Shown: positions 1-64,000 of the stretch, one piece after another
Numbering within the stretch: position 1 is the stretch's first letter
How the letters are laid out: each line of letters begins with the position of its first letter
Assembly: GCF_009914755.1 (NCBI RefSeq)
Contig: NC_060937.1
Source of the DNA: the human T2T-CHM13v2.0 reference genome, Homo sapiens
Length of the DNA stretch: 64,000 bases
Direction: 5' to 3' (one strand)
The notes under the pieces: generated by a model
The model's database searches: none
Seen by the model: the letters and a program-made list of their open reading frames with translations, nothing else
Told to the model about the DNA's origin: nothing
Program-made: the position numbers and the translations under genes

Positions 1-736
1 TGAAATTGTTTTATTTAATTGTATTCTACACTATTGAATCCCTAATATTTCTGTCAGCAATCAATGGAAATGATGATGGCATAAAATCTACACGCCTAAC
101 ATCTAATTTATCAGGAAAAATTAGTGGGTTTAAATACATAATTAGTTTATAAAATGTGGTTTTGAACACATTTACAGAATGAGAGTTTTTATCTGCCAGT
201 TCACTGAAAAGGCCTTTATGAGTGTTTAGGGAACTTTGAGGACAATTGTAAAAGAACTTGTAACCAATTGGAGGATGAGCCTTGGAAGAGGAGCATAAAC
301 TGTTGGCCCAAAATTGTTATGAAACCGTTTCATCTTCCCAAAAACATATTCTGTTTGAGTTCTGAACAGCCATTTCTCTATTTCTGTTCCTCCTCCCTTG
401 CTTTTTGTTTCTCACTGGAGAATGTTAACAGAGTTTGCTAGGTCTAGGTTTTGTTACTTTTGTAAAGATACATAGATGAGTAATTGAAAAATCAAAAAGA
501 TTTGACAAATCAGAAAGCCAGAGTGAGAGACAGAATACACAAATGTGTGATTCTTGAGAGACCCCCAACCATGCTGCCTTCTCTTTAATTTGCAGACCTG
601 TTATGTAGGTGTATTTTCTTTGTTCTCTTTTACCCTGTCAACTAAGCAGGTTAAAGTTGACCCAGCAGCATTTAATAGCTCTTTAGAGATGAAGCAGAAT
701 ACAATGACACAGCAGAATCACTACTTTTAAGCATGA

Positions 737-1119
<383 letters not shown>

Positions 1120-1404
1120 CAGAATAAAGGACTTTCTTTCCTATCTTCAAAATTAACGGAGAATATCAATAAAATAGAACATTGTCAAAACATGATGGTC
1201 CCCTGCTGCCACAGCAAGGACAAGGTAAAACTAGAAAGTAGATGGCAAGCAGAAGCCTGCTTTGTAACAGTGAGTGATTAGCAGTGACTCAAGGGTTTTG
1301 AGCAACTGATCAATTGACGAGAGAAGGAAGGCGACACTGCAAGGGGTGGGAGGGAAATAAATCTGTCTCTATTTTGCTCTACTAAAGAAAATTCTGTTTT
1401 TTAA

Positions 1405-1746
<342 letters not shown>

Positions 1747-4700
1747 TAGATAATCTTTATTGAATATCATAATTTATAAGGTTACAAGCTGGTTAGATAT
1801 CCTGCCATCATCCTCTTGTAGGATAATGGCAATTGACTTCTTCTCTGCAACTATTTCAAAGAAGTCCAGGGAAATGTATTGCAATGGACAAAACCTTATT
1901 GGCCTACATTAATAGATGCTTAGGGCCATGTGTTATACGATTCCAGGGGACAACATTCATGCAGGTGACTTCCTATTTTTGCATAGCAGGTAGGACTCTC
2001 AAACCATGAACATAACTGTGCAAGACATACCCATTTCTTTTCTATAACCGAACTTAATTTCTGACTCTAGGATTCCCATCATCCATTTTTTGGAGGAGAA
2101 TTTATCCTCTGCCTTTCTTGGAAGCCTCCTCCAGCCCCAAATGTGCCATTGCTCTGGGATTTTGCACACCACCAAGTGGATACTGGGAGGAGCCAGGTTT
2201 GAGCCATCTCCAGAGGCTGCCTGTTAAAGTGAATGGCCCCCAGCAAGCAGAAGGAGACTGTGGGTCATCACTAGAGGACAGAACCTGAGGAGGCTGGTAA
2301 GAGGTCATTTGGAAAGTGTCTCATAGAGAATGGTGCAGATTAGCATTCCTTGGTGGGGAGGCATTTAAATAATCTGCAAATACAACCCAACAGAGACTAC
2401 ATTTTAATGACCATTGAGACAGAACCACAAACAGCAAAAGCTAAGTAAAAAGGCCTTTTCTCTTGCTTTCAGCCCTCCTCTTCCCCACTGGAGGGGAGGA
2501 GGGGATGTGGTATTGGGACCTGGAGTTTAGAAGAAGACAGCAGTAGAAACAGCCTGCACTTCCTACTCCTGGTACCCAAACAAAGCCAGAAGTCAGGCTT
2601 CAGTTAAGAGGAGAGAAGCTTTAGTTTAAATTAAAAAATTAAAGTAAGACTTATGTGTACCTAAAGATAAGACTGTAGCTGTAGTTGAAAATTACCAGAA
2701 ATGCTATGGAATCTCCCTGAGATGTTGCCAAGTGGTAGGGAGGATACACCTAGCAGGGCATGGGTGAAGACAGTGGTTTGCTGATTGTATCCTAAAGAGA
2801 ATGTGCTTATGTGCTTTGTCCCTTCCAGTCTGGCTGCCCTCTGAAGCCTCCCTGTCCTCCTTCCTCCCCAGTCACAACTATTACCTGAAGCCATTCTGCA
2901 CTAGGCTCCCACTGCCTCCCTGGAGGCTGCATTTGACTCCTCCCTGCTCCCAGGACTCCCTTTCTTGGGAAACCTCTCTCTCTCTCCTACTTTTTTCAAA
3001 TTCCACTTGTTCCTGCAAATATTTTTTCCCTTATGTATCCTCTATAAACAGTGTAAGTTCTTCTATGGGCTTACATTTTATTTTTAGAAACAAAAGCCAG
3101 AAGGGGCAAAGGCTACTTTACTTTCTACACCTGAAGTAGTGGCTATTGACATGAATATGGAAAGGGCAAAGGACAAATAAAATGGTGAGGAAAAAATATA
3201 AATTATATATCAAAGCCATATGCTGTTCTGCTTTGATTTCTAATGGAACTTAGTCAATCTTGAGCTGATTGGGTTTTGCTGTTGGACACAGAACATGAAT
3301 GTAACTTAAATGAATCACAGCATATTTTATACAGCATATGCTTGCCTTCTTCCCTGTGCTTTATGTGGGCTGTGTAAGAGGGGAAGCAGAGAACTCACCA
3401 TATTTATAATTAAATAATTAGCCTAATAGCTCTTACATATCTGCCTTCCATGCTCAACTGGAAGCTCCATGACTGCCGAAACTATGTCTGTCTTTTCACT
3501 GTGGATCTGAATTTCTTCTCCACAGGTACGTTCTTGTTATATGAATGAGTGAATCTGTCAAAGTGTTAGGTATGTTGGGAGGTGTAGGTCAGGAGTGTGG
3601 CAGCCAGGACCAGGCTACTATTCAGCCTCTTTGTGTGAAGAGCAGGGGATTTGGGAGGGGTGAGTAGATCTGGACTAAGTCGTCTCCTGAGATCCCTTAC
3701 AACCCACCCAACTGTCCGGGGGCTTTCTGATTCAGGGTCAGTCTGGTCTTACATATGACCTGCCATAGCTTTGAGGGTTATAAGATATATTATGATAGGT
3801 TTTGTTCAAGCACTTGTCAAAACAAAAAATTACCAGGCCATTTCTTTTCACTTTCAAGAGGCATGTTAAAATGGCATCAACCCATTAGTAGCATTTATAC
3901 CTATAAACAATAGAAACATCTCAACTTAGTGTCTGCCTTTAAGAGAAAAATTTTAAAAATTAAATTGCCACTTCTTCATATTTATTTAGCATATTCACAG
4001 GCTAAAAAAGAAATAATTGCAGGTCTCTTAAAGGCCTTATGGCTTACTCCAGAGTCAGTAGTTTCCAGTTTAACTTGGACTAATGGGTTGGTCAGCTAAG
4101 GATTGCTTTGGAGAGGGACTTACTTTAATGATTACAGACAACACTGATTCTTAAAGACTTCATGTTCTGAAAAGCATTATAATGATGGAATGATTATAAA
4201 TAATAATATTCATAGGACACTTTATAAAGAATCCTGCCATAGTTATGATTTCATGTCTAAACCAACGCAGGGAGTAGCACATGAACCAATGGTGTAGATC
4301 CTCAGAGACATGTTTCCCTGCTTCCCCACTCCCACCCAGCCTCTGAGTCTCCATACAGCTTGGACTCAAAGATTCTCTTTTATTCCTTCTCCATGATAGT
4401 TAGACCCCCGTGCTCAGTTTCGTGGTCGTTCCAGCACGCAAAGGCTATGGTTTGAAATATCCCAGCCTTTCCTTTCTATTTCATCCATATCCTGCCCATC
4501 GTCTCAAAGATAGCTCATCTTGTTCACTCCTTGAAAATTTGTGAAACATATTTGGTATTTCATTATATTAACTCTTTCAGTGCTGCTGAACTGTTTCATC
4601 TGCTTCAGGTATTAGTGGCAGGAAGGAGAGGACCATGCCTTGCACATTATGTTGCAGAGATTCCCTTAGTAGATGTACACTTGTTGAATAAATGGTCCAG

Positions 4701-5019
4701 AATCATACCAATTGGAATACTTTCTTAAATCAAGTTACATGTTTGTATGGTGCCCTAGAAAATGTCTAGCACTTCTTAGGTGTTCAATAAATATTAATAC
4801 TGCACTTGTAACCTGAGATGTTGAATTTGGTTTTAAAATAAGCCAACAAAGTAAGCAAGCTACTTTCCAGGTATGTTACCTTTTATAACTTCTATGTTTA
4901 CAACTCTACTACCATATTGAGAGAATAACTGTTTAACATGATGACCCTGTGGTAAAAATCCAAACTCATTAAAAAAGAAAAGTTTGAGTTTCAAGTCAGT
5001 TACAAGTAAAATCAAATAA

Positions 5020-5090
5020 AGGAAGAAAGGAAGGAAAGCATGAGGGAGGGAAGGAGAGAGGGAGGGAGGAAAGAAGAAAAAAAGAAAAAT
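5020..5090. repeat. GA-rich low-complexity tract
   Basis: ggaag/ggagg repeats. Confidence 0.7.
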
Positions 5091-6670
5091 TAAAATGCAT
5101 TTGACATATTGAATGTATTAATTCAATTGCCAACCATTCTTTTGCAGTGCCTCCTAATCCTGGACAACAGAACATTGCTGGACAACCATGGCAAAGCTGA
5201 GCTCAGTGGGCTCACCATGGATTTACTCTGATCTGCATTACTTAGATCATTAATGTCAATCCCTTTTTTCCCAGTAGCTTTATGTCTGTTCACATCATTT
5301 CATTCTCAATTGCACTAGCTCTATGCTTTTACCCTTAGCTGTTATCCTCACCCTCTATCTAAACAAGAGCTCCTTTGATTTCCTTCCTCCTCACTTTAAA
5401 ATTTTCTTTTGCCTTTGATCGTTCTCTTATTTTTCTCATCCTGTCTCAGGAATGCTCTTTCTTCCCAAGGCTATGCCTTCCTCTCTGTATGGATCCTGTC
5501 CCCTCCTGGCTTTCCAGGACTACTGCATGAATTACCTTCTATTTTCTTGCATCTTCAGTGTCACCCTTTTCATGAGCTCTGCAACAGTCCTATTGCCCAA
5601 GCTCTAGAAAATCCCCCTCTTAAATTATTGTATTTCTAGCCTTTCATTTACTATCTCATTTCTCAAAAGTGCAATAAACATGTAATTTCCCTTTTTCTAC
5701 TCTTTTGGTTTGAGGCATATTATCCTTCTATTTCTCACACCTAAGGCCTCAAATTCCACCTGTAAGGGGGTGAGCTTGCACTTAGGTTCTAGGCTAAATC
5801 TAGTCACAAGAAAGCAACTAGTGCAGTTAGATTCACAGTTTAGAGTGTCTGTGGAAATGCTTCACCTTGGGATGGGATTCTGCCTGCATTACTGTTACTT
5901 AAGCATACTGATGCCACCTGGATATTCACCTGCTTCAGCTTCTGCCTGTTGACCCCTTGCACACTACTTTCTCCCCCTCTCATGTTTGGAAGAATCAACC
6001 TCAAAATGTTAACTTCATTATTGATAAAGCCAACTGGGGAACATGTCTTTAGATGTTTGGTCAAAAGCCTTGCTGAGTTGAATTTTCTCCTACAACAGCA
6101 GCCCAGAATGCACTCTCTCTGCACTTGGTTTGCAGGCTGGCTTATGGAGAGTCAGGGGTTAAGTGTTCTTCCAACTTTGCAAAAGATAAATCAGTCATCT
6201 ACTAGGAAAAGAGGAAAATCAGAGATAAGCTGAAAGCATTCCTCTCATAATTTTCCATTCCTGGGGAGTAGATTTGACATTTTCTTCCCTTAATGGAAAC
6301 ATGAGTCATGAGGAATAAATGCTCCCTGCTATCAGTCCTCTCTCTCCCTTCTAGGGCTTCTCCTGGTTCCTGTTCGGCCCCCAGAAAGCTTGTCTAATCT
6401 TGGCTAGCCTGATCCAGCCTCCACCAGCCCCGATGCTGCTGGTATACACTTGCTCCTTAACCACACATACTGTGGTTTCTGCTTTAACAATCAGCCATAG
6501 GATTTTAATTACCCAATCTAGCCACACGTTCTCAGTCCTTTTCTTCTCTAACTTCTCAGCTCAAAAATTTTGAATACATCCCATTTGATTGTGGACAAAG
6601 AGGCAATGATCATGGGGTAATGCACTATGTTTTTGTACACTAAGTTTCTTTTGTAAATACCATTGTTTCT

Positions 6671-6994
<324 letters not shown>

Positions 6995-7099
6995 CTAATT
7001 TTTTTTTTAAAAAAAAGCTGTTTCCTTAACATTCCAGTATGCTCTATTCTAAGGCTTTTCTAAAAATCAGTATTCATATAAAAAATACTTTCTACTGAT

Positions 7100-7500
7100 G
7101 TAGAAGAGGGGTAAGAACTTTGGAGTGAAAACAGATTAAAGCTTGGGTTTGAATTCCAGTTCTGACACTTACTAATTAAATGACTTTATTTAATTTCTCA
7201 TCACTTTAGTAATTTCATTTCTAAACTGGTGATTAACAGTGGCTAATGTGTATTAAATACATAATGCTAATCACTGAGGGCTTTATATGCATTATCTTAT
7301 TTAATCTTACAACTCCATGAAGTAATCCTATTATTATTTCCATTTTACAGATTTTTAAAATGAGATTTAATGAACAAAAGAAACTCGCCCAAAGTCACAC
7401 AACCAGTAAGTGAGAGAGTTTGGAATAAAATCTAATAAAACACATATTTGAACTCAAGTTTATGTAAATCCGAAGTTAAAGCTCTTAAAAGCTGTGCTTT
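7100..7500. mobile_element. MIR fragments (opposite orientations)
   Basis: gggtttgaattccagttctgacacttact core and cattttacagat...gcccaaagtcacac core. Confidence 0.65.
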
Positions 7501-7754
7501 TCTTTTTCTGTACTTAGTATATGCAAAGATCTCCTACAGTGCCTTGTGCTGATTATGAAGTCACCAGACAATAGCTGTCATTATCATCACTGCCATCATT
7601 ATTGTAAACAAAACATTACGTTCGAGCTTGGCCATCAGTCTTTTTGCAGTGTTTTTCAATTTGGTTTCTTATTATGGATTCACTAAAAGGAGTCAATTTC
7701 TCTTTTTATATGGACACTTTGTAGTAGAATTGAAGATAACAATTATTAGATAAA

Positions 7755-7990
7755 TTGACATGGTGTTATTCATGTACTAGAAGGAAACATTGACATATTT
7801 CTTAATAAGCTGAGTATGAGAAAAACTTTCCTAACTATGACACAAAATACAAAAACAGTAAAACAATTGATCAGTTCAACTACATAAAAATAAAACAACT
7901 TTTGCATGGCAAAAGTAATATAAAAAAGTAAAAAGACAAATGACAAGCTGGGGAAAATAATTGCTACTTCTGTCACAAACGAAAGATTAT
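7755..7990 (+). mobile_element. Old L1M ORF2 fragment (appears to resume at about 9925)
   Basis: Degenerate ORF2 3' sequence. Confidence 0.6.
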
Positions 7991-8009
7991 TCTGGCATGA
8001 AGACAGCCA

Positions 8010-8723
<714 letters not shown>

Positions 8724-9200
8724 AACTTTTTTTCCTTCATTTCAACTTTGGTGAAACTGACAATTATGTGTCTTGGAGTTGCTCTTCTCGAGGAGTATCT
8801 TTGTGGCGTTCTCTGTATTTTCTGAATTTGAATGTTGGCCTGCCTTGCTTGATTGGGGAAGTTCTCCTGGATAATATCCTGCAGAGTGTTTTCCAACTTG
8901 GTTCCATTCTCCCCGTCACTTTCAGGTACACCAATCAGACGTAGATTTGGTCTTTTCACATAGTCCCATATTTCTTGGAGGCTTTGTTTGTTTCTTTTTA
9001 TTCTTTTTTCTCTAAACTTCTCTTCTCGCTTCATTTCATTCATTTGATCTTCCATCACTGATACCCTTTCTTCCAGTTGATTGAATTGGCTCCTGAGGCT
9101 TGTGCATTCGTCACGTAGTTCTCGTGCCGTGGTTTTCAGCTCCATCAGGTCTTTTAAGGACTTCTCTGCATTGGTTATTTTAGTTAGCCATTCATCTAAT
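8724..9200 (-). mobile_element. L1PA ORF1 fragment (inverted relative to the adjacent 3' segment)
   Basis: Translates to ORF1p: DEWLTKITNAEKSL...SLQEIWDYVKRPNLRLIG...KVEMKEK. Confidence 0.95.
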
Positions 9201-9206
9201 TGTGAT

Positions 9207-9922
9207 CGGTGTGCTGCACCCACTGTCCTGCACCCACTGTCCGACACTCCCCAGTGAGATGAACAGGTGCTGGAGAGGATGTGGAGAAATAGGAACACTT
9301 TTACACAGTTAATGGGACTGTAAACTAGTTCAACCATTGTGGAAGTCAGTGTGGCGATTCCTCAGGGATCTAGAACTAGAAATACCATCTGACCCAGCCA
9401 TCCCATTACTGGGTATATGCCCAAAGGATTATAAAACATGCTGCTATGAAGGCACATGCACACGTATGTTTATCGCGGCACTATTCACAATAGCAAAGAT
9501 TTGGAACCAAGCCAAATGTCCAACAACCATAGACTGGATTAAGAAAATGTGGCACATATACACCATGGAATACTATGCAGCCATAAAAAATGATGAGTTC
9601 ATGTCCTTTGTAGGGACATGGATGAAGCTGGAAACCATCATTCTCAGCAAACTATCACAAGGACAAAAAAAACCAAATACCACATGTTCTCACTCCTAGG
9701 TGGGAATTGAACAATGAGAACACATGGACACAGGAAGGGGAACATCACACACTGGGGCCTGTTGTGGGGTGGGGGAAGGGGGGAGGGATAGCATTAGGAG
9801 AAATACCTAATGTAAATGACGAGTTAATGGGTGCAGCACACCTTCATGGCACGTGTATACATGTGTAACAAACTTGCATGTTGTGCACATGTACCCTAAA
9901 ACTTAAAGTATAATTAAAAAAA
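9207..9922 (+). mobile_element. L1PA4/5-like element: inverted 5'UTR piece plus ORF2 end, 3'UTR and short A tail
   Basis: ORF2 C-terminus ([14 protein letters not shown]...), G-rich 3'UTR; no TSD seen. Confidence 0.93.
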
Positions 9923-9924
9923 TA

Positions 9925-11640
9925 TTTAGCAGAAAAAGAAATGCTTATGGCCTTTAAACATATGAACGATGTTGAACCTCACTTATTAGATAAAAGCATA
10001 TTAAAATATATTTGTATAATAGTTCTCTGACCTGTTATGTAGGAAAAATCCAAAAGCTTTACAATGTACAGCGATGGTAAGGCTTTGGAGAAGCAAACAG
10101 TCTCATACATTGTTGGTGTGATTATAAAAATGGTAGGTAAAACACCAGGGGACAGAATTCAGTAATATCTAGCAAAATTATGTGTGTATGTATGTTTTCA
10201 GCAAGCAATTCCACTTCTAGGAGTCTATTCCAAAGATATACTAGCTAAAATAGAAAATGACGTTTTCATGAGGGAGCATCCATTGCAGTACTATTTGTAA
10301 CAACAAAAGATTACAAACAACCCAAATATTCATTAAAAGTTGAATAATCCATGGACATCCATTAGAATGAAAAGTGATGTAATTATGAAAAAGAAATTAG
10401 GAAGACCTCTATGTATCACTGTGGAGATATGTCCAGTATATTTAGTAAAAATAAGCAACAAAGCCAACAAAGTTTAAACAGCCTATACTACGCTACTTTT
10501 TGTCTCATAAAGGGATAAATACAGTACTTCTTATATTTAAAAAGAAACAATGAAATAATGAATCAAAAAAATAAAAATTGTATGCCATAGAGGGATAAGG
10601 AAAATAAGAAGAGAGCAGAAATGGAATCCAGACCTCCCTAAAGTTACCTTATTTTATAATTTTAATTTGTAAACATGTAAATATCTCACATAATTAAAAA
10701 ATAAGATGAAATAAAGATTTTAAAATGTGATTTCTAAAAATATAAAAATGTGATTTCTAAAAATATGAAAAAGAGAAACAAAATACATATTTTGTCTGTT
10801 CGTTGCCAGTAGAATATCATAAGGACAAAAAGACCCAAAAACCTGAAGTTTTTTTTTATTGTCAATAAAATTGTTATTATTATTTTGAAACAATAAATAT
10901 TTGTATTAATGTGATTTAGGATCTAAAATTTTCAGCACAGGAGAAAAAAGTGCATCTATAAAAGTGAAGGTGTTAAGGAAAACTCTATGTAATCTTTGAC
11001 TTGAAAAACATAGTATAAACTGATGGGTTTTTAAAAATCAGTCCAAACTATTGTCAAAAATACAGTAGAAACTGATGATTTACTTATAAGTCCAAAAATA
11101 TTGTTATTTTCTACCTCTACCCACAGAAAAGCCTGAGGGATAGTGACAACCTAGTTTTGATGAACACCCTTAATGCTGAGCTTGTGGTTTCTAAATACTA
11201 TTTCCTAATTTAAAAAAACACAGGAGCTCCACGGTAAAGTAGCAGGTTTCAGGTCTAAGGCGGGGAATATAGATGGTAAGTATGAGACAACTTGACACTC
11301 CTTAAGCAAGTAAGTTACAAAAACTTGGGGTTTTGCCGAAAGGACATTAAAGGTAACTTGAGAAGCTCTCACTGGTCAAAGATAGGGCTATTTGAACATC
11401 AATAATAATACTGTCACTGATTACAACATCAAATATATAAAAATCTACGAGTTAATTATAATGCTTTGAAAAGGGAATCTGGCTTATTACCTTTGAATAT
11501 GGCTAGAACACTGGCTTCTTATTCTAAAAATTGAAAACTAAAATGAAAGAATCGAGTATCAATCCTGCCTCTCTTCTATGAACCATGTTTCCAGTTAATC
11601 AAAGAGCTGATGAAGCAGAATTTTTCTTCATATAAGAATC
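9925..11640 (+). mobile_element. Old L1M (L1MC/ME-type) 3' region
   Basis: Degenerate ORF2 end (gcaattccacttctagg) followed by A-rich 3'UTR-like sequence. Confidence 0.55.
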
Positions 11641-11960
11641 ACAGGAAATAAATCAGTTTCTCATCTCTAAAATGAGAATATTTGTGATCCACTTTATAGT
11701 GTTGCTGTGGCTCACAGTAAAGGTCCAGTACACGTTAGCTTTTATAATTACACATTTTGAAGGGTATGCGTTCTTTTAAAAATTGCTGTAGAGAAAACAC
11801 ACATGCTATTGAGAATATTCTTGAAAAGTATTTTTCTATTTAGAACAATGTTTGATATCAACTTATAATAGTGCTATCCTAAACCAAATTTTATTCTCAA
11901 ATGTCTTATTCCATATGCTATTCCATAAGGTCCAGGATAAGCCAGTAAGAAAAATGTGTT

Positions 11961-14901
<2,941 letters not shown>

Positions 14902-15254
14902 AAAAAATGTATTAAATGACAATAAATAATGATTTCATGTTTTAGCAAGGAGTTTAACCCTTTTTCATGCCAACGGAATCTCTCAGATTGGAGGAGTCAG
15001 TTCAATATGAGTGAACAATATGCTATGACTACCATGAAAAGCACATGTAAACTGAGGTTGCATTAGTAGAAACCTGAGTCCCAAATATGGGATGAAATAG
15101 ACCTCTTCTATAAGCAACTAATAAGACTATATCTTTAGTATCTTTTTGTTTTCTTCAACTTTCATAGGACAATGTGAAGGAAGAGTATATCCAAAGGGAT
15201 GTAACTAGCATGGTGAAAGGACTCGCACTTATGCCACATAAGTTGTGATAGAAA

Positions 15255-16830
15255 CGGAACTCCTACCTTTCACTACATACAGAAATTAACTCAAGATGGA
15301 TTAAAAACTTAAATGTAAGACCTCAAACTATAAAATCCTAGAACAAAACCTAAAAAATACTTTTGTGGACATCAGCCTAGGCAAAGAGTTTATGACTAAG
15401 TCTTCAAAAGCAATTGTAACAAAAACAAAAATTGATAATTTGGCCTTAATTAAACTAAAGACCTTCTGCACAGCAAAAGAACTATCAACAGAGTAAACAA
15501 TCTACAGAATGGGAGAAAATATTTGCAAACTATGCAGCTGACAAAGGTCTAATATTCAGAATCTTTAAGGAACTTAAACAAATCAACAAGAAAAAATCAA
15601 CCCCATTAAAAAGTGGGCAAAGGACATGAACAGATGCTTCTGGAAAGAAGATATACAAGTGGCCAACAAACATATGAAAAAATGGTCAGCATTACTAATC
15701 ATCAGAGAAATGCAAATCAAACCCACAATGAGATGCCATCTCATACTAGTCAGAATGGCTATTGTTAAAAAGTCGAAAACAACAGATGCTGGTGAGGCTG
15801 CAGAGAAAAGACAATGCTTATACATTGTTGGTGGGCATGTAAATTAGTTCAGCCACTGTGGAAAGCAATTTGAAGGTTTCTCAAAAAACCAAAAATAGAA
15901 CTACCATTCAACCCAGCAGTCCCATTACTGGGTATATACTCAAAGGAAAATAAATTGTTCTACCAAAAAGACCCTTGCACGGGTATGTACTTTAATTAAA
16001 GCACTATTCGCAATAGCAAAGACATGCAATCAACCTAGGTACCTATAAATGGTGGACTGGATAAATAAAATGTGGTACATATACACCATGGAATACTATG
16101 CATCCATGAGAAAGAATGAAATCATGTCCTTTTCAGCAATATGGATGCATCTGGAGGCCACCATTCTAAGTGAATTAACACAGAAAAAGAAAACCAAAAT
16201 TTGCATGCTGTCACTTATAACTGGGAGCTAAATGCTGGATACACACAGACATAAAGATAGTACAGGGGACTCTAAAAGGAGGGGGTAGGGCAAGGGCTGA
16301 AAAATGGGGAGCTAAATGCTGGGTACACACAGACATAAAGATAGAGATTGGGGACTCTAAAAGGAGGGTGTAGGCCAGGGATGGTGGCTCACGCCTATAA
16401 TCCCAGTATTTTGGGAGGCCAACTTGGGTGGATCACCTGAGATCAGGAGTTCGAGACCAGCCTGGCCAACATGGCAAAACCTTGTCTCTACTAAAAATGT
16501 AAATATTAGCTGGGCGTGGTGGTGTGCGCTTGTAGTCCCAGCTACTTGGGAGGCTGAGGCAGGAGAATCACTTGAACTCGGGAGGCGGAGGTTGCAGTGA
16601 GTTGAGATCACACCATTGCACTACAGCCTGGGCGACGGAGTGAGACTCCGTCTCAAAAAAAAAAAAAAAAAAAAAAGGGAGGGAGTAGGGCAAGGGCTGA
16701 AAAACTTCCTGTTGGGTATGTCTTCACTATCTGGGTCATGGAATCACTAGAAGTGGAACCTCAGCATCATGCAATATACCCTGTAACAAACATGCACATG
16801 TACCTCTTGAATCTAAAATGAAAATAAACA
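15255..16830 (+). mobile_element. L1PB-type 3' fragment
   Basis: Decayed ORF2 C-terminal ORFs (15626.., 16049..) and 3'UTR ending aatctaaaatgaaaataaa. Confidence 0.85.
16373..16677 (+). mobile_element. AluS
   Basis: Dimer, pure A tail, TSD-like aaaggagggtgta / aagggagggagta. Confidence 0.93.
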
Positions 16831-18427
16831 TTTTTAGAAAAGAAGAACTGGAAGTATTTAACCCAGAGAAAACAGTACTTGGTCTGGACATGGGCTAAAT
16901 ATTCCCAGCAATTTGAAACACAACTTACAGTCACTCTTTAAAAAACGCAAGTAGAATATATTGTCTGTAATGCTTTGTAATCTACTTTTTGTCTTAACTC
17001 TTTCGATGAATTTATACTCTTGGAAATATGCACATTATTAAGTTATTTTTCCCCCATTATTTGGTAAGGTACATTTAGCCTTTCATTTTTTTCTTCACTC
17101 TACTCTAGTGCTCACCATATTAAATAGTGCTATATTGTTAATTCAGATTCAAAGAATGCATACAATTTCAGGGACACTGTATTTTTGAACTTACTTACCT
17201 AAATTGTGATGTATTCACAATTAAAATAGTTAATATCATAAAACACACACTATCTCTTTGATATATGGGATATTAAATCATGTTACTGTGGTCGTTTATT
17301 TATTAGCTACCCAGTGCTTTTCCATTTTGCTATGTACATTATTTCTCAAATATCCCTGGTTAAAGCAGCCATAATTGTGCTAAACTGTATTTGATAATTA
17401 AAGCATCTGGGAAACATCTTAATGAAAGCTCAAAAATCCCTTTGTACTAGAAAATTTGCACTCTCTAAGGCCTAATAAGCGTGGTTAAGAATACCTGTGA
17501 TGCCAAAACTCTGAAAAGTACTCAAAACCCCTGTGCCATCAACTAATAGGATATTGTAACTTTAGAGAAAAAAAGTAAAGACTACTTGAAAGTGATCAAA
17601 ATAGAGGTTATTTTCAGCAGTGCAAAAAATAATTTAATAGACACAGAAAGCTGGTTTTCTGAAAATGACTTTGCTTTAGGTGTAATAGGAAAGCTATAAA
17701 GCATATCATTGGAAAAAACTATACTAGAATTATAGTTAAATTTCATAATCATGCATAGTCATATAGAAACAATAAAACAAAGTTAAATTGCCCAAAATCA
17801 TCTTAAATATTTATTACATTTATGACTAATTTATAATACTGTATTCAGAGAACTGTTATGATTTCCATTTTTAATAAGAATTTTCCTTTCTCTTCCCAGA
17901 CAGTCCCACTTGGTTAGCTATATTTTCATGAAGCTTATTACAGCGTTTTCTTTTAAAGATGGAACACTTTACATAATTTTTCAACATATCAAACTCTTTT
18001 AAAGCATGGTTCAAAGTATTTATAATGAAAGGACACAAAAGCATATTTCTTGTGGTTTGTTAAGCACATTTACTTTCATTAGAGCTACCTAAAAGTATCA
18101 TTACATTTTCCAGAAAAGCATTTTCAAAAAAAGCTTTGATATTTATAAATGTTCATACATTTTGGTGTAAAATTATACAAGTAGATTTTGGAAATAGTCC
18201 AGGAAAAACTAATTTTCATGTTCTTTTATAAATCATAAGTGAATTATCTTTTATTTGGTATCATCTTATGTCAATCAAATGCTAGACTGTCCATAATGAA
18301 GCCCAAGACTCAAAAGCTTAAAATGATTTTAACCTATTCTAAACAAAAGGCTTACATAAGTTCTCTAAGTTGTAAACCTCTGTCTCTATAAATTTGATTC
18401 AGAAATCATGATACAGATTTTTTGGTA

Positions 18428-18675
18428 CAGTTGACCCTCGAATAACACAGGTTTGGACTGCATGGCTTGTGTGGGTCCACTTATACGGGATTCCTTTTCA
18501 TCCAAATGCAGATGAAAAATACAGTATTCTAGGGATGTACACCCACATATATGGACGGTTGACTTTTGCTATACAGAAGTTCTGCAGGGCTGACTGTGGG
18601 CTTGAGCGTGCTCAGATTTTGTTACACATAGGGGTCCTGGAACCCATCCCTCGTTTATATGGAGGGATGGCTCTA
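18428..18675 (+). mobile_element. MER8 (Tigger2-derived DNA transposon)
   Basis: TA|cagttgaccctcgaataacacaggtttg start, about 245 bp, matches recalled consensus. Confidence 0.8.
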
Positions 18676-19440
18676 CTTCTAAACTGTGGCATTGCAGAGA
18701 AATTCAGACATGTTAAATGAAGTTCAGCTTTATTGTGGCTGTAACCATTGAAATTTGTCCTAAAGGTGGAGTTGGAGTTGACTCCTGGATGTAGGAGAGA
18801 GAACACCTAGGCAGAGGGAATAGTATGTTAAAGCACATGCTTAGAGAAGAGTTAGAATTTTGTTTTAGCTGAATTGCAGATTTTATCTGTTAGGTAGAAT
18901 GGGATAAAATGAGGTTGGATAAGCAGGTTGGGGACAGATTTTAAAGTGTTTACTGTTTACTCATGGCAAGGATTCTGTGCCCATGGAAAGGCTTTTTTTC
19001 TTCTGACTTTTTAGAAGAGGCATTACATGCTCAATTTTTACTCAAAGAAGGTAACTCAAGCAATGGTACTGACAGTGAAGATTAGAGGTAGGAAAGACTG
19101 AAGATAGGATATTGGGAGATTTTGATGAGACTGATTATCTTACTCATTAATTTATTCAACATACATCAGAGCACGCATTATGTGTCAGGTGTCTGCTAGC
19201 TGGTGGAGATTACAACGGAGAATAAAATAGGAATGTTTCGAGCCTAATGAATGAGAATATCCATGAGAACTTATACTTGCTTTGCAGCCACATCAAATGC
19301 CAAGTCTTCCTTTAAGCAACATCCTTCCCCAGTTGGGATTAATTGCTCCTTATTTTGTGTTTCCAAAATAAAATAAGGGCTTGGTTTATGCTTCTGTTAC
19401 AGGATGTTTTACATCATATTTGAGCCTATTTTATAGACAG

Positions 19441-19442
<2 letters not shown>

Positions 19443-19482
<40 letters not shown>
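19443..19482. repeat. (CA)n microsatellite
   Basis: About 20 uninterrupted units. Confidence 0.95.
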
Positions 19483-19485
<3 letters not shown>

Positions 19486-19619
19486 TCTTTCTTGTCAACT
19501 AAATTGATCTCCTGGGTAACAAGAATTACATCATATTTATTCTTGCAGTTACCTAACACAGAGGAGGTATAACATGAAAATTGGTTAGAATTCTTTGCCA
19601 TCAGTTTCCTGTTTGGGGC

Positions 19620-19686
19620 TCTCACACTGATCAGTGTGAGACAAATTTAATTTAAAGAACTAAATAAATAAATTTAGTTCTTTAAA
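19620..19686. repeat. Two adjacent perfect inverted repeats
   Basis: tctcacactgatcagtgtgaga (22-bp palindrome) and tttaaagaactaaat-N6-atttagttctttaaa. Confidence 0.95.
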
Positions 19687-20129
19687 AGTTGATATTCAAG
19701 TTTTGTTTCTATTACTATGTCCCACTTCCATAAGTGTATGACATTTTGCAGCAGTTTTAAATTATTTGTATATAAGCTACAAATTTTGAGGACTAGCATC
19801 ATTAATTTACAAGTTTACAAGTGTTTTGAAGTCCAGGGCAAAAAAGGTTATATTGACTTTAGCCTAAGCTAAAATCATTTTTACAACACTAACAATTACT
19901 TTTGATAAATTGTTACTAATCTTATATTTTAAGTTTTGATATGGTAAAAATATTACAAATATATCATGTTATTATTGACAAAAATACTGTTAAAGTTACT
20001 ATAAATTTTCTCTAACTATGATGACAAATGCTGTGGCTGATATTTTGCAATGTTATGTCCTATAGATCCATACTCCTTTCTAATTTTCGGAGTTAATTGC
20101 TCTTCGTCTGCATCACACTATTATGCTAG

Positions 20130-20488
<359 letters not shown>

Positions 20489-20756
20489 AGCTCATTTTAA
20501 AAGCTGAGAAAGAATGGTTTGAGAGAACCAAGATGATTATAGAAGGACATAGAATCTGTACAGACATAAGTTGCTCCTGTCCATGTCCCTGTCTTTGTCA
20601 TCCAGTCGGAATGAGAACAACCAAAATATTTTCCCCAAATATCACTCTTTTGGTCTGGTTGCATGAGACTTCTAATAAATCTGCCTAAAAAATTGTGTGA
20701 CCTCAACATAGTTGAAAAATGTTCTAAACTTTTAAATTGGGGTTTCAGAATCTAGA

Positions 20757-21058
20757 TTTATTTATTAATTTTTTTAAAGATGGAGTCTCACTCTGTTGCC
20801 CAGGCTGGAATGCAGTGGCGTGATCTCAGCTCATTGCAGCCTCCGTCTCCTGGCTGCAAGTGATTCTTCTGCGTCAGCCTCCCGAGTAGCTGGGATTACA
20901 GGGACGCATCACCACGCCCAGCTAATTTTTGTATTTTTAGTAGAGACAGGGTTTCACCACGTTGGCCAGGCTGGTCTTGAACTCCTGACCTCAGGTGATC
21001 CACCTGCCTCAGCCTCCCAAAGTGCTGGGATTACAGGAGTGAGCCACCGCGCCCAACC
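20757..21058 (-). mobile_element. AluS
   Basis: Full dimer; source of ORF 20796..21212. Confidence 0.92.
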
Positions 21059-21241
21059 TGGCTTGCTTTTCTATTTAAAGCAAATAAATCATGTCAAAAT
21101 TACATTGAATGGGACAGTGATTAGATTTCTTCCCTTTGGCTGCTGCTGGAAGTGGAACCGATCTTGGGTAAGGGAGGAGGGAGGAACAGGGAGTGGAATA
21201 GTCATCTCTTGAAAATAGAGATTTCAATGTGCGATTAATCT

Positions 21242-21410
21242 TGTAAGGCGACTTAGTTTGGGATTCCCAGAAGCAGATTCTGAGATGAAGATTCTTGAGC
21301 GAGTGATTTATTATTGAAGTCTTCCCCAGAGAAATTAGTAAGGGAAGCAAGACTGGTAAGGAGAAAAGAAGCCGAGCAAGGCTGCAATATCAAGGAAAGT
21401 CCCTTTAAGG
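21242..21410. mobile_element. MLT1-type (MaLR) LTR fragment
   Basis: ttcccagaagcagattctgagatgaagatt...gtgatttatt motif. Confidence 0.55.
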
Positions 21411-23619
21411 GTAGCAAACATCCCGGAGAAAGTCTTAGGTAAGAGTTTTGGAGGCGAAAGCATGACTCAATTGGGAGAGGGCTGCTCAAAAAGGATTTTT
21501 TAAAAATCTGAGAGGATTTAGGCAAAGCAGTGACTGTGTCTGTTACACAACGTTTCAGAAAGTTTTTCTTTGCGAGGCATGTCAAAGTAAAGAGATGATG
21601 GATTCTTGCATAAACCGGTTCTAAATGAAGAGATTATTTTCAATGACTAAGATCTAAGTTGAGGCCACTGGACTAAGCTTTGGAGTTACCACAAAAAATG
21701 AGAATTGGAGCTTGAAGATGATGCAACTTATGGCTGTGTAGGGACTGAAAAAGCTAAGGTCTGAATGAGGAAGCTGCATTTTTTATTAAAAGAGATGAAA
21801 GAAACATGAGAGAATTACACTGATTATTAGGAAACTGTGCATGAGTAAATTACGGTGACAGATTAATTGAGACTGAAAGGCTTAGAAGATAAATAATCTA
21901 AATTAGTGGAAGGTTAGAATAAGGATGGATCTTTTTCTGAATTGAATGTTTTATATGTTTTATTTGTATGAAACACAAATTAAAATTAAAATACTATCAA
22001 CATTATTTAACTGCCCAGCAAAGTCAATATTACATCTAAGTGAAGAAAGTGTTCTCAGAGAGGTTTCATTTTAAAGAACGACACTTGAGAGTGGCTAGAC
22101 AGTCTCTGTGGAAAAGGTGGAAGAGAAAATCATGTGCTGTTTTTTGCCAAGTATGTGTGTAGGTCATGCACAGGGATGCAGACATCTGGCTGAGATCCCT
22201 GTGCATGAGTCAGTTAATACTAGGTCGCTGAAGACAAAATAACTAATGCAAATTGTAGGCTTGCTATATATTTTTTTCAGTGTCATATACACAAAGAAGC
22301 ACCATGGATTCTGGGAGAAACAGTCTCAAAAGCATCTCAAGGAAGCCTCTCCAATACAAGCATTGGGATTACATATGTCTATTTCATGTAAAATAATGTT
22401 AGGGAGATAGCAATAGCAGATGGAGTAGATAATGTGTCTTGGCTTATTGATTTTGGACAAAAAATGTTTAAAAATTCATCTTAGACTGGCAGTATATTGT
22501 CAATGCCTCTAAACTACTTTGTGCTATGTGAGTGAGTAATGCTGGCAAATATCTGTAATTTAAGTGTTTTATTCCAATTTCGACATGATTTTTATGCCAG
22601 AGAGCTTTATGGGTAAGAAGCCTTTTAAAACTATTTCCCTCATGAACTCTAATTTTCTTTTGGAATACATCATCTCATTAATTAAGAGGTTGAAGTCTCA
22701 TTACTTCATGTCTGTCTTCACGGGATTATGTAAACAGCAACCCTGTCATTACCAAATCATATGCTATTTTTATTTTTCTAAAGATCTAGAGCTCACAGTC
22801 ATTATTTAAATAGAACATTACAGAAAAGAAAAAGGAATTTGAAGCGGCCATTCTTAGCTATGTATTGAATAGATCTATTTTTCTATTAGTGTCTGTTTCA
22901 ATTTATCTTTCTTGGTTTTGGTCATAGTTCAGTAATATTCAAGAGAGAGTATTATATGGTAGCTAATGTGATATAGAAGACCCATTCCTTACATTGCCAT
23001 ATTTATCAGCCAAAAAAAAAAAAAAAACTACTTCCCTTAGAAATACATTATAAATTAAAATAACAGATAACATGGGCTGTTTTTGACAGGAATATATTTT
23101 AGCTTCTGATAATTAGCTTTAGTAATCATTAGCTTAGTTAATGAAAAATAAAATACTTATAATATTAAAAAATGAGAAGCTAAACTATGAGCAACTAACA
23201 AATCAAAACCACGTTCTTCTGAATTCCTGACTCCCCCGCAAATAGTTCCAAATCACTATAGTATTCACATAGCCCTATAATAACCTTTGTGGATAAACAG
23301 TGAATTCCATGTTCAATGTAAAATAACACAGAAATTTAGAGTTTTAATTGCAATGTCCTATGTAAACTTTAAAAGTTTCCAAAGCAATTTTCATAAATGG
23401 GATTCCATTTTCCACAGCCAAAATACTATACTGACACTGACCCTCATGAACTGTTACCTATGCATTTGTGTGCCATTTACTTTTAATTACAAAATTTCTC
23501 CCCTTGATTAAATTTATTGTATGCCTTGCAATATATCAAAATGATAGATTAAATGTATAAATAAATTATTATTTATAACAAAATTGAAGCTTGTCCTTGG
23601 AATCATTTTCTTGTAGTTC

Positions 23620-23830
23620 CATGTAGCTAAAATGGGGCTTTGATTTCAACCTTGCCCCTGATGAGCTGTGTGATGAAATCTTAGGCAAGTTACTCAACCT
23701 AAGCCTCAGTTTCCTCATCTGCAAATCAGGGAAAATAATACATGCTTTAGACTATTATTTTGAGAATTAAATGAAATCATGTATACAAATTGTCAAACAG
23801 GGCACAGCATACTCAGTACCTTATCATTGT
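23620..23830 (+). mobile_element. MIR
   Basis: aggcaagttactcaacctaagcctcagtttcctcatctg core. Confidence 0.75.
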
Positions 23831-24941
23831 TTAGTGTTGTTATTTTGTATCTACAGTGTTTTTGGAAAATAGCATGATTAATCAATTGACTGGAAGACAC
23901 ACAGTCTAACAGACAATATATAGACCATTTATATTGGCCATGAAAGTGTCCATAATGGCTGACTTAACTGGCTTTAATGTGTAAAATATGGTGACTCCCA
24001 TGGTTTTTAAGATATGGCTTAAAGTAGATATCAATTTCTTTACATTGGTCAACTATAATTTGTCCATAGGTTGCACATGTAGTAAGTAATATTTTGAGAT
24101 ATTAACTGTGGGGTTTTTTTCCCTCCCTCCGCTTCCTTGCATTTGTTACCTTTTACTGACCATTTAGGTAACAGTGCCTAGCAGGCCCGGATCAGGACAG
24201 ATACTACTGAGAATTCAGAAGTAATTTGTTTGCTTTGAGTTTCATATGAGGCCTTTTAAAAAGTCCACAGTAGAAACAGTATTCTTGAAATTATAGCTTT
24301 CCTTTGCAGAAGACTCAGTATTTTGAGAGTTGACATTTTGCTGAGCCATTAAAAGCACTGAGAACCTTGGAAGAATCCATTTATACTGAAATCAAGGAGT
24401 GGGGAAGAATGCATGGATAGAATAACAGGTCCCAAAGAGATAAAATTTGACCAGCATTCAGACAGATAATGAACTAGGGCTAGAAGAGGTCTTGTGATTG
24501 GACAATGAAGCTGACCGCATTGACTAAACAATTGCAGGTACAGCACAGACTCACGATGATCCTAAGCACCAGGAAGAATGGATTATTAGATCTCTGCAGA
24601 GGCCAGTGAGATCAGAAAATGACATTTGGTGCAGAGCAGTGTCCCTGATGACACAAGTCCACCAGGTACTTAGAACACTTCCATGGAGAAAAAAAACGAA
24701 GAAGAGGAGAATTTTGAACTGAATATTTACCTCAAAGAGACTGAGCTTTAAAACAGAAGCATGTGTGTGAAACGCCACTAAGCAAAAGAGCTCATATTCT
24801 AAGCTAGGTTCAATTATACAGAACTAAAATTAAAAATAACTTCAATTTTCTAATATTAGAGTTTATGATTGTGTTGAAATATCATATCCACTAAATCATC
24901 AGGCTTTGGATACCTCAAATTTTAGTTCTTAATTAATCTGA

Positions 24942-26342
<1,401 letters not shown>

Positions 26343-27251
26343 AAGAAAGAACAAGGAGAAAAAGTTTCTTTTTCAAAGAATTTTTGACTGTCATAAAATG
26401 TAAAATAGGTATATGTATTAAGGATATTTTAGAAAACTACATTAAAACTTACTTTTAAAAATAGAGCACATTATCTTAAGCAGATTACAGCTATTTTCTT
26501 CATATCTGAATTTAAAAACAAGTTTTTGAATCTATAACTCAAGGTGTTATCATTTACAAATATTTTGAATCTCAATATAAACTTTAAAACACTTTAGAAA
26601 ACTATAATTTTTTATAAGCGATAACTACACTTAGAAAATATAATAACTTTTTAATATGCAAGTTACATTAAAATATACTTATATAATCAGCATTTGGTTC
26701 TGGCTTATCTCCAGCCGAGTATAGTGTGTACTCCCCACAATCTGTAGGTTTCACCATTTTCACTGTAGCTTTGTTTCTGAGTCATGGACCAAAGCTGATT
26801 ATGTTACAGGATAAGCTGTTTGAAGTGTTAGCCACATTAAGCCATGCTAAGCCACAATAAAACTATTACTGTTAGACATAATAAGATTATTAATATCAGG
26901 TTTTATATCAGCTCCACTTACTGAATTTTAGCACATAGAAAGGTAAGGAGAAAATGGATTTTAAATATTTTTTGATGCTGTTTGAAATTATTTAATCCTA
27001 CAAATGAATATTTTAAAACCATATCTTCCTATTTGTTTTTGTTTCTAAGTATTTGACTCAATGGAACCATGAAAAGGAGGAGCACGTTTATCTTGAAAGG
27101 GACAAGTTAACATTTGATTTATTGACATTTTGCCTTTCAGTGAGAAAAAATATGTTAGTCTATAGTGAGTAATACTCTTAAGAGTTACATGATGTTATAA
27201 CTTTAATTTAGTCACAGAATACGAATAATTTATAGAAAGTGAACAAAATAT

Positions 27252-27257
27252 TTTATT
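27252..27257 (-). promoter_or_regulatory. Polyadenylation signal AATAAA
   Basis: tttatt on + strand; first canonical hexamer I see downstream of the stop. Confidence 0.7.
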
Positions 27258-27445
27258 CATCGTATCACTCAAAATATGTTATTTTATAACAAAGAAAAAT
27301 GATTGTTACCTTCTGGATAAAAGAGAAAATGGAGTAAAATATTTGAAGCATTGAACATACAAAAACATTATTATAAATATCAATATTTATGGGCTACTGT
27401 GAAGGCAGCTGTAAAAAAACAAGTTCCAATAAAAAGTTCGAAACA

Positions 27446-27750
<305 letters not shown>

Positions 27751-28157
27751 AAAAAGTTCGAAACAGACAAACATTTTAAAAATCTTAACAATTTAAATCA
27801 TTGAAAATTCGAGTGTTTTTTCCCTTCTAAATTTTTACTTCATAGGGTAGTGAATGCAACATAAACAGGTATTCATGAGTATAATACATTTTACACACTC
27901 CAAATAGTCACAGAGACTCTTGCATTATTTTCCCGTAGACATTCCTATTGTCTGTCTACTGCTATCAAGTGTAGGGTTAGAAGGCATTTTAACAAATCGA
28001 TGACTGATTTAAAAAAAACAACAACCGAAGACATCTGTCATTAAGACAGGTCTCTAATAGTGGATGCTTGTTATTAAGAATCCAAAAGATTTTCTTAATG
28101 TTCTGTCCAGTAATTTTTGTTGTCATGGTCTGTGTTCCACATTGCCCTATGGCAATG

Positions 28158-28307
<150 letters not shown>

Positions 28308-28459
28308 CTATCAAAAGAAGAGCACACATCAACAGGGCTTGTGAAGTATAAATAGTAAACAGCCATAAATAATATTTTGACTACTCTAAAGAGGGAAGCA
28401 CTTAATTAGAAACTATCCACTATAAATAATTATGATAAAAATAAACAGTAATTGTAAAA

Positions 28460-28640
28460 CTGTTTATTCAACACTTATTACATGTTAGATACTGTGCTGA
28501 GAGCTTTCTGCATATAATTAAATTCTTATAACACCTTATGATATGGGTATTATTATCCTCATTTTTGTGTGAAGAAACCAAAGATAAAAGAGTTCAAGTA
28601 ATTTGACCAAAGTTTCATAGCTAGCAAGTGATGGAGTTTG
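28460..28640 (-). mobile_element. MIR
   Basis: tattattatcctcattttt...aagtaatttgaccaaagt...agctagcaagtg. Confidence 0.65.
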
Positions 28641-28700
28641 GGAGGTTAGCAGAAGTGAAATATCCATAATGGAATACCTTCTTGTTAAGAGAGTTACCGG

Positions 28701-29135
28701 TGTTAAACTAAATTTGCCCTGGGGGACTCTACTTTGAGTCCCTATGTAAGGAACTACAATCTAACAGTATTTAAACTAACTAAAAGCCTAACTAGGAGTA
28801 TATTTTTGTAACAATAGCTGAGACTCAGTCGACCACAGCAGCCAGCTTTGGTCAATCACAGGTGGTCCGCTGACTATACCATATTCAAATAAAACAGACA
28901 TTGAGCCATTGAGAGCAATCAAGCCCTTTCTGCTCCTCATTTCCATTTTCTGTCCATAAATGTTGCCTGCCCACTTTGTGAAGTGGAGCTCTCTGAACCT
29001 CTGCTGGTTCTGAGGGCTGCTGCTTCTCTAATCATTCTTCTATTAAGCTCTGTTAAATTTAATTTTATTAAATTTAAATTTGTCTAAAGTTTTATATTTA
29101 TCAAATTTAATTTGTCTAAAGTTTTTCTTTTAACA
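28701..29135 (+). mobile_element. ERV1 solo LTR, MER57-related
   Basis: TGTTAAA...TTTAACA termini; similar to the LTR at 30673 in opposite orientation. Confidence 0.7.
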
Positions 29136-29466
29136 TCAGTTAAGAAAAATGGTTCCATTTCCCATTTCCTGTATACAGTGATTCACTGAAACACAGATCA
29201 TTTGGTCTAAAAGATCCAGGAGATCATGTAGTCCATTTCCCCGCTATTAAATAAACCATCATTTATGCTGAGCCAGACGAGGATACACTGGAAGGCAATG
29301 AAGCATAGTGGAAAGTGCTTCATTGGTCTTCGTGTCGGGCCACAAGAACACCCAATCTTCTTAAAAAACAGCTTTACAGAAATATAATTCACATACCATA
29401 TAATCCATCCTTTAAAGTGTACAACTCAAGGGCCTTTAGTATATTCATAGAGTTGTACCAACTCTA

Positions 29467-30055
29467 TGAAGTTACCAACCACAGGTTCTTAGGCTCTCAT
29501 TTAATAGAAATTGACACAAGGCTGAGCAAGTTTCCCAAACAAGGCTTTTATTGGGGGCTTATGTTTGAACACAATGGAGACAGTGCAGGAGCAAGAGTTA
29601 GCTGGCTGGCTTTCTGAGGGCAGGTCTTTGTGGTGTTTCTAGGAAAGGTGACAGGAATGTGCATGAGGTATGGAAGTGTCATTACATGTGCCGGGTGGAG
29701 CACAGGGTGTGCAGGCACAATGAGAAATCATGCTAGCGCATACATTGCATGATCAAAATATGATGGATAAGCTCTTCCCTGGGTGAGAATTTCAGTATTA
29801 TAATGAGGGATAGGGTAAAGATCAGTCATTCTTCTGGTCTTGTGCACATGCCTGCAATAAGGTTAACTCCCTTGAGTAAGATTTACAGTGGGATGCTGCT
29901 TATCTCCGTTTCAAGAGATATCTTGTGGTCAGCAAGGATGACTCCAGTGGATGGGTGGTGCAAGGTCTGGTAATGGGCGGGTATGGAAAAAATGTATTAG
30001 TAGGGGTGGAGGCCAAATCATGGTGAGGGCTAAATTCCATTCCTACTCTGTTTCA
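29467..30055 (-). mobile_element. ERV1 (MER4-group-like) solo LTR
   Basis: TGAA...TTCA termini; AATAAA on minus strand near 29547-29552; interrupts L1MB. Confidence 0.6.
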
Positions 30056-30672
30056 CGAATATCACCACAATCAATTTTAAAACATTTTCACCACCTGGTA
30101 CCCATTAGCAGTCATTCCCCATTCCCCTGTCCCCACACTTAACCCTCGGCAACCATGAATCTAGTTTCTCCTTGTATACATTTGCCTATTCTGGACATTT
30201 TATATAAACGGAATTGTACAATAGGTGGTCTTTTGTGTCTGGCTTCTTTCACTTAGCATAATGGTTTTTAAAGGGTCTATGGCATACCATGTAACAGAAC
30301 TTAATTACTTTGTATTGCCAAATAATAGCACATTATATGATATACCACATTTTATTTATCCAGTTCATGAGTTGATGAACATTTGAGTTGGTTCCACTTT
30401 CTAGCTATTATAAATAATACTGCCATGAACATTTGTGTGCAAGATTTTGTGTGAATATATGTTTTCACTTCTCAGGTATACAGTGAGGAGTAGAATTACT
30501 GGGTCATGTGGTAACTCCATGTTTAACCATTTCAGGAACTGCTAAGCTGTTTTTCAAAACGACTGTATAATTTTACATTCCAGTGTAATTTTACACACCA
30601 GTAATGTGTGAGGGTTCCAATTTCTTCACATCCTTGAAAATACTTATTATCTATGTTTTTGGTCATGGCCAC

Positions 30673-31101
30673 TGTTAAAAGAAAAACTTCAGCCAAATTA
30701 AATTTAAAGAGTTTAATTGAGCAATGAATGATTCGCAAACTGGACAGACCCCAGAATCAGAGCAGATTCAGAGACTCCAGGGGTGCCTCGTGGTCAGAAG
30801 AAATTTATAGACAAAAAAAGTAAATTTGAGGTACAGGAATTGGAAGTGAGGTCAGAAACAATGGGATTGGTTACATCTCTGTGTTTGCCTTATTTGAACA
30901 CAGTTTGAACACTCAGCAGTCTATGAGTGGTTGAAGTATGGCCGCTGGGATTGTCCAACACTCAGCTGTTGTTACAGACACATACTCCTAAGTTAGGTTT
31001 TCCATCTTGTCTACCTATTGAGTTAGGTTGCAGTTCATCCACTAGGACTCAAATATAGATGTACAGAGTTCTTCCCAGGCCATATTTTGTTCGCTTTAAC
31101 A
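30673..31101 (-). mobile_element. MER57B-like solo LTR
   Basis: TGTTAAA/TTTAACA termini, 4-bp TSD ccac/ccat. Confidence 0.8.
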
Positions 31102-31256
31102 CCATGCTTGTGGAAGTGAAGTGGCCTCTCATTACAGTAAAACACCTACTTTTAAATGGACTGATAAAATGATAGAATAATAGGGCTGGACAAGTTATCT
31201 ATTCACAGGTAGTATGTGTAGTATTCCATTATGTAAATATACCACAATTTATTTTT

Positions 31257-31982
31257 ATTTTTATTTTTTACTATACTTTAAGTTTTAGGGTACATGTGCA
31301 CAACATGCAGGTTTGTTACATATGTATACATGTGCCATGTTGGTTTGCTGCACCCATTAACTCTTCATTTAACATTAGGTATATCTCCTAATGCTATCCC
31401 TCCCCACTACCCCCACCCCACAACAGGCCCCGGTGCGTGATGTGATGTTCCCCTTCCTGTGTCCATGTGTTCTCATTGTTCAATTCCCACCTAGGAGTGA
31501 GAATATGCGGTGTTTGCTTTTTTGTCTTGCAACAGTTTGCTGAGAATGATGGTTTCCAGCTTCATCCATGTCCCTACAAAGGACATGAACTCATCATTTT
31601 TTATGGCTGCATAGTATTCCATGGTGTATATGTGCCACATTTTCTTAATCCAGTTTACAATTGTTGGACATTTGGGTGGGTTCCAAGTCTTTGCTATTGT
31701 GAATAGTGCTGCAATAAACATACATGTGCATGTGTCTTTATAGCAGCATGTTTTATAATCCTTTGGGTATATACCTAGTAATGGGATGGCTGGGTCAAAT
31801 GGTATTTATAGTTCTAGATCCCTGAGGAATCACCACAATGACTTCCACAATGGTTTAACTAGTCTACAGTCCCACTAACAGTGTAAAAGTGTTCCTATTT
31901 CTCCACATCCTCTCCAGCACCTGTTCATCTCACTGGGGAGTGTCGGACAGTGGGTGCAGGACAGTGGGTGCAGTGCACCGAT
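31257..31982 (-). mobile_element. L1PA4/5-like 5'-inverted insertion
   Basis: 3' segment 31257-31925, inverted 5'UTR piece 31923-31980, 14-bp TSD cacaatttattttt (31243-31256 / 31983-31996). Confidence 0.95.
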
Positions 31983-32589
31983 CACAATTTATTTTTCCAT
32001 TCTCCTTTCTAGGGATATTTGTGATGTTTCTATTTAGGGGTTTTTGTCAATAAAGCTACTGTAAGAATTCATATACAAGCTTTACAACTTTTTTAAGGCA
32101 TATTTTTTTCATTTTTCTTGAGTAAACACCTAGGTGGAGAATTGTTTGGACATACAGCAGGTATATGCTAACTTTTTAGGAAACTCTCAAACTGTTTTTC
32201 CAAAGCAGTTGCACTATTTTATAATCTCCCCAGCAGTGCATGATCTTAACAGTTGTTTCATGTCCTTAGCAACATTTGGTATTAATATTCATTGAAACTT
32301 TCATCATTCTAGGGGTAAAAAGGTGTGAATAGTATCTCATTGTGGTTTTGATTCACGTTTCCTTGGTGTTAAGGGTGTTATACATCTTTTCACGTGTTTA
32401 TTGGTCATACTATGTCTTCTTTTGTTAAGTTCTGTTCAAATCTTTAGCCCATTTTTAAAAAAATGACTGTATGACTTTATTATAGGCTGATAGGATTTCT
32501 TTCTTTACGCATCCTGGATACAAGTCCTTTGTGCACATACATGTGTTGCAAATATTTTTACTTTTGTGATTCTGTCTTTTCATTTTCTT

Positions 32590-32884
32590 TTGTTGTTGTT
32601 GTTGAAGTGGGGAGGTCTCACTTTGTTGCCCAGGCTGTACTGCAGTGGCATGATCACAGATCACTACAGCCTCGACCTCCTGGACTCAAGTGATCCTCCC
32701 ACCTCAGCCTCCTGAGTAGCTGGGACCACAGGTGTGCGCCATCACACTGACTAATTTTTTTATTTGTACAGACAAGATCTTACTGTATTACCCAGGCTGG
32801 TCTTCAACTCCTGGGCTCAAGACATCCTCCTGCCTTGGCCTCCCAAAGTGCTGGGATTATGGGCATGAGCCACTGTGCCCAGCC
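32590..32884 (-). mobile_element. AluJ
   Basis: J-type positions, TSD cttttcattttctt. Confidence 0.88.
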
Positions 32885-35800
32885 CTTTTCATTTTCTTAA
32901 TGGTGTCTTTCAAAGAGTAGAAGTTTCAAAGTTTGAGGTCTAACATATCAATATTTTTCACTTATGGTTAGCAAAGTTTGTGTACCAAGAAATCTTTGCT
33001 AACCCAACATAATGAAGATATCCTCCTATAGTTTCTTCTGGAAGCTTTAGAGTTTTAACTTTCACATTTAGATCTATCATCCATTTCAGATGAATTTTTG
33101 TGTTTGTTGTGAGGTGGAGATACAGGTTCATTGTTTCCTCACCGATATCCAGTTGTTTCAGTACCATTTGTTGATAAGACTTTCCTTTTTTTCATTGAAT
33201 TGCCTTGAAAACTTTGTCAAATTGACAAAATATGATTAATTTCTGAACTCTATTCTGTTCCATTGGTCTATTTATTCTTTTACCAATACTACAGTTACTT
33301 CATAATTATAGCTTTATAATAAATCTTAATATTAGGTAGATTAGGTCCTACAAATTTATTCTTCTTTTATAAGGTTGTTTTGGCTACTAGATCCTTTGCG
33401 TTTTCACGTAAATTTTAAAATTAGCTTATCAATTCCTGGAAAAAATACTTAGTGGGAATTTTATGGAACAATGTTGAACCTATACATCATTTGAGGGGAA
33501 ATTTGACACTAATAATATCGTGTTTTCTAAACTATGAACATAGGATATCATTCCATTTATTTAGTATCTTTAATTTCTCAGCAATTTTTATTGTAGTTTT
33601 GCACATTTTTTCACAAAATTCATTAGCAAGTATTTTATGTCATTTAGTGTTAATGAATAAAGTTTTGTTTTATTCATTTTACTTCCTCATTGTTTATTGC
33701 TACTACATAGAAACTACATAAACATGTAAGTGATTTTTGTATTTTGACCTTTTATCCTATGAGCTTTCTAAATTCACTTACTGGTTCTGTTAGTCTTTTC
33801 TATTTCTTAAGATTTTCTACATAAACAATTATGCTATCTGTGAATAATGACAGTTTTACTTTTTTCTTTCCAATCTTTATGCCTTATATTTACTTTTTTC
33901 TTATAACATTGATTAGGACCTCCAGAATAATGATGCATAAAGAAGGTGATATCAGACATCTCTGCCTTGTTCCCAGTCTTAGGGGAGAAAGCATTCAACA
34001 TTTCACCAGTAAGTATGATATGTTGTTGGCTATAAGATTGTTTTTTTATAATAAATTCCCTTTATCAAGTTGATGAAGTTTCCTTCTATTCTTAATTTGC
34101 TGATATTACTCTCAGAAAATATGCTATTCTCAGAAAATTTGTTGAGAGTGTTGAATTCTGTCTAATGCTGTTTCTGAAACTATTAAGTTGGTTATATCTT
34201 TTTTACTTCTGTCATTTTGTCACTATAGTAAATTACATCATTTGATGTTTGAAAGTTGAATCAGCCTTGTATTCTTAGGATAATCCCACTTGGTTATAAT
34301 GTATTAGACTTTTGGTATATTGCTAAATTTAATTTGCAAGTATTTTGTTAGAGACTTGCATCTATACTCATGAGGGACATTGGTCTGTAATTTCTTCTCT
34401 GATAGGATTCCTATCAATTTTGTTTCTTTTTGTATCAGGGTTATGTTCACCTCCTAAAATGAGTTGGGAGGAGTTTCATCTTCTATTTTCTGAAACAGTC
34501 TGTTTACATTGGGCATTATTTTTTCCTTAAATATATGATTAGAATTCACTAATGAAAATGTGTCAGTTGGAGCCTTATATATGGGAAGAGTTTTTAAATA
34601 TGAATTCAATTTCATTGATTCCTACCTCACACCATTCATAAAGCTTAATTTGAAATGGATCATAAGGCTAAACATGAATGCATTTTCTTCTTGTGTTATA
34701 GTATTTTTTTTTTCAAGGAATTTGTCTGTTTGTCAAATTGGCATAAAGTTATTCATAATAGGCCTTCATCACCCTTTTAAGCCTACAGAACCTGGAGTAA
34801 TGTCCCTACTAATCTCTCTCTTTTCTTGATCAGTATTGCTATGGGTTTCTCGATTTTATTACTCTTTTAAACTTTTGACTTTGTTGATTGTTTTCTCGTT
34901 TTTCTATTTTCTATTTCATTGATTTCTGTTATCTATCATTTAATTCCTTCTATTTACTTTTTGCTGAATTTATTTTTCTAGTCTGTGATGGTGGAAGCTT
35001 AGATAGTTGATTTCAAATCTTTTTCTCTTTTCTATTATAGGCATTAAAAACTTAATTTTCCTGTAAACACTGCTTTAGCTTCACCCCATAATTTTCCATA
35101 CGTTGTGTTTTCATTATCCTTCAATTTCAAATATATTCTAATTTTTCTCCTGATTTCTTCTTTGACTCATGGGTTATTTAGAAGTATGGTCAATTTCCAA
35201 AAGCTTATGTATTTTCTAGCTATCTCATTGTTATTGATTTCTAATGGAATTCTGCTGTGATAATAGAATTTCAACTTTGAAATATGTAATCTAGTATATG
35301 GTGTGTCTTGGTGAATATTTCATGTACACTTAAAGTGTAATCAGTAGTTGTTATGTGGAGTGCTTTATAAATGTTAATTAGGTTAAGTTGATGGATAAGT
35401 TCTTCAAATCTTCTATATGTTTACTGATATTCTGTATTGTTCTATCAATTACTCAAAAAAGTTAAGATATCTGATATGACTATAGATCTGTCTCTTTTTT
35501 TCTTTGGTTCTGTTTGTTTTTGCTCATGTATTTTGAAACTCTGTTATTATGTAAATGTACATGTAGAATTGTTATTCCTTCTTGGTGAATTGACTGACCC
35601 TGTTTAACTTGGTTAGTAGTTCTTACCTTGAAATCTACTTGATATTAACACAGCTACACCAGCTTTTTAAAGATTGGTGTATTCATCGTGTATCTTTTTC
35701 CTTTTTTTAACTTTCAAACTATGTGTGGCTTTATATTAAAAGTGCATCTCTTGTGAAGAGGTTATGCTTGCCACTTGATTTATTTTATTCAGTCTAATAA

Positions 35801-36306
35801 TTTTTTCCCTTTTAATTGGAATGCTTAGCTCATTTACATTTAATGTAACTAATGATATTTTGGGGTTAAAGTCTACCATCATAATGTTTGTCTTCTATTA
35901 GTCCCTTTTGTCCTTTTACTTTCTTCTTCATTTTCTGTCTTCTTTTGGATTGAGTATTTTTTGTTGTTCCATTTCATTTCTTCCTTTGTCTTTCTAGCTA
36001 TGCTTATATCTTTATGTATTTTTTAAGCTGCTCTAGGAATTTTAATATATTCTCTTAACTTATCACAATCTGTCTTCAATTAACATATCAGTACATGTAA
36101 AAATATAAGAACCTTACAACAAAAGGCTATTCTTGATATATATCTTACTCTACATGCTATAAAACCCAAAATCCATTATTGCTTTGATTTTAAAGTGTCA
36201 AATGACTTTTGAATTACTCAAAAAAAGACCCATCTCTTTATCTACATATTTTCCATTTCTAGTCCTTTCCAGTATCATTTCCTTTCAGCTTTAAAAACTT
36301 CCTTTA

Positions 36307-36690
<384 letters not shown>

Positions 36691-36899
36691 TTAAAAATTC
36701 AACTTATTTTTTTAGTTCTAAGATTTCCATTTGGTTGGTTTATGTGATTAAAATCCTCTCTCTTTACCCACAATATCAATCATTATACGCTTCTTTTAAT
36801 TATAAAATGAAAAGGATGTTTGTATATCCACTATAAACATCCTGTAGAACGTTTAACATACTTATTATAGTTTTCCAGTCCTTGTCTAACAACTTCTGA

Positions 36900-37344
<445 letters not shown>

Positions 37345-37859
37345 TGAAAAGTGTTTTCTTCTAATAGTCAGTTAAATTACTGGTGGATCATCTTGAACTT
37401 GTGAGACTTTGTTTTATACTTTAAGTTAGAGTACATCTATTTCAATTTTGTCCTTAGATCTAGGTCTTGCCCTTAGTCCAGCTTTGTTTTAGTTCTTAGT
37501 TACAGATGTCTTTACTCCTAAAGTTTGGCAGTTGTGGGAATTGGGCAGTTGCTGTAGTGGGCAGATGCTGAAATCTCTACTCAGCTTATAAGCATTCTAA
37601 TTGTTTCCCAACTGTGCTCCTTGGAATTTTATCCCTCGTGTGTGCAGTTTAAGTTACAGCCAAGTTTTTGAGGGCAGCTAATATGCAAATTTGGGGCTTC
37701 CAATAAGGAAAAATTCAACATTTACTCAACCAACCTCATGAAGGAGTAAGAATCCACAACAGTATAAAATTATTTCAACTATAAGATATTACTACTATTA
37801 GTTGTGTTCATAGTTACTGAGAGAAAGTATTACGTAACAGAAAGAGCACAGATTTTATC

Positions 37860-38330
37860 TCATGACCCAGTAATTCTACTTCTTGGTGCAAAGGGTTTGT
37901 TTATTATGTTTGCTACAACATTACTTTTAATAATGAAAAAACTGGAAAACACTTAAATGTTCACCAGTTGTAGCATGGCTAAATAAATTAAGGTATGGCC
38001 AAATTGTGAGATATTTTGCAGCAGTTAAAAATAATTACGTAGGCCAATTTGCACCAATATGAAAAATCTATGAGACAGATTGTTGAATAAGTAAATTAGT
38101 TGCAAAATGATACATATACTACATTTACATAATATTCTTCCACCCACAGGGGTTTGTGTTTGTGTGTACCATTAATAAGAGGTTTGTGTGTACCATTAAT
38201 AAGAGGTGAGAGTAATGATAGAGAACAACATGTTAGAAGGTGGTATAAAAGGAACTACAGCCTTTCTTCTAACATTTTAATCTTTTTTAAGGAGAATGTA
38301 TTCCTAAAAACAAAAACCATATTTAAAAAA
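37860..38330 (+). mobile_element. L1ME-type 3' fragment
   Basis: tgacccagtaattctacttct and aaactggaaaacacttaaatgttcacc motifs. Confidence 0.55.
38159..38206. repeat. 24-bp perfect tandem duplication
   Basis: tttgtgtgtaccattaataagagg x2. Confidence 0.9.
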
Positions 38331-38661
38331 AGAAGTGGGAAAATAGAGTCCAACAGGTTTGGATTCATATCCTACTCTGTCATTTATCATTAGCTATATA
38401 GCCTTGTGAAAGTTATTTAAATTTTCTAAAACTTTGTAAGACATGTTATTATGGGGAATTTAAATAGGATAGCCTATAAAAAGTGCCACAGAAATACCAG
38501 GCATTCAATAAATAATAATAGATTTAATAACATTGGACATTTCTTCTTATACTTTCTACAAAAGAGAATAATTAGTTACTATATTATCTTTGCATCTACC
38601 TGAATAATTCTTACTTTGCCTTCAGATCAGCTTTTTTCCCTTTGCTTCTCTGGGTTTTTCT

Positions 38662-38955
38662 TTTCCCTTTGTTGAGACAGGGTCTTGCTCTGTTGCCTAG
38701 GCTGGAGTGTAGTGACACAATCTCAGCTCATTGCAACCTCTTCCTCCCAGTCTCAAGCAATCCTTCCACCTCAGCCTCCTGAGTAGCTGAAAATACAGGC
38801 ACACACCACCATGCACAGCTAATTTTTGTATTTTTAGTAGAGACAGTGTTTTGCCATGCTGTCCAGGCTGTTCTCAAACTCTTGGGCTCAAGTGATCCAC
38901 CCACCTTGGCCTCCCAAAGTGCTGGGATTACAGGTATGAGCCACCGTGCCCAGGC
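38662..38955 (-). mobile_element. AluJ
   Basis: TSD tctgggtttttct. Confidence 0.9.
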
Positions 38956-40234
38956 TCTGGGTTTTTCTCATAGGACTGGCTTTCTAGTTGTGTAATCATT
39001 TCTGTTGCTGACCTCAATAAATGAATGCATTTGTTAATTATATAGCTGTGTATTACATCATACTAAATTAAATATGCTTTGTTCATCACTCTTAGCAGCT
39101 CTTAAAGTGTACACAATTTTCCCATATTCTTTTACATTTTAAACTCATGCTGTACAAAATTTAGGCAAGAGTAAGCCATCAATGCTTTACACAATGTCTG
39201 TTATGCCAAAGCATTGCTTGCAGCATTCATCATTTGCTAAAAACTTCTCAACTGCTCCAGTGTCCTTTGTCTGAAAACTCTTGGATTTGGAAATAACACT
39301 TTTTTTTTTTTTACCTTGAACTAGAAACCACTGATTGTTGCTCAATGTGTTATATTTGAAGCTTTGTGTTTGCCTGCCTTGTATTTTGCTTCCCCAATTT
39401 TTTGTCAATGACTCATAGCTTATCTTTTTTCTCCACTCTATCTTTAGTTCCTTTCTTCCAAAATATATGAAGACAGACAATAGATACTGGGGGGAAGGAC
39501 ATTTAGGGAATAAATATTTGAAAAGGCTCTTTTCATTCAGATATGGCCTAAAAATACTGAAAGCATTTACTTGACAGGAAAACACTGATATTCAAAAAAA
39601 CATTTTTTATTTTTATGAACCAAAAAATGTAAAAGCAAGATTAATATGAGAACCAAAATATGTAAAACACAATATTTAAAATAATTAGAACAAAATAATG
39701 CTGTAGTCCAGGCAAAAGATGATTCTTGAACTGTAACAAGGCCATGGCTAAAGATATTCAGAAGAGATAGAAAAAAGACTCCAAAAAGAAGTAATAAAAA
39801 TCTTTTGGTATTGGAATTCACCTTCTTTAAAAACTGGTTGTTTTGAGAAGAAGGTTACTCATATTAATGATCGATTCTCATCATGGAATAAATAAAATTA
39901 TTCACAAAAATGTAACGTTTTAAGAAAATGGTCTGACTATATTGGTCCTTCAGCTTCATAATTTGTTGTGAAGAATCTTTAAGTTCTTAACTTTTCATTT
40001 TTTAACTGAATTGAGGACAACTTTTAAATGAATTAGAAGTAATAGAATTGAAATGAAAAAGTTCAAAAGAATCTTAACAGAGGGGTCCCTATTATGAAAA
40101 CTTAAAAAGTTTATTAAATTTCATGACAAGAAGTTTTATGATGGAAACATCAAAAAACAGAAGTCTTAACCTCAGTAACATTTCCTCTAAATCTAACATT
40201 AGTGACCACTTACATCATCCTTTACCAATTTATA

Positions 40235-42306
40235 CTACTGCTGGCAAGATGAAGTAGATATACTACAGTTACCTATTCTTCCTGATAAGTAGAACTAAAA
40301 GCTCTGGACATTTTATACAAAACAAACATTAGAAGCTCATGAAAGTTGGAGAGAAGAAGGCAAACGGTTTAGGGAACCTCAAGACCCAAGTAATGTCCTG
40401 GGTTTTCTTTTTTCCTCATATATCCCAGAGAGGATTCTGGAGAAGACAGCAATCTGGAAATGCCAAGAAATACAGACAAAAAGCCCTAAGAAAAATTTGT
40501 TCTATCTAGCCAAAAGATAAGGAAAATAGCAGCTTAGTGAGACAGAAAACTTGTAGGCAGTAACTGTTTTACTAAAGTCAAACACTACAGAAAAAACTAT
40601 GGCCCCTCCAACACTCATGCCAGCAAGGGCTGGGTGGAAAGCCTAAATTTCTACCATTGCAAGGCTGTAATGAAGTGCCTAATCCCTCTGCTGGTGCACT
40701 CTCAGGGAAAGCTAACTAAGGAGCCAGGAGTTTTAACTGTGGAGCCAGGAGTTTTAATCCTCTCTAAGCAGCAAGAAACCATACACTGTGGTGTCGCTGG
40801 AGCCCATCTGAGGATCCTGGACTTCTCCGCCCATCAAGGTGTAATATTCCTCTCCTCCCTGATGTAACATCAAAGGAGCTCTGGTAGAGAGTCAGGACTT
40901 TCACCAGGACTCAGTAGTAACCAGGCTATGTCCTCGCAGTGTCACTGGAGGCCACGTTAGGAGTAGTAGCAAGGATTCCTTTTCCCTCCAACCCAGAATG
41001 ATATTTGCAGAGGCCTACAGACTAGTCTTTCCCCCTTCCATGGGAAACAATGGAGTCAGTGGAGACTGGTAGGAGAATCTAGACCCCAATGGCCACCTGG
41101 AAATAGTGAAGATCTAGAATCTTAAAGCATAATACCCAACATGTCCACATTTCAATAAAAAATGGCTCATAACACCAAAAAATAAGATCTCAAACTGAGC
41201 AAGAAATCACAATCAACATGCACCACACGAACATAACACAGAAGTTAAAATTATCTGACAAGCATTTTAAAGCCTCTGTCATAAAAATGCTTCAATAAAC
41301 AATTACAAACATGCCTGGAAAAAATGTAAAAAATAGAAAGTCTGAGCAAAGGAATATAAGATATAAGAAAGACTCAAATGGCAATTTAAGAACTAAAAGG
41401 TACAATAACCAAAGTGAAGAGTTCAGTGGAATTCAAGAGTGGATGGGAGAACAGATAAACTAATCAGTTAACTGAAAAATAGAAAGCTAAAGTTACTCAA
41501 TCTGAACAAAGGGGAGAAAATAGATTGAAAATAGAAATAAATAGAACTTCAGGGGCTTATGAAACTATAACAAAAGATGTCATATCTTTCGTTATGGAAG
41601 GAGAGGAGAAAGAAGGCACAGATTTTTTAAAAAAGTATTCAAGTAACTGATGGCTGAAAAATCCTAAATTTGGCAAAAGATACAAAACTACAGAATTGAG
41701 AAGCTGAGAGAACTCCAAAAAGGATATATGCAAAGAAATCCATGCAAAAGCATGTCATAGTAAAACTTCTGAAAACAGAAGAATGTTTTTTCCCCAATCT
41801 CGCTCACTCTGCAGACAGAAAATCTTGAAGACACCAAGAAAGAAATACCTTACATATATAGGAAAACCAATTTGAATTACAGCAGATTTTGCACTAGAAA
41901 TCACAGAGACCAAAATGAAGTGGCATAACATTTTTCAACTGTGGAAAGAACTGTCAACCCAGAATTCTATATCCAGCAAAAATAGCCTTTAGGAATGAAG
42001 GAGAAATCAAGACATTCTCACATGAAAAAAATAAAAGAATGTGTTACCAGCAGACCTACCCTAAAAGAATGATTTTAGAAGTTGTATATAAAAAAGGAAA
42101 TGATATAAGAAGAAATCATAGAATGTCAGGAAGAAAGAACATAATAAAGCAAAACTATGAGTAAATAGACAGATAAAGAGGTCATAGCTAAAAAGTACAA
42201 AATTCTTTGTGAGGTGATGAAAATTTCTAAATTTAACTTTGGTGAAGGTTGCACATATATGACTATATAAGAAGTCTCTGAAGTATATGCCTTAAATGGT
42301 AAATTG
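40235..42306 (+). mobile_element. Old L1M (L1MC-type) 5'UTR/ORF1 plus a 3'-end piece that resumes at about 47581
   Basis: ORF1-like motifs (cccagaattctatatccagcaaaa); 3'-end motif split by the younger L1PA. Confidence 0.65.
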
Positions 42307-45300
42307 GACACAGATCTGTGCCTGCCAGCACCCTGCTCCTGAGCCAACACCACCACCAGCGAGACCAAACACACAGCCATCAGCAGGGACCCCCTGTCTC
42401 CCCCTAACTACACTGTCTCTGCCACTGTAGTGAATGCCCGCAGGGAGGCAAGCACCCCAGGACTCATGAGCACTCTGCCACAGCTGATGAGTGTGCACCC
42501 CACTGCACTGCCACTACTGCTGCTGCTGGCATGCACAAACAAGAATGGATCCTGCTATCACTGCACTACTGAACACTTTGGCTGACACAACCCATCTGAG
42601 TATAGTGACCAGCAGTCTGGGAGCACCTTGGCACCCCCAGCACAGTGGATTCCTAACCTTGAGGGGCCAGAGAACAAAACTGGGGCCTGATACAAGTCCC
42701 CCAGAGTTACAGCACACAGTCCAGGAGTTGGGAACAGAGCGTTGGCCCTTAAAATCTTCCAGAAATGAAGCTAGTCAGATGAATCCACCTAATATAACAA
42801 TCAAACCCTCAAGATCATCAAATAGGATAAAAGAAAAAAAAACATCCAAAGGTCAGCAGCTCAGATTGAAGCATAAGCCCATAAAGATGAGGAGCATAAG
42901 CCCATAAAGATGAGGAAGAACCAGCACAAAAACCCTGATAACCCCAAAACCCAAAGTGCCTTCTTTCTTCCAAATGACCACATCACCTCTCCAGCAATGA
43001 TTCTGAACTGGGTTGAAATGGCTTAAATGACAGAAATAGAATTCAGAATATGGGAAGGAAGGTCATTAAGCTATAGAAGTATGTTAAAACCCAGTCCAAG
43101 GAAGCCAAGAATCATGACAAAACAATGCAGGAGCTGACAGACAAAATAGCCAGTATAGAAAAGAACCTAAGTGACCTGATAGAGCTGAAAAACACACTAC
43201 AAGAATTTCATAATGCTATCACAAATATTAATAGCAGAATAGACCAAGCAGAGGAAAGAATCTCAGAGATCGAAGACTGGCTTTCTAAAATAAGACAGTC
43301 AGACAAGAATAAAGAAAAAAAGAATGAAAAGGAATGAACAAAACCTCTGAGAAATATTGAATTATGTAAAGAGATCAAGTCTATGACTCATTGGAGTCCC
43401 TAAAAGAGATGGGGAGAATGGAACCAACTTGGAAAACATATTTCAGTATATCATCTATGAGAACTTCCCCAACCTAGCTAGAGAGGCCAACATTCAAATT
43501 CAGGAAGTGCAGAGAACCCCAGTAAGATGCTTCACAAGAATAGCATCACCAAGATGCATAATTTTCAGATTCTCCAAGGTTGAAATGAAAGGAAAAAATG
43601 TTAAAGGCAGCTAGAAAGGTCAGATCACCTACAAAGGGATACCCATCAGACTAACAGTGGACCTCTCAGCAGAAACCCTACAAGCAGAAGAGACTGGGAA
43701 CCAATATTCAAAATTTTTACAGAAAAGAAATTCCAACCCAGAATTTCATATCCAGCCAAACTAAGCTTTATAAGCGAAGGAGAAATAAGATCCTTTTCAG
43801 ATAAGCAAATGCTGAGGGAGTTCGTTACCACAAGACCTGCCTTATAAGAGCTCCTGAAGAAAGCACTAAATATGGAAAGGAAACACCAGAGTCAGTCACC
43901 ACAAAAACACACTGAAGTACACAGACTAGTTACACTATAAGGCAACCACATAAACAAGTCTGCAAAATAACCAGTTACCATCATGATGACAGGATCAAAT
44001 CTACACATATCAATACTAACCTTGAATGTAAATGGGCTAAATGCCCCAGTTAAAAGGGACAGAGTGGCAAGCTGGATAAAGAACTAAGACCCATTGGTAT
44101 GCTGTCTTCAAGAGACCCATCTCACATGCAATGACACACATAGGCTCAAAGTAAAGGGATAGAGGAAAATCCACCAAGCAAATGGAAAAACAGAAAAAAA
44201 ATCAGGAGTTGCAATCCTGGTTTCACACAAAACAGACTTTAAACCAGCAAAGATTTAAAAAGAAAAAGAAGGGCATTACATAATGGTAAAGGATTCAATT
44301 TAACAATAAGACCTAACTATCCTAAATATATATGCACCCAACACAGGAGCACCCAGATTCATTAAGTAAGTTCTTAGAGACCTTCAAACAGACTTAGACC
44401 CCCACACAATAATGGTGGGAGATTCTAACACCCCACTAACAATATTAGACAGATCATCAAGAGAGAAAATTAATAAAGATATTCAGGACCTGAACTCAAC
44501 ACTGGATCAAAAGAATCTGACAGACATCGACAGAACTCTCCATTCCAAAACAGCAGAATATACATTATTCTCATCGCCACATGGCACATATTCTAAAATT
44601 AATCACATAATCAGAAATAAAACACTCCTCAGCAAATGTGAAATAACTGAACTCATAACAATCTCTTGGACCACAGCACAATAAAATTAGAAATCAAGAC
44701 TAAGAAATTCACCCAAAACCACACAATTGCATGGAAATTGAAAATTGAATAACCTGCTCCTGAATGATTTTTGAGTAAATTATGAAATTAAGGCAGAAAT
44801 CAAGAAGTTATTTGAAACTAATGAGAACAAAGATACCAGAATCTCTGGGACACAGCTAAGGGCAGTGTTAAGAGGGAAATTTATAGCACTAAATGCCCAC
44901 ATCAAATAGTTAGAAAGATCTCAATTTAACAACCTAACATCACGACTAAAAGAACTAGAGAACCAAAAGCAAACCAAGCCCAAAGCTAGTAGAAGACAAT
45001 AACCAAAATCAGAGCTGAAGGAGACTGAGACCAAAAAAAAACCCTTCAAAAAGATCAGTGAATCTAGGAGCTGGTTTTTTGAAAAAATTAATAAAACAGA
45101 TAAACTGCTAGCTAGACTAACACAGAATAGAGAAGATCAAAATAAACCTAATCAGAAATGAGGAGGATATCACCACTGACCCCACAGAAATACAAATAAC
45201 CATCAGAGAATATTATGAACACCCCTACACACATAAGCTAGGAAATCTAGAAGAAATGGATAAATTCCTGGAGACATACACCCTCCCAAGACTGAACCGG

Positions 45301-46237
45301 GAAGAAATCGAATCTCTGAACAGACCAGTAACAAGCTCTGGAATTAATTCAGTAATAAATAGCCTACCAACTGAAAAAAGCCCAGTACCAGATGGGTTCA
45401 CAGCTGAATTCTATCAGATATACAAAGAAGAGCTGGTACCATTCCTGCCAAAACTATTCCAAAAAATTGAGGAGGATGGACTCCTCCCTAACTCATTCTA
45501 TGAGGCCAGAATCATCCTGATACCAAAACCCAAAAGAGACATAACAAAAAGGAAACTTCAGGTCAATATCCTTGATGAACATCGATGCAAAAATCCCCAA
45601 CAAAATACTGTTAAATTGAATCCAGAAGCACATCAAAAAGCTTATCCATCACCATCAAGTAAGCTTTATATCTGGGATGCAAGTTTGGTTCAACATATGC
45701 AAATCAATAAATATGATTCATCATATAAACAGAACTGAAGACAAACACAACATGAATTATCTCAATAGATGCAGAAAAGACTGTCGATACAATTTAACAA
45801 CGATTCATGTTAAAAACTCTCAATAAACTAAGTACTGAAGGAACATACCTGAAAATAATAAGAGCCATCTATGACAAACCCACAGCCAACATCATACTCA
45901 ATGGGCAAAACCCAGAGGCATTCCTCTTGAAAACCAGCAAAAGACAAGGATCCCCTCTCTCACTACTCTTACTTGACATAGTATTCGAAGTCCTAGCCAG
46001 AGCAATCAGGCAAGAGAAAGAAATAAAACATATACAAATAAGAAGAGAGGAAGCCAAACTAGCCCTGTTTGCAGACGACATGATGCTATATCTAGAAAAC
46101 CCAACAGTCCTGGCCCAAAAGCTTCTTAAGCTGATAAACAACTTCAGCAAAGTCTTAGGATACAAAATCAATATGCAAAAATCACTAGCACTCCTATATA
46201 ACACCAATCAAACTGAGTCAAATCCCATTCACAGTTG

Positions 46238-46271
<34 letters not shown>

Positions 46272-47220
46272 CTAAGAACACAGCCAACCAGAGAGGTAAA
46301 AGATCTCTACAAGTAGAACTATAAAATACTGCTCAAATAAATTAGAGATGACATAAACAAATGGAAAAACATTCCATGCTCATGGATAGGAAGAATCAGT
46401 ATCATTAAAATGGCCATACTATCCAAAGCAATGTATAGATTTGATGCTATTCCTATTAAACTACCAAAAAAAAGTTCAGCATCATAAATCATTAGGGAAA
46501 TGTAAATCAAAACCACAAGGAGATACCATCATCACTAGTATCAAAAAGTAAAAAAAAAAACAAAACAAACAAACAAACAAAAAACATGCTGACAAGGTTG
46601 CAGAGAAAAAGAACACTTATTATACACTGTTGGTGGGAGTGTAAATTAGTTCAACCATTGTGGAAGACAGTGTGGCAATTCCTCAGACTTAAAAACAGAA
46701 TCCCATTCAACCCAGCAATCCCATTACTGATTATATACCCAAAGGAATATAAATCATTCTATCATAAAGACACATACACGTGTAAGTGCATTGCAGCAAT
46801 ATTCACAATAGCAAAGACATGGAATCAACCTAAATGCCCATCAGTGGTAGTCTGGATAAAGAAAATATGGTACATATACACCATGAAATACTATGCAGCC
46901 ATAAAAAGAATGAGATTATGTCCTTTGCAGGAACATGAATGGAGCTGGAGGCCACTATCCTAAGTGAATTAATGCAGAAACAGAAAACCAAATACTGGAT
47001 GTTCTCACTTATAAGTGGGAGCTAAATGATGAGAACTTATGGACACATAGAGGGAAACAACACACACTGGAGGGTGAGAGGAGGGAAAGGATCAGGAAAA
47101 ATAACTAATGGGTACTAGGCTTAATACCTGGCTATTGAAATAATCTGTACAACAAACTATGACAGAAATTTACCTATATAACAAACCTGCATACATACCC
47201 CTGAACTTAAAAGTTAAATT
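42307..47220 (+). mobile_element. L1PA13-16-type element (about 4.9 kb), disrupted ORF1/ORF2, internal ORF2 deletion near 46470
   Basis: ORF1 pieces (43125.., 43429..), endonuclease start near 43983, RT motif FADD in 45807..46316, 3'UTR gggtactaggcttaatacctgg. Confidence 0.9.
46239..46268. repeat. (CA)n microsatellite
   Basis: About 15 units inside the L1. Confidence 0.9.
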
Positions 47221-47222
47221 AA

Positions 47223-47610
<388 letters not shown>

Positions 47611-48320
47611 TTATCTTAGTAAAGCTGTTTATAAAAATCAGAATAGTGGCTATTTGATAAAAAGGGTAGAAGAGAACTTTCTGGACATGCTGGGAAAGTT
47701 CTATATCTTGATCTAGGTAATGCCAACATAAATATATGTACATGTTAGTCTAAATAAATCAAGCCATCCATTTATAATTTGTGTACTTACTCTTATGACA
47801 ATTATACCTCAATAAAATGTTACTGTAAAAAAATTAAAAGGTAATTTCACATTTCTTTCCAAAGTGCTTTTAGCAATTTACATTCACAAGAATACTGTAT
47901 TAAAATTCCCACGCTCAACATCTCCCAACTGTAATACCGATAATCAGATGGGCTAAACATGGAACTTTGCTGTGGTTTTAATTATCAGTCTCTTATTGCT
48001 AATGAGGATGGTCATATTTTTCTTTATTTCTGATATTCATGGTTCAGAAAAATGGTCTTTTTATACCATTTGCCCAATGTTTCACTGATTTGACATTTTC
48101 TTATCTCTTTCTTATCACATACATGTGTTATAATAATCTAGAATGGAGTCTTGTTCTTTCTCTTGTGATGGTATATTCCCATAATCTGGAAATTTATGGC
48201 ATAGTCAAAACTAAAGATATTTAACCACAGAATTTATGGAGTGTTTTTCTCTTTTAAAATAAATGCTTTTCTGACACAAATTTTTAAGTTTTTATCCTAT
48301 GTTGTATTCAATACTTAGAA

Positions 48321-48347
48321 GTGTGTGTGTGTGTGTGTGTGTGTGTG
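48321..48347. repeat. (TG)n microsatellite
   Basis: About 13 units. Confidence 0.9.
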
Positions 48348-48472
48348 CACGTGTGTATTATGAGGTAGGAATCCAGTTTTATTTCAACGTTTTTCTTTAT
48401 TTTTCCATAGAGGTAATCTATTTTGTTTTTACCACTCAAGGATGCATAATTTCTGGATTCTTTTTTCCATTA

Positions 48473-48838
<366 letters not shown>

Positions 48839-49600
48839 TTATTGTTTTATAATGAACCTTAATGTCTACAAGGGCAAAAAGAATCGTTATTTAGATTCCT
48901 AGTAAACTAAAAGGTAAAATCGTGATATTTTTTAATAGCGAATATGTAAAGATGAGGATTTTTATCTTTAATTTCCTCAGATGCTTTGTATTGTGTCAAA
49001 TTAGTCAAAAACAAGTTGAAACATGCATATTTTTATTTTCCAAATTAATGTATTCAGGCAAAAATTATTTGCCCTTAATAGCATATTATTTTACATTTCT
49101 GTTCACCATTCATCCAAACAATAATGACAATAGAAGTCCACAGGCAGCACCACAACACATTATGAATTTACTCTGACTTTCAATTTTGCATATTTTCAGT
49201 TTGTTTTTTTAACTTGACTCTTGATAATTGCGAATATGAAGTCAGAGAGGTTTGGAAAGACGATGCTTTCCATTGTGTTTTATTCTATTTTGAGGAGTCT
49301 TTGATATCTAAGAATGGGCATCCTCTTTGACTACATAGCTGCTTTCTAGCCATTAATTGGGTATCATGTTCTTAGTGGAATGAGAAAAACCTGGAAGAAC
49401 CCTCGCCCAGATTTAAATAGGAGTGAATGCTTGCATTGTTTGAACACATTCACATATTTGAACATCTTTGAATGAGGGGGTTATCTCTAGTTATCTATTA
49501 ATGATTTGTATTTACTAAATTTTATAGTTCTTTCTTGTTCTTCAACTGTTTTGAGTATTGAGAGTAAACTATGGAAATATGAATATAGTGTTAAGTTTTA

Positions 49601-49807
<207 letters not shown>

Positions 49808-50521
49808 TCAATATAAATCCAATTTTTCAGTGTTTCTATAATTTAAGAAAACTAGCCAAATCAAAATTTAGTTTTGATAAATAGCATTAGAATATTACTT
49901 CTATACGTATACAAAAATAAAGAACTGTTACTCAAAGAAACCTTACATTTGACACAGAACTAAAAACCAAATGAAAATAAGACAAAAAGGAAAGTGGTAG
50001 TTATGGTGGCAACTGCCGAACAACAGTGTAAAAGACACTTTTTAATTCTCTAGCAAGAAATGATCAATATTTTAAGTTTGTGTCTTCTATCGTCTTCAAA
50101 GAACAGTAAGAGAAATAGTAAGATGCTTAAGGTTCAGTTATTAATTTATATTGCTTGCATAACACCATTAAGTGTACTAAATTGATTTGAATTGGTCTGG
50201 ATCCATTGGCATAGAAGCTAAGTCTTTAACATTTTTGTGAATTACATTTTCTACAACAAATGGATTAATTGTTCACTGTGATTTTATTTGACCATATAGT
50301 TTTATAAATCTACAGGGGATTTGTGGATGTTTCCTTTATGCATTTGAGCATCTAGGGTCGTTGTTATATAACACATGTACTTATTCCAAGTTTTTTTCAA
50401 TTATGAAAATAGTTTCTGAAGGTAATAGAACAGCTATGGGCATTTTATTAACTTCACAATAAATTTATCATTTAATGTATGTACTTGCAAAAAAGGAGTA
50501 ATAGAAAAAATAGTTTTACTA

Positions 50522-50947
<426 letters not shown>

Positions 50948-51779
50948 TTAACATTATCATTATTAATTCAAAATATTAAACATGAGAGGAAAATCAATGT
51001 TTTAATCCATAATATAGGAAAAATCACTTATAAGAATATATTTATCAGATATTTAAAAATTAATGAATACAAGGAAACATGCAATAAACACAATTATTTT
51101 ATAATTTCAGAAGGACCTCAGTTATATATTTTTTAATGTTCATCTAATTCTAAATATTAAAATCTCATTGTTTTATCTTGACATTTTATATATGTAAGAT
51201 ACTTTATAATAATTTTACTAATTTATTTATAGGCATCAGAAGTATACACTCAGGGAAGACAATATGATAAAAAATGATAAAGCCCTGAGTTAAGAATCAA
51301 AAGATCTAGGTCCAGCACACTTATTGCTATTTACTACTTCGTATGATCATGCATAACAAACTTAATTACCCCATTCAAACTACACTTTCTCCATTTGTAA
51401 AATGAGTATAAAGATATTTACTTTGCCTCCCTGGGGCATTTTGCATTGCTAACTGCTGCCTTCTTTTTAAAGCCTAGTTTTCACACCACCAGTCTTCTGG
51501 TTCTCCTTAGAAATTTCTGAGAATTCCTTCTCAATCTCAACAGTTCCTTCAAATATAGGTGTTCTGCAGATTTCAGTCATCATAATTTCCTCTTCTCACT
51601 CTCTATATATGCTCCTTGGGTAATTTCACCCAAATTTACATCTTCAGCTACATATCTGCCGATGATTCACAGAATATAAGTGGCTGCTGAGTTCTACACC
51701 CAGCTGCCAATGGCCACCTCTAATTCACTATATCCAAAAATTGAATGAATCCTTTCTACAACCTCAGCCTATTACTCCT

Positions 51780-52292
51780 TGTATCAATTATCTGTTGCCA
51801 GAATCACAAAACCTCAGTAGCATACAACAATACATAAGTATATATTGCTGACATGACTAGGAGCAGCTGAGGTTGGCTAGGTAGTTCATAAGCCTGGGAG
51901 AAGCAAGGGTTGGCTAGGTGGTTCTGCTGATCTTGATTGAATCTGCCCAAGTGTCTGGGGATTGGCTGATTGTAAGATGATTTAAATTGGCTTTAACTGG
52001 GCTGACAGGGGTGTCTTGGCTTTGCTTTATGTGTATCTTCTCCTCCAATGGGCCAACCCAGGCATGTCTTATGATAATAATAGATGCAGAAGAGTGAAAT
52101 TCAGTTATGGAAGAGTTTTTTAAAGCTTTTGTTTCAGTCACAACTGATAACACCCCAGCTAGTTACATAATCAAACCCAGAGTCAAGGGGTGGAAGTGTG
52201 TCCATCCATTATGGGAAAGCATTGTAATGTATGGCAAAGGGTACGGATAGACTAACGGATGAAAAATTGGGACCAAAAATGCAAATGATCAC
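51780..52292. mobile_element. MLT1-type (MaLR) LTR
   Basis: tgtatcaatta...caaaacctcagtagc start, ca end; interrupts L2-like sequence. Confidence 0.6.
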
Positions 52293-52579
52293 ACTCCTAT
52301 GTTCCCCAACTTAGTTAATGTTACCACCTTAGCTCTTCCCTTCTTTTAAATAACTGTCTAAATGTTTCTCAAATTCTGTAGATCTTCCCACCAAAATAAC
52401 TCTGTAGGCCATCCTCCATAGTCCTCTTCTTATCTACTATGGTCATTCTTTTTAAGTAAATTTGTAATGTTAGAGGGCATTGTTTTAAAAAATGCAAACT
52501 TCCTTGTATCCTTTTCCTGGCAGAGAAAAAGGAGGTAAGTTCACTGAAAAATACAATATGGCAATGAACCTCAATTTTT

Positions 52580-53560
52580 ATCATCAGCTCTGATGTTTCA
52601 AATGCTCACTTGACATTTTTATATGTATGTTTACCAGACATCTCAACTATACATATTCAGAAAAAAAGTTTAATTTACACACCAAACATATTCCTCCCCC
52701 AGACTTTCTGATATCAATAAACTGTACCACTTTCCACCTGGATACTCAAAAGCCTAGAAATCATTCTTGATTCTTCCCTTTCCCTTACCCCCACAACCTA
52801 TTTCTCATCAAATCCTGATGGTTGGGCCTCCAAAATAAAATCCCCAATGCACTTCTGACCAGTCTTTGTAGTGTGACCTAATGTCTAACTCATCTCCCTA
52901 TTTCCGTTCCTCCCCACTCCCCCAACTAGTCTGTGTATATCAGGCAGAAGAATCTTTTCAAAACATAAATCATATCATGTTATTTCCCTGCTCAACATCC
53001 TCCAGTGGTTTCCCATTGCATTAATAAAAAATTTCAAATTCCTGAAAGTGTTTTATAAGCCATATATGCCCTAGTGCCTATCTACTTTGCTATGCTTCTC
53101 ATCTACTACTCTCCCTTTTTCCAGTCTCCTTTGTGTTGATTAAATATGTATAGTTCCTTCCGACCTAACGGCTTTTTAAATTATTGTTTGGTCTACTTTA
53201 AAATTCTCTACCCCTGGCTATTATCTGTTGGGTCTTTGTCTTTCACAATTCAGTATTATTATTATGTCTCAGAAGAGTCTTCCCTAAATCAAAATATAAA
53301 TGAACCAACCACTATTCCACTCCTCCTCTAGTTACTCTCTACACATTACCCCATTGTATTTCCTTTGTAATACATCAATCTTTGAATTATCTTTATTTTG
53401 TTAATTTATTGCTTGCTTCCCCTGACTAGAAAGTAAGCTCTGTGGCTACAGGAACCATGTCTGTCTTCATTACCACCATCTTCCCACTGCTTAAAACAGT
53501 AACTGACACAAAGTAGGTGCTCAATAAATAAATAAATTCATTCAATAAATGAGTGAATGA
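52580..53560 (+). mobile_element. L2 3' region
   Basis: gactagaaagtaagctc...gtaggtgctcaataaa...gaatga terminus. Confidence 0.75.
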
Positions 53561-55184
53561 CTGATGCACAACCAATGGTCAGGAAAGGGACATATGCCCT
53601 GCTGGTTACATCAGGCTATCTATCAACTCTATTGGTCAATAGAAGAAGTATATTGACCCATACAATTTGGTTATCATCTCTTCTCTTTCTTGGACTAATG
53701 TAATTGACTATTAATTTTTCTTATTGGCTTTAGTTTCTTTTGCCTTTAATCCATTTCTGCCCTTACATGAGAATTATGTTATTTTTTTCTTCTCCCCCTC
53801 TTCTTTAATCTCCTCTGCCTCTTTTCCTTCCTCTTCCTCTTCATCCTTTTCCCCTTCTTCTCTCTCCTTTTTAAACTTACAGCTTTATCGAAGCAAAATT
53901 AATATAAATACATATTCGAACTTTACAATTTGATGAATTTTGACCTTCTTGTGCTCATAAGACCATCACCACAACTAAGATAATAAACGTAGTCATTATT
54001 CAAAAAAGTTTTCTCCTGATACTCTGTAAATTCATTCCTCCCTTTCCATCTCTCCATTCCTAGGAAACCACTGATCTGCCTTCCTTCTCTAAAGATTAGT
54101 TTGCTTTTCACTAATTTTATATAAATAGAATCATTTAATACATAATTTTAAGTCTTATTTCAATAAGCATAATTATTTCAAGATTCATCCATGTTGTTGT
54201 ATATATCAATAATTCTTCATTTTTATTGCTAAGTAGTATTCCGTTGTATGGATATACCATATTAGTTTATTAGTTCATCTAACTGATGGGCATTTGGGTT
54301 GTTTCCAGTTTTCCAGTGGGCATACACATTTATTTCTCTTGGGTAAATACCTAAAAGTTAAATGGCTAGATTATACAGTAGGGATAGGTTTAACTTTTCA
54401 AGAAAGTATAAACTGTTTTCCTAAGTGGTTGTGTCATTTTACAGTCCATCTAACAGGTCTGAGAGTTCCAGGCCTTCCATATCTGCAACAACATTTGTTA
54501 TGGTCAGTCTTTTTAAACTTAGCCATTCTAGTGGGTTGTGTGTGTGTGTGTGTGTGTGTGCCTGTGTGTGTGGATATTATAGTGGAAATTTAAGTATACT
54601 GTTAGATGTGTTTTCAAATATTCTCTCCTAGTCTGTGACAACCCAAATGGCCAAAGGGCCCCACCAAGAATACCTTAGTTTGTTTTCATAATAGTGTATA
54701 TTGAAGAGCAAGTTTAAAAATTTTTTTGGATGAAATTCATCAAAATTTTTATGTCATATTAAAGAAATCATTGCCAAGCCCAACATCAATAAGTTTTTCT
54801 ATGTTTTCTTCCAGATATTTTTTGTTTTAACTCTTAACATTCAGGCCTTTGATTCATTTTGAGTTAATTTTTGTATATGGTTTGAGGTGAAATTTGAGGT
54901 TCAGAATTTTTTTTGCATGAAAATATCCAATTGTTCTTCTACCATTTCATGAAAAGATTATCCTTCTCTACTGAATTGCTTTGGTACGTCTTCAAAAATC
55001 AATTGATATGTGTGGGGCTATTTCTGGGCACTTTAGTTTGTTCCATGGATCTATATGTCTAGCTATATCATATTATCCTGATTACTATGCCCTATAATAA
55101 ATATTAAAATCAGGTAGTGTGGTAACATGGAAAGATATTTGGTCTTTGTTCCCAGTTATTGGTACAGAGCTCCTAAAACTCTTG

Positions 55185-55606
55185 TGTATTAGTCCATTCT
55201 GTGTTGCTAAAATAAATTCCTGAGTCTGGGTAATTTATTCAAAAAAGGTTTATTTGGCCCATGATTCTGATGGCTGGAAAGTTCAAGACTGGGCATCTAC
55301 ATCTAGTGAGGGCCTCAGGCTGCTTCTACTCATGGTAGAAGGTGAAGAGGAGCTGGCCTTTGCAGCAGTCACATGGTGGGAAAGAAAGCAAGAGAGGGAG
55401 CCGGGAGGCGCCAGGCTCTTTTTAACAACAAGCTCTCAGGGGAACTAATAGAATGAGAACTCCTTTGCTCCCAAAGGAGGGCATTAATCTATTCATGACA
55501 GGATCTGCCTCCATGACCCAAACACCTCCCACTGGGCCCCATCTCCAACACTAGGGATTAACTTCCAACATGAGGGTTGGAGGGGACAAACATCCAAACC
55601 ATAGGA
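55185..55606 (-). mobile_element. MST (MaLR) solo LTR
   Basis: tgtattagtccatt...ggggacaaacatccaaaccata; 5-bp TSD tcttg/ccttg. Confidence 0.85.
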
Positions 55607-56228
55607 CCTTGGGATTTCCTAAGTGACAAGGGTGATAGGATGATCTTTTGTTCGAATGAATTAATTCTTGGTGGGTCCCTACATAGTTTAGGATGGGGGC
55701 TGGCTGTCAAAAAGCCCAAGCCTTGATTAGAAGACTGAAACTTTTAGCCCCATTTCCCCAGTCTTCTGGGAGGAAAGAGGGGCTGGAGATTGAGTTAATA
55801 ATGTGATGAAACCTCCATAGGAAACCTTAAACTATGCGGGGTTGAGAGAGCTTCTGGGTTGGTATAAACACATTGAGGTGCTGGAAGAGTGGAGCGCCCA
55901 GAGACAGCATAGAAGCTCCTTGCAGGCCCCCTCCCACATACCTATCCCCACGCATCATCTCTTCCATTTGGCTATTCCTGAGTTGGGTCCTTTATAATAA
56001 ATGGGTAATAGGTGCTTTCCTGAGTTCTGTGAGTCATTCTAAAAATGCTCAAACCTGGTGAGGGGTGCGGGGAAAGTATGGGAGTAGGTTGTGAGAACCT
56101 CTGATTTTATAGCCAGTTGATCAGAAGTATGGGTGGCCTGGGACTTGTGATTGGCACATGAAGCAGGGGCAGTCTTATGGGACTGAGCCCTTTAACTTGT
56201 GGGATCTGATGCTAATTCCAGGTAGATA

Positions 56229-57132
56229 CAGTACTCCCTCCTTATCCAAGGGGAATATGTTCCAAGACCTCCGTGGACGTCTGAAACCATGGACAGTACT
56301 GAACTCTATATACACTATGTTTTTTTTTCCTATACATATATACCTATGATAAAGTTTAATATATAAATTAGGCACAATAAGAGAATAACAATAACAACAA
56401 AATAATTATAACGATATACTATAATAAAAGTTATGTGAATGTGGTCTCTCTCTCCTATCTTATTGTACTGTACTCAACATGCCCAGCTGTTTTGTATTTT
56501 TAGTAGAGACAGGGTTTCACCATGTTGGCCAGGCTGGTCTCGAACTCCCGACCTCAAGTTATCCATCTGCCTCGGCCTCCCAAAGTGCTGGGATTAGACG
56601 TGAGCCACCACGCCCAGCCAGGAATTTATTTTTTCTTCTTTACAACTTCACAGATGGATGATTTGTCCTTACCATAGATCTTAGCAACTTCAGTGTATGA
56701 TTTTTTTCTTTCCTTTAAGTTAAGAACTTTCACCTTCTCACTTAAAGTAAGTACTTTACAGCTTCTCTTTGGCATATGTGAATTGCCAGCATCACTACGC
56801 TGATACTTTGGGGCCATTAAGTAAAATAAGGTTTAGTTGAACATAAGCACTGTGATACTGCCACAATCAATCTGATAACTGAGACGACTACTAAGTGACT
56901 AATGAATGGGTAGCTCATATGGCATAGATGTGCTGGACAAAAGGACGACTCACATCCCAGGCAGGATGGAGCAGGACAATGCGAGATTTCATCATGCTAC
57001 TCAGAATGACTTGCAATTTTAAATTTACAAATTGTTTATTTCTGTAATCTTCCATTTAATACTTTTAGAATGCAGCTCACTGTGGGTAACTGAAACTGCA
57101 AAAACAAAACTGCAAATAAGGGAAAACTGTTG
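56229..57132. mobile_element. MER44/Tigger7-type DNA transposon
   Basis: TA TSDs, degenerate TIR cagtactccctccttatcc / ataagggaaaactgttg; residual Tigger-like peptide 56626..56817. Confidence 0.8.
56478..56619 (-). mobile_element. Alu left arm only
   Basis: Left monomer and linker, no right arm or tail. Confidence 0.85.
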
Positions 57133-58029
57133 TAGTGTCAGAACTGAATCAAATCATTGGACACCAAGTTGGCATCCAGAGAATCAGAAAATTGGTTGTT
57201 AGTGTTAGAAAATGTCCCAGGTAGTATAAGATTTCCAACACTTTTCTCCTTCAAAATTGTTTTGGATATTCTAGGTCCTTTAAATTTCCATATGACTTTT
57301 AGAATTAGCCTATGTATTTCTCTCCCAAAAGCCTGCTGAAATTTTGACTGGGACTGCATTTCATGTATAAATAAAATTGAGAGAACTAACATATTAGCAA
57401 TACTGAGTCTTCTGTTTCATAAAAATGATATACCTCTATATTTAAGTCTTCTTTAATTTTTCTCACCAATGTTTTACAGTGTTCAGCATACTGGTCTTGT
57501 AAACCTTTTGTCAAATTTGCCCCTAAGTATTGAATGGTTTCGATGGCATTGTAAGTAGTATTGCTTTTGAAGTTTTAATTTCTGATTTTCTCTTGCCAAT
57601 GTGCAGAAATACAATATATTTTTGTATATTAATCTTATGCCCTGCAATCTTTCTAAACTCACTTATTAGTTCTAATAGCTTTTTATAGCTTCCTTGGGAT
57701 TTTCTTTAAAAAAAAATGCCATCTGTGAATAAAAACAGATTTACTTCTTTCTTTCTAAACTGGATGAGTTTTATTTCTTTTTCTTGCATAGCTGTACTGG
57801 CCTGAACTACCAGTACCATCCTGAATAGAAGTAAGAGGAGACATCTTTTTCTTTTTCCTGATCTTAGGAGAAAAACATTCATTATTTCACCATTAAGTAT
57901 GTGGCTGGTTGTAGAATTTATGTAGATGTTCTTCCTTAGACTAAGGAAGTTCCCTTTTATTTCCAGTTAGCTGAGAGTTATCATGAATGGATACTGGATT
58001 ATAATAAGTGCTTTTTATGTATCTAGAAT

Positions 58030-58550
58030 TCTTTCTAAAATATAAATTTAATATTTGTTTCTTGCTTAAAATCTGTCAAATGCTCATCAACTTTAGAATA
58101 AAGTTGAAGTTTCTTATCGTGGTATAAATCTTCCATGATTTTTCAAAACATACTGTAATTTACATTACCATCAAACTATTTATGGTTCTAGGAATGTACC
58201 AATGCTATTTCAGGCCTCTGCAAATGTCCTCTGTGAATATCCTCAGGTTCTTTTTATTTTGAATATTATCTTCCTTACTCCCTAACCTTTAAACCTGTCC
58301 TAGACACCTAATCATTCAGATGAACTCCAGCTGCCATTTAAAACTCAACTGAAACATCATTTCTTTTGTGATCACTCTTTCTCTAGTGTTAAATCTGTGT
58401 TGTGTTCATGCCTCTACCATTGACACTACTACTCTACATGTAATTATTTGTTTACTTCTTTCTCTTCCCAATAGATGGTAAGTAACATAAGAGTGAGGAC
58501 AATGTTCAGCAAAATGCTTAACACAAAGTAGGCTCTCAATATAAATGGAA
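58030..58550 (+). mobile_element. L2 fragment
   Basis: acacaaagtaggctctcaatataaat terminus motif. Confidence 0.55.
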
Positions 58551-59503
58551 TAAACTCTATGAAACTCTTTGAAGACTGAAAAGTTTTACAAAAAATTTCT
58601 TTACAAAAATATGACATTATTTTTTGAATTATATTCTACTGTATAGATGTATTCTTTTCTAGAAGTGACTAACATAATACAAGTATTTATAAGAAATCCA
58701 TATCACCATGATAATACAATTATTGTCATCATATATCTACTGATGCACTTAAAGCCAATGATACTTAAAGCCAATGTCAAATAGGGCCCTACCAGTACCA
58801 TGTCCACCTGGTCCCCACCAAACACATTAACTCATTTAATCCTCATGAAAAGCTTATGGGCACGTCCTATTGTTATCTCTGTTTTACAACTAAGGAAACA
58901 GGAGCACAACAAATTCAATCACGGAACAAAAAGTAGTAAATTTGGCCTTTTGAACTAGGCAGCTCAGCTCCTGAGCCTACTCTTCTCATTTCTATGATAT
59001 ATTTAATAACAATCGTTACAGAGCACAAGATACTGTTTTCATTTTCATTTCTTTAGTCATATTCACATAGTATAGTTATATCTAATTACGTTGCATGCGA
59101 AGACCAAGTATGGCTCCCAAATTCCCTGCAGTAGGATTATCAATATATTTAAAAAGGAAAGGAACATAGAGGGAGGCTACTTGAAATGTTCACTGACAGC
59201 AAGTAACTCACAATCCATAGCTTTACAAACACTGGCTTAAAACTTAACCTTCCTTCAATTCAGCATTTTAGGAAACACTATCAAATAAGGGAATGTAAAA
59301 TAATTCTATCTAACATGTTAGGTTTTATATGCTTATCCTACAGTTGCAATGACATTGTTGAATCTTTATATGTTGGGAGTGTAAAATTTTCCATAAAACT
59401 GGAATAGCCATGTAAACCTTACTTAGGGAGAACAGAATAATTGACAGAGAATAACTTTAAAAGTGACTCCCAATAATAAGTATTTTTAATAATCTCCTGG
59501 TCA

Positions 59504-59701
<198 letters not shown>

Positions 59702-60191
59702 TTAAAATACAGCCATTTTAAGAAAGTTATGTTTCTTTACTCAAAATCATGAAATATTTGATATTTTTTCCTTCTAAACTAAATTTAGAATTAGTAATTT
59801 TCCCTTGCTGATATAAACAAAACCAAAAGTAAAGGCAACAATAATAGGCAATTCAAAGTTGCCTACTGCAATGTCATACCCGTTCCTCTACGGAACAGTA
59901 TAAATATTTTGATTGTCCTAATTTTTTTTATCCAGACCACTTGCACATATACTATAATTATAGTGCTACCATAACAACTCTATAGCAATTAGAGTTGATG
60001 CATTTTCATTGTAGGTCTGTATTTTCAGGTTGATATGCCTTTGCTAAACACTGTATATGTTTGTCCCAGCTAAATGTAACTGCTTCCATCTATTCTAATT
60101 TGCTATCAATTTTAACACAATTATCCTGCCAGACTACTTTTTTGTTGTTGCTGATCTTTTAATTATTTATTTCTTAAGACTGTTTCATTAC

Positions 60192-60237
60192 CTTCTTTAG
60201 GAAATCCTTGACTCTTCCTTTCTTTGTTGTCTGACAT
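60192..60237 (-). CDS. CCDC122: CCDC122 coding exon 1 (MSDNKERKSQGFPKE + 1 nt)
   Basis: ATG at 60237 with an in-frame upstream TGA; donor AAG|gtaatg; 46 nt; matches the recalled CCDC122 N-terminus. Confidence 0.95.
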
Positions 60238-60350
60238 TTTCTGTGTCTGTAATCTCTTTTCCCCTTTTTGATTTACCTTCTTTACTCCTACTCAATAATC
60301 TATATTGATAATCTTTCACTTTTGTTTTTTCCTGTTGTATATTGGTGATC
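60238..60350 (-). other. CCDC122: 5'UTR portion of the ATG-containing exon
   Basis: Acceptor ccttttcag-like tract (tacctttcag|GATC) with AG at 60352-60351. Confidence 0.8.
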
Positions 60351-61379
60351 CTGAAAGGTAAATTAATTGTCAAACATGTCACAGGGATGTCAATGACATT
60401 TTATCATTAGTGCCAAGAATTAGAATACAATGGTTAAGTGATTTTGGTATGAAAGTAGAACTGCATTTGTATTTTGCTTCTCCTGCTTTTCTGCTGTGGT
60501 GACCTTGAGTAAGTTTCTTAACTTCTTTGATCTTCAGCCCCTCATCTTCAAAACTTCATAAGGCTGTTCTAATAATTAAAGTAATATATGTAGCATGCAT
60601 AGAACAGTACCTGATATACACTGCATAATTATTTTGGGTTAGTATTAATAGTATGTAACTCCAGTACTATGATGAAATAGATTCTGAGACTATAACCAGA
60701 ATCTGTGAGAAACAATATCAATAATGATTAACAATTTCTGCTATGGGTGTGGAATCCAGGAAATATAGCACTCCTGTCCAGTGCTATTCTGGAGAGGGCA
60801 GGCCCTAAGCAAATTTTGATCTACTCTTTATTTAGGAGTAATGATAGGAGGAATAAGTATTTTTCTCCTTAAATCACTAAATATCTTTTCTAAAGATCAA
60901 TTAACTACAAAGCATTCATGTACTAGTTACATGTGTTTAAAAAAATTTAAAGGATTGAAACCTGATATATATGCAACAAAAAAGAAAAGCAAAGTTAAAT
61001 CAATTCCTGTGTAGAGATCAAATCTATCTAGAAATATACAACTAAGCTAAAGAAATCCTGAGAGCTTACCTAGCAGATTATCATAACCATTCCTTGAAAT
61101 TTATAATTCTTTCCTGTCGCTTCATGTCACTTCCTTCAAATCTCACTTCAAACTTACTCCTTCATGAAGTCTTCCCTGATGCTGAGCTATTCACTCCGTT
61201 CATGTTACATCCTTTCTGCTCAACACACAGAACTGTCCCAGATTAGTGCTAATGAATCCAAATCTGATTTTCTCTCTAGCTCTTTCATCTGGGTTTCACG
61301 GTCACAGACTTCATCCTTTAATATATCTACCTTGAAAAATGCATGCCCTCTACATTTATACTTTCAGTATATACTGTCA

Positions 61380-61700
61380 GTTCTCTCAATTAATTACAAT
61401 GGTAAATACTTACATCATACTTACTTTGTGCTAGTCACTGTTGTTCCAAGTGCTTTAGATTAAAAAAAAATTATATAGTGTTTATTCTGTGCCAGATGGT
61501 GTTCTAAGAACTTTACAAATAGTAACTCATTTAACCCTATGAGGTAGATATTATTACAATGTTCATTTTACAAAAAAAAGTACAGGGAGGTACACAAATG
61601 GATATAAGAATTTACCCAAAGAGAGCCATTCAATGTAAGATATGTGATTTGAATTCAAGTATTTTGGCTCCAAAGTTCATGCTCTTAATGCTAGACTATG
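61380..61700 (-). mobile_element. MIR fragments
   Basis: aactcatttaaccctatgaggtagatattatt core. Confidence 0.65.
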
Positions 61701-61769
61701 ATAGACTACCAAGATTATGATTTTTTATGGGAAGAATTATGTCTTCCATATATCACTCCAGAATCAAAC

Positions 61770-62018
61770 TAGAGTCATCCCACAGTATATGCAGGGGATT
61801 TGTACCAAGTTACCCCCTTCCCCACTTCATATCAAAATCTGTGCAAATTCAAGTCCCAAAGTCAGTGCTTCGGAGCTCACTTACACGAAAACTTCGTCCT
61901 CCTTACACGTGGGTTTCAAGTCCCGCGTATACTGTATATTTGATACTAGTTTGGTTGAAAATACTCATGGATAAGTGGACCTGCACAGTTCAAACCTGTG
62001 TTGTTCAAGGGTCCACTA
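61770..62018 (-). mobile_element. MER8
   Basis: Ends caaacctgtgttgttcaagggtccact; reverse-oriented relative of the 18428 copy. Confidence 0.75.
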
Positions 62019-62399
62019 TATTTTGTATTCCTATGATGCTAAAACGTCACTTTAATCAACTTACTCTTTCTATTCCCACTACTACCATCTATATTTCTTC
62101 TTCGAGAAACTATTCTGGTAAAGTGCATTTATAGAGCTGCTGCAGCTCCAACAGACCTCCAATGGCCTAATGACACAATTTGCATGCCTGAAGAGGTAAT
62201 CCAATGAGTTCTTCATGCTCTTACCTAGCAGTAAATTCCTGCTAGGTAACTTACTTTCCTGGTGAGTCCCCATTTCTCTCTCCCCCAAATCACAGTGCAA
62301 TTTCCATAAGCTGCCTAAAATATTGTGGGCATAATTCCCATTAAATTCTACATCCCTATTAACTTCAGTCTTCAGAAGAAACCAGGTCATTCTTCATCA

Positions 62400-64000
62400 T
62401 AAGAACCCATCCTTATTCAGCTTGGTAAGTCCTTTAGTGTGATGCTGTATTACCCACTCCCCAACCCTTTTCTATCCTTTCACTTTGACTTCTCAAATTC
62501 ATGGGCCATCTTCAGCAAAGTCCTTTCTATTGTCAACCTTTTCAGTGAACTTCCCTTTTACCTTTTGGCTTTAACTGAAGTCCAAAGATACAGCTTCCTC
62601 ATCCTCAAGCCACTAAGTCTGGAGATGAAACATTTTTTTCTGTTCTCCATTCCACTGCCACCATATTTCCTTTTCTTCTCTCTAAAACCCTCTCTAGTTT
62701 CTTTGAAATTCAGGCCATAGACTATATAGGCTTTAACTTTCCTTGCTGTTATCAGCTGTCTTACAGGTCTTGGAAGGCTCATTCCTAGATTACAGCATCT
62801 GACTTACTGTTCCTCTATCACTACTCTCTTGTATTTCTTTGGAAATTTCAATATCCACAAAAATAGTATATCTAAATCCCTGAACGTTCAGTTGCTTGAT
62901 GTCTTCTTTCATCTATTCTCCCCAGCAACCCATAGAGTATAACTCTACCTTATCCATAATCTCAGATGCAAACTACTGTTTATTCTTCTAGCTCATCCCA
63001 TCTAGTATTTTGACAGTATGTGCTGTTTAACCCCGCAAGACTTCCAATCCATCGACTCTTGTATCTTTACACATTCCCTTAGCCCTTCATGTATTCTTCC
63101 CTCCTTACTTGGCTTAGATTCCTTTGCATTCACCCTCATTTCCCTTACAGCTCACTCCCTGTCCTAATTCCCTGGAAGAATCTCAACCAGCTGCTTTGCT
63201 TATACTCAAGTAGCTGAATATGCTTAAAGAAAGACATGCAACTATGCTGTTGACTCACTTTAAATTCAAGACCATTTATGTCAAGTGGGCCCTTGATCCT
63301 AGGCTCTTAACATGCACCAAGTTATGTAGATGATTGTTTCACTCTTTATCCTGTCTTCAAACCTCTCACACCTCTTTTCCCTTCCTTTGAGTTGGTAATT
63401 TACCTTCTAATCTAACTGAGATAGAAGAAAAAAATCAGAGAAGATGGTAAATTACCCATCTACCAGATTTTGTACCTGCACCTGTATATCAGCATACTGT
63501 TTTCTTGCAATAAATAGTGTTCTTGCTCCTATCTAAGGCCAATCCTCTACTTTTGTACTCCTTTCTCACAGACATTACTTCTTTGAATGGTCCCTCAACA
63601 GAATTTCCCCATTTACTTGGTCAAACGTATTATTCTGAACAGCCCATCATAAATCAACAACCACTACCACCACCAACCTTGCTTGACACCATAACCTCCT
63701 TCAGTACTGACCCATTTCTTTGCTCCCCTTTAAAGCCAAGATCTTTGGTCTCCACTTCCTCTCCTCTTTCTTCTTGAACCCACTAGAACCAGTCATTTAT
63801 CACTGTACTTTTAAAACTTTTATCACGGTATCTATGAGCTCCACATTGCCACATTCAATGAACAAGTTCCGTCTTCATTTTACTTGACCTATTGGCATCA
63901 TTTAACACATTTGATAATTACTGCCTTCTTGAAATACCATACTTCTTGGTTTCCTTTGCTGGTCCCTCCTCATCTTTTTCACTTATGTCACACCTCCTAG
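62400..64000 (+). mobile_element. Decayed L2 internal region
   Basis: Pyrimidine-rich L2 motifs (ttacttgacctattggcatcatttaacaca, ccttcttgaaatacc). Confidence 0.55.

What the first reader, a model, noticed from the sequence alone, without database searches (positions are those of the whole stretch)
9198..9922. Identical chimeric L1 junction, including a piece of another locus's target site, copied 22 kb away in inverted orientation
Seen: 9198 onward reads aattgtgat-cggtgtgctgcacccactgtcctgcacccactgtccgacactccccagtgagatg-aacaggtgctggagagg. This is the reverse complement of 31989 downward, with the same two breakpoints. The aattgtg is part of the TSD/host sequence of the 31-kb insertion (cacaatttattttt), not L1PA sequence. 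It joins the ORF1 fragment through a 3-nt aat microhomology. The copies have diverged independently: one ancestral CpG reads TG in one copy and CA in the other. Established: inversion breakpoints are specific to a single TPRT event, so two independent insertions should not share them. Inference: the 9-kb locus was repaired by copying from the 31-kb element (one-ended strand invasion running past the homology, closed by microhomology), or both arose in one coupled retrotransposition event. Either way it is a fossil germline templated L1 duplication.
Basis: partly seen in the sequence, partly recalled or inferred. Interest (0 to 1): 0.8.

Follow-up and report, generated by a model that had tools for sequence, protein, structure and literature searches.

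The report
Copied L1 junction between neighbouring insertions
Two old L1 retrotransposon fragments lying 22 kb apart in opposite orientation share a rearrangement junction found nowhere else in the genome, most likely because one insertion was finished by copying from its neighbour; this kind of event is known and has no evident function.

Summary
Window 9198-9922 (+) matches the reverse complement of 31989-31257. Both copies have the same 59-nt antisense L1 5'UTR piece joined to the same ORF2 position, with the same non-L1 bases in front. Both junctions occur only at these two loci in the 3.1-Gb assembly, even with 3 mismatches allowed. The 31-kb copy has a perfect 14-nt target-site duplication ending in AATTGTG. 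The 9-kb copy has no duplication and carries an extra antisense ORF1 arm. Only (T)GTGA is strictly non-L1 at 9 kb, because AAT(T) is also ORF1 sequence and so is microhomology.

The two 3' bodies differ by 6.5% and are not each other's closest relatives, so the copying happened at about the time of insertion. Junction logic favours the direction 31 kb to 9 kb. The 22-kb proximity favours a DNA template: the new cDNA, or a broken end, pairs with the neighbouring copy, runs past the homology and is closed by microhomology. An RNA template, the reverse direction and a coupled event are not excluded.

Published precedents exist (NCLI34 of Sen 2007, and templated chimeric L1 insertions), so this is a new member of a known kind.

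In passing: all three L1 3' ends in the window share a variant present in only 0.41% of copies genome-wide.

The parts
8723..9201 (-). Arm A: antisense L1 ORF1 fragment at the 9-kb locus, the inverted 5' arm
   Evidence: It is 96-97% identical to ORF1 of other genomic L1 copies over query positions 4-482. Read on the minus strand it gives an open 159-aa frame that matches Pfam Transposase_22 (E 7.4e-46) and Tnp_22_trimer (E 1.1e-25). It has 10 substitution departures in 479 nt from the majority of 29 comparators.
9198..9201 (.). AAT(T) microhomology shared by the end of arm A and the 31-kb copy's target-site duplication
   Evidence: Antisense ORF1 reads AAT here in 25 of 27 other copies and AATT in 13 of 27. 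The same letters are part of the 31-kb duplication.
9202..9205 (.). GTGA: the only bases at the 9-kb locus that cannot be assigned to L1. They are identical to the last 3 nt of the 31-kb duplication plus its one extra nucleotide.
   Evidence: The 18 other antisense 5'UTR copies shown read differently at this position (most ...CA(C/T)GC before TCGGTG).
9206..9264 (-). Piece C: 59-nt antisense L1 5'UTR fragment at the 9-kb locus
   Evidence: It matches many genomic L1 5' regions at 95-100%. In 24 of 29 intact comparators its homologue lies 1058-1082 nt 5' of arm A's homologue on the same strand; 5 of 29 gave no hit.
9262..9264 (.). AAC overlap (microhomology) at the inversion junction between piece C and the forward L1 body
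   Evidence: Other 5'UTR copies read ...GAGATGAAC and then continue differently. The ordinary 25-kb copy and the copy 98 kb to the left of the window read ...AACAGGTGCTGG in ORF2.
9265..9922 (+). Body D9: forward L1 ORF2 C-terminus, 3'UTR and a 7-nt A run, with no flanking duplication
   Evidence: It is 94-95% identical to many L1 3' ends. It has 24 departures in 648 nt from the panel majority. No target-site duplication rises above background: best local score 7.0, and 401 of 500 shuffles score at least as well.
31983..31996 (-). 5' copy of the 14-nt target-site duplication at the 31-kb locus. It reads AAAAATAAATTGTG on the minus strand, and its last 7 nt are shared with the 9-kb locus.
31982..31982 (-). 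One extra nucleotide (A on the minus strand) between the duplication and piece C; also present at 9205
31923..31981 (+). Piece C at the 31-kb locus. The L1 5'UTR sense strand lies on the + strand, so the piece is inverted relative to the element body.
   Evidence: Identical to 9206-9264 except at one CpG, positions 9212-9213.
31257..31925 (-). Body D31: forward L1 ORF2 C-terminus, 3'UTR and A-rich tail of the 31-kb insertion
   Evidence: It has 25 departures in 648 nt from the panel majority. It differs from D9 at 42 of 648 sites.
31243..31256 (-). 3' copy of the 14-nt target-site duplication at the 31-kb locus
24985..26342 (+). Third L1 3' end in the window: an ordinary 5'-truncated insertion with its own duplication AAGAAAGAACA (24974-24984 and 26343-26353). 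It shares the rare 9696-C state with the other two copies.
   Evidence: it is locus L035.

Best explanation
The 31-kb element came first. It is a classical endonuclease-type L1 insertion with a 14-nt duplication, an A-rich tail and an unusual twin-priming product. In that product 59 nt of antisense 5'UTR are joined through an AAC overlap to the last ~660 nt of L1, skipping about 5.3 kb.

Soon afterwards a second L1 insertion formed 22 kb away in the opposite orientation. One DNA end at that site had been extended on L1 RNA into the antisense ORF1 arm (8723-9201). The other end carried the poly(A)-primed L1 3' cDNA, or, in a later repair variant, was a broken end inside an existing L1 3' body. 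This second end paired with the nearly identical 3' body of the 31-kb copy. It was then extended on that DNA past the end of the homology, through the foreign 5'UTR piece and 4-8 nt into the 31-kb copy's duplication. It was released and joined to the ORF1 arm through the AAT(T) microhomology.

The result is a second copy of a junction that is otherwise unique. It is a mutational fossil about 20 million years old, and nothing suggests a function.

Shown: the anatomy, the genome-wide uniqueness, the duplication at one locus and its absence at the other, the microhomologies, and the equal age of the copies. Inferred: the direction of copying, that the template was DNA, and whether copying happened during integration or in a later break repair.
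For: 1. Common descent. The two junctions are identical and occur only at these two loci in the assembly, with 3 mismatches allowed.

2. Direction. AATTGTG is host sequence at the 31-kb locus, because it is also present in the 3' copy of a perfect 14-nt duplication. At the 9-kb locus GTGA has no other source. Copying from 31 kb to 9 kb needs only a 3-4-nt microhomology at the first AT-rich bases beyond the element. Microhomologies of 2-5 bp are the commonest class at the 5' junctions of 5'-inverted L1 (about 70%; Kojima 2010, section read). The reverse direction needs a chance 7-nt match between a target site and the exact rearrangement joint. It also needs a '5' switching' event, seen in only 20 of 1703 inverted insertions (bioRxiv 10.1101/2024.08.27.596794, passages).

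3. The recipient locus looks like a repair product. No duplication rises above background there (401 of 500 shuffles score at least as well), and it has three L1 pieces.

4. A local template. The copies lie 22 kb apart in a 3.1-Gb genome, which free RNA would not explain.

5. The homology stops inside the A tails on one side and after AATTGTGA on the other, and the flanks have no other copy in the window. This is therefore not a segmental duplication.

6. Early timing. D9 and D31 differ at 42 of 648 sites. Both sit about 3.7-3.9% from the panel majority and share only 3 departures.

7. Precedents. Sen 2007 describe NCLI34, an inverted/truncated non-classical L1 insertion followed by intrachromosomal gene conversion of its middle segment. 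The tumour long-read preprint reports 22 templated insertions and cites the model that a growing cDNA leaves the RNA and pairs with nearby homologous DNA.

8. All 3 L1 3' ends in the window carry a state found in 38 of 9297 copies genome-wide. This points to local relatedness among these copies, either by exchange or by a shared source.
Against: No outgroup or pre-insertion allele could be examined, so neither the order of the two insertions nor the state of the 9-kb target is observed.

Nothing in the sequence separates a DNA template from an RNA template.

D9 and D31 are not closer to each other than to unrelated copies: 29 of 29 panel copies are closer to D9, and 27 of 29 are closer to D31. 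That panel was chosen as the best matches to D9, so it is biased towards little-diverged copies. As a result the extent of the copied tract inside the 3' body is unknown, and no mosaic breakpoint is detectable (best split chi-square 2.1).

The first 109 nt have fewer differences than the rest (2 of 109 against 42 of 606, one-sided Fisher p = 0.024), but the split was chosen after looking at the data.

The templated insertions in the tumour preprint are described as typically under 250 bp and very close to the insertion site, whereas this donor is 22 kb away.

In the inverted arm, arm A and piece C lie in descending L1 order. That is what a single twin-priming event with 5' switching at the 9-kb locus would give, and it would favour the reverse direction.

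The 31-kb 5' junction has one extra nucleotide and no clear microhomology, which Kojima 2010 reports as rare for 5'-inverted L1 (only 4.6% lack microhomology).
Confidence: 0.5

Rival explanations
1. RNA template, direction 31 kb to 9 kb. The 31-kb element lies in sense orientation in a CCDC122 intron. A transcript containing it, ending in its A-rich tail, served as the template for the poly(A)-primed cDNA at the 9-kb site, either directly or after the reverse transcriptase switched from L1 RNA. The other DNA end was extended on L1 mRNA to give the ORF1 arm. The two cDNAs then joined at AAT(T).
For: The shared segment ends in an A tail at both loci, as retrotransposed copies do. The 31-kb element is in the sense orientation of CCDC122 (hub annotation together). 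Twin-priming-like events in which the two ends use different mRNA templates are described in bioRxiv 10.1101/2024.12.14.628481 (passage). L1 chimeras with other RNAs are catalogued by Law and Burns (abstract seen).
Against: A free RNA would insert anywhere in the genome, so landing 22 kb from its source is about a 1 in 100,000 coincidence unless the nascent transcript is used locally, which is speculative. There is no duplication at the 9-kb locus. The copy stops only 4-8 nt beyond the element boundary, with no reason for an intronic RNA to end there.
Confidence: 0.18
2. Reverse direction, 9 kb to 31 kb. The 9-kb composite is the primary event: twin priming with 5' switching gave ORF1 arm, GTGA filler, 5'UTR piece and 3' body in one step. 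The 31-kb element is then a 5'-truncated copy of it, made from its RNA or DNA and attached through a 7-nt microhomology AATTGTG.
For: Arm A and piece C are both inverted and lie in descending L1 order. [quoted passage not shown] Only one atypical event with a large gap is then needed instead of two.
Against: It requires the last 7 nt of an independent 14-nt target-site duplication to match, by chance, the very bases that span the rearrangement joint at 9198-9204. 5' switching is rare (20 of 1703). An RNA route again has the 22-kb coincidence.
Confidence: 0.08
3. One coupled, synchronous event. Two or three L1 integrations from the same RNA pool took place at the same time in this 22-kb stretch, and their intermediates exchanged strands.
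For: The copies are of equal age within the resolution available. All 3 L1 3' ends in the window share a state found in only 38 of 9297 copies genome-wide. Separate L1 'bridges' that share the same inversion breakpoint, made in one event or in synchronous events, are described in tumours.
Against: The 31-kb and 25-kb copies each have their own ordinary direct duplication. No heteroduplication or flank rearrangement is seen. For GTGA to be copied, the 31-kb junction with its flank must already have existed as DNA. Dating resolves only to about 1-3 million years.
Confidence: 0.1
4. Both loci are independent retrotranspositions of a short rearranged RNA from a third source locus that is absent from this assembly.
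For: This would explain why both copies begin at the same place: it would be the 5' end of the RNA.
Against: No third locus exists in the assembly, even with 3 mismatches allowed. It needs AATT to precede GTGA by chance at both loci, and it needs two offspring to land 22 kb apart.
Confidence: 0.04

Closest known systems
NCLI34 of Sen et al. 2007 (Nucleic Acids Res 35:3741; PMC1920257; passages seen)
   Same: It is an L1 insertion without a target-site duplication, made of three consecutive L1 pieces, with an inverted/truncated structure. One piece best matches another locus on the same chromosome. The authors explain it by an initial inverted insertion followed by intrachromosomal gene conversion.
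   Different: Here the transferred piece carries a unique inversion junction plus 4-8 nt of the donor's target-site duplication, so the donor locus is identified unambiguously. The event is about 20 million years old, not human-specific. The 9-kb copy keeps a short A tail.
Templated (chimeric) L1 insertions and the strand-annealing-like model of Gilbert et al. 2005. That model is known here only as cited in bioRxiv 10.1101/2024.08.27.596794 (passages); the original paper was not read.
   Same: The growing L1 cDNA leaves its RNA, pairs with homologous genomic DNA, copies it and is then joined back, which duplicates a genomic segment inside the insertion.
   Different: The preprint describes templates that are typically under 250 bp and very close to the insertion site, in tumours. 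Here the donor is 22 kb away, is itself a rearranged L1, and the event is germline and ancient.
Twin priming (Ostertag and Kazazian 2001; known here as cited)
   Same: Both loci have an inverted 5' arm next to a forward 3' body, with 3-nt microhomology at the inversion joint. The 31-kb copy also has a duplication and an A-rich tail.
   Different: Internal deletions at twin-priming joints are typically short (median 14.5 bp). Here about 5.3 kb is skipped at the 31-kb copy, estimated. Two loci sharing the same joint cannot come from two independent twin-priming events.
L1 bridges that share an inversion breakpoint in L1-mediated reciprocal inversions and translocations (bioRxiv 10.1101/2024.08.27.596794; passages)
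   Same: Two separate L1 pieces on one chromosome, in opposite orientation, carry the same inversion breakpoint.
   Different: Those bridges are flanked by heteroduplications and accompany a rearrangement. Here the 31-kb copy has its own direct 14-nt duplication and no flank is duplicated or exchanged.

Membership tests
Twin-primed (5'-inverted) L1 insertion: the 31-kb locus | Direct target-site duplication flanking the whole insert | tested here: met
   Perfect 14-nt repeat at 31243-31256 and 31983-31996.
Twin-primed (5'-inverted) L1 insertion: the 31-kb locus | Forward 3' body ending in an A-rich tail, with an inverted L1 segment next to the 5' duplication | tested here: met
Twin-primed (5'-inverted) L1 insertion: the 31-kb locus | Inverted and forward segments adjoin in L1 coordinates, with only a short deletion or duplication at the joint | tested here: not met
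   Piece C lies about 1.07 kb 5' of arm A in 24 of 29 intact copies. Arm A's homologue ends about 3.76 kb before the start of body D in the long neighbouring copy. About 5.3 kb is therefore skipped, whereas the published median is 14.5 bp.
Templated / strand-annealing-like chimeric L1 insertion: the 9-kb locus | Part of the insert is identical to another genomic locus, including sequence that L1 RNA cannot supply | tested here: met
   GTGA and two genome-unique junctions are shared with the 31-kb locus.
Templated / strand-annealing-like chimeric L1 insertion: the 9-kb locus | Homology between the invading L1 cDNA and the donor, and microhomology at the closing joint | tested here: met
   The donor carries a ~660-nt L1 3' body of the same type. 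There is an AAT(T) overlap with ORF1.
Templated / strand-annealing-like chimeric L1 insertion: the 9-kb locus | The template was DNA rather than RNA | not testable with these tools
   Only the 22-kb proximity argues for DNA. The sequence itself is the same under either route.
Non-classical (endonuclease-independent) L1 insertion: the 9-kb locus | No target-site duplication | tested here: met
   Best flank alignment scores 7.0, and 401 of 500 shuffles score at least as well.
Non-classical (endonuclease-independent) L1 insertion: the 9-kb locus | Deletion of target DNA and lack of an endonuclease site, judged against the pre-insertion allele | not testable with these tools
   No primate outgroup genome is held.
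Retrocopy of a locus transcript (5' transduction or trans-mobilised copy) | The copy is flanked by its own duplication and lies at an unlinked site | tested here: not met
   The 9-kb locus has no duplication and lies 22 kb from the source on the same chromosome.
Segmental (inverted) duplication | Homology continues into unique flanks on both sides | tested here: not met
   The match ends in the A tails and after AATTGTGA. Flanks of 100 nt (left of the 9-kb composite) and 200 nt (the other three sides) have only chance matches of up to 21 nt (exact runs 15 nt or shorter) elsewhere in the window.
L1-mediated reciprocal inversion with two bridges | Heteroduplications: each target duplication is split between the two bridges | tested here: not met
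   Both copies of the 14-nt duplication flank the 31-kb element itself, and there are no cross-matches between flanks.

The most novel reading that the evidence does not exclude
The three L1 3' ends within 22 kb (9, 25 and 31 kb), possibly with a fourth 98 kb to the left, could be a germline fossil of a clustered, synchronous burst of L1 integrations from one RNA pool. In this reading the intermediates exchanged strands, producing both the duplicated junction and the shared rare 9696-C state. That would be the germline, evolutionary counterpart of the 'synchronous L1 insertion' events so far described only in tumours.
Probability: 0.1. Interest if true: 0.65.

Novelty: new member of a known kind. 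Interest (0 to 1): 0.3.

Why it matters
This is a clean natural example of one L1 insertion picking up sequence from a neighbouring L1. The donor can be named with certainty, because the copied piece contains a unique rearrangement joint and a few bases of the donor's target site. Such fossils show that exchange between L1 integration or repair intermediates and resident L1 copies, known from cell culture and tumours, also happened in the primate germline.

It is also a caution for annotation: a shared truncation or inversion point does not always mean a shared RNA source.

No gene function appears to be affected. Both copies lie in CCDC122 introns or in the 3' region of its alternative transcripts.

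Tried and rejected
1. Propagated subfamily. Rejected: both junction patterns hit only the two window loci with up to 3 mismatches allowed.

2. Segmental or inverted duplication. Rejected: there is no flank homology.

3. Reciprocal inversion with L1 bridges. Rejected: the duplication at 31 kb is direct and there are no heteroduplications.

4. The long L1 98 kb to the left of the window (C13:42929600-42936600) as the local source. Rejected: it is only 92-93% identical to body D9 and arm A, it gave no hit to the 5'UTR piece, and its 5' region is rearranged.

5. A mosaic breakpoint inside the 3' body. None found. The lower divergence of the first 109 nt is only nominal (p = 0.024, split chosen after looking).

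6. A different age for arm A and body D9. The difference is not significant: 10 of 479 against 24 of 648, p = 0.16.

7. Whether 9696-C marks a dispersed small lineage. This could not be tested. The other 30 copies carrying C were therefore not examined.

8. My recollection that Kojima 2010 catalogued L1 pairs sharing junctions was wrong. The paper concerns duplications and microhomologies (outline; sections 8, 12 and 13).

10. Print searches. A full-text search for CCDC122 with LINE-1 and inversion found 0 papers. A search for neighbouring L1/Alu gene conversion found 1 paper, on an unrelated subject.

Full report
**1. What is there**

On the + strand the 9-kb locus reads, from left to right:
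- Arm A, 8723-9201: antisense L1 ORF1.
- Four bases GTGA, 9202-9205.
- Piece C, 9206-9264: a 59-nt antisense fragment of the L1 5'UTR.
- Body D9, 9265-9922: the forward end of ORF2, the 3'UTR and a 7-nt A run.

Arm A, read on the minus strand, is an open 159-aa frame that matches the L1 ORF1p domains in Pfam (Transposase_22, E 7.4e-46; Tnp_22_trimer, E 1.1e-25). It is 96-97% identical to ORF1 of other genomic copies. Piece C matches many L1 5' regions. In 24 of 29 intact comparators its homologue lies 1058-1082 nt upstream of arm A's homologue on the same strand; 5 of 29 gave no hit.

The 31-kb locus, read on the minus strand, has:
- a 14-nt duplication AAAAATAAATTGTG,
- one extra A,
- the same piece C,
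- the same forward body D31 with an A-rich tail,
- the second copy of the same 14 nt.

**2. Check of the observation**

The inverted match runs from 9198/31989 to about 9920/31264, at 94% over the first 472 nt without gaps and 92-95% over the rest.

Both junctions are identical in the two copies. Patterns across each junction, allowing 3 mismatches, occur only at these two places in the 3.1-Gb assembly, with none for the reversed controls. In a 101-nt DNA search, 40 of 1387 candidates were scored. The 38 other scored hits stop at window 9262-9264, the end of the 5'UTR-derived piece.

The 18 other 5'UTR copies shown continue upstream as ordinary 5'UTR, not as AATTGTGA.

The single difference in the first 67 nt is TG against CA at 9212-9213, the footprint of one CpG decaying separately in each copy.

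One refinement applies. Antisense ORF1 itself reads AAT in 25 of 27 other copies and AATT in 13 of 27. Those letters are an overlap, and only (T)GTGA is strictly foreign at the 9-kb locus.

**3. What the two 3' bodies say**

D9 and D31 differ at 42 of 648 aligned sites (6.5%). That is no less than either differs from unrelated copies: 29 of 29 panel copies are closer to D9, and 27 of 29 are closer to D31. Neither copy appears among the 40 best genome matches of the other, while the ordinary 25-kb copy does appear. The panel consists of the best matches to D9 and is therefore biased towards little-diverged copies.

Against the panel majority, D9 departs at 24 of 648 sites and D31 at 25 of 648. 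They share only three departures (9311, 9696, and 9879 at a CpG).

The differences are spread evenly (best split chi-square 2.1). The first 109 nt hold only 2 differences, which is nominal at best (p = 0.024, split chosen after looking).

So the copying took place when the donor was still almost unmutated, that is, at about the time of the insertions. With a rate of about 0.17% per million years (recalled from the L1 dating literature, not checked here), 3.7-3.9% corresponds to roughly 20-25 million years.

**4. Direction**

At 31 kb, AATTGTG is host DNA, because it is repeated after the A tail. GTGA at 9 kb has no other source.

Copying from 31 kb to 9 kb needs only a 3-4-nt overlap at the first AT-rich bases beyond the element. 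Overlaps of 2-5 bp are the commonest class at the 5' junctions of 5'-inverted L1 (about 70%; Kojima 2010).

The reverse direction has one point in its favour. [quoted passage not shown] But that pattern is rare (20 of 1703 inverted insertions). It would also require the last 7 nt of an unrelated target duplication to match the exact rearrangement joint.

I therefore favour 31 kb to 9 kb, while noting that no outgroup genome was available to test it.

**5. Template**

The homology ends inside the A tails and after AATTGTGA. The flanks have no second copy in the window. The 31-kb copy has its own direct duplication. This excludes a segmental duplication and an L1-bridged inversion.

What remains is copying of the 31-kb locus as DNA or as RNA.
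- For DNA: the two copies are 22 kb apart in a 3.1-Gb genome; the recipient has no duplication (401 of 500 shuffles score at least as well) and three L1 pieces; and published cases fit. These are NCLI34, explained by intrachromosomal gene conversion, and 22 templated insertions with the model that a growing cDNA pairs with homologous DNA.
- For RNA: the shared segment ends in an A tail; the donor lies in sense orientation in a CCDC122 intron (hub annotation); and twin priming on two different mRNAs has been described.

The sequence alone cannot decide between them.

**6. An oddity of both loci**

In ordinary twin priming the inverted and forward pieces adjoin, with a median internal deletion of 14.5 bp. 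Here piece C and body D are about 5.3 kb apart in L1 coordinates. That estimate adds 1.07 kb, 0.48 kb for arm A, and 3.76 kb. At the 9-kb locus this gap follows naturally if the forward cDNA left its RNA for the neighbouring copy. At the 31-kb locus it is unexplained.

**7. A side observation that bears on the mechanism**

The A-to-C state at 9696 occurs in 38 of 9297 exact 35-mer matches genome-wide (0.41%). That is about the level expected from background mutation at a single site. Yet all 3 L1 3' ends in the window carry it, and so does a long L1 98 kb to the left.

For 38 random places, 0.06 pairs are expected within 130 kb. Three independent copies all carrying the state has a probability of about 1e-4, even after allowing for all sites and states.

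The 25-kb and 31-kb copies each have their own duplication, so they are separate insertions. Beyond 9696 the chr13 copies share little: 1-2 further rare states per pair among the three window copies. In contrast, two control pairs on chr2 and chr5 share 11 and 7 departures, six and five of them (beyond 9696-C) seen in no more than 2 of the 28 panel copies, and are plainly late duplicates.

Either these neighbours exchanged short tracts early on, or they came from one rare source.

**8. Verdict**

This is a real and well-observed fossil of one L1 insertion copying from its neighbour. The mechanism class is known, so it is a new member of a known kind and of modest interest. Templated duplication is supported. 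DNA strand invasion is the best but unproven reading. A coupled event is possible but not needed.

Noticed in passing
window 9696, 26118 and 31494 (the C inside the matches at 9689-9712, 26111-26134 and 31478-31501); also G000:C13:42930054-42930088: All three L1 3' ends in the window, plus a long L1 98 kb to the left, carry an A-to-C state found in only 38 of 9297 exact 35-mer matches genome-wide. Otherwise they share almost nothing. This points either to early short-tract gene conversion among neighbours or to a shared rare source.
   Followed up: partly
G000:C2:72422640 and 72483686; G000:C5:44051175 and 44062023 (loci L086-L089): Two other close pairs of copies carrying 9696-C lie 61 kb and 11 kb apart, each in opposite orientation. 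They share 11 and 7 departures, six and five of them (beyond 9696-C) seen in no more than 2 of the 28 panel copies, so they are late duplicates of one another. Further pairs on C7 and C14 (40 and 50 kb apart) were listed but not examined.
   Followed up: partly
G000:C13:42929600-42936600 (loci L085 and L090): The long L1 98 kb to the left of the window has an internal repeat of about 98 nt in ORF1. It also lacks about 730 nt of 5' region relative to intact comparators, and an older inverted L1 fragment lies upstream of it.
   Followed up: partly
window 9902: According to the hub annotation, alternative CCDC122 transcripts (minus strand) end at 9902. That position lies inside the antisense 3' end of the 9-kb L1 copy, just before its A run, so the L1 tail region may supply their 3' end.
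   Followed up: no
window 24974-26353: This is an ordinary 5'-truncated L1 with an 11-nt duplication AAGAAAGAACA at both ends. A third chance copy of that 11-mer lies at 42131.
   Followed up: yes
locus L063 (G000:C4:146483368-146486848): One unrelated L1 copy reads AATTG in antisense ORF1 at the position of the 9-kb joint, through a single T-to-G change. This shows how easily a base or two of apparent 'foreign' sequence can arise at that site.
   Followed up: no
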